From: Polyangiaceae bacterium
Lineage (GTDB): Bacteria; Myxococcota_A; Polyangia; Polyangiales; Polyangiaceae
Assembly: GCA_033763455.1 (NCBI GenBank)
Contig: JANRKO010000060.1
Location: forward strand, 32,001-96,000
Length of the DNA stretch: 64,000 nucleotides
Direction: 5' to 3'
Below, piece by piece: positions 1 to 64,000 of this stretch. The notes below the pieces were generated by a model. It saw only the letters and a list, made by a program, of their open reading frames with translations, did no database searches and was not told the origin of the DNA. The position numbers and the translations under genes were made by a program. Position 1 is the stretch's first letter, and each line of letters opens with the position of its first letter.

Positions 1-1486
1 GGGCAGGGCGGCCTGGAATTATGTAGGGGTGATGGTTGGTGATGGTTTGGGCTAACAGAAAGAGGGGCGGCGTTTTGGTGGAACGTTGAGCTAGCAGCGC
101 GGCTAGGTAGCTAAATAGATGTTCGTCCGCGACGCCCCAACGGGTTAACATTTGAGAGGCTGGTAGCGCCTTTAGGATTGCCTGGAAACCCTCTACATGC
201 TGAAAGCCTATCTTTTCGGCGAACGCGCCTTGCGCGTCAAATGCGGGATCCCCATTTTGCACCATCTGCGTTTGAAACCCTTGCTCCTTCAGCACTTCCG
301 GTAAACACCGAAGCTCTAGCGTAGGGAAAGAACGCGTGATGTTGGCGCCGAAATGTGGAATAAGAGAGCACATAGCCGACGCAAAGCCGGGCGACGTCTG
401 GATGGCAGCCGTTTCGTAGCGCGTGAAGAGCCGTGCGTCTTTTCGGTGCGCCAAGGCGGAGAGCTCCTTGGCTACCGGTTCGCCGCCAGTTTCGCTGAGC
501 ACGCGAGCGGGGAGCCCTTCGAATTCGATAACCAGCACGTCGGGAGGTTCCGCATCTAACCCCGAACAGTCTGCGTCGATGCCATCGCCGGGGGCATCGT
601 GGGCACCGGGATGAATCTGCGGAGCTTGATCGTTGCAATCGTTTGTCAAAGGGAAGCCATCCCCATCATGGTCCTTGGCGCATTCTGCGCGCTTCGCCGC
701 CCCCCATCGGCAAAGAACGTACGGAGTGCCGCGCAGCAATGGATAGTTCGCGTCGACAAAGCGTTCCGAAGCGTGGCTCGCTGCCGTCAAAATGGCCTCC
801 CGACGCGCCACTTCGGGTGGAGTCTGAAAGCGTGCTCCGCGAAACTGAAACCACGCCCAGGAGAAACCATCTGCCGCTGCGAGCTGTTGGGCGCGATGAT
901 CCAGGCTCGCCGTGGCCTGGGCGGCGCCCAAGAGAGCGAAGGCCGCAAGAATTACAGTGAGTGAAGAGCTCCACGTTCGCTGCAAGGCGACCGTACCTCT
1001 CCGTTGGTGACGCCGATGAGTAAAAAATCCAGCTGTTGCGCAACATAGCCCCAACCCCAAAGCCCAGCTGAACGCGTGCCCAAGCGGCACCGGCGACTCC
1101 AGATGCACCGAACGGAAGGGATCCCCGAGGTAGCTCAGCATGCTGAGATCGAACGGGACGTTCAGGGCTGCGAGCACACTGAGGTTAATGGAGCTCAGAA
1201 TAGTGGCAATACAGAGCAGCGCAGCGATCCCTACGAACGCCTTCCGACCTGCCCAGCCGAAGAGCCCGAGCAGCAAAATGCTCGCGCCTAGATCTTGCGC
1301 CACGCCAGCGAGCATGCCCAGAATCGCTCCACCCCGGTATTCCGCGAGCGGCGAATCGATCCAGACAAAGCCGGCTCTTCTCGCGATCCCCACTGCCACA
1401 TAGGCCGCCACTAACACGAGCTCGAGCGTGTGCTTCAGCAAATGCGTCTGCTTTGGGTAGCGCTTGTCCTCGGGCGGCTTCGTCAC
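1..1486 (-). CDS. LTA synthase (LtaS)/sulfatase-fold membrane protein with an inserted MopE-like metal-binding repeat; 3' end runs off the window
   Basis: Not in the ORF track; translated by hand as an open frame from GTG at 1486 (TTG 1516/1522 possible) to the window edge. It has about 5 N-terminal hydrophobic segments, then DHDGDGFPLTNDCNDQAPQIHPGAHDAPGDGIDADCSG, then VLVIEFEGL (metal Glu), AIQTSPG (catalytic Thr position), LPEVLKEQGFQT, WGVADEHLF and TITNHHPY. Confidence 0.8.
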   Translation of the reverse strand, partial: MTKPPEDKRYPKQTHLLKHTLELVLVAAYVAVGIARRAGFVWIDSPLAEYRGGAILGMLAGVAQDLGASILLLGLFGWAGRKAFVGIAALLCIATILSSINLSVLAALNVPFDLSMLSYLGDPFRSVHLESPVPLGHAFSWALGLGLCCATAGFFTHRRHQRRGTVALQRTWSSSLTVILAAFALLGAAQATASLDHRAQQLAAADGFSWAWFQFRGARFQTPPEVARREAILTAASHASERFVDANYPLLRGTPYVLCRWGAAKRAECAKDHDGDGFPLTNDCNDQAPQIHPGAHDAPGDGIDADCSGLDAEPPDVLVIEFEGLPARVLSETGGEPVAKELSALAHRKDARLFTRYETAAIQTSPGFASAMCSLIPHFGANITRSFPTLELRCLPEVLKEQGFQTQMVQNGDPAFDAQGAFAEKIGFQHVEGFQAILKALPASQMLTRWGVADEHLFSYLAALLAQRSTKTPPLFLLAQTITNHHPYIIPGRPA

Positions 1487-1599
1487 GGCCGGTACTTGGC
1501 GTCGGATACGAGGCAAAAGCAAGAAAAATGAGGCAAATGTGTGACGAAGAGGGGGCCTCTCTGACTTCCCGAGTGCGCCGCGGGACTGGCTACCCGGCG

Positions 1600-2030
1600 C
1601 TAGAGCACGCAGCCGATGAGTTCTTTGTCAATGGTGATCTCATCGAACCACAGTTCAAATTTCTGGGTGGTGTCTTGGTATTCGGCCCAGCCAAACCAGA
1701 TCGCGTTGAACTCGGGCAAGAGGAAGGGCTTGTCCGCGTTGCCGCCGTGTTGGGTGGCGGGCGTTGTGGCGAGCGAGGGATGTTCGACACCGTCCAGAAA
1801 GAACTTCGTTTCGTCTGTCGTGTAGTCCCCCAGCCACTCGAGGCAGAGCCACTTCTTTTCTTCTACTGGCTGGGCTGCGCCCTTCGGATCGTCGTCGGCA
1901 TTCGTCCAATCGCCGGTGCCTTCTGGCTGATTGCGGTTGTCAGTGCCTACGCCCCAGAAATTCAGGGGCGTTGGTTGTTGTAACGCTTCTGAAGTTGGCC
2001 ACCGAGGCGCACCTCGCCGGCTACGAATGT
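1600..2030 (-). pseudogene. Frameshifted, 5'-truncated remnant of a Cip1-like/lectin-fold beta-sandwich secreted protein
   Basis: The C-terminal part reads NFWGVGTDNR..GTGDWTN..KWLCLEW..FFLDGVEHPSL..WFGWAEYQ..FELWFDEITIDKELIGC. The motif expected before it (AGEVRLGGQLQ, ~2021-1990) is in a different frame that stops at TGA 1964-1962. The N-terminus of the 1600..2229 ORF is not protein-like and overlaps the upstream gene. Confidence 0.55.
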
Positions 2031-2125
2031 GCGTGTGACACACACCGATGCGTGCGAGCTTGATAGCTGCCGCTGAAGTCCAGGCGCAGCTAGCGAACCG
2101 TGAACGCTGAACATCAAGGGGTTGT

Positions 2126-3274
2126 TTAGGGGGCGTATTCGAGCACAAGCCGCGGTGGAAACGGACCACGGGTGTTGTCGTAGACGGTGCCATTGGGGTC
2201 GACAGGAAGAACCCCGAGGTACAATGCACCCGGTGCTGGTATCCGACGGACGGGAATAGGCCAGGTAACCACCTGTCCTTGTGTTACGGGACCCACATCT
2301 GTCGCGAGCGGGGCGGCCCCAACGGGCGCCGGTATCTGGTTAAGAGTTGCGAGGTCGAAAGCCGCCACAGGCCAAACTTCTCCGGAGAATTGAGACGCAG
2401 TAGCTGGGTCGTTGGAACCGGTGAGTTGGAGTGAGGCCGACACGAGTTTTTGGAAAGGAGGTGCGCTCGGGATCGTGAACTTCAGGTAGCCGCGCTGCTC
2501 AGCGCCGCTTGTCATGTCCATGAGGTCCACCGCAAGCGTGCCCGCCCCCGTGAGCCCTTCGCAATAGCTTGGATCGCTGCTGGAAAGGTCGACGCATTCG
2601 GCAATATCCGCCGTCAGAGTCACTGGTATACAGCTCATGCCCGACGTGCCGCCGTTGCAGGTTAGCATATTGCCAGCTCCCGCACTTCCCCCAGTTCCGG
2701 CACTTCCCCCAGTTCCGGCACTTCCCGCTGTTGCCCCTGTGCCCAAAGTTCCGCCAACTCCCCCCGCAGCCAGCGCTCCTCCAAAGCCGCCGCTAGCGAG
2801 TGAACCTCCCGTGGCAATATTGCCGCCTATGCCGCTGGTCGCCGTACTTTGTACGACGACGCCGAGCGCTTTTTGCGCGGTTGCTCTCCCGCCTTTGGGA
2901 GTCTCCAGAACTAAGTCGTAGGCTCCCGGGGGCAGAGTTGCTGGCGCCAAGAAGGTGACCGTGGTGCTGTTTTGCTGCACTCCCGGTAGGGCAACTTCTG
3001 TGCTTCCCTCGCGTAAGCGCACAACGAAAGCGTTGTCGACAACGATACTTGAACTTGAGTCAAGATCTATGCGAGCCAGCCCGAAGAAATTCCTCCCTGA
3101 AATGGTTACAGTGCTTGACCTTCGTTCGCTGATCACCGCTGGTGAGACGCCCGTGATAACTGGTGAGGGCTGTTCAATGTTGCCGCAGCTTGTCATTAAC
3201 GCCGCACCGAGCAGTGGCGTTCGAGCACCCTTTGGCGACACGGAGCGTAGAGCCTTGAGCCAAGAAGATGACAT
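2126..3274 (-). CDS. Lipoprotein: IPT/TIG-like Ig domain, Gly-rich linker, C-terminal DNRLRE/CBM96-like domain
   Basis: Lipobox-like ALMTSC; PVITGVSP..TVTISGRNF..LPPGAYDLVLETP (IPT-like); GGS/AGT linker; LTADIAE..RGYLKFTIP..LVSASLQLT (DNRLRE-like). Start set at ATG 3274 (TTG 3292 is an alternative). Confidence 0.65.
   Translation of the reverse strand: MSSSWLKALRSVSPKGARTPLLGAALMTSCGNIEQPSPVITGVSPAVISERRSSTVTISGRNFFGLARIDLDSSSSIVVDNAFVVRLREGSTEVALPGVQQNSTTVTFLAPATLPPGAYDLVLETPKGGRATAQKALGVVVQSTATSGIGGNIATGGSLASGGFGGALAAGGVGGTLGTGATAGSAGTGGSAGTGGSAGAGNMLTCNGGTSGMSCIPVTLTADIAECVDLSSSDPSYCEGLTGAGTLAVDLMDMTSGAEQRGYLKFTIPSAPPFQKLVSASLQLTGSNDPATASQFSGEVWPVAAFDLATLNQIPAPVGAAPLATDVGPVTQGQVVTWPIPVRRIPAPGALYLGVLPVDPNGTVYDNTRGPFPPRLVLEYAP
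2682..2726. repeat. 18-bp coding tandem repeat (~2.5 copies, GSAGTG linker)
   Basis: gcacttcccccagttccg at 2682-2699 and 2700-2717, with a partial third copy to 2726. Confidence 0.85.
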
Positions 3275-3354
3275 GAGCGGGAAGTGGGCCAAAAAATAGG
3301 GATCCGTTGTTCGGATCTACGGCCGCTCGCCCTGAAGCTTGAGCCAGCACGGAT

Positions 3355-5637
3355 TTACGGCACGCGAATGCTCAAAAGCCCTACGTTTTGCCCCTGGGAA
3401 CCCACATTGGCCGCAGGGCTAATAAAACCAAGGTAGAGGAAAACCTCGGGCTTGTTTGGGAGCGGAGCAAAGTATCCCCCGTTTGCCGGCACTGCGCTCC
3501 CGCCCCCCGCAACGGTTGCAGGCCCTTTAGTAACCTGCGACCAAGTCTCGCCAGCGTCAACGCTGCGGAAGATGCCGCTCGGTGTCATTGCGTAGACCAC
3601 GTTCTTGCTACCTGGAGCGTTGAAGAAAGCACTTACCGCATCTCCCGGCAAGGCCCGCGGCATGGAGGGTACAATCCCGGTGTTGGCTTCCGTCCAGGTG
3701 GTGCCCCCGTCTGTGCTGCGGTGGACCCCCGTTTGTCCGCCAATTAGGAGCACGCCGTTGCCAGCGGTAAAACTGACAGCACCACTCGCATCCGTGATTG
3801 GATCGATTGGCAGCGCGGATTGTTGCACCACGAAAGGCGCATCGCACAGTTCGGCGAGCTGGAAGACCATGGCCGAGCGAAAGAGTACGCGGTGGCTGTC
3901 TATCGGGTCCACAGCGATTCCAAAGGGTAAAACGTTGGCACCCTCGGGGGGCAGGTACGGTGCGCTCCAAGTTTCCCCTTGGTCGGCACTGCAGTAGATG
4001 CCTGCAGTTGTGCTCACATAGAGCCTATCGCCGTCCGCTGAGATCACGAGTGACGCTTGAGAGCCTGCGAAGGTGGTGCCAAGCCGTACCCAGGAGTCGT
4101 TGTCCGATTTATAGAGATGAACACCTCCAGCGCCACCCTTGTCGGACTCTTCGTCGAGCGCAAAAGCCATTCCTTCCTGGTGGGGGTGTGCCACGAGTGC
4201 CGTCGGTAAACCGTGGAAAGGTACCGGTGCTGCTTTCCAGTTTAAGCCGCCATCTGCAGAACGCATGGCACCCTGTTCGGTCGCAGCCCAAATGCTGTTG
4301 GGGTTGAGGCCAGTTATAGCTACGCGCAGAGCGCGGTGGGGATCTGCCTTGAGGGACCACGTTGCCCCAGAATCTGTTGTTGTGTGGATGCCGAGTGTCG
4401 TTTCAATAGCCAATTTCTCTGGTTCCGGGCCTACACTCAGCAATCGCCAGTTCCGGGCGTTATAGCTTTGCATCGAAGCAAAAGGCATGGGTGCCGGTGT
4501 CCAGGTAACGCCGCCGTCCACCGTCTGAGCAACCAATCCACCGCCAAGGGTTTCGCCCACATTGGGTTCGCTTGCAACAAGCACATGACCTTCAGGGCTT
4601 GGCTGTTGCACTACAGGATAGACTGGCGTGGTTTGCCCGGTATCTATGCTTTCCCAGCTGCTTCCGCCATTCTGAGAGCGCGTGAGAAAACCTGTTGTCC
4701 TGGTGGTGTCGGTGGCCCAGAGCGCCGCATTGGAATCGATCGCAAACGGTAACGTTGCAGGAAGCGAAACCGGCAAGCTTACCTGCTCCCAGGTTGCACC
4801 CCAGTCGGTAGAGCGGCGGAGCCAACTTTTGGCGTCCATGTTGCTCGTGGGATCGAAAACTTCGAACGGCTGGTACAAGTGGCTTGGGTCCCTCCAGTCG
4901 ATGAGAAGGGCCCCGGGGGTCAGAAATTCGCCGGGCTTTGCCGCGGGCAGGGGGCTCACGTTGGTCCAACTGCTGCCCCCATTGCGCGTGAACGCCGGGC
5001 CTTGTGCTGTTTGCAGCCAGACGGCCTTTGGATCCGTGAGCGAGATAGCCAATACAGAAATAGGGGCCTGTTCCACCGGGGTTGTCGCACGCATCGGTTT
5101 CCAGGTGACTCCGCCATCCGTTGATTGGAGAACGCTTCTGGCAAGGTCAGCGTTGGCTGGTGTGTCGGCGGTAACACCGATCAATAACAACGGGTCGCTC
5201 GGCGCAGGTCGCACGTCGGTGAGGGATGCTGGCGTTTCGAGGCGGCACCACTCGATGCCGTTATCCAAAGACCGCATGAGGCTTGTGTGTGTCTGACCCG
5301 AGCTGATCCAGGTGCCTAATGCGTAAAGCGCACTCCCATCCGAGACCGAGCGAACCTCACTCAATCGAGCAGGCCTGGCGCGCGGCACCGAGAACATGTC
5401 GCCGCTATCGCTGGGCCATGGGGCGCAAGCGGGGAACCTGCCTTTCGGCGCGGTACTTTCGGTCGGCTTCTTCTCGCCGCATGCTGCACAGAGCGTGAGT
5501 AGGCCGAGGGCCCAGCTCAGATTCCCGGCCAATCGCGGTGGGCGCGATCGAAGTGGGGGCGTGCCTTTTCGGTTCAATGGATACCTCTGGGGAGGGCATA
5601 CGGCCGGATCCCGAGGGATTTTAGGGGATGTGACCAC
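3355..5637 (-). CDS. Asp-box (BNR) repeat beta-propeller lipoprotein, VPS10/sialidase-like fold
   Basis: Lipobox-like LCAAC-G; about 12 SxDxGxTW Asp-boxes (e.g. QSTDGGVTW, RSTDWGATW, QTVDGGVTW, RSADGGLNW, RSTDGGTTW, RSVDAGETW). Confidence 0.8.
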   Translation of the reverse strand: MVTSPKIPRDPAVCPPQRYPLNRKGTPPLRSRPPRLAGNLSWALGLLTLCAACGEKKPTESTAPKGRFPACAPWPSDSGDMFSVPRARPARLSEVRSVSDGSALYALGTWISSGQTHTSLMRSLDNGIEWCRLETPASLTDVRPAPSDPLLLIGVTADTPANADLARSVLQSTDGGVTWKPMRATTPVEQAPISVLAISLTDPKAVWLQTAQGPAFTRNGGSSWTNVSPLPAAKPGEFLTPGALLIDWRDPSHLYQPFEVFDPTSNMDAKSWLRRSTDWGATWEQVSLPVSLPATLPFAIDSNAALWATDTTRTTGFLTRSQNGGSSWESIDTGQTTPVYPVVQQPSPEGHVLVASEPNVGETLGGGLVAQTVDGGVTWTPAPMPFASMQSYNARNWRLLSVGPEPEKLAIETTLGIHTTTDSGATWSLKADPHRALRVAITGLNPNSIWAATEQGAMRSADGGLNWKAAPVPFHGLPTALVAHPHQEGMAFALDEESDKGGAGGVHLYKSDNDSWVRLGTTFAGSQASLVISADGDRLYVSTTAGIYCSADQGETWSAPYLPPEGANVLPFGIAVDPIDSHRVLFRSAMVFQLAELCDAPFVVQQSALPIDPITDASGAVSFTAGNGVLLIGGQTGVHRSTDGGTTWTEANTGIVPSMPRALPGDAVSAFFNAPGSKNVVYAMTPSGIFRSVDAGETWSQVTKGPATVAGGGSAVPANGGYFAPLPNKPEVFLYLGFISPAANVGSQGQNVGLLSIRVP

Positions 5638-5695
5638 TTTCTACGTAGGTTGCGCCTTGGCTCTCGACCCGCGGCTTCTAAGAAGCGGCTAGCCC

Positions 5696-7147
5696 CTAGG
5701 TATACAGTTCGCTGAGCGGCCCATCCACCATGGTAGCCCCCACCGTTTTTACATCGGGCAAGCCCATATACTGTACTGCGCTCACCAACAAACGAGCCAT
5801 GTCTTCACCAGCGGCTCGCAGCCCAGCAGGGCGTGTGTCTACCGACTTGCCTTGAAGATAACGGCCCGTCTTGAAGGTGCCCTGACCCGATCCAAATAGC
5901 ATCACAGGTAAACTTCCTGTTTCGTGCGGATCACGAGTGTTTTCGTTTCCGCCAAGCTCAGAGGCCCATACAACAAGGGTAGAATCAAGCAGTGGCTTGC
6001 CGTGCGCGTCGCGTGTGGCTTTCAGCTTGTCGAGGAGTGAAGCCACCTGTGTTGCGTAAAAACGCGTGAAAATTCGCAATGCAACCGTGCGTTCGGCAGA
6101 AGGGTCGTTGTGGGTCCAAGGATGATGCGCGGGCCCCGAATCGCCCGAATCAACCTTCGCCGAGGAAGGAACCTTGTAGTGCTCTGGCAGCCGATTGCGC
6201 GCGGCTTGCCCAGCGAATTGAAAGGCAATGACATGTGAAAGCTCGCAAGCCAACACCGTGCTGATGAGCTCATTGAAGGCGGCCATTTGGGGCTCGATGT
6301 GCTCGGGCTTGCCCCAATCTCGTTCGGCAGGCTGCCGAGGCTTCTGGCAAGCATTCAGCGCAGGGTTGTCGAGGAACCCTGAAACGAGGTTTCGCTCCAT
6401 GGAGCGGAGCGTGGTGCAGTGGTCGTCCAGCAAATGGCTGGCTTCGGTACCAAGCTCACTTTGAACTTTTGCGCAGTCTCGTGCGAGGAAGTCGAGCACG
6501 CTGCGATCGCGCGTTATGGAGGCCTCGGCGGCGCTCAGCGATACTTTCCCTGAGGGATCCATGAAGCGGCCAAAGATCTGCGCGAAGGCTCGCTTGGGGT
6601 TGGCTTCAGGTGAAATATTGCGACCAGGAGCTGCGCAGAAACCCTCCCCTGTGCCCCCGGCCTGAGAAGTGCCTGCGAGGCCCCACACCAAAGAGCGCAC
6701 AAGGCCCGCACGATTTTCTGCTTCGAGCCGACGGCCGATCACCTGGTCGACGGTTTCGCCCATGTTGGCGTATTGGTTACCACCAAACCCCGCCCCATAA
6801 CCGCTGAAGACCTGACCTCCCAACCCGTGCCCGTTTCCCTTAACAACGCCCTGCCCGGTGGCGGCCATATGGGAAAAGAAAATCCCTTCTGCGCGGTGGC
6901 GCGCTAGTGGGCCCCACCATTCATGAAACTTGAATTTGTGTTCGGTGCCACTAACGGGCCCCGAGGCCATCATGGGGCCATTGGGCGAAAAGATAAAAAT
7001 AACCCTACGGGGTGAAAGCTCGGAACCCCATGCGTCGCGTTGCCGAAGCACAGGGGCTAAGAGGGCGGAAAGCGCCGTGTTAGCGACAAGCGAACGCCGT
7101 GAGATGTGCGAAGACGTTCGAGAAGTAGGGGGAAATGAAGGCTTCAT
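5696..7147 (-). CDS. DUF1552 (HXXSHH) family protein, Tat-exported
   Basis: Twin-Arg signal SRRSLV; PRRVIFIFSPNG; ETVDQVIG; RSVLDFL..LDDHCTTLRSMER; AHHPWTH; LLDSTLVVWASELG; H..GSLPVMLFG. Confidence 0.85.
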   Translation of the reverse strand: MKPSFPPTSRTSSHISRRSLVANTALSALLAPVLRQRDAWGSELSPRRVIFIFSPNGPMMASGPVSGTEHKFKFHEWWGPLARHRAEGIFFSHMAATGQGVVKGNGHGLGGQVFSGYGAGFGGNQYANMGETVDQVIGRRLEAENRAGLVRSLVWGLAGTSQAGGTGEGFCAAPGRNISPEANPKRAFAQIFGRFMDPSGKVSLSAAEASITRDRSVLDFLARDCAKVQSELGTEASHLLDDHCTTLRSMERNLVSGFLDNPALNACQKPRQPAERDWGKPEHIEPQMAAFNELISTVLACELSHVIAFQFAGQAARNRLPEHYKVPSSAKVDSGDSGPAHHPWTHNDPSAERTVALRIFTRFYATQVASLLDKLKATRDAHGKPLLDSTLVVWASELGGNENTRDPHETGSLPVMLFGSGQGTFKTGRYLQGKSVDTRPAGLRAAGEDMARLLVSAVQYMGLPDVKTVGATMVDGPLSELYT

Positions 7148-7154
7148 GTGGCAT

Positions 7155-9209
7155 TTACCTCGTGGTGACGACCTGCATGAACTCGGGTGCCGAGACGAGA
7201 GCGTGGAAAATGGCCGGCACGTTACCGTGGGTGTTTTGTGCCACAGTACTTAGCCTGCTAACTAAGAGCTCGTCCGCAGGGACTAACGCGCGGCCAAACG
7301 CCCACTTGACCGCTGCTTGCGCAAAGCAGGAGTGAACCTGTGTATGATTGGCCAGCTTGCGTACCAATTCCGCGGGTGAGGAAAAACGCAGTGCCTCCCC
7401 CGAACTCAAAGTAACGCTCCCCGCAAGGTCCCACTCTTTGGCTGAGCGATCATGTTTCATCCAACGGCCCACCGGGTCGAACGGCAGAAAAGCGTACCCT
7501 AGCGGGGAGAAGGATTGGTGGCACCCCACGCACACGGGGGTGACAGAAGTGCGAAACTCGAGATTCTCTCGTGTTGATAGGCCAGGGGGAGCATTCGTGC
7601 GAGCCATGGCAGCGGCGTCCGGAGGGGGGGGAGGTACCGGTTCGCACAAGAGTGCGTCGCGGAAGAAGGCCCCCAGCTGGAAGGGTGAGGAGCCGTTCTC
7701 TTTGGTGTGAGCCGCTAAAACCTGTGGATGCATGAGCAGCCCCATGCGACCGGTTGTTTCGGTGTCTCCGGTGGGCCTTCGGGTGTCAGTCCCAGGTTGA
7801 ATCACTTTCGTTATGGCTTCGTCGCTGAGGTAGCTAGTGCTCAACAGGAGCTCCGCTACTGTTGGGTTTTTACTCTCAAAGAGCACGCGGGCAATGGTGC
7901 CCTCGGCACTCTGCCGCGCTTTGGCTTCGAAATCTTGCCTCAAGTCTTTCTTGTAGCGATCGGATTTTTGGTTGATCTTGCCTTCGTTGGCGCCCAACCA
8001 TTCCAAGACAAATACTACCTGGGCTTTCTTTCCGAGCGCGGTGGCGTGAAGGCGCTCGAATTGACGCACCCGTTCCTCCGCATCAGTGAGGCGCCCCGCT
8101 TGAGCGGCAGCTAGTAGCTCCGAATCGGCTGGCCCCAACGTTGCAAGGAATGCAAGCCTGCCTGCAATTTCCTCGGCCTGTAGAGCTCGCAGGTGACTCA
8201 CTCCCGCGATAGGCTCACCAAGCTCTTGGCGGTAGAGAAACGAGGGCGACATGAAGAGCGTGACCAAGAGGGCTTGCACGGCTTCGGTGTCTTTGGCAGG
8301 CGAGTTGCCTGCCCCGTCGAACAAGCTAAGCAAAAGCGCCTTTTCTGGTTCTGCTAGGGCACGTCGGAAAACGCGCACTGAAAGATCCGTAGCCCAGTTC
8401 GCAAGGCATTCACGTTGAGCGGCTTGGGTAAACGAGCAACCAGTATGAACGAGCAGTTGGGCCGAAACTCTCTTAGCAAAATCTTCGATAACAACCTGCA
8501 ACGCGCGCACTTCATTGGAGAGCAATGGCATGCCTGCGGTCACCAAAAGGCCGTGCCCCAGCCTGGGATCTTCCGGCAACTCAGAGCGTAACGGCGCCAC
8601 ACCGAGAAGCACTTGGAGCGTGGTAACAATTTCATCCCGTGAGAGGCGGCGCAAGGCCGATGGCTGGCCTTCATATTGGATCGGCAATGTCGCAGTGTGC
8701 GTCGGGGGCACTAGAATGTCGCGCAGCACCCGCGCATTGTGCGGCCCGTGTTTCACCTCCGAGAGCCAGCTCAACAATACTTGTTCTTCAGGGCTGCCTT
8801 GCTTGATCTTTTCGCCCCCGCCGTGATTGACGCGCTTGGTAGGTTTGACCAACAGGGGTGAGGCTTGGGGATCCTCTGTATCCACAAGCTCCCAGAACTT
8901 CTCGTTGAGCGCCTCAAAATCTGCAGCGGTCGCGTTTTTGCTCGGGAAGCGGAGCCGAGTATCTGAAGCCATGCCATCCGCACGGTGGCAGCCACGGCAC
9001 CCTGCGCGTGAGAACACAGCTGCGAGTTGTTGCCCTGCGGTGGCGAGCTTGGGTGATGGCTCTTGCTCCCCCTGAGCACGTTGAGGGGGCTTAGGTGTCG
9101 GCGTCTGGCCAGGAGCGAGGTGCTGTGGGGCACCACAACCAAGAAGGCCGAGAAACATACCTGCACCCCAAGCTGCGTACCCCAGAGGCCGGAACGAGTG
9201 GAAGCGCAT
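7155..9209 (-). CDS. DUF1592/DUF1588/DUF1585-type lipoprotein with two CxxCH heme-c motifs
   Basis: Lipobox LLGC; N-terminal CRGCH followed by DPQASPLLVKPT..NHGGG; LRRLSRDE; FMSPSFLYRQE; LLCEPVPPPPP; TRE..CVGCH..PLGYAF..FDPVGRW. Start at ATG 9209 (TTG 9233 is an alternative). Confidence 0.85.
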   Translation of the reverse strand: MRFHSFRPLGYAAWGAGMFLGLLGCGAPQHLAPGQTPTPKPPQRAQGEQEPSPKLATAGQQLAAVFSRAGCRGCHRADGMASDTRLRFPSKNATAADFEALNEKFWELVDTEDPQASPLLVKPTKRVNHGGGEKIKQGSPEEQVLLSWLSEVKHGPHNARVLRDILVPPTHTATLPIQYEGQPSALRRLSRDEIVTTLQVLLGVAPLRSELPEDPRLGHGLLVTAGMPLLSNEVRALQVVIEDFAKRVSAQLLVHTGCSFTQAAQRECLANWATDLSVRVFRRALAEPEKALLLSLFDGAGNSPAKDTEAVQALLVTLFMSPSFLYRQELGEPIAGVSHLRALQAEEIAGRLAFLATLGPADSELLAAAQAGRLTDAEERVRQFERLHATALGKKAQVVFVLEWLGANEGKINQKSDRYKKDLRQDFEAKARQSAEGTIARVLFESKNPTVAELLLSTSYLSDEAITKVIQPGTDTRRPTGDTETTGRMGLLMHPQVLAAHTKENGSSPFQLGAFFRDALLCEPVPPPPPDAAAMARTNAPPGLSTRENLEFRTSVTPVCVGCHQSFSPLGYAFLPFDPVGRWMKHDRSAKEWDLAGSVTLSSGEALRFSSPAELVRKLANHTQVHSCFAQAAVKWAFGRALVPADELLVSRLSTVAQNTHGNVPAIFHALVSAPEFMQVVTTR

Positions 9210-9397
9210 GTCTATGCCTATCGCCCAGTGCAAGGGACGTCCAGGGAGCTCGCCTCAAGCTTTAGCTGGCGAGGTCAGTAGTGCACAAGCTAGAGCAACA
9301 CTCACCGATCCCTGTAATCGACTGGCGTTCACAGAGTTTGCCGCCGTCACGTTCCCGGGAGCTTGGCGGCTTTGGTTTTCGCGTGCCTTTGGATTGG

Positions 9398-10813
9398 CTA
9401 AGCCAAAGAGATGGGGCTGTTGCCGTTGAGGTTGGCGTCGCCGATGGCATTCTTGTTGATGCCAAATGCCTGCAAGATGCTGAGCAGCCCAGCGTTGTGC
9501 GATGCGCCTTGGTAGTCCACAGCTCGGCCCGGGCGAACCCTACCGCCAGCCTTGCCAGCCGTCATGCACAGGATGTTTTCGTGCGAATGCTGCTCGGCGT
9601 CGCTCAATTCGCTGATCATCAGCACCAACGTGTTGTCCAGAAGCGTTCCGCCGCCTTCTTTGGTGTCCTTCAGGCGTGTCACGAATTTCGCCATTTCCCC
9701 CTGGATATAGTTGTCCACTTTGATGGTGTCAGTCGCTCCGATGCCTCCGTGCTCCAACGTATGGTGATCGTCCTTGGCGCCGAGCCAAGTGAACGGAAGC
9801 CCGCTCTGGGCGGAACACAAGATCTGGAAGCTTGAAACGCGAGATAGATCGCAGACCAGTGACTGATACAAAAGCTCAAACTGCTGGTCCATGATCACGG
9901 GGATTTCCTGGGACGCCGCGCCAATGCTCGGCGTCATGCAGCCAACGCCCGGCACCGGCGTGCCGGGACCTGTTCCGACAGGCGGCGTGATCGTCCCGCC
10001 TGTCATGGTCATCGGGATGCGTTGTTCAATGGCGCGAAGGGATTCCAAGTGCTCGTTCAGCTTTGCCTGCTCGTCCGGCCCGGCTGCGGCTTTGATGGCA
10101 GCCACTTCGACCAGCAGCCGGTCCAAGATGCTGCGCTTACGCGCCGAATTGTCCGCCATTACGGGAGGAAGGGGCGCCGTCATGGTTCCAGTTGCGGTGG
10201 GCGTAGGGGCAGGAGCGGGCGTACCATCGGAAAAGAGCCGACTGAACATGGTCGCTGGCGAATCAACGCCCGGCTGCGCCAGGCCGCCCTTGATAATTAG
10301 GCGGCGCTGATCGATCTGAGCACCAAAGTCCGAATAGACGCCGAACTGAAGCGAAGGGAACTTCACGCCATTGCCGATAGCGGCGGCGATTGTCTGATCG
10401 ATGGTGTCGGTCTTGGCCCATTTCGCAAGCCCGGCCCCGCCCTCGAAGATCCCAGGTTCATCTATGATGGAGGAATCTCCAGTCAGAAGGCCACGCATCC
10501 CCGCGCCGTGAGGCTCGTTACTCGCGCTCCACATCCGCGAAGCCGCGTTGTTATTCATGCCCTTGATAGTAAGCAGCTCCGATTGCAGCGGGACAAAGGG
10601 CTTGAGGGCTGCGTCAAAGGAGTGGTTACCATACGGCAGATCCTTGCTGGGGTAGTAGACGCCACCTGGGAAATACAGGACCACGAAGCGTGTGGGGAAT
10701 TGCGCGGCTTGGGCGGAAACAAAGCTTTCTCTAAAGATCGAGCTTGCTAAAAAACCAGCTCCACCGAGACCAAGAATGAGTTCGCGTCGCTTCAGCAGTG
10801 ATTTTGACAACAT
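9398..10813 (-). CDS. DUF1552 (HXXSHH) family protein, Tat-exported
   Basis: Twin-Arg signal KRRELILG; PTRFVVLYFPGG; TIDQTIA; RSILDRL..KLNEHLESLRAIE; DHHTLEH; TLLDNTLVLMISE; HSHEN..AGKAGG. Confidence 0.9.
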   Translation of the reverse strand: MLSKSLLKRRELILGLGGAGFLASSIFRESFVSAQAAQFPTRFVVLYFPGGVYYPSKDLPYGNHSFDAALKPFVPLQSELLTIKGMNNNAASRMWSASNEPHGAGMRGLLTGDSSIIDEPGIFEGGAGLAKWAKTDTIDQTIAAAIGNGVKFPSLQFGVYSDFGAQIDQRRLIIKGGLAQPGVDSPATMFSRLFSDGTPAPAPTPTATGTMTAPLPPVMADNSARKRSILDRLLVEVAAIKAAAGPDEQAKLNEHLESLRAIEQRIPMTMTGGTITPPVGTGPGTPVPGVGCMTPSIGAASQEIPVIMDQQFELLYQSLVCDLSRVSSFQILCSAQSGLPFTWLGAKDDHHTLEHGGIGATDTIKVDNYIQGEMAKFVTRLKDTKEGGGTLLDNTLVLMISELSDAEQHSHENILCMTAGKAGGRVRPGRAVDYQGASHNAGLLSILQAFGINKNAIGDANLNGNSPISLA

Positions 10814-10850
10814 GGTTCGTTGTTCCTCTCAAGTCTTTCGTCTGGAAAAA

Positions 10851-12659
10851 TTACTGCTCAACCCGATAGGGGTAGGCTTCGGAGCGGGCTAACCCGACCA
10901 AGAGCTCTCGGATGTCGGAGGTGGGGCTGGCCGTCATGCTTGCGGACATGGCACCAATTATGGCGGCATCGCGCTGGTATTTCTCGAGCTGCGCTGCGTA
11001 ATCAGGGCTCGCCATGTCAGTGGGCATTTCCCTGTTAGCGCGTCCTAGGCCCCAACGGAAAGATTCGCGGGCGACGCAATCTTTAAGGACCTGGCTGTTG
11101 GCAATCTTCTGAACGAAGGCCACAGCGTTCGCAAAGGGGCCGTCGACTTCGGGCGACACGTTGACGATCTCGCCCGAGGCATCCACAGGTTTCCCGTTTT
11201 CGGTAGTGCGGTAACTACCGATCCCGTCGTAGTTTTCAAAACCTAGGCCTAGCGGATCGATTTCCCGGTGGCAGCTCGCACACACCGGATTTTGGGAGTG
11301 GGCAGCAAAGCGTTCCCGCGTAGTGAGGGCGGTGGAGGGTTCGGGATCCGTTGGCACGAAGCCGGGAGGCGGTGGAGCGAGCGGGCGGCACAGGATGTGT
11401 GTCCGAAGCGTCGCACCGCGGCGAATAGGGAACGAATCGATGGCTTTGGCGTTCGCAGCCAGGAACCCGGCCGAAGTGAGGATGCCCAAGCGCTGGCCAT
11501 CTGGCAGCGTTGTTTTCTGCCAATCAGCGGGAGCGTTGCTGACTCCATAGTGCGCTGCCGTTGTGGGGTTCAAGATCGACCAGTTCGCTGTGAACAACGT
11601 GGTGAGGCTCCCGCCTTCTTTGGCAAACACTTCATCGACGAACCGATTCGATTCTTCGATAATCGCACTCCGAAGCTGTGCGTCGTACGACGGAAAGAAC
11701 GCCGGATCTTTTTGGACGTTTGGCAAATTGCTGATAACCGTCCACTGTGTGATGAAGCCTCGTAGCCAGGTGGGCGTGCGACCCGACCCGAAGAGGCGCC
11801 GTACCTGAGCTTCGCGCTGATCGGGCGTTGCCAGCTGGTTGGCATCAGCGGCTGCCATCAGCGTTGCGTCGGGCATGGTGCCCGTTACTAGATAGGAGAT
11901 TTGCGTGGCCAATTCGTGGGGGCTCAGCTGGCGGGCAAGGCCCGAACCCGCACCAATTTCGGTCTTGTAGAGGAAGTACGGCGACTGCAGCAGCGTTTCC
12001 ACGACGGCGCCGATCCCCTCGGCGTATGTGGTGCGAGCTCGCTCATCGTCAAAAATCTTGGAGTACGCGGTTAACTCTTCGGAATTGATGGGGCGCCTAA
12101 AAGCCTTGGCACCGAAGCTATTAATGAAGGACTGTGCGCACGCTGTTTCGCCGGCGGCATCCGCTGCAGCGCAGGGCGCCCAGGTAGTGACGTTAGCTGA
12201 AACCTGCGCGGCCAATTTCTCAGCGGCGGTTCCGTAGAGCTCAGCAACCACGAGTGGTACGGTCAGAGCTGCGGCGATGTTTCGATAGCCGAGGTTGCGT
12301 GCATCCGGTTGGAAGCCTGCCGCGGTGCCCGGGGCAACCTGCAGCAGATCTTGCACGGTGTTGTCGTACTCCTCGTTGCTGAGCCTCCGAACCGCAACGG
12401 GGCCCAACGGGCCTGCGGCTGGTAGCGGAACGCCGGGCGTGGTGCTCACTCCTGGGGGCAGGGTGCCGGGAGTGTCCGTGCCCATGGGGACTGGAGTTGT
12501 GGCAGTTCCAGTCGGGGTTCCCGTGCCGCTTGGCGTCGGAGTCTCTGCTCCGCGCGTGCTACCTCCGCGCTCCACTGAGTTGCTGCATCCGAGGGCTAGG
12601 CCAAGTGCCAAGCTGCCAGAAAGTCCGAATAGTCCCAGAAATCGCATGCGGTGCCTCAT
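10851..12659 (-). CDS. DUF1587/1595/1592/1588/1585 lipoprotein with one CxxCH heme-c motif
   Basis: Lipobox ALGC; Thr/Pro-rich linker; VRRLSNEEYDNTVQDLL; AFRRP; LQSPYFLYKTE; PIRRGATLRTHILC; TTRER..CASCHREIDPLGLGFENYDGIG. Start at ATG 12659 or 12647. Confidence 0.9.
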   Translation of the reverse strand: MRHRMRFLGLFGLSGSLALGLALGCSNSVERGGSTRGAETPTPSGTGTPTGTATTPVPMGTDTPGTLPPGVSTTPGVPLPAAGPLGPVAVRRLSNEEYDNTVQDLLQVAPGTAAGFQPDARNLGYRNIAAALTVPLVVAELYGTAAEKLAAQVSANVTTWAPCAAADAAGETACAQSFINSFGAKAFRRPINSEELTAYSKIFDDERARTTYAEGIGAVVETLLQSPYFLYKTEIGAGSGLARQLSPHELATQISYLVTGTMPDATLMAAADANQLATPDQREAQVRRLFGSGRTPTWLRGFITQWTVISNLPNVQKDPAFFPSYDAQLRSAIIEESNRFVDEVFAKEGGSLTTLFTANWSILNPTTAAHYGVSNAPADWQKTTLPDGQRLGILTSAGFLAANAKAIDSFPIRRGATLRTHILCRPLAPPPPGFVPTDPEPSTALTTRERFAAHSQNPVCASCHREIDPLGLGFENYDGIGSYRTTENGKPVDASGEIVNVSPEVDGPFANAVAFVQKIANSQVLKDCVARESFRWGLGRANREMPTDMASPDYAAQLEKYQRDAAIIGAMSASMTASPTSDIRELLVGLARSEAYPYRVEQ

Positions 12660-12826
12660 TTCCTGACGGAAAAGTAGCACCTCGGGGTAGCAGGATGCTG
12701 TCAACCTGAGTGGCGAAGGATAGCACGAATTAGTCTAAATTATGCTTTTAAGATAATTTTTCGTCTGAGCTGGATCGCGGGGAACAGGCCGCGGCTCGTG
12801 GCGTTAAAGCTGCTTATCTCGGCCCC

Positions 12827-13183
12827 TCACTGGCTTTTTCCAGCCCGAAGCCTGCCGCTGCGCAGCTGGGGAAGTGTGAAGCGACCGAGAACATTGCGCA
12901 TGGGCTGCACGAAGCGCTCAACGTTAGGCCCCGTCACAACGAGCCGTGCTTCTCCTCCCGTAAGGACTGCACGAATTAGCACACCATCGAGCTTTTCGCG
13001 CGCCGCAATGTCTGCCAGTTCGGAAAACAGTGCGGGCGGCAAACGGCCGCGCCGAAGCGTTAGCTTGCCTTCTTTGGAGGTGATTCGAAACAGCTCCGTC
13101 CATAGCCAAATGCCGCGAGCGATGGGGAAAAGCAAACTCGACGCTAGCAGCAAAGCTACGAACCACACCGGCATGTATTGCAT
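12827..13183 (-). CDS. DUF3634 family membrane protein
   Basis: N-terminal TM helix, then ELFRI..GKLTLRRGRLPPALFSELADI..GGEARLVVTG..QPMRNVLG. Start at ATG 13183. Confidence 0.7.
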   Translation of the reverse strand: MQYMPVWFVALLLASSLLFPIARGIWLWTELFRITSKEGKLTLRRGRLPPALFSELADIAAREKLDGVLIRAVLTGGEARLVVTGPNVERFVQPMRNVLGRFTLPQLRSGRLRAGKSQ

Positions 13184-13789
13184 CGTGCCGTTTGGCACCC
13201 GCGCGTCAAGCCTTTCACCCAACACCCGGCTAAGAATGAGATGGTGAGGGTGTCATTCTACAAATTCGCCGGCAGAAGTAGAGCTTGTTTGGGCTGACCC
13301 TCCTGGACGAAGCACTCGGTATCACTTGCTGTCTACGGACGTTTTCTGAAGTTTCGCTAGCAAGGCTTTGGATGCACCCCCAGACGAGCCAAGATCGGCC
13401 CATTCGCGTGGCGCGCGAGGAGGGTAACTCTTGTGCGGAAAGTCAGATTAACGTCTTTCGTTCGGTAGTGGACCATATTTCGTAAGGAGCGACGGAAGCA
13501 AGACGCTGCCGAACGTCATCTACGTGGAACTCTACGGGCAGGATATGGACTCGAAGAGTCGCGTTGTGGAGCGCGTCTCAGGCTAGCAAGGTATCATTGA
13601 GCCCTCTCGTGCCACAGAAGCACCAAAACGAACCCGCATCCTTTGTGATAATGTTCGCCTACTCCGTTGCTGCGAACGCGGAGCGCACAGAAAAACGCTG
13701 GCGCCAGTGGCTGCGAAGCTCAAACGCCCTGATCCTGTAAAATGGCGATTCCAAGGTAGGGCGTGCTCTAGTAACCTTACAGGTTGCTT

Positions 13790-15367
13790 ATGTTACGGCG
13801 CGCGTTTCTGTTGCTTGTTTGTGCCCTCGGCGGCTCCGCTTGTACGAGCCTGCTCGGCAATGATTTCACCGTGGATGGGGCGGCTGATGCAACAGGGGGT
13901 GCAGGGAACGAAACAGGTGTTGGTGGAGCCCCTGCGGGTGGAATGCCCAGTGCAGCGGGCGGGGCGTCGGCTTCCGGCGGAGCGTCGGTACAAGTCGCCT
14001 GCGCTACGCCTTGTGGCAACGCGCATGGGAAGGCTGAATGCTCCACAGGTGCGTGTGTGCTCACGTGCGACCCGGGCTTTGGTGATTGCGATGGTGACAA
14101 GGGCAATGGATGTGAGACCGACGTCGATAAAGATCCGGTGCACTGCGGTTCGTGTACGAATGTTTGCGTCGCGAAAAATGCTGCCGCGGCCTGCGGTCGA
14201 GGCGAATGCACTCTGGGCGTGTGCCTAACGGGCTATGGTGATTGCGATAAGGATGTCGCTAATGGTTGTGAGTTGCAGCTCAATTCGGTGAATGATTGCG
14301 GTGGGTGTGGGGTGGCTTGCACGAATGGTCATGGCGCCACCGCTTGCACCAATAGTGCTTGCGCCCCAACTTGCGACACAGATTGGGGTGATTGCGATGG
14401 CGACAAGATAAATGGCTGCGAAACCTCGCTCGCCGCAAACCCGCTCCACTGCGGCGTCTGTGGGAAAGCCTGCCTGGCTGACGAACTCTGCCAGGCGGGA
14501 AGCTGCGTGAAAGCAGCCCTTTGCGGCGAAGTGTTCAAGAAAGATTGCGATGGCGGTGGGTTAGGCGACGATGCCAATGGCTGCGAAACCAATATTGCAG
14601 CAGATAGCTCGAATTGCGGCGCCTGCGGGATGGTCTGCACGGTGAAGCAGTTGTGCCTCGGAGCTTGTACCGCTTGCCCCGGGGGCACGTTGGACTGCAA
14701 CAAGGGGACCGATGGCTGCGAAGTGCTGGAGAATCCTCTTCAGTGTGGAGCGTGCGGGCAGGCCTGCGGTACAGATGGAACCTGTGGTTGCGGTTCCGGA
14801 ATTTGCAGCGGTGGCACCATCTACCTATCCGAGGATTTTTCGGACAACAGTCGTGGTTGGTCATTGGAGGGGGAGTGGGAAATTGGGGCGACCGCGGTCA
14901 GCCCACCTCTCTTGGAAGAGTGGGAGAATGGCAACCCTGACCCGGCCATGGATCACAGCCTATCTGCGGACAATGGCATTGCGGCGCTGGGGTTGGGCAA
15001 GAACTACGAATACATGCGCGTGCACGGGATGGAGTACCTTACGAGTCCCGTTATTGCTCTACCCAACGCCCCGGCTTCCATGAACCTGACTTTCTGGAGT
15101 TGGCTCAATGCCGACGGCAGGAAGTGGACCAACATGACCGTAGAGGTGAAGAACGGTGCCGGAGTTTGGGTCAAGAAATGGGGAAATACCGCGTACCAGG
15201 CCGATACCGCTTGGGATCGAATCCAGATCGATGTGGCCGCGGAGAGTAACCCTTCATTTCAGGTGCGCTTCGGATTCTCGGTTGAGATCGCGAATAATCT
15301 CTATCCCTGGCTCATGAGCGGTTGGAACATCGACGACGTGACTGTGTCGGAAACAACCTGCCTCTAG
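13790..15367 (+). CDS. Cys-rich repeat lipoprotein with a C-terminal MAM/cleaved-adhesin-like jelly-roll domain
   Basis: Lipobox GSAC; Gly linker; five DCDxxxxNGCE-x(5-8)-CGxCxxxC repeats; C-terminal SEDFSD..GWSLEGEWEIG..LTSPVIAL..LTFWSWL..FQVRFGF..GWNIDDVTV. Confidence 0.8.
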   Translation: MLRRAFLLLVCALGGSACTSLLGNDFTVDGAADATGGAGNETGVGGAPAGGMPSAAGGASASGGASVQVACATPCGNAHGKAECSTGACVLTCDPGFGDCDGDKGNGCETDVDKDPVHCGSCTNVCVAKNAAAACGRGECTLGVCLTGYGDCDKDVANGCELQLNSVNDCGGCGVACTNGHGATACTNSACAPTCDTDWGDCDGDKINGCETSLAANPLHCGVCGKACLADELCQAGSCVKAALCGEVFKKDCDGGGLGDDANGCETNIAADSSNCGACGMVCTVKQLCLGACTACPGGTLDCNKGTDGCEVLENPLQCGACGQACGTDGTCGCGSGICSGGTIYLSEDFSDNSRGWSLEGEWEIGATAVSPPLLEEWENGNPDPAMDHSLSADNGIAALGLGKNYEYMRVHGMEYLTSPVIALPNAPASMNLTFWSWLNADGRKWTNMTVEVKNGAGVWVKKWGNTAYQADTAWDRIQIDVAAESNPSFQVRFGFSVEIANNLYPWLMSGWNIDDVTVSETTCL

Positions 15368-15380
15368 CCCCCCTTCACCC

Positions 15381-16799
15381 CTACTTCCGCCGACGTACGA
15401 TCCCTCGAGCTTCGAGCTCAGCGCGGTCTTCTGCCGATTCGACCCTGGGCTGTGGGTTTGAGACCTGTGGCCGTGCCTGAACAGGAGGTAAAGCTTCGCT
15501 GCGCTCACGGGGTGCGTTAAGCGCTGCTTGCGTTGGTTGAGCTGGCGTAGCGTTGGGTGCTGGGGCCGTAGCGGGAGCCTGCGCTGCCGCCGGCGCAGGC
15601 TTTGCCGAGGGTACGGGTGCCGGCAGATCGAACTTCTGCCGTAGCAGGGCGCCAAAAGTGCCGAGACCTTCAACCGCCGCGGGTGCCGCGGTTTGAGTGG
15701 CGGAGAATTCTCGATAGTTGTTGCTCTCCTGCACTCCGGCAACGGCGCGTGCGCTGTACGAGATGCGGCCTCCACCGTCGCGGCGCACCATGACGACGTC
15801 CATTTCGCGCCCTACGGCGTAGGAGCGTCGGTGGTCAGCGCCGGGCGCTAAATCTAGTTCGCGGAGCGGAACAAAGCCCTCACCACGCGCTGTTTCGACC
15901 AAAATGCCGCCAGCGATGGCTCGTACCACTTTGCCTTTGAGCACTTCGTGGGGATCTTCTTTGGCAGCAGGCCCTGCGGCAGTTTTGTCGTCTTTTAGGC
16001 TGACACGCACGTTGGGGCCGCGAGGTGTTTGTTCTACGGAAAGGATGCGCGCTGTGACCTTGTCGCCCACGGTGACGGCATCTTCGGCTCGTTCCAAACG
16101 ACGGCTGGAAAGCTCAGAGATGTGTGCGAAGGCGACCAAGGAACCCGAGAGTTCAATCAGAGCGCCGTGTTTGTTGGTACTGGCAACCACCCCGGCTACC
16201 TCGGAGCCTACGCTCAAAGATTCGAGCAGCGCGGACTGGTTCTTCTTCAGCTCGACTTCTAGCAAGCTACGACGGGATACAATGATGGAACGGCCGTTAT
16301 CGCGGTATTCGAGGATGAGAAATTCGAATTTTTGGCCAACGAATGGATCGAGATCCGTAATTCGGTTCACGTCGAGCTGAGAGGCGGGGCAGAAAGCGCG
16401 CGTGCCGGAAAGATCGACCTCCACGCCGCCTTTAACAACTTTTGAGACCTGCCCACTGATGGGGATTTTGGACTCAAACGCGAGTTTGAGTTGCGCTGAT
16501 TCCAAGTGCCCGCCGCGACCGAGCACGGTGGTGAGCAAAAGTGCATCGGGCTCGGCGTTGGTGATGGTGCCGGCAATTCGGTCGCCCAGCGAGACTTTGA
16601 GCTGCCCACTCTTGTCGAGGAGCTCCTCTTTCATGATTCGAGCCTCAACGGGCGTGCCGATGTCGACAAACACCGAATCCCCGCTGAAGTGAACCACGGT
16701 GCCTTCCACTGCAGCGCCCACCTTGAGGTGGCCGCGGTGTTTTGTTTGCTTTGCACCTGGTGCTTCGAACAGGGCCTTAAAATCGTCAAAACCGGACAT
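15381..16799 (-). CDS. Ribosomal protein S1-like paralog (about four S1 domains plus a Pro/Ala-rich tail)
   Basis: DDFKALFE start; S1 repeats (VEGTVV..VFVDIG; GGVEVDL..RAFCPASQL; AFAHISELS; EGFVPLREL); C-terminal GLGTFGALLRQK. Start moved to ATG 16799, which has a -10 element 7 nt upstream. Confidence 0.85.
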   Translation of the reverse strand: MSGFDDFKALFEAPGAKQTKHRGHLKVGAAVEGTVVHFSGDSVFVDIGTPVEARIMKEELLDKSGQLKVSLGDRIAGTITNAEPDALLLTTVLGRGGHLESAQLKLAFESKIPISGQVSKVVKGGVEVDLSGTRAFCPASQLDVNRITDLDPFVGQKFEFLILEYRDNGRSIIVSRRSLLEVELKKNQSALLESLSVGSEVAGVVASTNKHGALIELSGSLVAFAHISELSSRRLERAEDAVTVGDKVTARILSVEQTPRGPNVRVSLKDDKTAAGPAAKEDPHEVLKGKVVRAIAGGILVETARGEGFVPLRELDLAPGADHRRSYAVGREMDVVMVRRDGGGRISYSARAVAGVQESNNYREFSATQTAAPAAVEGLGTFGALLRQKFDLPAPVPSAKPAPAAAQAPATAPAPNATPAQPTQAALNAPRERSEALPPVQARPQVSNPQPRVESAEDRAELEARGIVRRRK

Positions 16800-16956
16800 G
16801 GCGCCGAACCTAGTACGTTCGGCGGGCCGAGCGCGAGAGGGCGCAGGTGCGGCCCAAAACTGGGGCGCAAAGGACGCGGCTTTTTGGCTGAGGGTAAAGT
16901 CGAGCCCACCTGAGCCGTACGTGTGGGTGAGCCGTTCTTGGCTGGGAGAAAGAAGC

Positions 16957-18063
16957 ATGCTTTGGAAGCGCAAGAAGGCGACGGAGGAGAGTAGCCAGGT
17001 CTCGGGGGCGGCATCTGAGCAACCAGCGGGCGGTGCTTCAGAGAAGGCGCTCGATGCGGTGTCCCGGTTGTTGCGGGATTACGGGCGCTTTGCCTTCGAC
17101 CTCAGTTCGATGTCGAGCTCGGACATTCGCAAGGAGTGTGAGGCATGGGCGTCTAAGATCGTGATTGGTGCCGCGCACACGGAGGATGAAGAGCCGGCTC
17201 CTGCCCATCTAAAGCGTGACTGGCCAGGCTTATTTCAGTTTTTTGCTAACGTGCGCAAAGAAGAGGCATCGTATGTATTGCAGAGCCTGGAAGATCTTAG
17301 AGATGCGGTGCGGACCTTCGCGCGCCACGTGAGCTCTGCCATCGACCACGACCGCTCAGACGACAAGCACGTTCGAGAACACCTGCGTGAGCTCTCGACA
17401 GCGATTGATACGAACGACACCGCCAAGATTCGGCTCGCTGCCGAAGGGGTGATAAAGATTGTTAGTGATTCACTCGACGCCCGCAACCAGCGCCAAGCCG
17501 ACCAAGTGCGCGAGCTTGGCCAGAAGCTCCGCGAACTGCACACTGAACTCGACCAAGCGCAGAAGCGCGCCGAAATTGACCCTCTCACGCAACTTCTGAA
17601 CCGCGCCGTTTTTGACTCGCGAATTGCAAGGCTAGCGGAGCTGGGTTCACTTTTTGAACGGCCTCCGAGCTTGCTCTTGGTGGATGCTGACCACTTCAAG
17701 GGGATCAACGATACCTTTGGACACCCAGCAGGTGATGAAACGCTAAGGAAGTTGGCCGACACGCTCGTCCGCACGTTTGTGCGAAAGCAAGATCTGGTGT
17801 GCAGGTATGGGGGCGAAGAGTTTGGGATTGTGTTGGTTGAGACGGACCAAAAAAGTGGCGAAATGCTGGGGCAACGACTGCTCGAAGCCGTGCGTAAAGC
17901 GGAAATTGTTCACGCAGGAAAGCCCATCAGCGTTACGGTCTCCGTGGGGCTCGCTGTGCTCCAGCCCGGAGAATCGGCCGCCAGTTGGCTCGACCGCGCC
18001 GACAAAGCGCTCTATGCGGCGAAGCAAGCCGGGCGGGATAGGCTTGAAGTTGCGGCCGGATGA
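16957..18063 (+). CDS. Soluble diguanylate cyclase (helical/coiled-coil N-terminus plus GGDEF)
   Basis: DPLTQLLNR, DADHFKGINDTFGHPAGD, I-site RKQD five residues before GGEEF, ADKALYAAK. ATG 16957 has a GGAG Shine-Dalgarno. Confidence 0.92.
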   Translation: MLWKRKKATEESSQVSGAASEQPAGGASEKALDAVSRLLRDYGRFAFDLSSMSSSDIRKECEAWASKIVIGAAHTEDEEPAPAHLKRDWPGLFQFFANVRKEEASYVLQSLEDLRDAVRTFARHVSSAIDHDRSDDKHVREHLRELSTAIDTNDTAKIRLAAEGVIKIVSDSLDARNQRQADQVRELGQKLRELHTELDQAQKRAEIDPLTQLLNRAVFDSRIARLAELGSLFERPPSLLLVDADHFKGINDTFGHPAGDETLRKLADTLVRTFVRKQDLVCRYGGEEFGIVLVETDQKSGEMLGQRLLEAVRKAEIVHAGKPISVTVSVGLAVLQPGESAASWLDRADKALYAAKQAGRDRLEVAAG

Positions 18064-18219
18064 ATAACGTATCTACCTCGAACGTCTAGCTCGATCACAT
18101 TTCGAAACTTCTCGTTGATGGTGTGTGGCGTTGGTGTGTCCATTGCAGTGGGGGGCACGGAGATGCGGCCGTACGGTCGGCTAGCCTCAAATTTTGGCAG
18201 TTCTCTCCAGGGAGCCACG

Positions 18220-18249
18220 TTGACACCCCCTTTGTTCGATACCTAGTGT
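18220..18249 (+). promoter_or_regulatory. Candidate sigma-70 promoter for the DUF3015-DUF4105 operon
   Basis: TTGACA (18220-18225), 18-nt spacer, TAGTGT (18244-18249), 46 nt before ATG 18296. Confidence 0.55.
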
Positions 18250-18295
18250 GAGGCTCTCCGGCTCCGCGTAGGGGCCACAACAGAAGGGCTGAAGG

Positions 18296-18775
18296 ATGAA
18301 ATTAACACACGTTGCGTTAGCAGGTCTGTTTGCGTTGTCGGTTTCGATCCCGGCGACAGCTGAGGAAAAATACGGAACGGCAGGGTGCGGCTTGGGTTCC
18401 ATTGTTATCGGGAATGATCCGGGCATTGTGCAAATATTTGCCGTTACCACGAATGCTACCGGAATCCAGACGTTCGGCATTACGTCTGGAACCAGCAACT
18501 GTGACGACACGGCTGGCGGCCAGACCAGCGCGAAAGCTTTCGTGGAAACGAACCGTGTGGCACTCTCGAAAGATATGGCTCGTGGCCGCGGTGAAACGAT
18601 TGCAAGCTTGAGCCAGCTTGCCGGGTGCGCGGATGCAGCAGCTGTGGGCCGAAGCTTGCAGAAGAACTTCAAGCGTGTGTTCCCCAAGGCAGGTGTTCGG
18701 AGCTCCCAGGTAGGGGATTCGGTGATTACCATTCTCCGCACGGATAAGGCGCTTGCCTGTTCGGCTGTTGGCTGA
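18296..18775 (+). CDS. DUF3015 family secreted protein
   Basis: Signal peptide; [59 protein letters not shown]. Confidence 0.88.
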
Positions 18776-18777
18776 AG

Positions 18778-20799
18778 GTGAACAATGCCCACGGCCCATG
18801 CCACGGTAGTGGGCAGCGAGGGGGGGCACCGCTCCGGGGCTTGGTGGTAATTGGCGTTGTTATTGCGTCAATAATCTGCCCGTACTCCGTACAGGCTAAG
18901 CCTTCGGGAGCGTACATTTCGGCGCTTGTCGCCGAGGCTCGTCGGCGACGGCTCGCATTCGAGGTCGAGTGGTTGCGCTTGGGCCACTATCGGAGCGGTA
19001 CCTTCGGGGGCTACGAGAGTGAGGCGGACGGCGTGGGCTTCTTCTTGGCTCCGAACGGAAAAGAGGATCCGGAAGCTGAGCTTGAGGCAACCTTGCGTGG
19101 GTTTGTTCAAGGCGACGCTCCCACACCCGATGAGAGAGCAACAGGTTCAGCAGCTTCAGCCACTGGCCCTTCGTTGGAGCACCCTTTCTGCCGATTCCCT
19201 GCGAGGCGCCTTTGGCTCACTCGGGAATTACAGATCGATTGGCGCAGGCTAACGTCGCGTGGTTGTCCGAAGTTTGATGCGTTTTTGCGCGAAACAAGGC
19301 CTGCTTCCGTCACTCTCGTGTTCTCTTCGTACTATCTGAATAACCCAGCGTCCGCGTTTGGGCATACGTTTCTGCGCATTAAGAAGAGCAATAGCCTGGG
19401 GCTCGAACACCAAGATCTTCTGGACTACGGCGTGGACTACTCCGCCAACGTCGACACTAAAAACCCCTTACTCTATGCGTTCAAAGGCATTACCGGGATG
19501 TTCCCCGGAACCTTTCGGCGCCTGCCTTTTTACTACAAAGTCCGTGAATACAACGACTACGAATCGCGCGATATCTGGGAATATGAGCTCAACTTAAAGC
19601 CCATAGAGCTCGCGCTAATGGTGGCTCACATCTGGGAAGTAGGCTCCACTTACTTTGACTACTACTACATGGGTGAGAATTGCTCTTACCACGTGCTCAG
19701 CGTGCTTGAGGTAGCCAACCCCGAGGTACAGCTGCTCACGCATTTGGGCTGGCCTGTTTTGCCGGCGGATACGGTAAAGGCACTCTACAAAAACCCTGGA
19801 TTGGTCCGGAGGGTCAGCTATCGGCCTTCCAATCGCACAGCATTCGAGCACCGCGTACGGAGGCTTTCGTCGACCGAGCGCGAGCTTGTGTTAACCCTCG
19901 CGAGCGATCCACACGCCGAATTTCCGCCTGGGCTTTCAGAACAGGAGAAGGCACGCGCCCTTGATGGAGCGCTGGATTTGATAGACTACCGCCATGTCCG
20001 GGAGCTACTGAAGGATGAAGAAGGGGGCTCTTTGGAGAGCCTCACTCAGCAAGCCTTGCTCGAACGGCGTGCAGAGCTTTTGGTAACGAGCGAAGATGCC
20101 TCGGTCGAGCCTCCGTACCGAGAGATGCCGCACACGGGGCATGATACGGCTCGCCTTGGCTTGGGGTCAGGGTGGTCCGAATCCGATGGAGCCGTTCACA
20201 GCTTGAATTTGCGCTTGGCCCTGCACGATTTGGCGGATCCGGTGCGCGGCTACCCGGAAACGGCACAGATAGAATTTTTGCCGATGGAGCTCTGGTATCG
20301 CGCTGAGCACCCTCAGCTGAAGCTTGAGGAGCTAACGTTGGTTCGCATTTTCTCGCTCAATCCAATTTCTGCGTTCGAGCACCGTTGGTCGTGGACCGTG
20401 CGAACGGGCCTCGGGCGCATACGCGACAAAGGGTGCATGGATTGCCTTGTGGGCGGCGGAGAATTGGGAGCCGGCTACACCTTTTCGCTTTGGGATAAGG
20501 CACTGATGTTCTGGTTGATGCCCCACGCCGAGCTAGATGTGCCTCTAAAGTCTGGTCTCGCGGATACCCTTCGTGTGGGGCTTGGAGGCGTGGGTGGCGT
20601 GCGCCTGCGGCTTCACGACAATTTGATTGGGTTAGCTTCGGCGAAGTGGCACGCGCTCCCGGGGCAGGAGCCAGCCACTGTTTGGGAGGGCTCAGGTACT
20701 CTGCGCTTTCAATACGCGAAAGACTTTGCCTTCGAAGCGGCAGGTAAGCTGGGCCCCGACGATGCTTCGCTTCTGGGGCGTTCGTTGATCTACTTTTAG
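18778..20799 (+). CDS. DUF4105 (Lnb N-terminal-like) domain protein with a probable C-terminal outer-membrane beta-barrel
   Basis: WLRLGHY, FFLAPNGKEDPEAELEATL, CRFPAR, NNPASAFGHTFLRI, Y..YESRDIWEYEL, FDYYYMGENCSY; amphipathic beta-strands at the C-terminus ending in ..SLIYF. Confidence 0.85.
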   Translation: MNNAHGPCHGSGQRGGAPLRGLVVIGVVIASIICPYSVQAKPSGAYISALVAEARRRRLAFEVEWLRLGHYRSGTFGGYESEADGVGFFLAPNGKEDPEAELEATLRGFVQGDAPTPDERATGSAASATGPSLEHPFCRFPARRLWLTRELQIDWRRLTSRGCPKFDAFLRETRPASVTLVFSSYYLNNPASAFGHTFLRIKKSNSLGLEHQDLLDYGVDYSANVDTKNPLLYAFKGITGMFPGTFRRLPFYYKVREYNDYESRDIWEYELNLKPIELALMVAHIWEVGSTYFDYYYMGENCSYHVLSVLEVANPEVQLLTHLGWPVLPADTVKALYKNPGLVRRVSYRPSNRTAFEHRVRRLSSTERELVLTLASDPHAEFPPGLSEQEKARALDGALDLIDYRHVRELLKDEEGGSLESLTQQALLERRAELLVTSEDASVEPPYREMPHTGHDTARLGLGSGWSESDGAVHSLNLRLALHDLADPVRGYPETAQIEFLPMELWYRAEHPQLKLEELTLVRIFSLNPISAFEHRWSWTVRTGLGRIRDKGCMDCLVGGGELGAGYTFSLWDKALMFWLMPHAELDVPLKSGLADTLRVGLGGVGGVRLRLHDNLIGLASAKWHALPGQEPATVWEGSGTLRFQYAKDFAFEAAGKLGPDDASLLGRSLIYF

Positions 20800-20802
20800 C
20801 CG

Positions 20803-20842
20803 CACAAGCTTACCCAGCGCGAAAGGCGAGCGTTAGCTTGTG
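20803..20842. terminator. Hairpin between convergent genes, possibly a bidirectional terminator
   Basis: cacaagct (20803-20810) pairs with agcttgtg (20835-20842), with an inner cgc/gcg stem; no clear U-tract. Confidence 0.35.
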
Positions 20843-20850
20843 TGCACGAT

Positions 20851-22338
20851 TCAGTTGGGGCGCCAGCGGAGTTGGGGCTTGCGAGCGGCTTGGGCCTCGT
20901 CGAGGCGACCGAGGCGCGTGAGGTGCGGCGCGGATTTCACCGTTTCCGGATCCTTTAGGCACTCCTCTTTGATGGCTAACATGGCATCCACGAAGGCATC
21001 GAGCGTTTGCTTGGTTTCGGTTTCCGTGGGCTCCACCATCAGCGCTCCCCGCACCACGAGTGGGAAATAAACGGTGGGCGGATGGATCCCGAAGTCGATG
21101 AGGCGTTTGGCCACATCGAGCGTTTTGACGCCGGTTGTGGCTTCCAAATCGCGATCGGTGAACACCACTTCGTGGAGAGAAGGCGTTGGAAAGGCGATCG
21201 CAAAATCATCCTTGAGCCGTGCGGCGATGTAGTTGGCATTGAGCACGGCAAGCTCGCTCACACGCTTAAGGCCTTCTGGGCCGAGCTCACGAATGTAGGT
21301 ATACGCTCGCACCATCATGCCAAAGTTGCCCAGGAACGAACGCACGCGGCCGATGCTGTGGGGGCGATTGTTGTCCACCAGAAAAGAATCACCTTCGCGC
21401 CGCACGACGGGGCTCGGCTGATAGGCATCTAGCAACTTCTTGAACGCTACCGGGCCCGAACCAGGGCCACCGCCACCGTGAGGGGTGGTGAACGTTTTAT
21501 GCAGATTGAACTGCATGACATCGACGCCCACGTCGCCTGGGCGGGCGCGGCCGAGCACCGCGTTCATGTTGGCTCCGTCCCCATAGACCAGCCCGCCACG
21601 TGCGTGCACAGCTTCCGCGAGCCTGGATATGGCGCCTTCGAACAGACCGAGCGTGTTCGGGTTAGTGAGCATCAAGCCAGCGACATCATCGGGAGCCTGT
21701 TCAAGCGCTCGAAGCAGCGTTTCCGGCTCTACAATGCCGGCGCTGCCTGCTGGGAATGCCACCGCTTCAAAACCGTTGAGCGCGCAGCTCGCGGGGTTGG
21801 TGCCATGAGCGCTATCGGGCACGAAGATCTTACGCGGCGACCGCCCCTTTGAGCGGTGATGCGCTTGGATCATCATCAGCCCGGTGAGCTCACCTTGGGC
21901 GCCGGCTGCCGGCTGAAGATTCACGGCATCCATCCCGACAATTTCTGCCAGTAGCTCCGCTAAGCGCACCATGAGTTCAAGGGCACCTTGCGCCAAATGA
22001 GGCGGCGTGAGCGGATGTAGATCGGCAAAGCCCGGCAGGCGCGCCGCCCATTCGTTCACTTTCGGGTTGTGCTTCATGGTGCACGACCCAAGGGGGTAGA
22101 ATTGAGTATCGATGCTGAAGTTCCAGCGGCTCAGGCGCACGAAGTGACGAAACGCTTCAGGCTCGCTCACCTCAGGCAACCCAGCGGGGACAGCTCGCTT
22201 CAGTTTACCGAAGACGGCAGCGGAACTTACCTCTGGAACGTCCAGCGCTCCGACTGATTTCCCGCTGCGCCCGGGGGATCCCCGGTCAAAAATGGGGGGT
22301 TCGTCGAACTCCAAACCGCGACTTATTTCACCTGGCAC
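20851..22338 (-). CDS. gcvPB: Glycine dehydrogenase (decarboxylating) P-protein subunit 2
   Basis: LPEVSE..RHFVRLS..FYPLGSCTMKHNPK; QPAAGAQGE; PDSAHGTNPAS; TNPNTLGLFE; PLP-Lys motif NLHKTFTTPHGGGGPG; HPPTVYFPL; EPTETE. Confidence 0.97.
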   Translation of the reverse strand: MPGEISRGLEFDEPPIFDRGSPGRSGKSVGALDVPEVSSAAVFGKLKRAVPAGLPEVSEPEAFRHFVRLSRWNFSIDTQFYPLGSCTMKHNPKVNEWAARLPGFADLHPLTPPHLAQGALELMVRLAELLAEIVGMDAVNLQPAAGAQGELTGLMMIQAHHRSKGRSPRKIFVPDSAHGTNPASCALNGFEAVAFPAGSAGIVEPETLLRALEQAPDDVAGLMLTNPNTLGLFEGAISRLAEAVHARGGLVYGDGANMNAVLGRARPGDVGVDVMQFNLHKTFTTPHGGGGPGSGPVAFKKLLDAYQPSPVVRREGDSFLVDNNRPHSIGRVRSFLGNFGMMVRAYTYIRELGPEGLKRVSELAVLNANYIAARLKDDFAIAFPTPSLHEVVFTDRDLEATTGVKTLDVAKRLIDFGIHPPTVYFPLVVRGALMVEPTETETKQTLDAFVDAMLAIKEECLKDPETVKSAPHLTRLGRLDEAQAARKPQLRWRPN

Positions 22339-22412
22339 TTTGCATGGATCCTATCGATTTAAAGACGGTTTCTAGCGCACGCTCGGTTAGCGCGCTCGTG
22401 GAATCAAAGGAG

Positions 22413-23021
22413 TTACTCGGAGTCCGTAGTGGAGTCACCCGAATCTTCCGATTTCTCGTCGTCTCCCTCGCCGCCACCCGGGGTGCCACTCCCGTCGTCC
22501 CAACCGCCAGCACTGGTGCGGCTCTCAATTTCATCGGGGCGCACTTCCTTGAGATTCGGCACTAAATTGCGTTGTTTGACCGCATCCCAGGTGCTGCCTG
22601 CTTCATCTTCGTCCAGGCCCCATTGGCCGCGGAGCTCGTGGGCTTCGCCCTTCTTGATCTCGAGGTACTGAAAGTACCCTTTGCCTTTGCGAGTGGCTGA
22701 GGGACCAATCATGCCGATGGTGTGTTCGGTCCACTCGTAGCGGAGCAGGTTCCCTTCGATCCTGCCGTGGAGCTCGCCCCACTTATCGCCTGCGGTGGTG
22801 CGCCAAGCGCCGCTGGCATTATCACCCTCGGCGATGAGATGCAGGTTGCCGTAGGTCGTTGAGTAGTAGACGCCCGTCCAATCTCCACCTTCAGGCATAG
22901 GCCCGGGCGCTACCGTTGCGGTCTTGGGGCCCGATTGGCCAGCACAGGCGGCTGGAAGGATCGCAAGGGCGGAAAGGAGTAGAACGGAAAGTAGACGCGT
23001 GATGAGGGTGCTGGGCGACAT
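22413..23021 (-). CDS. Hypothetical lipoprotein with an acidic low-complexity tail
   Basis: Lipobox-like PAAC; beta-rich core (WTGVYYSTTYG..GELHG..LRYEWTE..GKGYF..LRGQWG). Start at ATG 23021, supported by an extended -10 TGTTATGGT 7 nt upstream. Confidence 0.8.
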   Translation of the reverse strand: MSPSTLITRLLSVLLLSALAILPAACAGQSGPKTATVAPGPMPEGGDWTGVYYSTTYGNLHLIAEGDNASGAWRTTAGDKWGELHGRIEGNLLRYEWTEHTIGMIGPSATRKGKGYFQYLEIKKGEAHELRGQWGLDEDEAGSTWDAVKQRNLVPNLKEVRPDEIESRTSAGGWDDGSGTPGGGEGDDEKSEDSGDSTTDSE

Positions 23022-23178
23022 GGCGCGGACCATAACACGGCTCTTGGCAGGAGATAGCCCAACGTTTTGCAGCCGCTGGCTTTTGCGGCGGGCCGGCCCA
23101 GAGGGATGCTAGAAGCCGCGAAACCAGTGAGCGCGCGGGTGCGGCCCCTGGAAAAATTCACCCAATGTGGGGCTGAGG

Positions 23179-24075
23179 CTATGCGTCGCGGAGCAGGCGA
23201 CCGAGCTCTTGCCCTGCCTCATGCGCGGCCTCGACGGAGTTTGGCCAAGGCACGGTGAGTTCGCGCCGTCGACCTCGAGTGCAGTCTTCTTCGGAGAGAA
23301 ACCCACGGACAAAGAGCTGTGCTCCTCGTTTTTGCCCGTAGGCGGCCACGGGAGTTTTGCAGTCGCCCGAGACGTACGCCATCACACCGCGTTCGGCAGC
23401 CGTGCACAACCAAGTCTCGGTGTGCTGGGTGGCAGCGAGCAAATCACGTAGGCGAGAGTCGTCAGCTCGACACTCAATCGCTAGGGCGCCTTGACCAATC
23501 GCCGGGATGAACAAATCGGAATCCAAGACCTCGGTGGTGAGCTCACCACGGCCGAGACGATTGAGGCCAGCCTGGGCCAAGAGCACGGCATCTACGGTTC
23601 CAGATTCACACTTCTTAATGCGGGTATCGACGTTACCACGAAGTGGCACCACTTCGAGCTCTGGAAATAGGCTGAGAAGTTGTGCTTTTCTGCGCAACGA
23701 GGAACTGCCCACCACACTCTTAGGCGGCAACTCTCGGAGTGGACGACCCGTGCGCGTGATGACGGCGTCCCGCGGATCTTCGCGCTCGGGAACACTGGCG
23801 ATTACAAGCCCAGAAAGAAGCTCGGCCGGCAGATCTTTCATCGAATGAACGGCGACATCCGCAGAACCATCTAAGATGGCTTGCTCGATTTCCTTCACGA
23901 ACAGCCCCTTGCCCCCCACTTCACTGAGCGAGCGATCTTGAATGCGATCGCCCTCGGTGGTGACGTGCAATTCTGCGACAGTAAGCCCGGGGTGAAGCGC
24001 TTCGAGCCCGCGGATCCAGGCCCGGCATTGGGCCAAGGCTAGTGCACTCTTTCGGGTGGCGACGGTGATCTTCAT
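23179..24075 (-). CDS. hemC: Hydroxymethylbilane synthase (porphobilinogen deaminase)
   Basis: ATRKSALALAQ, GGKGLFVKEIE, AVHSMKDLP, REDPRD, GSSSLRR, LRGNVDTR, GDCKTPV (cofactor Cys); ATGA overlap with hemA. Confidence 0.97.
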   Translation of the reverse strand: MKITVATRKSALALAQCRAWIRGLEALHPGLTVAELHVTTEGDRIQDRSLSEVGGKGLFVKEIEQAILDGSADVAVHSMKDLPAELLSGLVIASVPEREDPRDAVITRTGRPLRELPPKSVVGSSSLRRKAQLLSLFPELEVVPLRGNVDTRIKKCESGTVDAVLLAQAGLNRLGRGELTTEVLDSDLFIPAIGQGALAIECRADDSRLRDLLAATQHTETWLCTAAERGVMAYVSGDCKTPVAAYGQKRGAQLFVRGFLSEEDCTRGRRRELTVPWPNSVEAAHEAGQELGRLLRDA

Positions 24076-25451
24076 TTCTCTCCGGTGCTCGGGTGAGCTG
24101 ATGGCTGAGCTTTGGGGGGAGTGTGGGTAGGGTTGGAATCGAGCTCGGTTGCTCGCAGGCTGGCGAGCTCGTTCTCATCATCGAGCGCAAACGCAGAGCT
24201 TACGGTGCTGAGCAAGAGCTCAAGAGGTGTCTCCTCAAGGGTTGGTTCCGAAGCTGCTTTCTTTAGGAACGTGGAGGGCGCGTGCATGAGCTTATTCAGG
24301 GAGGCTTCCAACATACGAGCCAGGGCCTCGCGTTCGGCGTTACCGAGGTGCTTTAAACGCCCGCGCAAGCTGCGATCGAGCTCACCTTCAAGAACGAGTC
24401 GGAAGCGCTCTCGGAGGGCAACAATGGTGGGGGTAACCTGCATGGTTTCCACCCAACGATCAAATTGCAGAGCCTCGTTCTGGATGATGCTTTCGGCGCG
24501 TTCCGCTTCCTGCTTACGCGCGTCGAGCGAATCAGACACAACTTTGGAAAGATCGTCGACGTTGTATAGAAACACGCCGTCGAGGTTGTTGGTTTCCGGA
24601 TCGATGTCCCGCGGTACTGCAAGATCGATCAAGAATAAGCTGCGTTCTCTGCGAAAGCGGTACGCTTCCTTGAGCATCTCCAGCGTGACCACATAGTGGG
24701 GAGCGCTGGTGCTCGTGATCACCATGTCAGCCTCCTTCAGACTGGCCAAGAGCTCTTCCCAGGCGCGCGGTTGGCCACCGACAGTTTTGGCGATCTCCGC
24801 CGCACGCTCGGTATTTCTACCTAGGACCCAGAGCCGTGCCCCCGCCGCCCCCAGGAGCTTAGCCGCGGCCTCTGCCATCTCCCCCGAACCGATAAGGAGC
24901 GCACGTTTTCCGGTCAGATCTCCGAAGATTTGTTTGGCGAGATCTACGGCAACGCTCGGCACCGATACCTGCCCTGCACCGATATTCGTTTCTGTGCGAA
25001 CACGCTTGGCTGTTCGCAGCGCTCGTGTCACGGCGCGGTGCAGAGAGGCTCCCACCGTGCCGCACTCACGAGCATTTTCGTAGGCTTGCTTCAATTGCCC
25101 CAATATCTGCGGTTCCCCGAGCACCATGGAATCCAGGGAAGAGGCGACTCGGAACAGGTGTTGGACGGCGAGGTTGCCAGAATGCGTGTACAAGTGCGCT
25201 GCAACTTCTGGAGCACTATGAGTGAGCTGCGCTACCGCTTCTTTTGCTACCAGTGGGAGGTCCGCCTCGCGCCCTTCCTTGCCGGCGACGAAGAGCTCCA
25301 CGCGGTTACAGGTTGACAGCAATATGGCTTCACCGATGTTGCCGGTAGCGCATCCGCGCAGGAGGGCCTGGGCGCGCTCCTTATCAATCGCCAGCCGCTC
25401 ACGTACGGCAATCGGTGCCGTCTTATGCGAGAGCCCCACGACAACAATCAC
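24072..25451 (-). CDS. hemA: Glutamyl-tRNA reductase
   Basis: GLSHKTAPIAVRERLA, LSTCNRVE, HLFRVASSLDSMVLGEPQILGQ, IGSGEMAE, DLAVPRDID. GTG start at 25451 overlaps the upstream TGA (GTGA). Confidence 0.97.
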   Translation of the reverse strand: MIVVVGLSHKTAPIAVRERLAIDKERAQALLRGCATGNIGEAILLSTCNRVELFVAGKEGREADLPLVAKEAVAQLTHSAPEVAAHLYTHSGNLAVQHLFRVASSLDSMVLGEPQILGQLKQAYENARECGTVGASLHRAVTRALRTAKRVRTETNIGAGQVSVPSVAVDLAKQIFGDLTGKRALLIGSGEMAEAAAKLLGAAGARLWVLGRNTERAAEIAKTVGGQPRAWEELLASLKEADMVITSTSAPHYVVTLEMLKEAYRFRRERSLFLIDLAVPRDIDPETNNLDGVFLYNVDDLSKVVSDSLDARKQEAERAESIIQNEALQFDRWVETMQVTPTIVALRERFRLVLEGELDRSLRGRLKHLGNAEREALARMLEASLNKLMHAPSTFLKKAASEPTLEETPLELLLSTVSSAFALDDENELASLRATELDSNPTHTPPKAQPSAHPSTGEK

Positions 25452-26269
25452 AAAGAGCCACCCAGCGAAGGCCTCAAGATGTAGAGCAAGATCACGAGCA
25501 AGATGCTGGTAACGCCAGCTACCGTGCCATATGCTGCTCGCCGCCCGCTCCAACCGAGGATTGCTCGCAACAACAGCACCCCCGCAACGATGAGCCACGT
25601 GCCGTACGCAAGCCCGGCTCGAAGCAATGCCGCCCCCGAAGCATCAGCCAGGTTCCCCGCGAAAATGCCGCCACTTACCACGCCGAACGTTAGCAGTGGA
25701 AAGCCCGCCAACAACAAACGATGCGCCGTGCGATCGAGCGCGCTGAGTGGCGGCAGCCTGTTCATGAGGCTCGAAATTCGGCGCTGCTTGAGCCGGCGTT
25801 CTTCCACCAGGTAGAAGCTAGAAGCTGCACCCGCTAGGATGAAAAGAGCAACTCCGGTGAGGTTGCTCGTGACATGCAGCGCTAGCAGCACGCGCGGGAT
25901 ATCACTGCTCACCGCTTGCTTGCCAACAAACTGTGCGCTGATGAGGAATGTAAGGGCGCCGGGAGCCACTACAGCGCCCAGGGCGTTGAACTTGTAGCGG
26001 GCACGAATTGCCAGAAAAACAACAGCTGCTATCAACGCCGTGAAGCTGAGGCCAAAATGCATGGACTCCACGGGGCAGATGCGCGTGAGGAAGCTCGCGA
26101 TCACAATATGCGCTAGGTGGCTCAGAGCTCCCGCTCCCAAGAGCCAGGGTGCGAGCCGCACCAAACGTTGCGCACCATCTTTGCGCGCGAGATCGACGAA
26201 GAACAGCGTTGCCGCGGCGGAATAGCCAATGACACCGAATAAAAATGCGACCGAGGCCAACTGCTCCAT
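25448..26269 (-). CDS. Cytochrome c assembly protein (CcsA/HemX-like), multi-pass membrane protein
   Basis: About 8 TM segments; LALHV; YLVEERRLK..RLPPLSALD..AGFPLLTFGVVSG; GWSGRRAA; located directly upstream of hemA. Confidence 0.85.
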   Translation of the reverse strand: MEQLASVAFLFGVIGYSAAATLFFVDLARKDGAQRLVRLAPWLLGAGALSHLAHIVIASFLTRICPVESMHFGLSFTALIAAVVFLAIRARYKFNALGAVVAPGALTFLISAQFVGKQAVSSDIPRVLLALHVTSNLTGVALFILAGAASSFYLVEERRLKQRRISSLMNRLPPLSALDRTAHRLLLAGFPLLTFGVVSGGIFAGNLADASGAALLRAGLAYGTWLIVAGVLLLRAILGWSGRRAAYGTVAGVTSILLVILLYILRPSLGGSL

Positions 26270-26324
26270 GGGTTTGGGGTAAGCTTGTCCGCTTTGCTGG
26301 CCCTAGCAAGGGCCGTTGTTTTGC

Positions 26325-27725
26325 TCAGTAACCTTTACGCACCAAGCCGCGGTCGCCCGCAACGATTTCTTGTCGGGTTTCGAGTACGATGGCTACCGAG
26401 CTTTGCTTCTCGGTGCGGAGGATTCGGAGTTCCGCCACGGCTTCTGCCGGAAAAGTGCTTTCGTCACCGGTGGTGGGCGTATCCTCGGTGACCACGGGTT
26501 CGGGCGCTGTCATCTTCACGCGAGCGCGTCCGAATCGCGAAGTGGTGGAAAGGCTGCGCCGCCAGGTGTCACCTTTGCGCACGATGAGCACGGTGTTGCC
26601 CGCTTCAAGCCCGTCGTCGCTGCCTTTATCCAAAAACACCAACTGATATTGCCCGAGGAAAACGAGCGGATACGGGCTCGCGACGACTTGGGTCCAAAGA
26701 TCGGTGCTGTTGGGGCGCTTGGTAATCTTGTCGAGGCGTTGGTCGTTCGGTGTGACCTTCGCTCCGCGCTCAATCACGTCAGAGGATTCCGCGATAAGTG
26801 CCCGCGCTATGCGCGTTTCCGGATTGAAATGGTCCACCACCAAGGTGCCCTGAATAGCTACTACCTCTCCCGGCGGGCGCCGGGCGCCGGGTACGTCGGG
26901 CGCGCGATGTTGCTCGCGGAAAACCGTGAACTTATCGCCCACGCGCACATCTTTGCCGGCTTCTACCTGCACGTACACATGGTTCCCCTGCGACAGCAGC
27001 AGAGCATCTTCAACGGCGCCTATGATCTCGCCCCACACATCCCGCGAAGGATCCCCAATGTAGCTAAAGTCGCGGAGGAAGACCGTACTATCAGAGCCTC
27101 GGCCGGGAGCTAACGAGGCTCGGCTGCTGCCGTTGCCGGAGCCGCCCCCGATGCTCCGCGTTAACTGGGACGGAAAGCGAGCGGTGTCGAGCGCGAGGGT
27201 AGGATCGGAAATGCGCAGTTGATCGCCCGGGTAGATCCAATGAGGATTTTGCACCTGTGGGTTGAAGCTCCACACCTTGGGCCAGGACCAAGGGTTGTTG
27301 TAGTAGTGGGCGCAAAGGTCCCACAAAGTATCGCCCTTCTTTACAACGTGTAGCTCGGGCGTGCGCGAGGGGGCTTCGGTTCGCAAGATGCCAGTGGCGC
27401 CCGAAGCTCCCCGAACGACGGTGCCTTTTGAAGAACGACCCAGATCGAAGGTGTCTTTCTCTCCACCTGAGCGTGGTCGCGATGAAGATGGTAACCCCGC
27501 GTTAATATCCACGCCTGGCTGGGGAAAGCCTGGCGGCGGCACGTACGTGGAGGTGGTGGTCGTCGTGGTGGTGGTTCCAGTGGCGCCTGAGCTGGAGCTG
27601 CCGGTGTTCACGCTGCCCTCTGACGTGTTGATGGTGAGCGAATCATTGGCTTGGCCCCAGGCGGCTGGTGCGACAACGCCGGTGGCGAGTGCGGTGAGAA
27701 GGGCGAGCGATGGGTGCATTTTCAT
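26325..27725 (-). CDS. LysM peptidoglycan-binding protein, TsaP-like
   Basis: Signal peptide; LysM HVVKKGDTLWDL..NPWSWPKVWSFNPQVQNPHWIYPGDQL; C-terminal LVFLDKGSDDGLEAGN..VAELRIL..IVAGDR. Confidence 0.8.
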   Translation of the reverse strand: MKMHPSLALLTALATGVVAPAAWGQANDSLTINTSEGSVNTGSSSSGATGTTTTTTTTSTYVPPPGFPQPGVDINAGLPSSSRPRSGGEKDTFDLGRSSKGTVVRGASGATGILRTEAPSRTPELHVVKKGDTLWDLCAHYYNNPWSWPKVWSFNPQVQNPHWIYPGDQLRISDPTLALDTARFPSQLTRSIGGGSGNGSSRASLAPGRGSDSTVFLRDFSYIGDPSRDVWGEIIGAVEDALLLSQGNHVYVQVEAGKDVRVGDKFTVFREQHRAPDVPGARRPPGEVVAIQGTLVVDHFNPETRIARALIAESSDVIERGAKVTPNDQRLDKITKRPNSTDLWTQVVASPYPLVFLGQYQLVFLDKGSDDGLEAGNTVLIVRKGDTWRRSLSTTSRFGRARVKMTAPEPVVTEDTPTTGDESTFPAEAVAELRILRTEKQSSVAIVLETRQEIVAGDRGLVRKGY

Positions 27726-28168
27726 GGCGTGCCTGGGCGAGCAGCGGGGCTCTTGGGCTTGGGTTCGGTGGCCTTAAGATCGGCTCCTGTGCCACTTATC
27801 ACGAGCCGGTCGGCGGAATCTTCGGAGGTATCCACTGGAGATTGGTTTGCAGCTGGCGAAGCTGGGTCGGTAGCGGTGGCCGGCTCCGTTTCTGCTCCCG
27901 GTACCAACCGAACGACGGGCAGTCCTCGAGGACCGGTTGGGTTCGAGCGAGCGGAAGCTGAAGCTGCTTCCATGACGCTCACACGCTCTGCAAGCCGATC
28001 GCACTCCCGCTCTAGCTGGGCCACTTGCTCACGCAGCGCGCTCACCGATTTGTCCTCGCGCGCGGGACTTGCGGCACAACCCCCGGTAAAGCAGATGATG
28101 GCGCTCAGGCTGAACGCCGCCTTCAGGCGAAAGACACGCAGCCACTTCAGGACGAAGGCAGACTCCAT
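27722..28168 (-). CDS. Small lipoprotein with a coiled coil (CpoB/YbgF N-terminus-like)
   Basis: Lipobox-like TGGC; heptad stretch VSALREQVAQLERECDRLAERVSVME; LPVVRLVP; ATGA overlap with the LysM gene. Confidence 0.65.
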   Translation of the reverse strand: MESAFVLKWLRVFRLKAAFSLSAIICFTGGCAASPAREDKSVSALREQVAQLERECDRLAERVSVMEAASASARSNPTGPRGLPVVRLVPGAETEPATATDPASPAANQSPVDTSEDSADRLVISGTGADLKATEPKPKSPAARPGTP

Positions 28169-28375
28169 AGTTCCGCGATCGTAGGTAAGGGGACCCGCTG
28201 GGCCAAATCCTTAGTGCGGCTCGCGTCCTGCTTTCTTAGTTACCCGGTCGTTTCGGCTTCCCGTATAAGTGTAAATTCTCTATGGCCTCACCATCTCGGC
28301 GGCCCGGCCGGGAAAGGGGTGCAAAAGCGAAGTCGGGTGCTGGACGAGGACCCGATCGCCGAATAGCTTTGCGCG

Positions 28376-29218
28376 GTGGGTCGTCCCAACCTTCGTCGAC
28401 GCCGCCCGCGGCGCCTAGATCTGCGGAAGACTCTGTTTGTCGTTCCGAACCTGCTCACATTGTGCAGCGTTTTCTGCGGCTTTAATGCCATTTTGACCGT
28501 GTCCCGTGATTCGACCACGGTGGACGATCTCTACCGCGCTGCGATTATCCTCATTTTTGCGATGTTTTTCGACCTCGTCGATGGTCGCGTGGCCCGCTTG
28601 ACCAAGACGCAGAGTTCCTTTGGTCTTCAACTAGACTCGCTGGCAGATGTGATTTCGTTTGGAGTCGCCCCCGCGTTGCTCGTCTATAAGTGGGTCTTAT
28701 TTCGCTATCCCAACCCTGGGATTTTTGTCGGATTTTTGTTCGTGGGCTGCGCGGCCGTACGGCTCGCGCGCTTCAATGTGCTCGCCTCGGACGTGAGTGG
28801 CGCGCCCGCCAAGCCCGGAAAGTACATCATTGGGCTCCCCACTCCGCCGGCTTCTGGGATCCTCATTTCGCTCTTGGTTGCCAATCACGCGATGGGCGGT
28901 GCGTTGGGCCACGAACGCTATACGTTGATCCTCTTTGGGGTCACCATTCTGCTCTCCTTGCTGATGGTGTCCAATGTTCGCTTCCGTTCGTTCAAAGATT
29001 TGCGCCTGAACGTTGGCACGGTATCGCTGTTGATCCTTGTGGTCGGCTCCAGCATCTTCATCTGGCAGCGCTACAATCCACAGTTTGTTTTGGTTTGGCT
29101 GTTGGGGGCCTACGTGGCCATTGGTTTGATCGAGACGGTTCGCAGCTTCTTTGTAAAGCTCAAGGGCACCGCATTGCCGCCATCGCGGGATTCCGTGCCA
29201 CCGCCCGTTGCGGGATAG
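28376..29218 (+). CDS. pssA: CDP-diacylglycerol--serine O-phosphatidyltransferase
   Basis: PNLLTL..GF; CDP-alcohol phosphotransferase motif DLVDGRVARLTKTQSSFGLQLDSLADVISFGVAP; RLARFN; GLPTP. Confidence 0.93.
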   Translation: MGRPNLRRRRPRRLDLRKTLFVVPNLLTLCSVFCGFNAILTVSRDSTTVDDLYRAAIILIFAMFFDLVDGRVARLTKTQSSFGLQLDSLADVISFGVAPALLVYKWVLFRYPNPGIFVGFLFVGCAAVRLARFNVLASDVSGAPAKPGKYIIGLPTPPASGILISLLVANHAMGGALGHERYTLILFGVTILLSLLMVSNVRFRSFKDLRLNVGTVSLLILVVGSSIFIWQRYNPQFVLVWLLGAYVAIGLIETVRSFFVKLKGTALPPSRDSVPPPVAG

Positions 29219-29238
29219 TGTTCCAGCCTTTGATTGCC

Positions 29239-29970
29239 ATGGTCACGACGTTTCGGCTCTTGGTGGTGTTTCTGGGTAGCCTGCTTTGCGCGGTCGCCCT
29301 CGGATGTTCCAAGAAGGTTGATTCAGCTAAGCCAGGCGAGGCCGAGGCGCCACATGCCGCTGCCAAAGGGTTGCCTCCGCTTGTGCTCGGCGATGACACC
29401 AAGCACTTGATGTTAACTTGGGTGGATGAGTCTGGGGATTTTAAGGTTGTCGAGAAGATTGCAGACGTTCCAGCGTCCCAGCGCACGCAGGTGCGGGTAG
29501 TGGTGGTGGGGCAAGATGCGGGGACGGGAGAAGCCGTTTACGTGGCAGATCTCACCCAGAAGGACGCGGCTGGGCACTATTCGGTAAAGAGCATGTCTCG
29601 AACCGACTGGGACGGGGTCGGCGCAGCGAAACGCAAAGCGCGCCTGGAGCAACTCGCTCCGGGATCTGAGAAGGCGGAGCAAGCCGCGGCGAACCTGGCC
29701 GATGGTCCGATCATTATTTACGGGGCTTCGTGGTGTAAGCCCTGCCACGACGCTGAGAACTACCTGCGTGGCAAAGGGCTCAAGGTGGTGAAAAAGGATA
29801 TCGAGGAAGATCCTCTGGCCAACCAAGAAATGCGCGAGAAGCTCCAGCGCTCGCACTTGCCCGGCGCCTCTATCCCGATCATCGATATCCGAGGCCGCTT
29901 GCTCGTTGGCTTCAGCGCCGGCGCCATCGATGAAGCCTTGCAGGCTACTGGGAAAACCAAGACGCTCTGA
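29239..29970 (+). CDS. Lipoprotein with a C-terminal glutaredoxin-like (CKPC) domain
   Basis: Lipobox ALGC after ATG 29239; IIIYGASWCKPCHDAENYL..KDIEED..SIPIIDIRGRLLVGFS. Confidence 0.85.
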   Translation: MVTTFRLLVVFLGSLLCAVALGCSKKVDSAKPGEAEAPHAAAKGLPPLVLGDDTKHLMLTWVDESGDFKVVEKIADVPASQRTQVRVVVVGQDAGTGEAVYVADLTQKDAAGHYSVKSMSRTDWDGVGAAKRKARLEQLAPGSEKAEQAAANLADGPIIIYGASWCKPCHDAENYLRGKGLKVVKKDIEEDPLANQEMREKLQRSHLPGASIPIIDIRGRLLVGFSAGAIDEALQATGKTKTL

Positions 29971-29977
29971 GGGGTTC

Positions 29978-31303
29978 GTGCGCGAATACAACTTTGACGG
30001 TCTCGTTGGCCCAACCCACCAATACGCCGGGTTGAGCCACGGCAATCTTGCGAGCACCAAACACCGTGGCACGCTCGGCAACCCGCGAGCGGCTGCACTT
30101 CAAGGCCTTGGCAAGATGCAAACCTTGGCTCGCTTGGGCGTGGGCCAGGCCGTCTTGCCACCCCAGCCGAGGCCTTTGGTCGGGGCGCTTCGCGCCTTGG
30201 GCTTCGCTGGAACGCACGCACAGGTTTTAGTCGCTGCCCATCAAGAAGCTCCGGAGCTCTTGCTGGCCTGTTCGAGCGCCTCTGCGATGTGGGCAGCCAA
30301 CGCAGCCACGGTGGCGCCCAGTACGGACACAGGCGATGGCCGCGTGCATTTTACCGTCGCCAACTTATCTTCGATGTTTCACCGCAGCTTGGAGGCACGC
30401 CAAACCGAGGCCACGTTATCCGCCATTTTTGCCGATGAATCGCGATTTGTGGTGCACCCGGCGTTACCTTCCGGCACACACTTTTCCGACGAAGGAGCGG
30501 CTAATCACACACGCTTGCTCGTGCCAGGGGTGAACGCCCTGCATCTGTTCGGCTGGGGCCGTAGGGGGTTTGGCAACCAAGCGAACTTGCCCTCGCGCTT
30601 TCCCGCCCGCCAAACCCTGGAAGCAAGCCAGGCTGTGGCCCGATTGCACCAGCTACCCCAAGAGTCCATCTTGTTTTGGCAGCAGGCGCCACAAGGTATC
30701 GACCAAGGAGCGTTTCACACGGATGTGCTGGCCGTAGGGCACAACCATTTCTTTCTGTTTCACGAGCAAGCGTTCTGCGAGCCGGAGAAGCTGGAAGCAG
30801 AATTGCAGCGCCGCCTTTCCGGGCAACTCGTGTTGCGGCGGGTGAGCGAAGCAGAGCTTGGCGTACCAGAGGCTGTACAATCCTACCTCTTCAACAGCCA
30901 ACTCGTGACGCTCCCCGCGGGTGGTATGGCGATTCTGGTGCCGGAGGAGGTGCGAGCCAATTCGCAGGCAGAAGCCTTGCTGCAGCAGCTCTTGGCGGAG
31001 CCGAACCCGCTTTGCTCCATCTTGGACGCTGATGTGAACGCGTCGATGAAAAATGGGGGAGGCCCTGCGTGTTTGCGGCTACGGGTGGTGCTTTCGGACC
31101 AAGAAGTCCAGAGTGTGCGCGGTCGCGTATTTCTCGACGAAGCGCTCGGGCTTGAGCTTACAACCTTTATTGGGCGCCGCTACCGCGACCAGCTGGCGCT
31201 AGAAGATCTTCGCGATCCGATGTTCTTACTCGAAGTGGAAACGCTGCTCGATGAGCTCACCCAGATCTTGCAGCTTGGGTCCATTTACCCATTTCAGCGC
31301 TGA
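29978..31303 (+). CDS. astB: N-succinylarginine dihydrolase
   Basis: EYNFDGLVGPTHQYAGLSHGNLAS; SSASAMWAANAATV; DEGAANHTRL; FPARQTLEAS; FHTDV; SYLFNSQL; SMKNGGGPACLRLRV; IYPFQR. GTG start at 29978. Confidence 0.95.
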   Translation: MREYNFDGLVGPTHQYAGLSHGNLASTKHRGTLGNPRAAALQGLGKMQTLARLGVGQAVLPPQPRPLVGALRALGFAGTHAQVLVAAHQEAPELLLACSSASAMWAANAATVAPSTDTGDGRVHFTVANLSSMFHRSLEARQTEATLSAIFADESRFVVHPALPSGTHFSDEGAANHTRLLVPGVNALHLFGWGRRGFGNQANLPSRFPARQTLEASQAVARLHQLPQESILFWQQAPQGIDQGAFHTDVLAVGHNHFFLFHEQAFCEPEKLEAELQRRLSGQLVLRRVSEAELGVPEAVQSYLFNSQLVTLPAGGMAILVPEEVRANSQAEALLQQLLAEPNPLCSILDADVNASMKNGGGPACLRLRVVLSDQEVQSVRGRVFLDEALGLELTTFIGRRYRDQLALEDLRDPMFLLEVETLLDELTQILQLGSIYPFQR

Positions 31304-31321
31304 TGGACGCGGTCGGCCATT

Positions 31322-32077
31322 TCAGCTAGGAGCGTGCGGAAAAAGCGCGGTTTGCCCGTCTTCGTGGATCTCCAGCACCCCGTCCACACCGGGCGCCTGA
31401 AAATCAGCCACGTTATTCAGGCGGGCGGCTACTTGTTGGTCGACCCAGCACAAAAGCTCTTCACCAGCGGGTGGCGTGTTGTTCACTTCGACGAGCAACG
31501 CCGAGGAGCGTACTTTGGGTCGCCGGTACAGTGCATGTTCGAGCAGGGCGTGCCCAAACAAAAAAATCTGCACGGGCGATTCTTGTCCATGTGAATGCAG
31601 CACGACGCTTCCCCCCTCATCGAACACCGTGAGCGCATCTTGTTCCCGTGTGCGGGCGCCAGGAAGGCGCGTGGCACCGTGCGGAACCCATTCAGAGAGT
31701 GCGCGAAACTGACGGGCGTGCAAGGCGCGTTTGGCTCGTGGAAAGGCTGACCAGATCAGCACATTAAAAAGATCGTGGTAGCTACTCGCAAAGCAAGGAA
31801 CCTGAGAACGGAGGTGAATGCTGCCGTCGTAAAGGGTCGAGAGCACTATAGGCTGGGTCTTTGGGGCACGGTGCCGCTTCGGGGTGGGCTCCACGAACGT
31901 AACGGGTTGGCACTCCGGGGCCCACTTGGCCCGCCGCTGCTCAACAAATTCTGTATACTCGATGAGCGTTGGCCAGCGCGAAAAGCCCGTGAAATAAGCC
32001 ACAGGTTCCGCAAGCCCGCTAAGCCACGGGCTCTCCTTCAAGAAGCTTGCGTCCCAGAGCTGGTTCGTTTGCGGCAT
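31322..32077 (-). CDS. DUF3025 domain protein
   Basis: WPTL; YDGSI..QVP..HDLFNVLIWSAFPRAKRALHARQ; REQDALTVFDEGG; FGHALLE. Confidence 0.8.
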   Translation of the reverse strand: MPQTNQLWDASFLKESPWLSGLAEPVAYFTGFSRWPTLIEYTEFVEQRRAKWAPECQPVTFVEPTPKRHRAPKTQPIVLSTLYDGSIHLRSQVPCFASSYHDLFNVLIWSAFPRAKRALHARQFRALSEWVPHGATRLPGARTREQDALTVFDEGGSVVLHSHGQESPVQIFLFGHALLEHALYRRPKVRSSALLVEVNNTPPAGEELLCWVDQQVAARLNNVADFQAPGVDGVLEIHEDGQTALFPHAPS

Positions 32078-32109
32078 CTTTCGGGTGGAGCCTTGGATGC
32101 CTGCTTGCC

Positions 32110-33396
32110 TTAAGCTGGAATGCCTGGGGGCGGGAAGGACTTGCAGAGTTCTCGAATTTCGCCAGCCGTGCGAGCGATCAACGCTTCGTCCGTGGGGGCG
32201 GTGACCACGCGATCCATCCAGGCAGCCAGCTTCTTCATTTCGTCGGGACCCATGCCTCGTGAGGTGAGGCTCGGGGTGCCAATACGGAGGCCCGATGGAT
32301 CGAAGGGCTTGCGCGGATCAAACGGCACGGAGTTGTAGTTGCCAACGATGCCAGCGCGATCCAGAGCTTGCGCCGCCACTTTGCCTGTCACGTTTTTGCG
32401 CGTGAGATCGATGAGGATCAAATGATTGTCTGTACCGCCCGTTACCAGATCGAAGCCATGAGAGAGCAAGGCTTCGGCTAATACTTTGGCGTTGCTCACC
32501 ACAGCGTTTGCGTACTGTTTGAACTCAGGTGTTGAAGCTTCCTTGGCAGCGACGGCAATACCTGCCGTGGTGTGGTTGTGTGGGCCACCCTGGAGGCCTG
32601 GGAACACGGCGCGGTCGATGGCTTTGGCGTGTTCGGCCTTGCACATCACGATTCCGCCACGCGGGCCGCGGAGCGTCTTGTGCGTGGTGCTGGTAACAAT
32701 ATCCGCAATGCCAATCGGGGAGGGGTGCGCGCCGCCTGCTACGAGGCCTGCGATGTGCGCGATATCCGCGCACAAGATGGCGCCCACTTCATCGGCAATT
32801 TCACGAAATTCGGCGAAGTTGAGTTGGCGGGGGTAAGCCGTGGTGCCACACCAGAGAAGCTTCGGCTTGTGCTCTTTCGCCAGGCGCCGCACCTCAGCCA
32901 TATCGATGCGGTGATCATCTTTTCGTACTCCGTAGCCGACACTGTTGAAGTACTTCCCTGTGATGGAAACGTTCCATCCGTGTGTGAGGTGTCCGCCGGC
33001 CGGTAAGGCGAGGCCCATCACCGGATCATGGGGTTGGCAAAACGCGAGGTACACAGCGAGGTTGGCCGGGCTTCCGCTGTACGGCTGCACGTTTACGTGC
33101 TCGGCGCCGAACAATGCCTTGAGCCGATTCACCGCAAGATCTTCAACCTGATCAATGATCTGCTGGCCTTCGTAGTAGCGCTTGCCGGAGTAACCTTCAG
33201 AATACTTATTCGTGAGGATAGAGCCCGTAGCCTCCAAGACCGCCCGCGAAGCGTAGTTCTCGCTCGGGATCAGACGCAGCTTGTCGGTTTCCCGACGCTC
33301 CTCGTCACGAATCAATTGGGCGAGTTCTGGGTCTTTTTCGCTCAGGGAAGCTTCACGGGTCGCGGGTTCGGAGGCGGAGGACGAACGGAGAGACAT
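32110..33396 (-). CDS. glyA: Serine hydroxymethyltransferase
   Basis: [44 protein letters not shown]-Lys motif [34 protein letters not shown]. Start at ATG 33396. Confidence 0.98.
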
Positions 33397-33479
33397 GGGG
33401 CCGAAGCCTAATCGTGCACGGGGGCTCAAGCTAGCCCCAGAAATCGTGATACGCTCCGCCGGATCCAAGGAGCAGCCAA

Positions 33480-36400
33480 TTGGCTCAGGTGAAGTCGCGC
33501 AACGAGGTTCAAGAGAGTTCGTCCGGCGTGCCGGCGCGAGAGGCGCAGGCTTCGGGTGATGTGGCCGTTCGCGGGCCTACGCCCGAGAAAACGGCGCGAA
33601 CGGCTTCGCCCGACCTGGATTCAGCACCTCCGAGCATTCCGTCTGCGGCGCTATCGCACCAGGATGTGGAGTCTCTTTCAAGCCTGGCTGAAGCGAGTGG
33701 CACCGCGCATGTGGCTCCCGCGGCGCGCATTGGGGAGCTAATTGCCAATCGCTATCAAGTGGTTGGCATCTTGGGCGAGGGCGGGATGGGCATTGTCTAC
33801 CGTTGCCGCGACCTTGGCAGTCCCGAGCGCCAGGAAATGGCCGTTAAGCGGGTGATGATTCCGCCAGGTGGGCTCGCAGCTGAATACTTGATTTGGTTTT
33901 ACAAGGAGGCTCGTGCTTTAGCTGCGCTCGACCATCCGAGTATCGTTCACGCGCACGATTATGGTCAGCTAGCGGATGGTTCTCCGTTTCTCGCGATGGA
34001 ATTGGTACGCGGCGCATCTGTGCATGATCTATCGGTCATGAAGTTGGATTTTGGGCTCATCTGGTCCATCACCGATCAGATCTTGTCGGCGCTCGGTCAT
34101 GCGCATGCGCGTGGCATTGTGCATGGTGATTTGAAGCCCTCAAACATCCTAGTTGAGCCGTTGGATTCAGATGTCCCTCGCGTTCGGATCCTAGATTTTG
34201 GCTTGGCGTGGCTTAAGGAAGATCACCACGATGAGCGTTTGGATGGTCAAAAAGCCGTAGAGTTCAAGCCACATGCAGGGGCTGGCACGCCTGGCTACAT
34301 GGCGCCGGAGCAGATCCAGCACGAAAAACACAACGTGTGCGGTGCCACAGATCTCTATTCGCTTGGCTGCATTCTATACCGGCAGCTAAGCGGTAGGCCG
34401 CCATTTGCTGGCGGCTCGCGCGAGCTTTTGCGCGTGCACGCGTTCGAGCAACCCGAGCCACCGGTGCTCCAGGTGGATGCGCCGCCGGACGTGATCGACT
34501 TCGTGATGCGGTTGCTCCAGAAGCGCCCGTGGGATCGTTTCGAATTTGCGGCCGAAGCGCGCGCCGAATGGGCCAAATGGCGCCCTGATCCCGCCCAGGA
34601 AGATCACGGGCATTGGCGGCGTTTGCTCACTGCTCGTTTGGCTGAGGAATCGCCCTTGCAGGCAGCAGCCTCGTTGGGCGCGCCCGTTGAAAATCCAACT
34701 CTTGCGCCGGTTCCAGAGCGAGCCCCGGGGTTGCTCAGTTTGCGTCCGAGCCCCCTGGTAGGCAGAAACGAAATCCGCCAAGTATTGCGCGACATCTGCG
34801 ATGAAGTGATCGACGGCGAAGGCACCAAGCATCGCTTGATTTTGCTTGTGGGCCCTTCGGGTGTCGGTAAAAGCCGCATCGCTGAATGGTTGTGCGAAGT
34901 TGTCCACGAAGAAGGTTCGATGTTGCCACTGCGCGCTCGTTATCGGCCGATGCGCGGCCCGCTAGACGGTATGGCGGGGGCAGTTTTGCAGTATTTGAAT
35001 TTTGAGCGAGTGGATCGCGATGTGATGGAAGCCACGCTGCTCGATCGTTGGAAGGTGGTTTCAAACGACAAGAATGGCCGGGCATGGGTGGCGGGTGCTG
35101 TGGAGTGGCTGCGTCCGAGTTCCGGCGGGCATCGTCCCGTCGGCCCCACGGGTATTCGCTTCACTTTGGACACTATTGAAACGCGCCGTATGGTGTCGCG
35201 CTACACGCTGGAACGGCTTGCCGGTGGGAGGCCCCTGCTTTTCTGGTTGGATGATCTGCACCACGCAGGAGAGCTAACCTTTGAAGGTCTAGCCCGTATC
35301 CCCAAGGACTCTCCGAATCAGCCCACGGTGATGGTGGCCACCGTCCGTTCGGAAGATGTGCACAAAGGCACTCCTGTGGCCGATCGCCTGATCCGGCTGA
35401 AAGACGCTTTCAACGCAACCGTGATTGAAGTTCCTCCGCTCGACGCCCAAACCACGTGTGATCTGTTGCGGAGCTCGCTCCCTCTGGAAGACGACGTTGT
35501 CCTGGAAGCTGCACGGCGGAGCCGCGGTAATCCGCTCTTTGCATTGCAACAGGTTCACGCTTGGGCGCTCGACGGCAAGATGGAGCTCTCGGGCGGAACG
35601 TATCGCGTCTCCCCGGAAGTGCTGGCACTCCGCCCCAAGACAACCGCCGAGCTGTGGGACAGCCGAGTGGCAGCCATGCCCGAAGAACACCGTATGTCAG
35701 CCACAGCCGTCGCTGCGCTGGGCACCGACATTCGCCGCGAGGTTTTGGACGAGCTTTTGACTTCCTTGGGGATTGAGCCCGCCGCCGCCATCATTAGCCT
35801 GCAAAATGCCGAGGTGATCTTGCCGCGTGGTGCCGGGCGTTTTGCTTGGCCTCATGCGCTTTTGGCTGAACACTTGCTCGCGCGCCTTCGAGAACGCACT
35901 GATCGTCGACTCATTTTACGTGCTGCGGCATCGGCACTCGGGCAACATCCGCTGTCCGGTACGCGTCGCATTGTGCGGTTACGGGTTGCGAACTTGATGC
36001 AGGCGGGAGAGCCGAACGCGGCGGCGCACCTCTTGTTCGGCTTTATCCATGAAAGCTGGTCGCGTGCTCGCGAGCCGCTGGCTACCCTTGCGGATCTTGA
36101 GCTTTTGGAGTCCGTGCAAGGTCAGTGGCAGGCGCTGTGTAGTCGCTGGACGGCGGAAGCGCTGCGCCTTGTGGGGAAAAATACGGAAGCTACGGCGGCC
36201 GGCAAGCAAGCCTTGGAACACTTCGAAAAGCTTGGGGATGAAGAGAGCCGCGCCCACTGCTTGCGCCTCTTGGGGCACCTGGCCATCGAGCGTGGCGATG
36301 CTGTGGGCGGCAGTGCGTTGGTGCGCCAGGGTTACGCCATCTTTCAGAAGAATGGCAACCTCGAGGGGCTTGCCCAGTGCGAGGCCGTTGTCGGCGAAAT

Positions 36401-37199
36401 TGAGTATTTTCTCGGCAATTATCCCAGCGCCCGCATGTTCATCCAGAGCGGGGAAACGCACTTTGCCGAGCTTAGCCAACCGCTCGGCCGCGGGCAGTGC
36501 TTGTTGCTCCTGAGCTGGATTGAGCTTTCAGAAGGTCTCATCAAACGCTCACGGCGTCACGCTTTGCGCGCGCGTGCGGAGTTCGAGCGCGCCGGGTTTC
36601 GTTTGGGTTTGCTCCAGGCTGATCTTAGCTTGGCCCGCCTGCATCATCGCTTACAGAATTTTGAGGCGGCGTTCGAAGGGGGCAGCGAAGCTTGCACCGG
36701 GTTTGAAGCTCTGCGTACTCCTCGGGATCAAGCTGCCGCACATCGCTTGCTCGGCATGGTGGCGATCGACACCGACGATTTCGACCGGGCTCAGGGTCAC
36801 ATCGAGAAGGCACAAGCGCTTTATGAAAGCGTGGGCACCCCCTGGGGCCTGCTTGAAACGCAGCTTTTGCGCAGCCAGGTGGCACTAGCCAGCGGGGATC
36901 TGGAATCTGCCGCTGAGCTCCTGAATGCCAGCGCGAAGCTTGTCGGTCAGGAAGCGGAGCCTCGCCAGCACTATTGGTTGACCAAAGCTTGGGTGGATGC
37001 CCAACGCGGCGAAATCGAAAGTGCAGCGTATTCGCTGGAAGCAGCCTCTGCCGTTTACGGCGAACGCTCGCGTTCAGGGGACCACACTCCGCATCTTCTT
37101 AATCGCCTGTCACGCTACGTTTGGCCCGAACCCGCGCGAACCAAGCTCGCCGCCTGGCGCCGGCTCATTCACGATCCTGCACGGCGGCAGCAGGATTAG
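33480..37199 (+). CDS. Hanks-type Ser/Thr kinase - STAND-like AAA ATPase - TPR multidomain protein
   Basis: Kinase [36 protein letters not shown]; Walker A GPSGVGKS, Walker [18 protein letters not shown]; helical TPR-like C-terminus; AAGGAG SD before the TTG start. Confidence 0.92.
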
Positions 37200-37280
37200 G
37201 GCTTGTGGAGGGCTGGCCTTTGAAGGTTGGCGCAGGCTCGGCTCTGAAGGCTCGGCGCGGGCCTATTCACGGCGCGCGAC

Positions 37281-37334
37281 GGCTACTTTGCATGACAAGT
37301 ACTTTGTGATCGGTCAGTAGGCTACTTCGCATGA
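37281..37334. repeat. 15-bp imperfect direct repeat in an intergenic region
   Basis: ggctactttgcatga (37281-37295) and ggctacttcgcatga (37320-37334). Confidence 0.6.
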
Positions 37335-37584
37335 TGGCTCGGCTGGAGACGAATCGCTAAGGCCACGCGAACAAGGTTGCGTGTTTCGCTCGAACCCGCA
37401 GCGGATGCAGAGGCTGCTCGGAAGCTGCAGGGAAACGGAAGTCGAACAGAGCGGCGTACGCACTTCGGGTGCCAAGGCTCAGCGCTCGCCTGAGTGCTCT
37501 TCTCGATCCAAGCAAATTCGGGGCCCTTACGCCAAGCGGATCCTCGCGATTCGCCGCACGGGAGGCTCATGCTACGCTCGGTAA

Positions 37585-37856
37585 ACGGTTGCTGCAGTCC
37601 CGTCGCTCCACTACTCGTACCGGGAGTACACGGAGTTTGAGGACGCCGCGCGGGAGAAGCACGAATACGTTGCTGGGCTCAGCTTGGCCATGGCGGGGGG
37701 CACGCTGAGCATAGCGCCATCTGCTCCGCGGTGATTGCTTCCCTGGTAGCTCAGCTCAAAGGGCGAACGTTCACAGATGGCGAGCAGGGCCCCCTCACGG
37801 CAATAGGCTGCACGCTTGACGTTGCTGAGCTGTGTAGCGATCCGCTCGAACGATAA
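37585..37856 (+). pseudogene. Uma2 (DUF820, PD-(D/E)XK) family endonuclease remnant
   Basis: Not in the ORF track. Reads (ACG)VAAVPSLHYSYREYTEFEDAAREKHEYVAGLSLAMAGGTL, shifts frame at ~37707 into EHSAICSAVIASLVAQLKGR, then jumps to the C-terminal LTAIGCTLDVAELCSDPLER* with the catalytic core missing. Extended -10 TGCTACGCT lies 6 nt before the ACG. Confidence 0.8.
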
Positions 37857-37887
37857 GCCGTAAGAACACGCTCGAACGCGTCGAGCC

Positions 37888-37917
37888 TCGACCCCCCGCT
37901 CATTCGTAGTCCATAAT
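37888..37917 (+). promoter_or_regulatory. Candidate sigma-70-type promoter giving a (near-)leaderless hemL mRNA
   Basis: TCGACC, 18 nt, CATAAT, then 8 nt to ATG 37926; no SD. Confidence 0.5.
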
Positions 37918-37925
37918 CCGCGCCC

Positions 37926-39206
37926 ATGGCCGACAACCTTTCCGCAAACCTCCTCGCCCGCGCCGAAAACCTGATGCCAGGCGGCGTTAACTCCCCGGTG
38001 CGCGCCTTCCGCGCCGTGGGTGGGTGCCCCGTCTTCATTAGCAAGGCCCTTGGCTCGAAGATCTACGGGGCTGATGGGCGCGAATACATCGACTACGTAG
38101 GAAGCTGGGGGCCGGCGTTGCTCGGCCATGCGCACCCGGCGGTGGTGTCCGCTGTGCAGGCGGCAGCGGCGCGTGGGCTTTCTTTTGGGGCACCTACCGA
38201 GCTGGAAGTCGAATTTGCTGAGGCCATTGTAGCCCGCTACCCGAGCATCGAAATGTTGCGGTGTGTTTCGAGTGGCACAGAAGCCACGATGAGTGCCTTG
38301 CGTGTTGCTCGCGGGTTCACCGGGCGCGATGTGATCATCAAGTTTGACGGCGCGTATCACGGCCACGCAGATTCACTTTTGGTAAAAGCTGGCAGCGGCG
38401 CCGCTACCTTCGGATTTCCAGATTCGGCGGGCGTTCCGAGCGCGATTGCCGCCTCAACCATGGTATTGCCCTACAACGATAGCGAGCAGTTGCGCGCGGC
38501 GTTTGCGGCGCATCCGGACAAGATTGCGTGCGTGATTGTCGAGCCAGTGGCTGGCAATATGGGCTGCGTACCGCCAGAGCCTGGATTTTTGAGCACTATC
38601 TTGGAGCTCTGCAAGAAGTACGGTGCCGTTTCGATTTTCGATGAGGTGATGACCGGGTGCCGTGTGGCGCGCGGGGGCGCTCAGGAGCTGTATGGCCTCA
38701 CGCCGGATCTTACCTGCCTTGGCAAAGTTGTCGGTGGCGGTATGCCGCTTGCCGTGTACGGTGGCCGAGCGGACATTATGCGCAAAATTGCCCCACTTGG
38801 GCCTGTTTATCAGGCGGGAACGCTCAGCGGAAATCCGCTTGCGGTGAGCGCTGGGCTCGCGAATTTGAGTGAGCTTGTTCCAAGCTCGTACGCGAAGCTC
38901 GAAGCGTCCGGTGCACGCCTGCAAAAGGGGCTTGAGTCAGCCATTGTCGAGGCTGGCGGTGGAGCGGTGGTGCAGCGTGTTGGGTCTATGCTCACGCTCT
39001 TCTTTAGCGACAAGAAAGTGCGTTCCTGGGAAGATGCAGCTACCTGCAACAAGGAGCGCTTCAAGAATTTTCACGCTGGGCTGCTCACGCGGGGGATTTA
39101 TTGGCCCCCTTCGCAGTTCGAGGCGGCTTTCATTTCATTAGCCCACAGCGAGGCAGATCTTGAGCTCACCGTCCAGGCTGCTAAGGAGGCGTTGGCAGAG
39201 GCGTGA
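37926..39206 (+). CDS. hemL: Glutamate-1-semialdehyde 2,1-aminomutase
   Basis: MPGGVNSPVRAF, IDYVGSWGP, SFGAPT, SSGTEATMSALR, YHGHADSLL, FDEVMTG, LGKVVGGGMP, YQAGTLSGNP, PPSQFEA. Confidence 0.98.
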   Translation: MADNLSANLLARAENLMPGGVNSPVRAFRAVGGCPVFISKALGSKIYGADGREYIDYVGSWGPALLGHAHPAVVSAVQAAAARGLSFGAPTELEVEFAEAIVARYPSIEMLRCVSSGTEATMSALRVARGFTGRDVIIKFDGAYHGHADSLLVKAGSGAATFGFPDSAGVPSAIAASTMVLPYNDSEQLRAAFAAHPDKIACVIVEPVAGNMGCVPPEPGFLSTILELCKKYGAVSIFDEVMTGCRVARGGAQELYGLTPDLTCLGKVVGGGMPLAVYGGRADIMRKIAPLGPVYQAGTLSGNPLAVSAGLANLSELVPSSYAKLEASGARLQKGLESAIVEAGGGAVVQRVGSMLTLFFSDKKVRSWEDAATCNKERFKNFHAGLLTRGIYWPPSQFEAAFISLAHSEADLELTVQAAKEALAEA

Positions 39207-39271
39207 TTCGCATCGTAAATCCTGAGTAGCCACCTCATTCGAGATCGCCAAGAACCGCGCGAGCCCAAAAC

Positions 39272-39475
39272 ATGCGCATAGTGTGCCCCACCTGCCAAAA
39301 AACGCTGGAAGACGTCCCGAGCGATTTCCCTGCTCGCCCCTTCTGCTCGATCCGTTGCAAGCAAATCGACCTAGGCAATTGGTTCGACGAGCGCTACCGG
39401 ATCTCCCGGCCAATCGAGCCCGAAGATCTTGAAGAAGATCCGAGCCTATTGGAACGCCTTCACCGTGATAATTGA
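39272..39475 (+). CDS. yacG: DNA gyrase inhibitor YacG
   Basis: CPTC..RPFCSIRCKQIDLGNWFDERYRI zinc finger with an acidic tail. Confidence 0.93.
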   Translation: MRIVCPTCQKTLEDVPSDFPARPFCSIRCKQIDLGNWFDERYRISRPIEPEDLEEDPSLLERLHRDN

Positions 39476-39518
39476 GCCTGGCTCGCCGCGGGGTGGGGCT
39501 GCCTGCTAAGCTTCGGGG

Positions 39519-40382
39519 GTGACCCAGGGCGCCGACAACGACACGATCCTTCGTTCTATTACCGACGACGGAGCGTTCCGCGTATTAGCGGCACGGACCA
39601 CTAATACCGTGCGCGCTGTTACCAACGTGCAAAAAGCGACGGGGACAACCTTGCGATCCCTGGGCGATCTCGTGACTGGAACCATTCTCTTTCGGGAGAT
39701 GATGGCCCCTGATCTTCGTGTGCAGGGAATTCTGCGTGGCTCGGCCGGTCAAGGGACTATCGTTGCAGATTCTCATCCATCTGGAAATACCCGAGCCTTG
39801 GTTCAGCTGCCCAAAGAGCAGTCGCAGTTCGTGCTAGAAAATGGCACAATTTTGCAGCTCATGCGCAGCTTGCCCGGAGGGCGCATCAATCAAGGTTTGG
39901 TCGCTTTGCCCGAAGGCGGCACCGTGGCTGACGGCTTCATGGTGTACTTGGAAACATCCGAGCAGGTTACCAGCATGCTCGCGCTTGCCACTTTGATCGA
40001 AGGTGGTGAAGTGGTGGCCGCTGGCGGATATCTGGTTCAGCTGTTACCGGAGGTTGGGCGCGGCCCGCTCATGCTCATGACTGAACGGCTCGACGAATTC
40101 CGAACTATCGACCACTTACTCAGCGATCCAGGCTTTACGCCTGATCGCTTGCTCGCCGAGATATTGTATGGAATGCCAAACACCGAGGTTGGCAGGAGTG
40201 AAGTGCGGTTCGAATGCTGGTGCAGCCACGTGCGCCTCGTGTCGGCGCTTTCCACGCTGAGCCGCAAAGAGATTGAAGAGCTAACGGCTGACGGTAAAGT
40301 TCTGGAAATTACGTGCGACTATTGCAACCGCGAATACGGGGTTACTCCCGCACAGTTGCAGGGCTTGCTGCAACAGAGCTGA
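39519..40382 (+). CDS. hslO: Redox-regulated chaperone Hsp33
   Basis: YLETSEQ, AAGGYLVQLLP, zinc switch ECWCS..CDYC; extended -10 TGCTAAGCT 6 nt before the GTG. Confidence 0.92.
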   Translation: MTQGADNDTILRSITDDGAFRVLAARTTNTVRAVTNVQKATGTTLRSLGDLVTGTILFREMMAPDLRVQGILRGSAGQGTIVADSHPSGNTRALVQLPKEQSQFVLENGTILQLMRSLPGGRINQGLVALPEGGTVADGFMVYLETSEQVTSMLALATLIEGGEVVAAGGYLVQLLPEVGRGPLMLMTERLDEFRTIDHLLSDPGFTPDRLLAEILYGMPNTEVGRSEVRFECWCSHVRLVSALSTLSRKEIEELTADGKVLEITCDYCNREYGVTPAQLQGLLQQS

Positions 40383-40869
40383 GTAGCTCCGCTACAAAGC
40401 GTTCCGGTTCCTCGGGGGTAATCAGTAAGGTGCGTGCGCCACGTAAGCGCACCATTACGAACCGATCCGTACGCGAAATCCACATCGAGAATGTCTCCCG
40501 CCCGGTCTTCAATAGGCCAAAGCCGCCCCACAGGCCCCCGGCACCGATGCGCATACCATAGCCAAATTCCTTGCGAAATTCCGAGGCATCCATCAGCTTC
40601 ACGTCTTCAATGTCGGCCTTTTGGATCCTGCGCGTTCGCACCGGCCAAACAATGTTCAACGTGTGTCGCGTAATTTCAAAGCGCGTGGGGCGCCAGGCGA
40701 ACCACACCATCATGAACGACAGCAACATGAATGCTGTGGTGGCCAAAAGGAGCCAGCGTACGGGAATGGGGGCCGCATTCGCGGCCCATCCAAGCACCAC
40801 GGGGATGGCAAACAAGGCCCAAGTCGTGAGCTTGAGTAGAAGTGACATGGGAGCAAGCCGGTAAACCAT
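40342..40869 (-). CDS. Membrane-anchored bacterial PH-domain protein
   Basis: Two TM helices, then RPTRFEIT..LNIVWPVR..RIGAGGLWGGFG..FVMVRL..LLITPEEPERFVAEL; its 3' end overlaps hslO convergently. Confidence 0.8.
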   Translation of the reverse strand: MVYRLAPMSLLLKLTTWALFAIPVVLGWAANAAPIPVRWLLLATTAFMLLSFMMVWFAWRPTRFEITRHTLNIVWPVRTRRIQKADIEDVKLMDASEFRKEFGYGMRIGAGGLWGGFGLLKTGRETFSMWISRTDRFVMVRLRGARTLLITPEEPERFVAELLSSVAASPATVRE

Positions 40870-41017
40870 GGTTTGATGGTGCAGGGTAGCGTGGGTCGAC
40901 GCCGGTGATGCTCAATCGCGTTGAGGTCTATGGCGGATATGATGCGCTGGTGTTCAAAACGGTGACCCCGCGGGCCCACGGCGGGTCTTGGGTTTCGTAT
41001 TGAGGATAGGGGTGGGC

Positions 41018-41046
41018 TGTGCCAGTTGTGCCATTGACGGTGTGCC
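41018..41046 (+). promoter_or_regulatory. Candidate enhancer (UAS) for a sigma-54 activator: TGTGCC direct repeats
   Basis: TGTGCC at 41018, 41027 and 41041. The first is 81 bp upstream of the -24 box, and the same motif with 9-bp spacing occurs upstream of the paralog. Confidence 0.5.
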
Positions 41047-41098
41047 GGCTGACGGATGGATCAGCCGAAAGTCGAGGAATTAGGCTAGAAATTAAGTG

Positions 41099-41114
41099 TG
41101 GCACGTGTCTTGCG
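41099..41114 (+). promoter_or_regulatory. Sigma-54 (-24/-12) promoter
   Basis: TGGCACGTGTCTTGCG matches TGGCACG-N4-TTGC; the -12 C (41113) is 13 nt before ATG 41126. Confidence 0.8.
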
Positions 41115-41125
41115 GAGGGGCGTTC

Positions 41126-42814
41126 ATGATTCGAACTCGGCTGGGCTCTTGGCACACTCTCTTCATGGCTGCGTTGGGGACGACCCCATTTGCGTGCGGG
41201 GGCTCTACCTCTACGGTGGAAATGTTCTCGGCTTCGGGCGGAGTTGGCGTGACGGGTGGCTCGGGAGGAGTTGGCGTGACGGGCGGCTCGGGGGGAGTTG
41301 GCGTGACGGGTGGCTCGGGAGGAACCGCTTCGGTGCCGGCGGCGTGGAGCTGTACTCCAGTGCCGTTAACTGGAGTAGACACCGGCTACGTGAGATGCGG
41401 CGAGGGGTATACGCACCGAACCCGCCAAGGTTCTTGCCCTTCGATTTACCCGCGTTCCGGATCGCAGTTGCCGCCTGACGCCACTGGTGGCGCGGGTGCG
41501 GCCGGCGGCGGTGGAGCCATGGGAACCGGTGGGAATGGCGCTGGGGGTTTGGCAACTGGAGGCTCGGGTGGATCTCGGTTTGCATGCTCTGAGGATGCTG
41601 ACTGCACGGCGAGTCCCATTGGGTATTGCCAGTATTCCCCGGCTCGTGAGGATGGCCCACTGGGGGGGGCGCCATCTAGCTCGACGTGTAACTACGGCTG
41701 TGCCACGGATGCTGACTGCGATGTGGGCTCCATTTGCGAGTGTGGCATTGACATGGGGCGCTGTGTTCCGTCCACGTGTCGTACGGACGCCGATTGTGCT
41801 GATGGTAGCTTGTGCGCGGGCGGAATAGAAAACGGGGGAGATCCAACTGGGTGCTCTTTTGAGACTCGGTACCAGCCGTTTTCTTGCCAGCTTCCTGGCG
41901 ACGAATGCTTCACCAACGCGCAGTGTCCTTGGGGTGAATCTTGCATACACGGGGAGGTCAACCGGACGTGTGTCCGCCTCCCGCTTTGCGGGCGCCCGTT
42001 TTGCGTCGACAGCGCGCACCGCCAAGCGAGCCCCACCGAGTCTGCAAGCTGGCTCAGCTCGCCCATATTCGTGAGCTCATTGGATGAATTGGATGCTGGA
42101 ACTCGGCGAGAAATTGCGGCACACTACACGGAAATAGCGCTCATGGAGCACGCATCGGTGGCAGCGTTCGCTCGCTTCTCGTTGCACCTGATGTCGATGG
42201 GAGCGCCCGCGTGGCTTCTCAGCGAAACCCAACGCGCGATGGGTGACGAGATTGAACACGCAAAGGCCTGTTTTGCCCTCGCGAGTAGCTACGCAGAAAG
42301 CAACGTTGGGCCTTCGCGATTGAGGCTTGAGGGTGCTTTTGAAGACGCCGGTGAGTTGGATATCATTGTTACGGCGGTCAAAGAGGCCTGTTTTGGCGAA
42401 ACTGTGGCTGCCATCGAAGCGGCAGAAGCTGCTAGCGTTGCGACTGTGCCGGCCGTACGGGAGCTGCTATCGCGCATCAGCGATGATGAGACTCGGCATG
42501 CAGAGCTTGGGTGGCGTTTTCTGGCGTGGGCCCTGGAGCATGTGGGCGCTTCCAGGCGTGCGGAGCTTACGGCTTCGTTACGGGTACTTTTGCACTCTGA
42601 GGTCGCAGAAGCTAACCAACAAGGGCGAGCCGAGAGTGGTGAGCATGCGCGTACAGCCATTTTGGGCGCGCACGGAATTCTCTCCGCAGCGTCGCGCGGC
42701 GAGCTGCGAAGGGCCGTACTCAAGGACGTTGTTGCGCCCGTCTTGAATTCACTGCTGGAAGCGTCGAGCGGCGCCGAACTAAAGTTGATGACGGAAATGG
42801 CGGCATTGGCGTAG
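41126..42814 (+). CDS. Exported Cys-rich protein fused to a C-terminal ferritin-like diiron domain (paralog 1)
   Basis: Signal ending in PFAC; Gly linkers; more than 20 Cys with repeated CxxDADC; CGRP junction; diiron ligands EHASV..DEIEH..EACFGE..DETRH. Confidence 0.88.
   Translation: MIRTRLGSWHTLFMAALGTTPFACGGSTSTVEMFSASGGVGVTGGSGGVGVTGGSGGVGVTGGSGGTASVPAAWSCTPVPLTGVDTGYVRCGEGYTHRTRQGSCPSIYPRSGSQLPPDATGGAGAAGGGGAMGTGGNGAGGLATGGSGGSRFACSEDADCTASPIGYCQYSPAREDGPLGGAPSSSTCNYGCATDADCDVGSICECGIDMGRCVPSTCRTDADCADGSLCAGGIENGGDPTGCSFETRYQPFSCQLPGDECFTNAQCPWGESCIHGEVNRTCVRLPLCGRPFCVDSAHRQASPTESASWLSSPIFVSSLDELDAGTRREIAAHYTEIALMEHASVAAFARFSLHLMSMGAPAWLLSETQRAMGDEIEHAKACFALASSYAESNVGPSRLRLEGAFEDAGELDIIVTAVKEACFGETVAAIEAAEAASVATVPAVRELLSRISDDETRHAELGWRFLAWALEHVGASRRAELTASLRVLLHSEVAEANQQGRAESGEHARTAILGAHGILSAASRGELRRAVLKDVVAPVLNSLLEASSGAELKLMTEMAALA
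41237..41317 (+). repeat. 27-bp coding tandem repeat x3 (GGVGVTGGS)
   Basis: ggNggagttggcgtgacgggYggctcg at 41237, 41264 and 41291; absent from paralog 2. Confidence 0.9.
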
Positions 42815-42910
42815 GGCGCTCGGGGCGAGGCTAGCGTGGGGTTCGGTGAGTCGGCGCAATTCGTGGTGCGAACGATCGTGCCCCCCAAATGGCCTGGGAC
42901 CGTTGCGAAC

Positions 42911-42992
42911 CCCCACAAGCTCCGCCACAAGGCCCTCCAGCTCCTCGGGCGTGAGCAGAAGTGCGCGCCCTGCCATAGCCGAATTCTTGTCG
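42911..42992 (-). pseudogene. Internally deleted remnant of a second copy of the PH-domain gene
   Basis: Encodes RQEFGYG, then after a deletion/frameshift GRALLLTPEELEGLVAELVG, versus RKEFGYG..ARTLLITPEEPERFVAELLS in 40342..40869. 42918-42967 matches 40385-40434 at 37/50 nt by hand alignment. Confidence 0.8.
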
Positions 42993-43100
42993 GGCTAGCG
43001 CGCCGTGCCGGTGTTGGTAGGCGTGCCCCAAGCTTCGCCCCAAAAAACCCTCATTCAGTGGCTAAAGCTGGGGCGTGGCATTGGGTATTCAGCGCGACAA

Positions 43101-43126
43101 ACGGTGTGCCATATGTGCCATGTGCG
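43101..43126 (+). promoter_or_regulatory. Candidate enhancer (UAS): TGTGCC direct repeats
   Basis: ACGGTGTGCC (43101-43110, identical to 41037-41046), TGTGCC at 43114 and TGTGCG at 43121; about 89 bp upstream of the -24 box. Confidence 0.5.
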
Positions 43127-43193
43127 GAGCACGAGTCAGACCGAGGTAGCGGATGAGCTCCAAAGACTCGGTAATATGCAGCAAGGCTAACGG

Positions 43194-43209
43194 CGGCACG
43201 GTGTTTGCT
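43194..43209 (+). promoter_or_regulatory. Sigma-54 (-24/-12) promoter
   Basis: CGGCACGGTGTTTGCT; the -12 C (43208) is 13 nt before ATG 43221, the same spacing as in paralog 1. Confidence 0.8.
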
Positions 43210-43220
43210 CGGCGGCGGCT

Positions 43221-44876
43221 ATGATTCGGACTCGACTTGGTTCTTGGCACGCACTCTTTCTGGCAGCGCTTGGGACAGCACCGTTCGGCTGCGGGGGCGC
43301 CACATCAGCGACGGACATGTCCTCGGCTTCGGGCGGAGGTGGTGCGTCAGGTGGCTCGGGCGGAAGCGATCCGGGGCGCGCGACGTGGAGCTGCACGAAT
43401 CCTATGCCGTTAACTGGAGTGGACACTGGCTATGTAAGGTGCGCTGAAGGGTACACACACCGAGCCAAGCAAGTGGCTTGCCCGTCGATTTACCCACGTT
43501 CTGGATCGCAACTGCCGGCTGACGCAACTTTTGGAGCGGGCCCGACCGGCGGCGGTGCGCTGGCCACAGGGGGCAACACGTCTGGGAGTTGGGCCGCTGG
43601 CGGTACGGGAGGAGTTCGGTTCGCTTGCGCCGAGGATGCCGATTGTAAGGAGAAGCCCAATGGGTATTGCCAGTACTATCCTGCGGTTCAGGCCCTAGGT
43701 GCCGCAGGATTGTGCGGTCCGCCGTCGTCGCCGTCTCGGACGGTGTGTAGCTACGGCTGTGTTACTGACCAGGACTGTGGATCGGGTACTATCTGCCAGT
43801 GCGGCGAGGGCATCGGAAGCTGCGTTCCGTCCACGTGTCGTACGGACGCCGATTGTGGTGAAGGTAGCTTGTGCGCGGGTGGGGTTTACGGTGAAAGTTC
43901 TATAGGGTTCTATTCCTGCCAGGTACCTGGCGATCAATGCTTTACCAACTCGCAGTGTGAGGGATACCCCTCCCGGGGAGGGTTTTGCGAGTGGATAGGG
44001 GTAAACGTCGATCGCATTCGTACCTGCGTGACGCGCCAAGTGACCCTCTGCGGACGCCCATTTTGCGTCGACAACGTGCACCGCCAGGCGAGCCCAACTG
44101 AGTCAGCGAGCTGGCTCGGATCTCCCATTTTCGTCGCCTCGGCAGACGAATTGGACGCCGTAAGTCGGCATGAGGTCGCCTCGCACTACACCGAAATAGC
44201 GCTCATGGAGCACGCATCGGTGGCGGCGTTTGCTCGCTTCTCGCTGCACTTGATGTCGATGGGAGCGCCTGCGTGGCTTCTCAGCGAAACCCAGCGCGCG
44301 ATGGGGGACGAGATAGAGCATGCAACGGCGTGCTTCGCGCTCGCCAGTAGCTATGCCGGCAGCAGCGTGGGTCCTTCGCAGCTTTGCCTGGAGGGTGCGT
44401 TTGCGGAAGTAAGTATGCTTGAGATCGTTGTTACCGCCGTGAAAGAGGCCTGTTTTGGCGAAACTGTGGCTGCCATTGAAGCGGCAGAAGCTGCCAGCGT
44501 TGCAACTGTGCCGGCTGTACGGGAGCTGTTATCGCGCATCAGCGACGATGAAACGCGGCATGCGGCGCTTGGGTGGCGTTTTCTGGCGTGGGCGTTGGAG
44601 AACGTGGGGGCTTCGACGCGTGCAGCGCTCGAGGCCTCTTTGCGGGAGCTTTTGCACGGTGAGTGTGCGGACGCCGATCGGCAGGCTCTCTCGGACACCG
44701 GCTTCAAGGCTCATGCCGCTGCCCTGAGCGCCCACGGAATTCTCTCCCCAGCGTCGCGGGCCGAGCTTAGAAGCACAGTGCTTCGGGATGTGGTCAGGCC
44801 GGTTCTGAATTCACTGCTTTCGGCAGCGAACAGTTCTGAAACGGCGTTGGTGCCGGAAGTGGCGGCGCTGTCGTAG
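43221..44876 (+). CDS. Exported Cys-rich protein fused to a C-terminal ferritin-like diiron domain (paralog 2)
   Basis: Same architecture as 41126..42814: MIRTRLGSWH signal ending in PFGC, Cys scaffold, CGRPFCVD, EHASV..DEIEH..EACFGE..DETRH. Confidence 0.88.
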   Translation: MIRTRLGSWHALFLAALGTAPFGCGGATSATDMSSASGGGGASGGSGGSDPGRATWSCTNPMPLTGVDTGYVRCAEGYTHRAKQVACPSIYPRSGSQLPADATFGAGPTGGGALATGGNTSGSWAAGGTGGVRFACAEDADCKEKPNGYCQYYPAVQALGAAGLCGPPSSPSRTVCSYGCVTDQDCGSGTICQCGEGIGSCVPSTCRTDADCGEGSLCAGGVYGESSIGFYSCQVPGDQCFTNSQCEGYPSRGGFCEWIGVNVDRIRTCVTRQVTLCGRPFCVDNVHRQASPTESASWLGSPIFVASADELDAVSRHEVASHYTEIALMEHASVAAFARFSLHLMSMGAPAWLLSETQRAMGDEIEHATACFALASSYAGSSVGPSQLCLEGAFAEVSMLEIVVTAVKEACFGETVAAIEAAEAASVATVPAVRELLSRISDDETRHAALGWRFLAWALENVGASTRAALEASLRELLHGECADADRQALSDTGFKAHAAALSAHGILSPASRAELRSTVLRDVVRPVLNSLLSAANSSETALVPEVAALS

Positions 44877-44948
44877 GGTCTGATTCCTAGTACTGACAGA
44901 AGGCTAGCGTGAGACCTCGCGACGAGGCACAATTCACCAGGTACGCCA

Positions 44949-45239
44949 ATGAAGCTCTCCCGAGACCTCTCTGATCCGGATGCCCGTCCGTACTTTTTGT
45001 GGAGTGAACCGACCACCGTTGGGGAATTTCGGGACAAGCTAGCTCAAGCCGATGGAGAGGAGTGGGCGAGGTTGGTTGGCACTCTCATGCGCGAGGCGCG
45101 AGATCCAGACGTTTGGAAGTTCGTGACGCCGCAGATGGTGTGGGAGCGTTTTGAGAAGATTGATCGCTACTTGGGTAGGCGCCGTCCCTTTTGGCATTAC
45201 CTGATGAGCGCATGGCACGATGATGGATTCGTTGCCTAG
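44949..45239 (+). CDS. Putative antitoxin of a nucleotidyltransferase TA pair (DUF6922-like)
   Basis: 96-aa ORF RPYFLWSE..WARLVGTLMREARDPDVWKFV..LGRRRPFW whose end overlaps the start of the downstream AbiEii-like gene. Confidence 0.65.
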   Translation: MKLSRDLSDPDARPYFLWSEPTTVGEFRDKLAQADGEEWARLVGTLMREARDPDVWKFVTPQMVWERFEKIDRYLGRRRPFWHYLMSAWHDDGFVA

Positions 45240-45867
45240 CGGGCTCAGTCCGCTGCAGATGTTGGTCATCGCCCAGTTGCAGGCGAGAGCGACCAATTTC
45301 TTCCTTACCGGCGGTGGAGTCCTCGTGGGCTGGGTGCTACACCATCGAGAAACTGAAGATTTGGATCTCTTCACGGATAGCGACGAAACAATGGCTGAGG
45401 CGGACCGGCTCGCTCGGGGTGTTTCGGCCGCTATTGGTGCCGACATTGAAAGTCTTGTCGCCGCACCAGACTTCAAACGCTTCCTCCTCACTCGGGGCAA
45501 CGAAGCCGTTAAGCTGGATTTTGTGCGCGATCGAGCTCCGCAGCTGCGCGCGAAGGTTGCCGTCAGCGGGCTACTCATGGATCCTGTGGAAGAGATCCTC
45601 ATCAACAAGTTGTGTGCATTGGCGGGCCGAGCGGAAGTTCGTGACCTGGTCGATTTGCAATGTCTGGCGGATGCCGGTTACGATATTCTCAAGTTTCTTC
45701 CCGAGGCCGAATTGAAGGATGCTGGTGCAACGCCGGCGACTCTCGCCTGGTTGCTCTCGACGCTCAGGATCCCGGACGAAGTTCCCGGTCCACATTCGAG
45801 TGATGAATTGCGGAGGTTTGCCAAAGGCCTAGAAGCCAAGCTGAGGGCCCTCGCCGCACCTCGTTGA
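45223..45867 (+). CDS. AbiEii/MenT-family nucleotidyltransferase toxin
   Basis: FFLTGGGVL..HHRETEDLDLF, VKLDFV, NKLCALAGRAEVRDLVDL; start at ATG 45220 or 45223. Confidence 0.85.
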   Translation: MDSLPSGLSPLQMLVIAQLQARATNFFLTGGGVLVGWVLHHRETEDLDLFTDSDETMAEADRLARGVSAAIGADIESLVAAPDFKRFLLTRGNEAVKLDFVRDRAPQLRAKVAVSGLLMDPVEEILINKLCALAGRAEVRDLVDLQCLADAGYDILKFLPEAELKDAGATPATLAWLLSTLRIPDEVPGPHSSDELRRFAKGLEAKLRALAAPR

Positions 45868-46041
45868 ATTGTTCCTGCCTGGCCCTCGCCGCAACAAAAT
45901 CCTTCGACCAAAGCCGCCCCGTATCCGCTTGAGACTTCGGTCGTTGAGCGCCCGATATCCAGCAGCCCTGGACAGACTTCGGCTGGAATTGGCCCGTGAG
46001 CTTGCACTCTTCGGGTTGCCGAGCTAGCGATGCGCCGGCTT

Positions 46042-47868
46042 ATGGCACTCGTTCCCCGCACCGACCTAAGAAATATCGCCATCATCGCACACGTCGATCA
46101 TGGAAAGACAACGCTTGTGGACGCCATGTTGCGCCAGACCGGCGTCTTCCGAAGCAACGAGGTTGTGAAGGACCGCGTGATGGATAGCGGAGACTTGGAG
46201 CGTGAGCGTGGGATCACGATCTTAGCGAAGCACTGCAGCATCACTTACAAGGGCACCACGATCAACATCATCGATACGCCGGGCCATGCTGATTTCGGCG
46301 GCGAGGTGGAGCGCACGTTGAAGATGGCCGACGGTGCGCTTCTGCTCGTTGATGCCGCCGAGGGCCCGCTGCCACAAACGCGGTTTGTGTTGGGGAAAGC
46401 TTTGGAGCTCAAGCTGCCCATTATTGTTGTTGTCAATAAGATCGATCGCCACGACGCACGTCCAGAGGACGTGATGACAGAGGTTTTCGATCTCTTCTGT
46501 GAGCTTGAAGCCAACGACGAGCAGGCAGATTTTGCGACGATCTTCGCGATTGGCAAAGAGGGCGTTGCCCAACGCACCCTCACTGAAAAAGGAACAGACC
46601 TAACGCCGCTTATGGATACTATCCTGGAGCGAGTTAAGCCCCCGAATGCCGATGATGAAGCGCCGCTTCAGATGTTGGTACACAATATTGACCACGATGA
46701 ATACGTGGGCCGTTTGGGTATTGGTCGCGTCTACCGCGGGACCGCCAAAGTGGGCCAAACCATCAAGCTTCTGGGGTCGGAATCCGCCACCTCGCAGCGC
46801 ATTGTAAGTATTTTTAGCTACATCGGCACCAAGCGCACCAAGGTGGAGAGCGCACGCGGTGGCGATATCGTCGCTATCTCCGGTATGGATGATGTCCAGA
46901 TTGGCGACACGCTTGCCGATCCGTTGAACCCCGAAGCTTTACCGCGCATCGCCGTGGAAGAGCCGACGATGAAGGTTCGGTTCATGGTGAGCACTTCGCC
47001 ATTTGCTGGAAAAAGCGGCAAGTGGGTAACCTCCCGCCACCTGCGCGAGCGCCTGGAGAAGGAGGGACACCGAAACCTAGCGTTGCGTTTTGAACCCACT
47101 GACGAGCCCGACACGTTCATTGTTTACGGGCGTGGTGAGCTTATGTTGGCGGTGCTCGCAGAGACGATTCGCCGCGAAGGCTACGAATTTTGCCTTGGGA
47201 TGCCAGAAATTGTGACCAAAGAGGTCGACGGCAAGCTGTGTGAACCGGTGGAGCTCGTGGTGGTGGATGTGCCGGACGAATTCATTGGCGCGGTGACGAC
47301 CCGTTTGGGTGAACGAAAGGGCCAGATGACCAAGCTCACGAGCCTTGGTTTTGGCCGCACGCGCGCTGAATTTCGAGTGCGTTCGCGTGGGCTTATCGGA
47401 TTTCGTTCGGCCTTCCTTACCGAGACGCGCGGAACGGGCCTTTTGAATACGATGTTTGACGGCTGGGAACCCTACGGCGGGCCGATGCTGCGTCGTCCGA
47501 ACGGAGCCATGGTGTCCGATCGTGCTGGCGTCACTACGCCCTACGCGCTTTTTCACCTTCAGCCCCGAGGCACCCTTTTCGTTACTTCCGGAGTGGGCGT
47601 GTATGAGGGAATGATCATCGGCGAGCACAATCGCAGCAATGATCTTGATGTAAATGCGGTGCGTGAAAAGAAGCTCACCAACATTCGTGCGGCTGGCAAA
47701 GATGAGAACGTTGTCTTGACGCCTCCCCGGCCACTCACCATCGATCTTGCCATGGAGTTTATCGACCGCGACGAGCTGGTGGAGGTAACTCCCGATGCGG
47801 TGAGGCTGCGCAAAGTCGTGCTCACTGCCAATCGACGGCCACGCCGCGAAGACGCCGACAATTCCTAA
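46042..47868 (+). CDS. typA: Translational GTPase TypA/BipA
   Basis: RNIAIIAHVDHGKTTLVD, ERERGITILAK, DTPGHADFGGEVER, NKID, TSRHLRERL, GRGEL, VYEGMIIGE, KKLTNIRAAG, DELVEVTP. Confidence 0.98.
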   Translation: MALVPRTDLRNIAIIAHVDHGKTTLVDAMLRQTGVFRSNEVVKDRVMDSGDLERERGITILAKHCSITYKGTTINIIDTPGHADFGGEVERTLKMADGALLLVDAAEGPLPQTRFVLGKALELKLPIIVVVNKIDRHDARPEDVMTEVFDLFCELEANDEQADFATIFAIGKEGVAQRTLTEKGTDLTPLMDTILERVKPPNADDEAPLQMLVHNIDHDEYVGRLGIGRVYRGTAKVGQTIKLLGSESATSQRIVSIFSYIGTKRTKVESARGGDIVAISGMDDVQIGDTLADPLNPEALPRIAVEEPTMKVRFMVSTSPFAGKSGKWVTSRHLRERLEKEGHRNLALRFEPTDEPDTFIVYGRGELMLAVLAETIRREGYEFCLGMPEIVTKEVDGKLCEPVELVVVDVPDEFIGAVTTRLGERKGQMTKLTSLGFGRTRAEFRVRSRGLIGFRSAFLTETRGTGLLNTMFDGWEPYGGPMLRRPNGAMVSDRAGVTTPYALFHLQPRGTLFVTSGVGVYEGMIIGEHNRSNDLDVNAVREKKLTNIRAAGKDENVVLTPPRPLTIDLAMEFIDRDELVEVTPDAVRLRKVVLTANRRPRREDADNS

Positions 47869-47871
47869 GCG

Positions 47872-48747
47872 CTAAAGGCGCCGGCTCTTCCTTGAAGCAC
47901 TCTTTTTAGAAGGGTGCTTCAGATCTTTTGTGCTCACCAAGAGCTCTTCCACCACACCGCGGCCACCGCCGTTGCTGTTGATGGAGCGGCGGGCTCGGAC
48001 CAGCCGGTAGCGAAAATCCTCATAGAGCGCCTGCGTTTCCGGGGTTGAGGAATTGGAGAGTACGGCAGAAATCCCCCGCCGGGCGAGCTGGCTAAAAAGC
48101 TTGGAAAGGCGTTCGTGCTCTTCGAGGGCGAAGCTATCCGCGTGGTAGCTCGTGAAATTCGACGTTTTTGATACAGGGACATACGGCGGATCGAGGTAAA
48201 TGGCGTCCCCCTTTTTGGCCTCACGGCAGACCTCTTCGAAATCCAAATTTCGGATCTCTGCCTTTTGCAGCAAGAGGGCGCACGCTCGCAGGTTCCCGGC
48301 ATCACAGATTTTCGGGTTCTTGTAACGGCCAAAGGGCACGTTGAAGCCACCCTTGCTGTTCACGCGATAAAGGCCGTTGTACCCCGTCTTGTTGAGGTAC
48401 ATGAGCCGCGCTGCCCGCGCAAAACGGTCCTTCGGCGTTGAGGCCCGCACGGCATAGTAGAAGGCTTCGCTGTGCTGATCTTGCATGTCAGTAAGGCGCG
48501 AAATGAGCTTCTCCACGTCCTCCTGGAGTGCCCTATATACAGCTACAAGCTCTCGATTTTTGTCGGATAGCACCGCCTTCTTAAAGCGATTTTGCGCCGC
48601 GAGCTCGAAGAATACGGCCGCTCCGCCCATGAACGGCTCGTAATAGGTGTTAACGCGTTCCGGCAAGAGCGGAAGGATCTCCCCCAACAACTGGGTTTTG
48701 CCTCCGGCCCACTTCAGCACGGGTCGACGCCTTCCGGTCTGCATCAC
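47872..48747 (-). CDS. Dam/DpnM-like (D12 class) N6-adenine DNA methyltransferase, orphan
   Basis: LKWAGGKTQL, YEPFMGGAAVF, YLNKTGYNGLYRVNSKGGFNVPFGRY, YLDPPY, LSNS; no restriction endonuclease is adjacent. Confidence 0.93.
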   Translation of the reverse strand: MMQTGRRRPVLKWAGGKTQLLGEILPLLPERVNTYYEPFMGGAAVFFELAAQNRFKKAVLSDKNRELVAVYRALQEDVEKLISRLTDMQDQHSEAFYYAVRASTPKDRFARAARLMYLNKTGYNGLYRVNSKGGFNVPFGRYKNPKICDAGNLRACALLLQKAEIRNLDFEEVCREAKKGDAIYLDPPYVPVSKTSNFTSYHADSFALEEHERLSKLFSQLARRGISAVLSNSSTPETQALYEDFRYRLVRARRSINSNGGGRGVVEELLVSTKDLKHPSKKSASRKSRRL

Positions 48748-48807
48748 AAACTTGGGTGATTACCCCGTTCCTTCGAGCCGTGTCTAGGTGGCGTCAGGAA
48801 AACCGGT

Positions 48808-50145
48808 CTAGTCCGAACCCACGAGCACGCTCACTTCGTACGGAAAGGCCGGCGGAGTTCCGCTGCCACGAAGGAACACGCGCGCGTGGTCTTGCGAGCC
48901 GCGATCCAAGTCAAAAGCAGCGCTACAACGGGCGTTGGCAAGGACTTGGGCAAGAGCGAGGCTTGAGTCTTGGTGGGTGTGCGCTAGCAATAGGGAGCCC
49001 CCCGGTTGTGCACAGAGGGCTCCGCGTTCGCGGAGCGTGCCGTGACTCCGAGCCATAGCCGTAGGTTCGCCGAAGCTCACGACAAGAGGAAGCTGGACCA
49101 ATTCTTCGTTGGGGGAGAGCTCCGGGCGAGTTCCAGCTGGCAACAGTCCAAACCGTCTTCCATCCGTGATCTTCAAAGTGGGGTAGCTCACTCGAAATGG
49201 GAGGTATGTGTTCCCACTTGCCCCGAGGCCGTAGCGCGTGCCAACGCTGGTACGCCCCAACGTGATGACGACGGCCACACGTGCCTGTTCACTCGGTGTG
49301 AGGTTGACACGTTCGCCGGGGAATGGCTCCGAAATTCCGGGGAGGATTCGCCAGCGGAAGGTTTGCGCGTCGATCGTGGTGAGCTCAACTTTTATGGCAC
49401 CCGTCTGCTCCGTGCGTTTCCACACTCGGGCTTTGGCACGCGGATCTGAAAGCAAAACTGGTATGCCTAGAGCCTTCAGCACAGCCTTTTCGCGAGTTCC
49501 AGGCAGCTCCACAACTTCTTCGCTCCTGGCAGGGAATGGCGTTAAAGGAAGCTCTAGCGCGGGGCCGTCACCAGCTTTCAATCGCAACTCGTGTGGCAGG
49601 AGCTGTGCGGTAACTTCTTCTACCTGCAGGCGAAACGAAACGCGGTATTGGTCAAGCACCTTGAGGCTATACGGGGGGACGCTGCAGGCAAGCAGCGCGG
49701 AAGCGAAGCGCACCAGGCGTGTGGCAACCACTTGCTCTCCGGTGATCACGAAGGCCGCGTGGGTTCCGTTTGAAAGTAGATGTGCGTCGTCCTCGTGCGG
49801 GCTCTCGGTGATATTTGCAGGCGTGCCAACGCTCCTGACCCGCCCATCGGGCAATACGCGTGCACAGGTTGCGAAGACGTCTCTCGGTCCTTCGTGACCG
49901 GGAGACGCCGCGAAAAGTACCACTCGGCCGAACAAGTAGTCCCCCAGCGCTCCCGAAGAAGGAGCCCAAACGATTTCGTCGCGTTCGACCTTTGCGGATA
50001 CCGCCTCCCCCAGAGATAGAGCGAGGGCCGAGAGATCCGCCGAGGCACCCACCACGCCTGCTCTCGGAGCCCAGGCTGCCAATAGAGCCGCGAACCCGAC
50101 CACACAGGCCTTCGGTAACAGGAGACCTCGGCGACCTTTCATCAA
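48808..50145 (-). CDS. Exported hypothetical protein with a C-terminal phosphodiester-glycosidase (NAGPA)-like region
   Basis: Signal-like N-terminus; C-terminal RGALC..GSLLLA..LAQVLANARCSAAFDLDRGS resembles the NAGPA R-x-A..LA..GC..A-x-NLDGGGS pattern but is divergent. Confidence 0.55.
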   Translation of the reverse strand: MMKGRRGLLLPKACVVGFAALLAAWAPRAGVVGASADLSALALSLGEAVSAKVERDEIVWAPSSGALGDYLFGRVVLFAASPGHEGPRDVFATCARVLPDGRVRSVGTPANITESPHEDDAHLLSNGTHAAFVITGEQVVATRLVRFASALLACSVPPYSLKVLDQYRVSFRLQVEEVTAQLLPHELRLKAGDGPALELPLTPFPARSEEVVELPGTREKAVLKALGIPVLLSDPRAKARVWKRTEQTGAIKVELTTIDAQTFRWRILPGISEPFPGERVNLTPSEQARVAVVITLGRTSVGTRYGLGASGNTYLPFRVSYPTLKITDGRRFGLLPAGTRPELSPNEELVQLPLVVSFGEPTAMARSHGTLRERGALCAQPGGSLLLAHTHQDSSLALAQVLANARCSAAFDLDRGSQDHARVFLRGSGTPPAFPYEVSVLVGSD

Positions 50146-50263
50146 CTTGGCTCCAGGTAGCCAGCCCGTGAGCCCCTCGCAAGTGTTGGGGGGAGGACCG
50201 GCCTAAAGCCACGCGCTCGGGCTTGTGACCCGGGCGAGCGGCTGATAACGCTACGGACCACTT

Positions 50264-51097
50264 GTGGCGAGCAGCAACCTCGTAGTCCGCGTAGTAACGG
50301 CTCTGACGGCAATTCCCTTGCTCGTGCTGCTCCTTTTCTGGGGGCCAGTCTGGGGCTTTGCGGCGCTGTTGTTCCTCTCAATAGGGCTTGCAGCGAGTGA
50401 ATTCTTCGCGATGACTCACCCTGGGGATCGCGTGGCTCAGGCCGTGGGGGTGCTGAGCACGGTTGGCACAGGGGTGTGCTTCTACTTGTTTTCATCCAAC
50501 GCTAAGGTGTTGGTGCTTCTTTTCATGCTCGTGCCGATCGTAGGCATGTTGGTCCCCCTTTGGCGCTTGGGGGAGGTGCAGACCGCGGCGTTGCGGGCGC
50601 TCGCGGGCGTGGCGGGCCCCTTCTACATCGGCGTTTTGCTGTCGACGTTGGGATTGATGCGGAGAGATCTTGGGGAAGTTGGCCCCGGCTATGTCGTGCT
50701 AACGCTTACGATCGCCTGGGTGGGTGATACCGGCGGCTATTTTGGAGGGCGCTTTTTTGGCAAGACCAAGCTGTATGAGTTGGTGAGTCCGAAGAAGACT
50801 CGGGAAGGCCTGGTGGGTGTCGTGCTGGGAGCGCTTGTGGCCGGAGCCATTGCGCATTTCTCGTATCTCCCCGAGATCCCGTTGTGGCACGTCCTCGTGC
50901 TTTCCGCGGTTGCCGGGGTGTTGGGTCAATTGGGGGATCTTGTGGAATCCTTGTTCAAACGTGCCACGGGTATCAAAGATTCAGGGCGGATTGTTCCCGG
51001 GCACGGAGGGTTGCTCGATCGGATCGATGCGGTGCTGATAGTGGGCCCCGCCGTCTATATTTACGCGATTTGGTTCGGCGCCAACGCAGGCTTCTGA
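50264..51097 (+). CDS. cdsA: Phosphatidate cytidylyltransferase
   Basis: RVVTAL; multi-TM; WVGDTGGYFGG, VSPKKTREG, QLGDLVESLFKRATGIKDSGRIVPGHGGLLDRID. Confidence 0.95.
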   Translation: MASSNLVVRVVTALTAIPLLVLLLFWGPVWGFAALLFLSIGLAASEFFAMTHPGDRVAQAVGVLSTVGTGVCFYLFSSNAKVLVLLFMLVPIVGMLVPLWRLGEVQTAALRALAGVAGPFYIGVLLSTLGLMRRDLGEVGPGYVVLTLTIAWVGDTGGYFGGRFFGKTKLYELVSPKKTREGLVGVVLGALVAGAIAHFSYLPEIPLWHVLVLSAVAGVLGQLGDLVESLFKRATGIKDSGRIVPGHGGLLDRIDAVLIVGPAVYIYAIWFGANAGF

Positions 51098-51233
51098 GCA
51101 CGAATGTCGCACAGTTAGCGGCTGGGGCGATACCTCCGGGAGGGGGAGCTGAACAAAAGCAATGGAGCACAAAAGCAAACGAGCCATCGTCTTTCGATGG
51201 CTCGTACCGGAGGTTAGGTTGAGAAAAAGAATC

Positions 51234-52058
51234 TCAGGCGGCTTCGGTGATGATGGCCTTGAGCATCACCATCGCACGCGAGTGCAATTGGGAGATGCGA
51301 GGCTCGCTCACGCCGAGCTCGTCGCCGAGTTCTTTGAACTTTACGCCGCGAAAGTAGTGGGCTGAGACGATGTGGCGTTCCCGCTCGGGGAGTTGATCCA
51401 CGGCGCGTGCGAGGTTCTCGCGTGCGAACTTTGCTTCAACAGCACTCTCGCTGTCCGGGACAGCTGCGCTCAAGAGCGAGCGGCTCTGCTCTGCGGGGCT
51501 CACGTCGTCAAAGCGAACAACGGAAGGAGTAGCTCGGTTGCCATCACCGCCCTTGTTGGCTAGTGCACGGACGCGGCGCGGTAACCAATCTTGCGCGCGC
51601 AATTCGTCTAGAATGGCGCCTCGGATGCGCACACGCACATACCATTCAAAGCTATCGGCCGGCTTGCCCTCGTGGCGGCGGATGGCATCCCAAAGGCCGC
51701 TCATGCCAGCTGCCAGGAGATCTTCGCGAAGCACGTTGCTGGGGAGTTTGCGCTGAAAGCCGCCCACGATTTGGCGAACGAGGGGGGTGTAGAGGGTCAG
51801 TAAATCGTCGGTGCGCTGTAGATCACTTCGCTTGGTTCGCGCTCGGTGAACGACTGTCGCGGGGGACACTGCCGCGGGTCGCTTGGGACGAATTTTGTCA
51901 GCAACCACTTTGGCCTGCGCTTTGGCTCGGCGCGCTGGTTTCGGCGGAATCGAGGCACGGGGGATGATGGAAATCCGTGAAGGTGCCGTATGTTCCGTAG
52001 AACGCCGGTTACTGGCTGGGGTCTTTCGGGCTGTCTGTTTCGAGTGTCGCAAACTCAT
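51234..52058 (-). CDS. FliA/WhiG-like RNA polymerase sigma factor lacking most of region 3, with a basic N-terminal extension
   Basis: Region 2 YTPLVRQI..LPSNV..EDLLAAGMSGL..RIRGAILDELRAQDWLPR; region 4 LPERERHIV..Y..FKELGDELGVSEPRISQLH; GGAGG SD. Confidence 0.88.
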   Translation of the reverse strand: MSLRHSKQTARKTPASNRRSTEHTAPSRISIIPRASIPPKPARRAKAQAKVVADKIRPKRPAAVSPATVVHRARTKRSDLQRTDDLLTLYTPLVRQIVGGFQRKLPSNVLREDLLAAGMSGLWDAIRRHEGKPADSFEWYVRVRIRGAILDELRAQDWLPRRVRALANKGGDGNRATPSVVRFDDVSPAEQSRSLLSAAVPDSESAVEAKFARENLARAVDQLPERERHIVSAHYFRGVKFKELGDELGVSEPRISQLHSRAMVMLKAIITEAA

Positions 52059-52084
52059 GGGGTGATCCTCCGGACCCTCGGCAA

Positions 52085-52100
52085 AGCAGCGACCGTGCCA
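52085..52100 (-). promoter_or_regulatory. Sigma-54 promoter of the FliA/WhiG-like sigma gene
   Basis: The minus strand reads TGGCACGGTCGCTGCT (GG-N10-GC, one mismatch to consensus). The predicted TSS (~52074) is just upstream of the GGAGG SD and ATG 52058. Confidence 0.75.
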
Positions 52101-52434
52101 GGTCGTCCAAATTCGAGAATTTGCCTGTTTCTTTGCGAGACGCCGCCGCCTTGTGGGTCGCCAGTGACCTTGGACGCCTCCGGGGAATATTCCAGTGAAG
52201 ACACAACAGTTCTGGGAATTTTGTTTAATTTCAGTGAGTTACACGGGAGCCTTCTGCCGGCGGCCCAGCTGGGGTAAAACCGACCCGCTTGCGGCGAATG
52301 GTGACAATTCCTGCTAAACCCAGGCAATTTGCGGCCGGGTCAGGAGCAACCCGGGCGCGAGCCAGCCGGTTTGTTGCCGGTTTATCCCGGATGATGCGAG
52401 AGTTCCGAGTGCTCGCATTCCTGGTGGCCACAAC

Positions 52435-53514
52435 ATGAGAGAAGGAAAGAACCTCGTCGGTGTCGATATAGGCTCGACGGGCATCAAAGTGTGCCAGCTG
52501 GAGGATACCCGCCGGGGTGTCCGGCTTGTTCGATTTGGGTATGCCCCCTTGGCGCCCCAAGTGGTGGTGGATGGTCAGGTGATGGACGCCGGCGCCGTAA
52601 CGGCAACGCTGGAACAAGTCTTTTCGCAGTACAAGATCCGGGAGCGTTCCTGTGCCCTCAGTGTATCGGGCCAGAGCGTGATCATTCGCAAGATCACCGT
52701 TCCGATGATGACCGATGCGGAACTGGCCGAGCAGATCACGTGGGAGGCTGAGCAACATATCCCCTTTGACATCAAAGATGTCGAGGTGGACTACCAGGTG
52801 CTTAGAAGGCGCCCGGAGGCGAGCCAGATGGATCTGTTGCTGGTTGCCGCGAAGCGCGATCAGATTAACGACTATGCTCAGCTGGCACGCAATGCCAAGT
52901 TGAAGCCGGTGATCTGCGATATCGACGCCTTTACGGTGCAGAATCTCTTCGAGCGTGCACGTGGTTTGCCGGCAGGTCAGATTATCGCGATCATCAACGT
53001 TGGAGCGAGCCTTTCGTCGCTCAACGTGGTTGCCAATGGGGTGAGCGCCTTTACACGCGAAATCGCTAATGGCGGCAACCTGATCACCGAAGAGATCCAA
53101 AAGGCACTGGGGATGCCCCAAGAGCAGGCCGAGGCTCTGAAATGCGCCAGTACGCTCCAGATATCTCCAGATTCGAGCCGCTCGGGCGCCCAGCCGCACA
53201 ACCTGATGCGCATCATCGAGGCGGCAACGGACGCAATTGCCGCCGAGATCCAGCGTAGCCTCGACTTCTACCTCGCCACCAGCGGCGAGACAGAGATTGC
53301 GCGTATGTACTTAACAGGCGGCAGCGCCAATCTCCCGAGCCTGGCCCAGGCCATTGAGCGGCGGGCTCGCGTTCCGGTGGAAGTGTGGTCGCCTCTTGAA
53401 GGCCTCACGGTGGATCCGAAACATGTGGATACCACGTTGCTAGAGGCGCGTTCGGCACAATTGGCGGTCGCTCTCGGCCTTGCGCTGCGTAAGCAAAAAG
53501 AGGTGCGGGCGTGA
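52435..53514 (+). CDS. pilM: Type IV pilus assembly protein PilM
   Basis: VGVDIGSTGIKV, VIIRKITVP, WEAEQHIPFDI, LLVAAK, INVGAS, EIQRSLDFY, LTGGSA, VALGLALR. Confidence 0.96.
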   Translation: MREGKNLVGVDIGSTGIKVCQLEDTRRGVRLVRFGYAPLAPQVVVDGQVMDAGAVTATLEQVFSQYKIRERSCALSVSGQSVIIRKITVPMMTDAELAEQITWEAEQHIPFDIKDVEVDYQVLRRRPEASQMDLLLVAAKRDQINDYAQLARNAKLKPVICDIDAFTVQNLFERARGLPAGQIIAIINVGASLSSLNVVANGVSAFTREIANGGNLITEEIQKALGMPQEQAEALKCASTLQISPDSSRSGAQPHNLMRIIEAATDAIAAEIQRSLDFYLATSGETEIARMYLTGGSANLPSLAQAIERRARVPVEVWSPLEGLTVDPKHVDTTLLEARSAQLAVALGLALRKQKEVRA

Positions 53515-54158
53515 TCAAGATCAACCTTCTGCCCGATAAGACGCGCACCAAAGGCAAAAAAACGAGCGAAGCGAGCCAGGTTTGGCTCGTGGTTATCCTG
53601 GTAGTGTGTCTTGCCGAGGTAGCGGGTCTATTTGTCTTCCATGGGTTCAAGGAGAGCGAGCTCGCCGAACAGACCCAGAAGAACGCTATCATTCAGAAGC
53701 AGATCGACCAGGCCAAGACCGCCGTGGCTGACCACGCCAAGGTCAAAGAAAAGCTCGCACAACTGCGCGCGCGTGAGGATGCGATAGCCGAGCTCCAGAG
53801 CGCCCGCACGGGCCCCACCGCCATGTTATTGGAACTTGCTCGCATTTTAACCCCTGGGCGAGGGCCGAGCGTTAATCCGGATCAGCTCAACAAGCTCCGA
53901 AGGGACAATCCTCTCGCTATCTACAACCCAGCTTGGGATGCCCGGCGGCTTTGGATATCTGACCTCAAAGAGGAATCTCGCAAGTTGAGCCTGCGCGGGA
54001 TTGCTCGAGACGGTGAGGATGTAAGTGAGCTCGCGCGGCGGTTGAATCTCTCGAGCTACTTCACAGATGTTAAGTTGCTCCCAGCCAAGCAGGTAACGGT
54101 GGTTAAAAGCGGGCCACAGTTGATCGAGTTCAACCTTGAAGCGATGGCGAGGTACTAA
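53511..54158 (+). CDS. pilN: Type IV pilus assembly protein PilN
   Basis: N-terminal IKINLLP motif, TM helix, coiled coil, LWI..L.G.A; GTGA overlap with pilM. Confidence 0.93.
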   Translation: MIKINLLPDKTRTKGKKTSEASQVWLVVILVVCLAEVAGLFVFHGFKESELAEQTQKNAIIQKQIDQAKTAVADHAKVKEKLAQLRAREDAIAELQSARTGPTAMLLELARILTPGRGPSVNPDQLNKLRRDNPLAIYNPAWDARRLWISDLKEESRKLSLRGIARDGEDVSELARRLNLSSYFTDVKLLPAKQVTVVKSGPQLIEFNLEAMARY

Positions 54159-54772
54159 TGGCCGACTCCGCCCTTTCTAAATTGGCCCTCCCCGCTAAAA
54201 TTGGCATTGGCGTTGGCATGGGGGCCCTCTTGGCGTTCGCCTACTTTGTCGTTTTCTACGGAGATGTAGCCAGCAAGATCGAGGCTGCCACAAGCTCTGA
54301 GGAGCGCCTGAAGGTCGAACTGCAACAATGGAATAAGTCCAAATCCGACTACAACAAGGACCTAGCAGAGCTTACCGATCGCGAGCAACGTCAAACAGAA
54401 CTCAACAAGATCCTCCCGGCCACAACCGAGTATCCCGCGTTTCTGAGTTCTGTGCAGAGCGTCGCCAATACCACCGGTGTTGTGTTGAATGCGTGGACGC
54501 CCGAGGACGAGGTGAAAAAAGAGTTTTACGCTCGTATCCCGATGAAGCTGGAACTTCAGGGGCGCTACCATCAGATTGCGCGATTCTTCTACGGCGTGGG
54601 CCAGCTCGATCGCATCATCAACATGGAGAACATCGCGCTCACTCAACCCCAGGCAAAGGGTGATGAAGTGACCGTGAGCGTCAAGGTGCTGGCAACGGCG
54701 TTTCGCGCGCTCAGCGGAGAGCCGGATGCGAAAGCGGACAAGCGCGGCAACGCTTTAGGGGGTAAGCCGTGA
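54158..54772 (+). CDS. pilO: Type IV pilus assembly protein PilO
   Basis: TM helix, coiled coil, LP..E, FYARIPMKLELQGRYHQIARFFYGVGQLDRIIN; operon position. Confidence 0.93.
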   Translation: MADSALSKLALPAKIGIGVGMGALLAFAYFVVFYGDVASKIEAATSSEERLKVELQQWNKSKSDYNKDLAELTDREQRQTELNKILPATTEYPAFLSSVQSVANTTGVVLNAWTPEDEVKKEFYARIPMKLELQGRYHQIARFFYGVGQLDRIINMENIALTQPQAKGDEVTVSVKVLATAFRALSGEPDAKADKRGNALGGKP

Positions 54773-55350
54773 AGCGAGTATTCGGAGCACTGCTCTTGGG
54801 AGGTGCCTGCACACTGGTCTCAGCTTGTGAAGAACCCGTTGTGACAAGCAGTAGCACGACTGCGACGCGTGCGCCGAGTGCTGCGGCTGCCAGCAGCGCC
54901 CCCGTGGAGCAGGGGCCGCCTCGGGTAGAGTTTCAGGAATCCGAGTTTGCGGAGACTGACCGCAGCCGGGACCCATTTCGTAGTTATGAAGATCTCATCG
55001 TTGCCGAGGTCCGGGGTAACCTGCGCTCGCAGCGCAACGTTGTTTTGGATGAGTTCTCGATTGACGAACTCCGCCTGATTGGCATTGTCACCGGGATCGA
55101 ACCGGCCAAGGCCATGCTGGTAGATCCGAAGGGCAAAGGGCACGTGGTTGAGCGGGGTCAGTTTATTGGTCGCTCAGAGCTCGTGCAGGGGACGGGGGTG
55201 GGTGCGCCGAACTTCGAAATCAATTGGCGCATCGACCGCATTCGCGAAGGTGACATCGTTTTGGTCCGCGAAGACCCAAACAATCCCGACGTGCCAAGCG
55301 CCACACGTGTAATTGCCCTCCGACCTGAAGGTGACGCCACCCTCCAGTAA
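54769..55350 (+). CDS. pilP: Type IV pilus lipoprotein PilP
   Basis: Lipobox VSAC; RDPFRS; LDEFSIDELRLIGIV..AMLVDPKGKGHVVERGQFIG. Confidence 0.93.
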   Translation: MKRVFGALLLGGACTLVSACEEPVVTSSSTTATRAPSAAAASSAPVEQGPPRVEFQESEFAETDRSRDPFRSYEDLIVAEVRGNLRSQRNVVLDEFSIDELRLIGIVTGIEPAKAMLVDPKGKGHVVERGQFIGRSELVQGTGVGAPNFEINWRIDRIREGDIVLVREDPNNPDVPSATRVIALRPEGDATLQ

Positions 55351-55556
55351 GGCTTGGGCCGGAAGGCCTGCCACGGGCCGGGAGCCCGCCGTGGCCAAGA
55401 AAGGCTGGTTGGTGTGTTTACATCGAGTCCAAAGCCCTGCCACAATCGAAGAAACGTGCCCGTAAGGAATCTCTTAGACTCGGTTTGCCAGGGCTCTGCT
55501 GCCACAGGTAGCGGTCCTTTTTGCGATCAACCCCGTAATGCTCGTGGAGCGCAGCC

Positions 55557-57854
55557 ATGAAGTGGAGAAAAAACTATTTTCCCACCGTGTTAGCCATTTC
55601 CGCGGCGTTCTCGTTGAGCGTAGTCGCGAGCGGGGCGAGTGCCGAGGGCGCTGTTAAGCGTCACGCCACGGAAGTCACTGTCCAGGAGGATGAAGCCCTG
55701 GGCGTTACAGAAGTGAGAGTTCGCTTCGACGCGCCGCCCACGTATTCTGCGCGTGTCGATCGCGGTGGGCTTCGAGTGGTTCTGGACGTGCCTGGCGCAG
55801 CGGTTCTGGGCGCCAAACCGGCCATCGTCGATCGCACCGGGCTTGTGTCTGGTGTTCTCACGCAGTCCTTCGGGGCCGGTGAGTCGGCTACCGCTCGAGT
55901 GCTAGTGACGTTAGCGCAGCCAGCGTCGCGGTTGGTGCGTGTCGAAGGTAACGATCTGGTGATGTGGTTGGCCGTTTCGCCCGAAAAGCTCGAGGTAAAG
56001 CGCGCTCCACGTGCGCCTCTTGCCCAAGCCCCTGAGGCCACCCGCGTCTTGGGTGTGAAGTTTAGCCACTTAGCCGATCAAGATCAGGTGCGCATTCAGC
56101 TATCAGGGGTGCCAAGTTATAGCTTAGAAAATGGCCAGGCTGGGCGTTCACGTTTGGTCCTGCACAACACCAGCTTGCCCGCTGAACTCCAGCAAACGCT
56201 TGATGCCTCTGCCTTCGGTGGCCAGCTAAAGGCTGTTTCCACGTATGAAGCGGCGGCTCCAGAAAAGGGCGTTACTCTGGAAGCGGAGCGTCAGGTTTCG
56301 GCTACCAGTCAGGTACGTCTTGTCGGGTCCGCGCTGGTGTGGTCGTTCTTTCGCCCAGGAGATGTGAGCTCCGCCGTTACCGGAATCGCTGCCGATGGTA
56401 AAGAAGCGCGCCGTATTCGAACGTTGCACGTGGATGCGCCGGCTTCGGATTTGATGCAGATACACTCCACCTTTAGCGGCATTGAAGGTGAATCTAGCTC
56501 ACCCGAGCAGGCCGGAAGCCTTACACCTACCGTTTTGGGGCAGGCCGATGGTGGCGCGGGGCGTCGCATCGACTTGGATTTGAAGGATGCCGATATTCAT
56601 AACGTCTTGCGGTTGCTCGCAGACGTTGGTCGCGTGAACATTGTTACGGCGGATAACGTTACCGGTTCGGTAACAATCCGGATGCGCAACGTACCGTGGA
56701 AGCAAGCGCTCGATGTCGTGCTCCAGGCGAAAGCCCTGGGCATGGTGGAGCGTGGCAACATGGTGCGAGTAGCTCCGCTCGCGGATCTTGAAAAGGAGCG
56801 CGAGATGGAGGTGGCGCGGCGTTCGCAGGAAGTGCGGCTTGCTCCACTCGAAACCCGCCTTATTCCAGTGAGTTACGCCACAGCTGATGACGTGCAGCAA
56901 AGAGTTTCGCCCCTCCTATCAGAGCGGGGAAGCGTTGCGGTAGATGGCCGAACGAACATCCTCATTGTTCGGGATCTTTCGGGCAATCTAGATCAAATTG
57001 AGCAACTTACGCGCGAGCTCGACACTCAGACACCTCAGGTGTTGGTGGAAGCGCGCATCGTGGAGGCAACCAGCCGCTACATCAAAGATGTGGGCATTCA
57101 GTGGGGTGGAGATCTCACCTTTTCTCCGGCCACAGCAAACCCAACCGGTTTGGTATTTCCCAACTCCGTTGGAATCGCAGGCGGTGCAAGCGACGGCAAT
57201 ACGCCTACAGCGGGCCTGAGCCCCTTCCAGTCTTCAGTTACCAACCCCAACTTTGCCGTTAACCTTCCGGCGGCCGTTGGTACCGGGAGCGGTGGCGCGC
57301 TCGGTCTTACCTTTGGGTCCATCGACAACACTATCAATCTTGGCTTGCGGCTTTCGGCGGCGGAGTCGAGCGGCATGCTGCGGATCCTTTCAAGCCCGCG
57401 AATATTGACTCTCGACAACAACGAGGCTCGCATTTCTCAAGGCACACTGATTCCCTTCTCGCAGGTGAGCGCCCAGGGCGTCCAAACCACCTTTCAAGAA
57501 GCGAAGCTCCAGCTGCTGGTGACCCCACACGTCACCGCTGATGGCAGCGTCAGTATGAAGGTGAAGATCAATCGCGACGAGCCAGACTTCAACCAAACCT
57601 CAGCTCGCGGTGATCCGACGGTGCTCAAGCGAGAGGCGGAGACTGAGCTGTTGGTTCCCGACGGTCACACCGCAGTGATTGGCGGTATCTACACGCGCAA
57701 TTCTGGTCGGAGCGCCGACCAGGTACCTTTCTTTGGAGACATCCCGCTGGTCGGCCTGTTGTTTCAACGCCGCCGCGCGAGCGACCAAAGGCAAGAACTG
57801 GTCATCTTCTTGACTCCACGGATTGTGAACCGCGCCCAAGCGCTCGGTCGGTAG
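55557..57854 (+). CDS. pilQ: Type IV pilus secretin PilQ (AMIN domains plus secretin)
   Basis: Signal peptide; AMIN-like repeats; RIDLDLKDADIHNVLRLL; VPWKQALD; QVLVEARIVEA; LSSPRILTLDN; VPFFGDIPLVGLLF..ELVIFLTPRIV. Confidence 0.96.
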   Translation: MKWRKNYFPTVLAISAAFSLSVVASGASAEGAVKRHATEVTVQEDEALGVTEVRVRFDAPPTYSARVDRGGLRVVLDVPGAAVLGAKPAIVDRTGLVSGVLTQSFGAGESATARVLVTLAQPASRLVRVEGNDLVMWLAVSPEKLEVKRAPRAPLAQAPEATRVLGVKFSHLADQDQVRIQLSGVPSYSLENGQAGRSRLVLHNTSLPAELQQTLDASAFGGQLKAVSTYEAAAPEKGVTLEAERQVSATSQVRLVGSALVWSFFRPGDVSSAVTGIAADGKEARRIRTLHVDAPASDLMQIHSTFSGIEGESSSPEQAGSLTPTVLGQADGGAGRRIDLDLKDADIHNVLRLLADVGRVNIVTADNVTGSVTIRMRNVPWKQALDVVLQAKALGMVERGNMVRVAPLADLEKEREMEVARRSQEVRLAPLETRLIPVSYATADDVQQRVSPLLSERGSVAVDGRTNILIVRDLSGNLDQIEQLTRELDTQTPQVLVEARIVEATSRYIKDVGIQWGGDLTFSPATANPTGLVFPNSVGIAGGASDGNTPTAGLSPFQSSVTNPNFAVNLPAAVGTGSGGALGLTFGSIDNTINLGLRLSAAESSGMLRILSSPRILTLDNNEARISQGTLIPFSQVSAQGVQTTFQEAKLQLLVTPHVTADGSVSMKVKINRDEPDFNQTSARGDPTVLKREAETELLVPDGHTAVIGGIYTRNSGRSADQVPFFGDIPLVGLLFQRRRASDQRQELVIFLTPRIVNRAQALGR

Positions 57855-57861
57855 TCGGCTT

Positions 57862-57904
57862 CTCGCCCTAAGTGGCGAGGGCCCAGGGCCATAACGCATG
57901 GCCC
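57862..57904 (+). terminator. Tandem hairpins after pilQ, possibly a terminator or 3' stabiliser
   Basis: ctcgcc-ctaagt-ggcgag (57862-57879) and gggccat-aacgc-atggccc (57886-57904); no U-tract. Confidence 0.4.
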
Positions 57905-57938
57905 GGCGCGCAAAAACGTGGCTTCTATTTCAATCCTC

Positions 57939-57968
57939 TTGCACCGCTATCGCAGCGGCGGGTATAGC
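57939..57968 (+). promoter_or_regulatory. Candidate sigma-70-type promoter for the 84-aa protein
   Basis: TTGCAC, 18 nt, TATAGC, 41 nt before GTG 58010, which has a GGAGGT SD. Confidence 0.4.
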
Positions 57969-58009
57969 CCGATGTCAGATTTACTTGCCCTGCGCAACGG
58001 AGGTCCTGA

Positions 58010-58264
58010 GTGAAGGAACTTGCAGAATATCTTCTCAGCAACTTGTACGTAGACTTCCAGGGCGACATCTCCGTTGAAACGATCCGGGAGTTTCTACGCG
58101 GGGACGACAGTCGCGAGGCTCGGGCGCTTCTGGCTAAAATCATTGAGGAAAAAGGGATTGATGACCTTTTGATCACCCTGGCAGATTGCCTCCGGGAGCA
58201 CCTTCGGAGCGGTATCAGCCCGGAGACCGTGCGGGATCAGCTGAACGTCTACACCGATAGCTGA
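58010..58264 (+). CDS. Small acidic helical hypothetical protein (84 aa)
   Basis: Strong SD (GGAGGT); protein-like composition; internal repeat ISVETIREFL / ISPETVRDQL. Confidence 0.75.
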   Translation: MKELAEYLLSNLYVDFQGDISVETIREFLRGDDSREARALLAKIIEEKGIDDLLITLADCLREHLRSGISPETVRDQLNVYTDS

Positions 58265-58516
58265 GCAGCTTCGGCAGCCTGCCGGCAAGGTTTATCCGTC
58301 TCCACCGGAATTTGTTGTACTTTTCGGGGCTTCGGCGACCCACATTGGTCACGCGTGGGGCACTGTGATCGTGTGGCTCTCAGGACGTTGGCAGCCCGAA
58401 GCAGCTAAGCACCACAGATTCGTGGTTGAGTGCAGCTGGGCGGCCAGCTGCCAACATTGTTGACGAATCTCTCCGGATTCTCGGGTAGCATAGGTTGTGC
58501 TGTTTCGGAGGGATGA

Positions 58517-61500
58517 ATGTCAACTTTGTTGACGGTAGCGGGCCGGACGCTCCGGGTCCTCGAGCACGTAGGGCAGGGCGCCACCAGCATTGTGTTTCGC
58601 GCGGCCGATGTTGCCACGGGTGCAGCGCTGGTGCTGAAGGTCGCTCGGAACGCGCGAGATACTGGAGCGTTCCTCAACGAAGCTGAGCGTCACGCCCGTG
58701 TCCGCTGTCCTGAACTCGTGCCGCTCGTGGGAGTGGGGCGGATTGAAGGAGTGTCTGCCGAAGGGCCGACGACCGTGTCGGTACTGCCTGGGGGGCCAGC
58801 GCTGTTGTTTCCCTGGATCGAAGGTGAAGACCTCACGCTCAGCTTCCGACCTGAGTCGAAGTATTCGTCCGTGTTAGGTCCCGAAGGGGCCCTCTTGGTG
58901 GCGTGGGAGCTTGGGCGGGCGCTCGACGAGTTGCACGAGATGGGGCAATCGCACGGGGATCTCAAGCCGAGCAATGTGATGTTAACCGGGAACGCCTTCG
59001 TACCGGATACGCTCTCTGTGCAGCTCATCGACCTTGGCCTAGGTGTTGATGCGACGGAACGTGTGCCGCGCGGTGGAACTCCGCGATACCTGGATCCAGA
59101 TCTGCTGAGTGGTAGACACTCGGGTGAGGCGCGCGCGCGCGATCTTTTTGCATTGGGGCTGTTGTTGGCGGAGATATCGGAACCAGCGCTTGCTGCTAGC
59201 CAGGATCTGCAGCAATCCCTGCGCCTAACTTCGCTAGACTCTCGGGTGCAGACGCTGGTGGGCCCCCTCGTCCGCAGCAGTCCAAGCGCGCGGCCGTCGG
59301 CTCGCTGGGTGTGGCAGCGCGCGGGGCAGATGTTGGGGCGGGCACAATCGGTTGAGTCGATTCGCGCTTGGCGCCGCCGTCGGGCTCGCGCCGCGTATTT
59401 GAAGGCTCGCGCGAGTGATCTCTCGGTGGTCTGGGGCACCCGCCCGGAGCTTCAAGTCTCAACTTTGGAAACGGAATGGCTGGCTGATTTCCTGAGCATC
59501 AGTGCACAGGTTGGCTCGTTTTCAGAAACCCCTAGAGGCGCGCAACTGAAGCTCCATGAGTTGAACGGTACTGGGCTAACGGCATTTTTGGTGCACTTGA
59601 TCGGACCTGTCGCAAGCGATTGGCCGGTTGGGCTCTTAGGGCCGGTACCGGCGGCACTAGAACGGGTGAGAGCTTTGCTGGATGAGTACGAGCCCGCTCA
59701 GCTCACGTTCGCGATGCTCCAGCCGAACCGCGTTCTGTCTAGCGTGACGCCGCCTGCTTCCTTTCCTACGGCAGAGGGGCTGGGCAAGGCTGAGGAGCGG
59801 TTGGTGTCCATGACGCTGGAGCTATCTGATCCCGGTAAAGCGTGGGCAGCGCTCACCTTGGCTGAACTTACGATCGCGGCAGGCCAGGCCCCACCGGCGC
59901 TCGTGGCGCTCACCGCGACGAGGTTGCGCCAAGTAGGTCAGTTGGGTCGAGCGTTGGTTCTCACCGAGGAGTCGAGGGTCATACGCGATCAGGTGTTTGC
60001 TGCGGAAACCTACCGCCGAGCGCGAGATCCGAAAAAAGCGGAGGCAATAGCTGATAGGATTCGAGGTTCAGGGGTGGCCCTCTCTGTCGATGAATTAGCC
60101 CAGTTGAGCGCCACGAGCGCGCGTATTTTGCTGGATCGCGGGGAGCTTGAAGCGGCATTTTTGTTGATAGATTCGGCCCCGCCGCTGTCGGTGGTGTGGG
60201 AAACCCGAGCGCAAATTGAGGTGGCGCGTGGGCACGTCTCGGAGGCTCTCGCCTGTGCCGAACGGGCTAAAGCATCTGCGCGCAGCGATGAAGAGCTCGC
60301 ACGTGCTGAGGCGGTGCTCGGGTTTGCCGCTCACCAGGCTGGCAACTCAGATCTTGAACTTCTGGCGTATCAACGAGCGTCCGAGTACGCAGCTCGTGCT
60401 GGCGCTGTGATCGAAGAGGCGCACTACTTGACGGGTGTGGCTGCCGCGAGCGTTCAGGTGGGTGCGTACGAGCACGCACAGAAGAGTGCCAGGCGTGCGC
60501 GCTTGTTGTTTGATTGGAGTGAACGGGGAGCGCAAGCTGCACGAGCCGCTCAGGCTGAGGCGGCGGTGTTCGCAGCGCTTGGGGCACGTGAAGAGGCGGA
60601 AGATTGCGCACGCGAAGCTGAACAGCGTGCCAAGCTCGCGGGGGATGTGCTGTGTCGCGCCTACGTGCACTTGACTCTAAGTGATGTACACGCTTCGGGC
60701 CGGCGTGGTCGCGAGCACGCTGAGCGTGCCCAGCAGCTTTTCGGTGAAAAATCGAGTCCGGCTGATAGCGTGCGAGTTGCAGCACGTTTACTACGCCACG
60801 GGGCCCCCGTGGCTATCAGCAGTGTAGATTCGCTGGCGTTGAATTGTGGAGCTGTAGATGCTTTGTTTGAATGGTGGGGTGCCCGCGCACAGGATTGCGC
60901 GAAGCGGCGTGACGTGCCGGTGGGAGCCTTGGTTGTTACCGAGCTGCTTGGCTTGTCGGCCAAGCGCGCACCGGCAGCTGTGCGCGGACCGTCGCTTGTC
61001 GCGGGCGCGCATCTCGCTTCTGAACTCGGAGATGGGGATGCCGCACGGCGACTGTTTGCCGGAGCGAACGAGGCGGCGCGGCAAGTGCTTGCGGCTGCGC
61101 CTGAATCCCTTCGAGCACGCATAGAGGCGCTTGACTGGATCCAACGGTGCCAAACCGTTGGCGAGCGGGCGCTTTTGCCTGAGCAACTTTCGGATGTGGA
61201 GGGCCTTATCCGGGCGCTCGGAGGTCGCGAGAACCGGCGCCTCTTGTTCGAGCGAATTCTAGACATGTTAGTGTTGTGGACAGGCGTAGAGCGGGCGCTC
61301 TTGCTCTTACCAGCGCCCAACGGAAAGCTCATGGTTCGCGCGGCGCGAAACCTGGCCCGCCACGATTTGGAGGGGGCACAGCTCGAATTGAGCCGTTCTT
61401 TGGCGCAGAGGGCGCTCGACGAAGGGGCACCGGTGGTGGCGGTGGATGCTCAGTTCGATTTGCCAGAAGTGCATGCGAGCGTTCACGCGCTCAAGTTGAG

Positions 61501-62737
61501 AAGCGTATTGGCTGTGCCACTCGTTGCACACGGTCAGAAGTTGGGTGTTGTGTACCTAGACGATCGGATTAAGCGGGGTGCGTTTGGTCCTCAAGAGTTA
61601 GGCTGGGTGCGGGTTATTGCAAGCCTCGCGGCGATAGCGCTGGGCGATATGCGCGCGGAGCTCTTGTTGCGGCGTTCACTCCGGCGCGCGTCACGTGCTG
61701 AAGCGCGTGTGCGTTCTGAGTTAGGTCGGCGTGAAGCGGAGTTGGAGGTCGCTCAACGTGAGTTGGCACAGGCACACAACGGACGTAACACGCGCTATGC
61801 GTATGACGCGATAGTGGGGGAAAGCGAACCCATCGTGCGGCTTCTCAGTTTGATTGACCGAGTTGCAGGTTCGGACATTCCTGTGCTTGTGTTGGGTGAA
61901 TCCGGAACCGGTAAGGAACTGGTAGCGCGCGCCCTTCATTCGAATAGCCCGAGAGCGAGCGGCCCCTACGTGTCCGAGAACTGCTCGGCCATCCCGGAAA
62001 CTTTGCTGGAATCAGCCCTATTTGGCCATGTTCGGGGTGCTTTTACGGGCGCCAGCCACACACGCGCGGGCCTATTCGATGCGGCGGATGGAGGCACGCT
62101 CTTTCTTGATGAAGTTGCCGAAATGAGCCTTGGGATGCAGACCAAGTTGCTGCGAGTGTTGGAAGATGGCCTGGTAAAACCGGTGGGTTCCGAGCGAACA
62201 CGTAAGGTGAACGTGCGAGTGCTTGCGGCCACCCATCGCGATCTCGAAGCTCGCGTTGAATCCGGAGCCTTTCGAAAGGATCTTTACTATCGCTTGAATG
62301 TGGTGACGCTAAAGGTCCCCGCGTTGCGGGAGCGTCCGGGCGATGTTGCGCTACTGATTAAGCATTTTATCGCGCAGTATTCTCCTGAAAAGCATCGCCG
62401 CCTATCGCGCGGCGCCGAAGGAGCTCTGCTCGCTTACCCGTGGCCCGGCAATGTGCGCCAGCTACAGAATGAGATCCGCCGTGCGCTGCTCATGGCCGAT
62501 GATACTATCGAGCTCTCGCACCTCAGCCCACAGATTATCGGCACCGCGCCAAGCGACGTCGCCGGTGCTGATTCCGTAAACTTGAAGGTACGCGTGGACG
62601 CGATGGAGCGACAACTCGTGACGTTGGCGCTCGAACGCACGGGCGGAAACCAGACGCGGGCCGCGGAGATGCTCGGCGTATCGCGCTTTGGCCTCCAAAA
62701 AATGCTGAAAAGGCTCGAAATTGAAGCCAAAAATTGA
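58517..62737 (+). CDS. Ser/Thr kinase-like - helical/TPR - GAF - sigma-54 AAA+ - Fis-HTH enhancer-binding protein
   Basis: Kinase [53 protein letters not shown]; Walker A GESGTGKE, GAFTGA, LFLDE, RKDLYYRL, WPGNVRQL; HTH NQTRAAEMLGVSR. Confidence 0.93.
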   Translation: MSTLLTVAGRTLRVLEHVGQGATSIVFRAADVATGAALVLKVARNARDTGAFLNEAERHARVRCPELVPLVGVGRIEGVSAEGPTTVSVLPGGPALLFPWIEGEDLTLSFRPESKYSSVLGPEGALLVAWELGRALDELHEMGQSHGDLKPSNVMLTGNAFVPDTLSVQLIDLGLGVDATERVPRGGTPRYLDPDLLSGRHSGEARARDLFALGLLLAEISEPALAASQDLQQSLRLTSLDSRVQTLVGPLVRSSPSARPSARWVWQRAGQMLGRAQSVESIRAWRRRRARAAYLKARASDLSVVWGTRPELQVSTLETEWLADFLSISAQVGSFSETPRGAQLKLHELNGTGLTAFLVHLIGPVASDWPVGLLGPVPAALERVRALLDEYEPAQLTFAMLQPNRVLSSVTPPASFPTAEGLGKAEERLVSMTLELSDPGKAWAALTLAELTIAAGQAPPALVALTATRLRQVGQLGRALVLTEESRVIRDQVFAAETYRRARDPKKAEAIADRIRGSGVALSVDELAQLSATSARILLDRGELEAAFLLIDSAPPLSVVWETRAQIEVARGHVSEALACAERAKASARSDEELARAEAVLGFAAHQAGNSDLELLAYQRASEYAARAGAVIEEAHYLTGVAAASVQVGAYEHAQKSARRARLLFDWSERGAQAARAAQAEAAVFAALGAREEAEDCAREAEQRAKLAGDVLCRAYVHLTLSDVHASGRRGREHAERAQQLFGEKSSPADSVRVAARLLRHGAPVAISSVDSLALNCGAVDALFEWWGARAQDCAKRRDVPVGALVVTELLGLSAKRAPAAVRGPSLVAGAHLASELGDGDAARRLFAGANEAARQVLAAAPESLRARIEALDWIQRCQTVGERALLPEQLSDVEGLIRALGGRENRRLLFERILDMLVLWTGVERALLLLPAPNGKLMVRAARNLARHDLEGAQLELSRSLAQRALDEGAPVVAVDAQFDLPEVHASVHALKLRSVLAVPLVAHGQKLGVVYLDDRIKRGAFGPQELGWVRVIASLAAIALGDMRAELLLRRSLRRASRAEARVRSELGRREAELEVAQRELAQAHNGRNTRYAYDAIVGESEPIVRLLSLIDRVAGSDIPVLVLGESGTGKELVARALHSNSPRASGPYVSENCSAIPETLLESALFGHVRGAFTGASHTRAGLFDAADGGTLFLDEVAEMSLGMQTKLLRVLEDGLVKPVGSERTRKVNVRVLAATHRDLEARVESGAFRKDLYYRLNVVTLKVPALRERPGDVALLIKHFIAQYSPEKHRRLSRGAEGALLAYPWPGNVRQLQNEIRRALLMADDTIELSHLSPQIIGTAPSDVAGADSVNLKVRVDAMERQLVTLALERTGGNQTRAAEMLGVSRFGLQKMLKRLEIEAKN

Positions 62738-62814
62738 TGCCAACGTGTGGAGCCCGATGGGGCGAGAGTGGCTTTTGCGAGTGAGGTGCTTAGGATGTGC
62801 ACCGTGTTGTCAGC

Positions 62815-63429
62815 TCAAGCGTGCAAAATTTGGCTGATAGCTTCACGCTCGGCGGAATCTAAATTGGGCGTGAAACGCACAATGCGTTCCAGGATCTCTT
62901 GCGCTAAGGATTCGGTGCTCGCAAGGGAACTGTTGGCAGGTGTGGGCAAGGCTTCCGTAGTGGACGAACCTTCAGGCTGCTCCTCTGCCTGTCGCGCAAA
63001 ATACGCGAAGGCGCAACTCAAGTGGATAAAACCAATTGGCTGAAAGCGCGATTCTTCGAGGAGCTGCAGGGCAATACGCAGGCTGCCTTTCTCCATCAGC
63101 TCCTTGCAGTGCCGGCAGCGTGCACGCCCACTGGGGTCACGCTCCCCGCGACAGATGCGCGCGAGCCGTGGAAACTGAACGCCCGCCTCTGCAAGCCGTT
63201 CTAAGGTGGCCCGCTCTGGTAGTTCGCCCTCGTGCACCTTCAGCAACTGTGAGAACTTCTCGGGGCGCATGCAGGCCGCGCAGACAGGGTGAAACCACAG
63301 ACGTGATTCGCCCTCACCATATGCATTGGGCACGGCTTCGCCAAAGCGTAGCGAGCCCTTTTCGATCACCGTGCCGCAGCCGCGGCACTTCGCCCTCCCG
63401 CTCGGGGCGGCTTCAACAATGTCAGGCAT
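62815..63429 (-). CDS. Protein with two PARP-type zinc fingers
   Basis: From ATG 63429: [10 protein letters not shown]15RGC18-x28-H47PVC50 and [10 protein letters not shown]105RHC108-x27-H136LSC139, each containing (I/M)EKGSLR. The start overlaps the upstream ABC ATPase stop (ATGCCTGA). Confidence 0.88.
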
Positions 63430-64000
63430 CTTTGGGTGCTTCGTTGAGAAAACAGCGGCTTTCGCCGGAAGAAACTGGGTAAAGCTGTGGCATTTCCTGT
63501 GAGCAACGAGCGAACGCTTTGGGGCAACGAGTGTGAAAGCGGCACCCGGAAGGCGGGTGCGCAGGGGAGGGGACATCTCCCAGTAGGCGTATTCTCTTCT
63601 TATGACCGAGTGGATCCCTACTCGGCACAGCTGCCAGTAGCGACTCGGTGTAGGGGTGGGTTGAGTGATCAAGGACATCGCCGGCGGAACCGGTTTCGAC
63701 GATTTGCCCGAGGTACATCACTGCAATGCGATCAGCCATGTAGCGCACCACGCCGAGATCGTGGGTAATGAACAGATAGGTGAGGCCAAATTCTCTCTGC
63801 AGATCTTTCAGCAGATTCAGGATCTGTGCCTGTACCGAAACATCCAGCGCCGACACCGCTTCGTCGCAGACGATGAGCCGTGGGCGCACCGCCAGCGCTC
63901 GCGCGATACACACGCGCTGCCGCTGACCGCCCGATAGTTCATGCGGGTAGCGGTTGCGCATGCTTGGAGCAAGCCCCACTTGAGCCATGAGATCACATAC
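63422..64000 (-). CDS. Oligopeptide/dipeptide ABC transporter ATP-binding subunit (OppF/DppF-like); 5' end lies outside the window
   Basis: [12 protein letters not shown] signature, Walker [39 protein letters not shown] (oligo-HPY C-terminus). Confidence 0.95.

What the first reader, a model, noticed from the sequence alone, without database searches (positions are those of the whole stretch)
41126..44876. Best candidate for a new system: exported variable-loop Cys scaffold fused through CGRP to a conserved diiron ferritin-like domain
Seen in sequence: both paralogs have a signal ending in Cys (atypical lipobox PFAC/PFGC) and more than 20 Cys in CxxDADC-type modules. The Cys framework is largely conserved while the loops differ in length and sequence (SPAREDGPLGGAPSSST vs YPAVQALGAAGLCGPPSSPSRTV; IENGGDPTGCSFETRYQPF vs VYGESSIGFY; PWGESCIHGEVNRT vs EGYPSRGGFCEWIGVNVDRIRT). 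An invariant LCGRPFCVD junction leads into a highly similar four-helix domain with E / ExxH / E / ExxH ligands. Established: that ligand pattern defines ferritin-like diiron carboxylate proteins, many of which are O2-activating enzymes. Inference: (a) a cis-acting maturase that modifies or releases the Cys-rich part at Gly-Arg-Pro, like a fused RiPP precursor (Gly followed by a basic residue recalls amidation signals); or (b) a diversified targeting domain delivering an oxidative enzyme to prey or surfaces. I know of no functional study of this architecture.
Basis: partly seen in the sequence, partly recalled or inferred. Interest (0 to 1): 0.78.

Follow-up and report, generated by a model that had tools for sequence, protein, structure and literature searches.

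The report
Anchored Cys-rich stalk plus diiron enzyme
Two neighbouring genes encode membrane-tethered exported proteins that join a disulfide-rich stalk to a two-metal, ferritin-like enzyme domain; the family is common in one group of soil myxobacteria but has never been studied, and the idea that it processes its own Cys-rich part finds no support.

Summary
Window 41126-42814 (562 aa) and 43221-44876 (551 aa) are tandem paralogs, 66% identical. Each has a lipoprotein-type signal, Gly-rich tethers, a ~140-aa domain with a fixed frame of about 20 Cys and loops of variable length, the motif GRPF, and a C-terminal helical domain with E/ExxH/E/ExxH.

It is not a one-off. The same architecture recurs in Polyangiaceae and Sorangium: 259 full-length relatives and at least 581 genomic stretches, often several per genome. 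Sources call them only "ferritin-like domain-containing protein". No Pfam or NCBIfam model reaches its cutoff.

The predicted fold is nearest to enzyme-type diiron proteins (R2lox, aldehyde-deformylating oxygenase, AurF, PaaA), not to storage ferritins, but no match is significant.

GRP is present in 223 of 225 relatives. It persists where the Cys scaffold is absent or replaced by DUF3500, so it belongs to the enzyme domain and is not a scaffold/enzyme cleavage junction. No neighbour gene is conserved, and loop dN/dS is 0.26-0.5.

Best reading: an envelope-anchored dimetal oxidase on a disulfide-stapled stalk, substrate unknown. The RiPP-like idea is not supported and the targeting idea stays open. 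Both genes carry a sigma-54-type promoter motif.

New variant of a known kind; interest moderate.

The parts
41018..41034 (+). Direct repeat TGTGCCA-N2-TGTGCCAT upstream of gene A; candidate activator (enhancer-binding protein) site
   Evidence: the only two 0-mismatch sites in 64 kb are this one and 43105-43121. It lies 82 nt upstream of the sigma-54-type motif. Function is inferred.
41100..41113 (+). Sigma-54-type -24/-12 promoter motif GGCACG-N4-TTGC of gene A
   Evidence: 2 matches in the window against 0.37 expected, both 12 nt before a paralog's ATG. The consensus yTGGCACGrnnnTTGCw is quoted from PMC12754779 (passages read). Not shown to be used.
41126..42814 (+). Gene A, 562 aa: lipoprotein-type signal, tethers, Cys-rich stalk, ferritin-like dimetal domain
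41126..41197 (+). Signal peptide with lipobox-like PFAC; Cys24 is the predicted lipidated residue
   Evidence: Cys present in this column in 108 of 120 family rows, at median position 26, followed by GG in 65 of 108. AF2 predicts a helix at residues 6-16. No dedicated signal-peptide predictor was available.
41198..41335 (+). Gly/Ser-rich flexible tether 1, containing a 27-nt tandem repeat x3.3 (41234-41323) that B lacks
   Evidence: pLDDT <50 for residues 26-70; TRF result; alignment gap in B
41336..41488 (+). Small conserved 3-Cys module (C76, C91, C104; R98, P109, R110)
   Evidence: nearly invariant columns; pLDDT 79-96; 82% identical in B. Role unknown.
41489..41575 (+). Gly-rich flexible tether 2
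   Evidence: pLDDT <50 for residues 122-147
41576..41989 (+). Cys-rich domain: four CxxDxDC-type beta-hairpin repeats, about 20 Cys, variable loops
   Evidence: A4: 18 invariant and 2 near-invariant Cys in 66 sequences. Spacing statistics. AF2 pLDDT 85.7. No significant PDB fold match, 0 of 121 at E<=1e-3. TIGR04201 scores 16.8 bits against a cutoff of 25.
41990..42094 (+). GRPF motif (41990-42001) and the conserved N-terminal cap of the helical domain (R299, A301, W309)
   Evidence: G289, R290 and P291 invariant in 120 of 120. GRP in 223 of 225 and kept without the Cys scaffold. Two short strands at 292-294 and 297-299. pLDDT is 64-75 at the motif and >90 from residue 301.
42095..42811 (+). 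Ferritin-like dimetal-carboxylate domain, seven helices; putative ligands E341, E375, H378, E425, E455, H458
   Evidence: invariant residues; AF2 helices with pLDDT mostly >90; Foldseek neighbours R2lox, ADO, AurF, PaaA; Atlas structural neighbours AurF-like and ADO; sub-threshold Pfam matches
43105..43121 (+). Second copy of the TGTGCCA-N2-TGTGCCAT repeat, upstream of gene B
43195..43208 (+). Sigma-54-type promoter motif of gene B
43221..44876 (+). Gene B, 551 aa, paralog of A with the same architecture (Cys-rich domain about 43617-44051; GRPF 44052-44063; helical domain about 44157-44873)
   Evidence: Its closest relative P0003 is 71% identical overall: 89% in the helical part and 62% in the Cys-rich part.

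Best explanation
A and B are tandem paralogs of a protein family largely confined to Polyangiaceae.

Inferred path of the protein: it is exported by a lipoprotein-type signal, lipidated at Cys24, and hangs from the membrane on Gly/Ser-rich flexible tethers.

A ~140-residue domain of four CxxDxDC beta-hairpin repeats follows. Its roughly 20 Cys most likely form about 10 disulfides. It acts as a rigid stalk or spacer whose hairpin-tip loops tolerate change, much as proposed for the Cys-rich repeats of the myxobacterial surface receptor TraA.

The working part is the C-terminal ~270 residues. This is an enzyme-type ferritin-like helical bundle with a canonical six-ligand dimetal site (E341, E375xxH378, E425, E455xxH458). 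I infer that it binds Fe/Fe or Mn/Fe and uses O2 or H2O2 to oxidise a still unknown substrate in the periplasm or at the cell surface.

The invariant GRPF is the start of this domain's own N-terminal cap. It is not a processing site between two parts.

Both genes appear to be driven by sigma-54-type promoters with a shared upstream repeat.

Shown here: the architecture, the conservation, the family distribution, the predicted folds and the absence of conserved partner genes. Inferred: export and lipidation, disulfides, metal binding, catalysis, and the promoter.
For: Architecture and conservation:
- 120 of 120 aligned relatives keep G289-R290-P291 and E341, H342, D374, E375, H378, E420, E425, E431, E455 and H458.
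- The two halves of the bundle repeat the same pattern, EHASVAAF...DExxH and GETVAAIE...DETRH, as read.

Fold:
- The full-length AF2 model has pLDDT 82.4, with seven long helices at mostly >90.
- All listed Foldseek PDB neighbours with probability above 0.8 are ferritin-like dimetal enzymes or ferritin-fold proteins of unknown function. Examples are ADO 5ux2 (prob 1.00, TMt 0.60), PaaA 4iit (0.99), 3ez0 (0.98), R2lox 3ee4 (0.97), AurF 3chi and ToMOH 3n1z.
- No ferritin, bacterioferritin, Dps or rubrerythrin appears among the 44 rows listed.
- The Atlas structure search gives AurF-like and ADO clusters at TM 0.56-0.65.
- Single-member Pfam scans of 29 domain sequences hit Rubrerythrin (18), DUF455 (14), Phenol_Hydrox (13), FA_desaturase_2 (13) and AurF (5) at E<=1.

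Export:
- The Cys column is filled in 108 of 120 rows, with A, G or S at -1 in 96 of 108 and a G/S/A/T-rich tail after it.
- The Cys-domain sequences have 19 or 20 Cys in 65 of 66 cases.

Stalk:
- The Cys-domain model has pLDDT 85.7 and is made of beta-hairpins.
- TIGR04201 scores weakly, 16.8 and 18.5 bits.
- The TraA paper proposes its Cys repeats as a rigid stalk (PMC3325183, passages read).

GRPF belongs to the enzyme domain:
- It is present in 223 of 225 relatives.
- It is kept in P0214, P0249 and P0219, which lack the scaffold, and in P0167, which has DUF3500 instead.

Selection and context:
- Selection is purifying. dN/dS is 0.11 in the ferritin core, where dS of 0.67 rules out recent gene conversion, and 0.26 in the Cys domain.
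- It is a single-gene unit. The family ORF is in 78 of 78 loci, and the best real neighbour family is in 12 of 78.
- The window neighbours are housekeeping genes.
Against: - No Pfam or NCBIfam model reaches its curated cutoff.
- The profile search of PDB sequences gives only weak hits. The best natural protein is DesA2 at E=0.026, and the top hit is a de novo designed helix bundle matched on the DExRH helix alone.
- No Foldseek match has E<=1e-3, so the enzyme-type assignment rests on ranking and not on significance.
- The E/ExxH/E/ExxH pattern is also that of bacterioferritin, so it cannot separate an oxygenase from a ferroxidase.
- An exported dimetal oxygenase has no obvious electron donor, and none is encoded nearby.
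- The window proteins' lipobox is atypical, and only 29 of 108 family rows meet the strict lipobox. No signal-peptide predictor was run.
- The position of GRPF relative to the metal site could not be examined, because the structure tool returns no coordinates.
- Metal content, disulfides and activity are all untested.
Confidence: 0.55

Rival explanations
1. Envelope iron or peroxide handling rather than substrate oxidation. The dimetal site acts as a ferroxidase (Fe2+ to Fe3+, as in bacterioferritin) or as a rubrerythrin- or Mn-catalase-like H2O2 scavenger outside the cytoplasm. Neither activity needs a dedicated reductase partner.
For: The ligand pattern equals that of bacterioferritin (established knowledge). 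Rubrerythrin is the Pfam family hit by most members, 18 of 29 at sub-threshold level. No reductase or electron-transfer gene is conserved nearby, which suits a self-sufficient reaction. In M. xanthus, sigma-54 promoters drive the peroxide-stress genes ahpC and katB (PMC12754779, passages read).
Against: No ferritin, bacterioferritin, Dps or rubrerythrin structure is among the 44 listed Foldseek rows. The domain is ~270 residues with seven helices, like R2lox, ADO and AurF. The upstream repeat TGTGCCA-N2-TGTGCCAT differs from the PexR site CACCG-n6-CGGTG. No expression data exist.
Confidence: 0.2
2. The Cys-rich domain is a diversified binding module whose loops aim a surface-tethered oxidative enzyme at different extracellular targets (prey, polymers, surfaces). 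Paralog expansion would provide different specificities.
For: Six inter-Cys loops take 8-13 different lengths among 66 sequences while the frame is fixed. Even B and its nearest relative P0003 are 89% identical in the helical part but only 55% at non-Cys positions of the Cys domain, with 23 gap columns. Several genomes carry three or more copies among the best 80 stretches, and tandem pairs recur in the window, L004 and L051.
Against: Pairwise dN/dS gives no sign of positive selection. It is 0.26 for the Cys domain between A and B. In 10 Sorangium orthologs it is 0.51 for the loops and 0.46 for the frame, with 3 of 43 pairs above 1. Some members lack the domain altogether. Sorangium, where the family is conserved, is known as a cellulose degrader rather than a specialised predator (my knowledge). 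Indel-rich loops could not be scored.
Confidence: 0.15
3. The diiron domain acts in cis on the Cys-rich part and modifies or releases it at Gly-Arg-Pro, like a precursor peptide fused to its maturase.
For: GRP is invariant and sits at the boundary between the two parts. pLDDT is lowest there, 64-75, so the segment may be flexible.
Against: GRP[FLY] is kept where there is no Cys scaffold to release (P0214, P0249, P0219) and where DUF3500 replaces it (P0167). The Cys part is a folded domain of ~140 residues with 18 invariant Cys. No protease, transporter or immunity gene is conserved. The whole protein carries an export signal, whereas known RiPP maturation takes place in the cytoplasm (my knowledge).
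Confidence: 0.05
4. A non-catalytic envelope protein. The helical bundle binds a ligand or metal as a sensor or structural element.
For: R2lox-type proteins are ligand binders of unknown activity (description). No partner genes are conserved.
Against: All six canonical metal ligands, plus D374, E420 and E431, are invariant in 120 of 120 rows, with dN/dS of 0.11. That is typical of a working metal site.
Confidence: 0.05

Closest known systems
Enzyme-type ferritin-like dimetal-carboxylate proteins: R2-like ligand-binding oxidase (4ac8, 3ee4), cyanobacterial aldehyde-deformylating oxygenase (5ux2, 4rc7), AurF (3chi), PaaA (4iit)
   Same: Helical bundle with E/ExxH/E/ExxH, a domain of about 220-300 residues with extra helices, and the best structural neighbours.
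   Different: These proteins are cytoplasmic and soluble, with no signal peptide, lipid anchor or Cys-rich domain. Sequence identity in the structural alignments is 12-19%, no match has E<=1e-3, and TM by target is at most 0.61. The GRPF cap and the EHASxAAFARF helix are specific to this family.
Cys-rich tandem repeats of myxobacterial TraA (TIGR04201, Myxo_Cys_RPT)
   Same: A repeat specific to Myxococcales in exported surface proteins, with a few invariant Cys per repeat. It is proposed to be disulfide-bonded and to act as a rigid stalk (PMC3325183, passages). TIGR04201 is the only NCBIfam model that touches the window's Cys region.
   Different: Scores of 16.8 and 18.5 bits are below the cutoff of 25. 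Here there are four repeats in a fixed 20-Cys frame. The anchor is an N-terminal lipobox, not a C-terminal MYXO-CTERM. The displayed domain is a metalloenzyme fold, not a PA14 lectin.
Bacterioferritin and rubrerythrin (ferroxidase and peroxidase members of the same superfamily)
   Same: The same six-ligand pattern, and Rubrerythrin is the commonest weak Pfam hit.
   Different: No such structure appears among the listed fold neighbours. The domain is much longer. There is no heme-binding Met or rubredoxin domain (read from the sequence).
DUF455 (PF04305), an uncharacterised ferritin-like family
   Same: Shares the DExxHxxxGxxW-like fourth helix. 14 of 29 members hit it, best E=2.1e-7.
   Different: The window proteins score 13.7 and 15.4 bits against a cutoff of 34.3, and only ~60 of 247 profile positions align. 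The function of DUF455 is itself unknown.

Membership tests
Ferritin-like dimetal-carboxylate superfamily | Two E...ExxH pairs on four helices with about 30-residue spacing | tested here: met
   E341, then E375xxH378 34 residues on; E425, then E455xxH458 30 residues on. All invariant in 120 of 120. They lie on predicted helices 324-357, 362-390, 410-438 and 442-472.
Ferritin-like dimetal-carboxylate superfamily | Four-helix-bundle core fold similar to solved members | tested here: inconclusive
   The top Foldseek rows are ferritin-like proteins with probability up to 1.00 and TMt up to 0.61, but 0 matches have E<=1e-3.
Ferritin-like dimetal-carboxylate superfamily | Significant sequence match to a curated family of the clan | tested here: not met
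   Best scores are Rubrerythrin 13.8 bits (cutoff 22.8), DUF455 15.4 (34.3) and Phenol_Hydrox 11.4 (24.4). The PDB profile search gives DesA2 at E=0.026.
Ferritin-like dimetal-carboxylate superfamily | Binds two Fe or Mn ions | not testable with these tools
   Needs metal analysis of the purified protein.
Storage ferritin, bacterioferritin, Dps | Compact ~160-residue subunit that forms a 12- or 24-mer cage | tested here: not met
   The domain has ~270 residues and seven helices. No ferritin, Bfr or Dps is among the 44 listed fold neighbours. Oligomeric state was not tested.
Bacterial lipoprotein | Signal peptide ending in a lipobox [LVI][ASTVI][GAS]C | tested here: inconclusive
   The window has PFAC and PFGC. 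In the family, Cys is in the column in 108 of 120 rows, the -1 residue is A, G or S in 96 of 108, and the strict lipobox is met in 29 of 108. No LipoP or SignalP was available.
TIGR04201 Myxo_Cys_RPT | Score at or above the curated cutoff of 25 bits | tested here: not met
   16.8 bits for A and 18.5 bits for B.
RiPP precursor fused to its maturase | A short core peptide released at a conserved site, with protease, transporter or immunity genes nearby | tested here: not met
   The Cys part is a folded ~140-residue domain. GRP persists without it. No neighbour family is conserved beyond 12 of 78 loci.
RiPP precursor fused to its maturase | Ligand-dependent cleavage or mass shift | not testable with these tools
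   Needs mass spectrometry.
Sigma-54-dependent gene | -24 GG and -12 GC elements matching TGGCACG-N4-TTGC | tested here: met
   Two matches in 64 kb, both 12 nt before a paralog's ATG, against 0.37 expected. A relaxed motif lies upstream of 11 of 47 assessable relatives against about 0.6 expected. Use of the promoter was not tested.

The most novel reading that the evidence does not exclude
The family is a new class of cell-surface oxidative enzymes. An O2-activating dimetal domain is displayed on a disulfide-knotted scaffold whose fast-changing hairpin loops act as a natural binder library. Each paralog would aim oxidative chemistry at a different extracellular target, such as an insoluble polymer, a lipid, or another cell. 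The invariant GRPF arginine would gate access to the metal site.
Probability: 0.12. Interest if true: 0.8.

Novelty: new variant of a known kind. Interest (0 to 1): 0.45.

Why it matters
All well-studied enzyme-type diiron-carboxylate proteins, such as R2, ADO, AurF and the soluble monooxygenases, work in the cytoplasm with dedicated reductants.

A family of at least several hundred exported, anchored versions, conserved in Sorangium and uncultured Polyangiaceae and often present in several copies per genome, raises two questions. How is such a site loaded with metal and re-reduced outside the cell? What does it oxidise there?

The family has no Pfam or NCBIfam model and no studied member in the literature I could search. 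It is therefore a clear, cheap target: one gene, cultivable hosts in Sorangium, and obvious ligand mutants.

The work also removes a tempting but unsupported RiPP-like reading.

Tried and rejected
- Complex prediction, the 3-Cys module (residues 71-121) against residues 285-562: no verdict, score 0.01 against a mark of 0.32, controls not run. It says nothing either way.
- Conserved gene neighbours: all-against-all clustering of 3073 ORFs from 78 loci found none. The clusters seen in 52 and 33 loci are antisense ORFs that overlap the gene itself, judged from their coordinates.
- Stand-alone short forms: 203 shorter proteins matched. All 15 I inspected begin at or just before MEHAS, or sit inside the Cys domain, so they look like cut contigs or mis-called starts and not true short forms. 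The other 188 were not inspected.
- Recent gene conversion as the cause of the near-identical helical core: rejected, because dS is 0.24-0.99 where dN is about 0.
- Fold of the Cys domain: only insignificant likeness to Dkk, R-spondin, WAP and TNFR modules. The best is E=0.47, and Atlas TM is below 0.5 outside the family's own cluster.
- Rfam: 0 matches in the window.
- Sigma-70 promoter and terminator scans: at chance level.
- PexR as the activator: its published site differs.
- Whether GRP enters the metal site: not answerable, because no model coordinates are returned.

Full report
WHAT IS THERE

The ORF listing and translation confirm two + strand genes. A is 41126-42814 (562 aa) and B is 43221-44876 (551 aa). 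They are 382/581 identical (66%), with 49 gap positions that fall almost entirely in Gly-rich linkers and Cys-domain loops. A local tblastn finds no third copy in the window.

The neighbours are ordinary genes. Upstream lie succinylarginine dihydrolase, DUF3025, SHMT, a Ser/Thr kinase, an Aminotran_3 aminotransferase (hemL-like by my reading), Hsp33 and a bPH_5 protein. Downstream lie an AbiEii toxin with a small upstream ORF, TypA/BipA, a D12-class adenine methyltransferase and CDP-diglyceride synthase.

TypA's named relatives at 73-77% identity are all called Polyangiaceae or Sorangiineae bacteria. The window therefore comes from an uncultured relative of that group. Its G+C of about 59% is, from my own knowledge, low for the group.

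ANATOMY OF THE PROTEIN (residues of A)

- Residues 1-24: a basic n-region, a short hydrophobic stretch and PFAC. In the 120-row family alignment the Cys column is filled in 108 rows, at median position 26. The -1 residue is A, G or S in 96 of those 108 and the next two residues are GG in 65. The strict lipobox is met in only 29 of 108.
- Residues 25-70 and 122-150: Gly/Ser-rich, with pLDDT below 50. The first holds a 27-nt repeat x3.3 at 41234-41323 that B lacks.
- Residues 71-121: a small conserved module with three Cys.
- Residues 151-288: the Cys-rich domain.
- Residues 289-292: GRPF.
- Residues 293-323: a conserved coil and hairpin (R299, A301, W309).
- Residues 324-562: seven long helices.

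THE CYS-RICH DOMAIN

I cut this region out of 64 genomic relatives plus A and B. Eighteen Cys are invariant and two more are present in at least 90% of rows. Sixty-five of 66 sequences have 19 or 20 Cys.

The domain reads as four repeats of the type C-x2-D-x-D-C-x3-5-G-x2-C...C. Seven inter-Cys spacings have at most two lengths, for example five residues in each CxxDxDC. Six loops take 8-13 different lengths.

AlphaFold with this alignment gives pLDDT 85.7 and a chain of beta-hairpins. Foldseek against the PDB finds nothing significant, 0 of 121 matches at E<=1e-3. The top rows are Dkk4 and Dkk1 N-terminal regions, R-spondin furin repeats, WAP and TNFR modules. The Atlas structure search points, below TM 0.5, to other Myxococcota proteins that carry Dickkopf_N-like or DUF7107 modules next to OmpA or a metalloprotease.

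The only curated model that touches the region is TIGR04201, at 16.8 and 18.5 bits against a cutoff of 25. This is the repeat defined on the surface receptor TraA. Its authors expect disulfides there and propose a rigid stalk (PMC3325183, passages read).

I therefore read the domain as a disulfide-stapled stalk or spacer built from a repeat type common in myxobacterial exported proteins. That reading is a resemblance, not a membership.

THE HELICAL DOMAIN

The following residues are invariant in 120 of 120 aligned relatives: E341, H342, D374, E375, H378, E420, G424, E425, T426, E431, E455 and H458. The two halves echo each other, with EHASVAAF...DEIEH against GETVAAIE...DETRH. That fixes the six canonical ligands.

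No Pfam or NCBIfam model passes its cutoff. Scanned one by one, 29 domain sequences hit Rubrerythrin (18), DUF455 (14), Phenol_Hydrox (13), FA_desaturase_2 (13) and AurF (5) at E<=1. A profile search of PDB sequences gives only a designed helix bundle and DesA2 at E=0.026.

The full-length AlphaFold model has pLDDT 82.4 and pTM 0.66. Its nearest solved structures are R2lox, an Arthrobacter ferritin-fold protein of unknown function, aldehyde-deformylating oxygenases, AurF, ToMOH, VlmB, PaaA, class Ie R2 and acyl-ACP desaturases. Probabilities reach 1.00 and TM by target reaches 0.61. E-values are all above 0.01, and no storage ferritin, bacterioferritin, Dps or rubrerythrin is listed. The Atlas agrees, giving AurF-like and ADO clusters at TM 0.56-0.65.

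So the superfamily assignment is sound on ligands and fold. The enzyme-type sub-assignment is a ranking, not a significant match.

HOW WIDE THE FAMILY IS

- A word-indexed search found 259 proteins at E<=1e-3 among 8000 scored candidates. The best 120 cover 64-100% of the query. Where named, they are 'ferritin-like domain-containing protein' of Sorangium or Polyangiaceae.
- An exhaustive HMMER scan with the last 267 residues found 8638 cluster representatives at E<=1e-3, 4499 at 1e-10 and 1139 at 1e-30.
The best 80, giving 78 loci, are all Sorangium, Polyangiaceae, Polyangiales or unclassified Myxococcota or 'Deltaproteobacteria' MAGs. Several assemblies appear three times.
- Tandem pairs recur in L004 and L051, as in the window.

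THE GRP QUESTION

GRP is invariant in 120 of 120 rows. It is found 35-90 residues before the EHAS helix in 223 of 225 relatives that have enough upstream sequence: GRPF 214, GRPY 4, GRPL 3, others 2.

The motif stays when the Cys scaffold is gone:
- P0214 goes from a lipobox and a Gly-rich linker straight into GRPLLIDG.
- P0249 and P0219 are similar.
- P0215 keeps only one Cys repeat.
- P0167 has a DUF3500 domain (E=8e-33, above cutoff) in place of the scaffold, followed by CGRPFLVEG.

The motif therefore travels with the helical domain. The model places two short strands right after it and a well-defined segment (pLDDT above 90) from residue 301. I read it as the N-terminal cap of the enzyme domain. 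Whether R290 reaches the metal site cannot be said, because the tool returns no coordinates.

SELECTION

Between A and B (Nei-Gojobori), dN/dS is:
- 0.07 for the signal;
- 0.14 for the 3-Cys module;
- 0.26 for the Cys-rich domain (dS 1.2);
- 0.09 for the junction;
- 0.11 for the ferritin core (dS 0.67);
- 0.23 for the C-terminal third.

dS stays at 0.24-0.99 where dN is about 0, so the near-identical core reflects constraint and not recent gene conversion.

P0003 is closer to B (71% identity) than B is to A (66%). Its helical part (89% to B) is likewise closer than A's is to B (77%). P0121, a 252-aa partial protein, is 90% identical to A's helical part. This suggests that the duplication predates these lineages, but no tree was built. 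Even between B and P0003 the Cys domain is only 62% identical, or 55% at non-Cys positions, with 23 gap columns.

In 10 Sorangium orthologs, whose Cys domain has a constant length, the ratio of mean dN to mean dS is:
- 0.51 for the family-variable loops (3 of 43 usable pairs above 1);
- 0.46 for the frame;
- 0.41 for the junction;
- 0.23 for the core;
- 1.02 for the low-complexity C-terminal tail.

The loops are relaxed but show no signal of being driven. The method is crude: it is pairwise, G+C is high, and indels are ignored.

CONTEXT

Clustering 3073 ORFs from the 78 loci shows the family in 78 of 78 loci (84 ORFs). Two clusters are antisense shadow ORFs. The most widespread genuine neighbour is in 12 of 78 loci, within the Sorangium synteny block. 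The gene works alone.

REGULATION (NEW)

The upstream regions of A and B are otherwise diverged but share two elements.
- GGCACG-N4-TTGC occurs exactly twice in 64 kb, at 41100-41113 and 43195-43208. Each copy ends 12 nt before the ATG. The expected count is 0.37, and 3 of 100 shuffles reached 2. It fits the sigma-54 consensus yTGGCACGrnnnTTGCw quoted in PMC12754779.
- The direct repeat TGTGCCA-N2-TGTGCCAT lies 82-90 nt further upstream. These are the only two perfect sites in the window.

A relaxed form of the promoter motif lies within 400 nt upstream of the lipobox Cys codon in 11 of the 47 family genes for which my crude rule found a lipobox. About 0.6 would be expected from the loci's own background. 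None of the Sorangium genes has it, and 36 genes were not assessable. If the promoter is used, the spacing implies a leaderless or nearly leaderless mRNA.

VERDICT

The most likely object is an envelope-anchored dimetal oxidase on a disulfide-rich stalk, a large and unstudied Polyangiaceae family. The fused-RiPP reading is not supported and the targeting reading remains possible but unproven.

Six literature searches (listings and abstract starts only) showed no study of this architecture. Subscription journals and closed supplements were not searched.

Noticed in passing
window 41100-41113 and 43195-43208; 41018-41034 and 43105-43121: Both paralogs carry a sigma-54-type GGCACG-N4-TTGC motif that ends 12 nt before the ATG, so any mRNA would be leaderless. 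Both also carry a shared TGTGCCA-N2-TGTGCCAT direct repeat 82-90 nt further upstream, a candidate activator site. A relaxed form of the motif is enriched upstream of relatives (11 of 47 assessable, about 0.6 expected) but is absent from the Sorangium orthologs.
   Followed up: partly
window 41234-41323: A 27-nt tandem repeat x3.3 encodes GGVGVTGGS units in the first tether of A and is absent from B. The Sorangium ortholog in L014 has a different repeated tether, the STGEGTSS-type unit repeated about five times (printed). Tether length seems to vary by repeat expansion.
   Followed up: partly
protein P0167 (one search hit): One relative has a DUF3500 domain (E=8e-33) in place of the Cys-rich scaffold, joined to the same GRPF-led ferritin-like domain. 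The enzyme module can therefore be recombined with other exported domains.
   Followed up: partly
L068:1910-4436 and L070:5554-8080: Two loci match the query over about 2050 nt and hold two successive Cys-rich domains, spread over two overlapping ORFs in different frames. This is either a duplicated stalk with a frameshift or an assembly error.
   Followed up: no
window 44949-45867: A small ORF of 96 aa with no Pfam match overlaps the start of an AbiEii nucleotidyltransferase toxin gene (E=1.7e-16). This is the layout of a type IV toxin-antitoxin pair, and it sits directly downstream of gene B.
   Followed up: no
window 41336-41488 (A residues 71-121) and 43380-43529: A small module with three conserved Cys (an odd number), flanked by disordered linkers on both sides, is predicted with pLDDT 79-96 in the full-length model. 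What it packs against, and which Cys is unpaired, is unknown.
   Followed up: partly
A C243 versus B C165 (window about 41852 and 43713): B lacks the near-invariant Cys that corresponds to A's C243 and has an extra Cys inside its long first loop (one search lists, alignment). This hints at a rewired disulfide between the paralogs.
   Followed up: no
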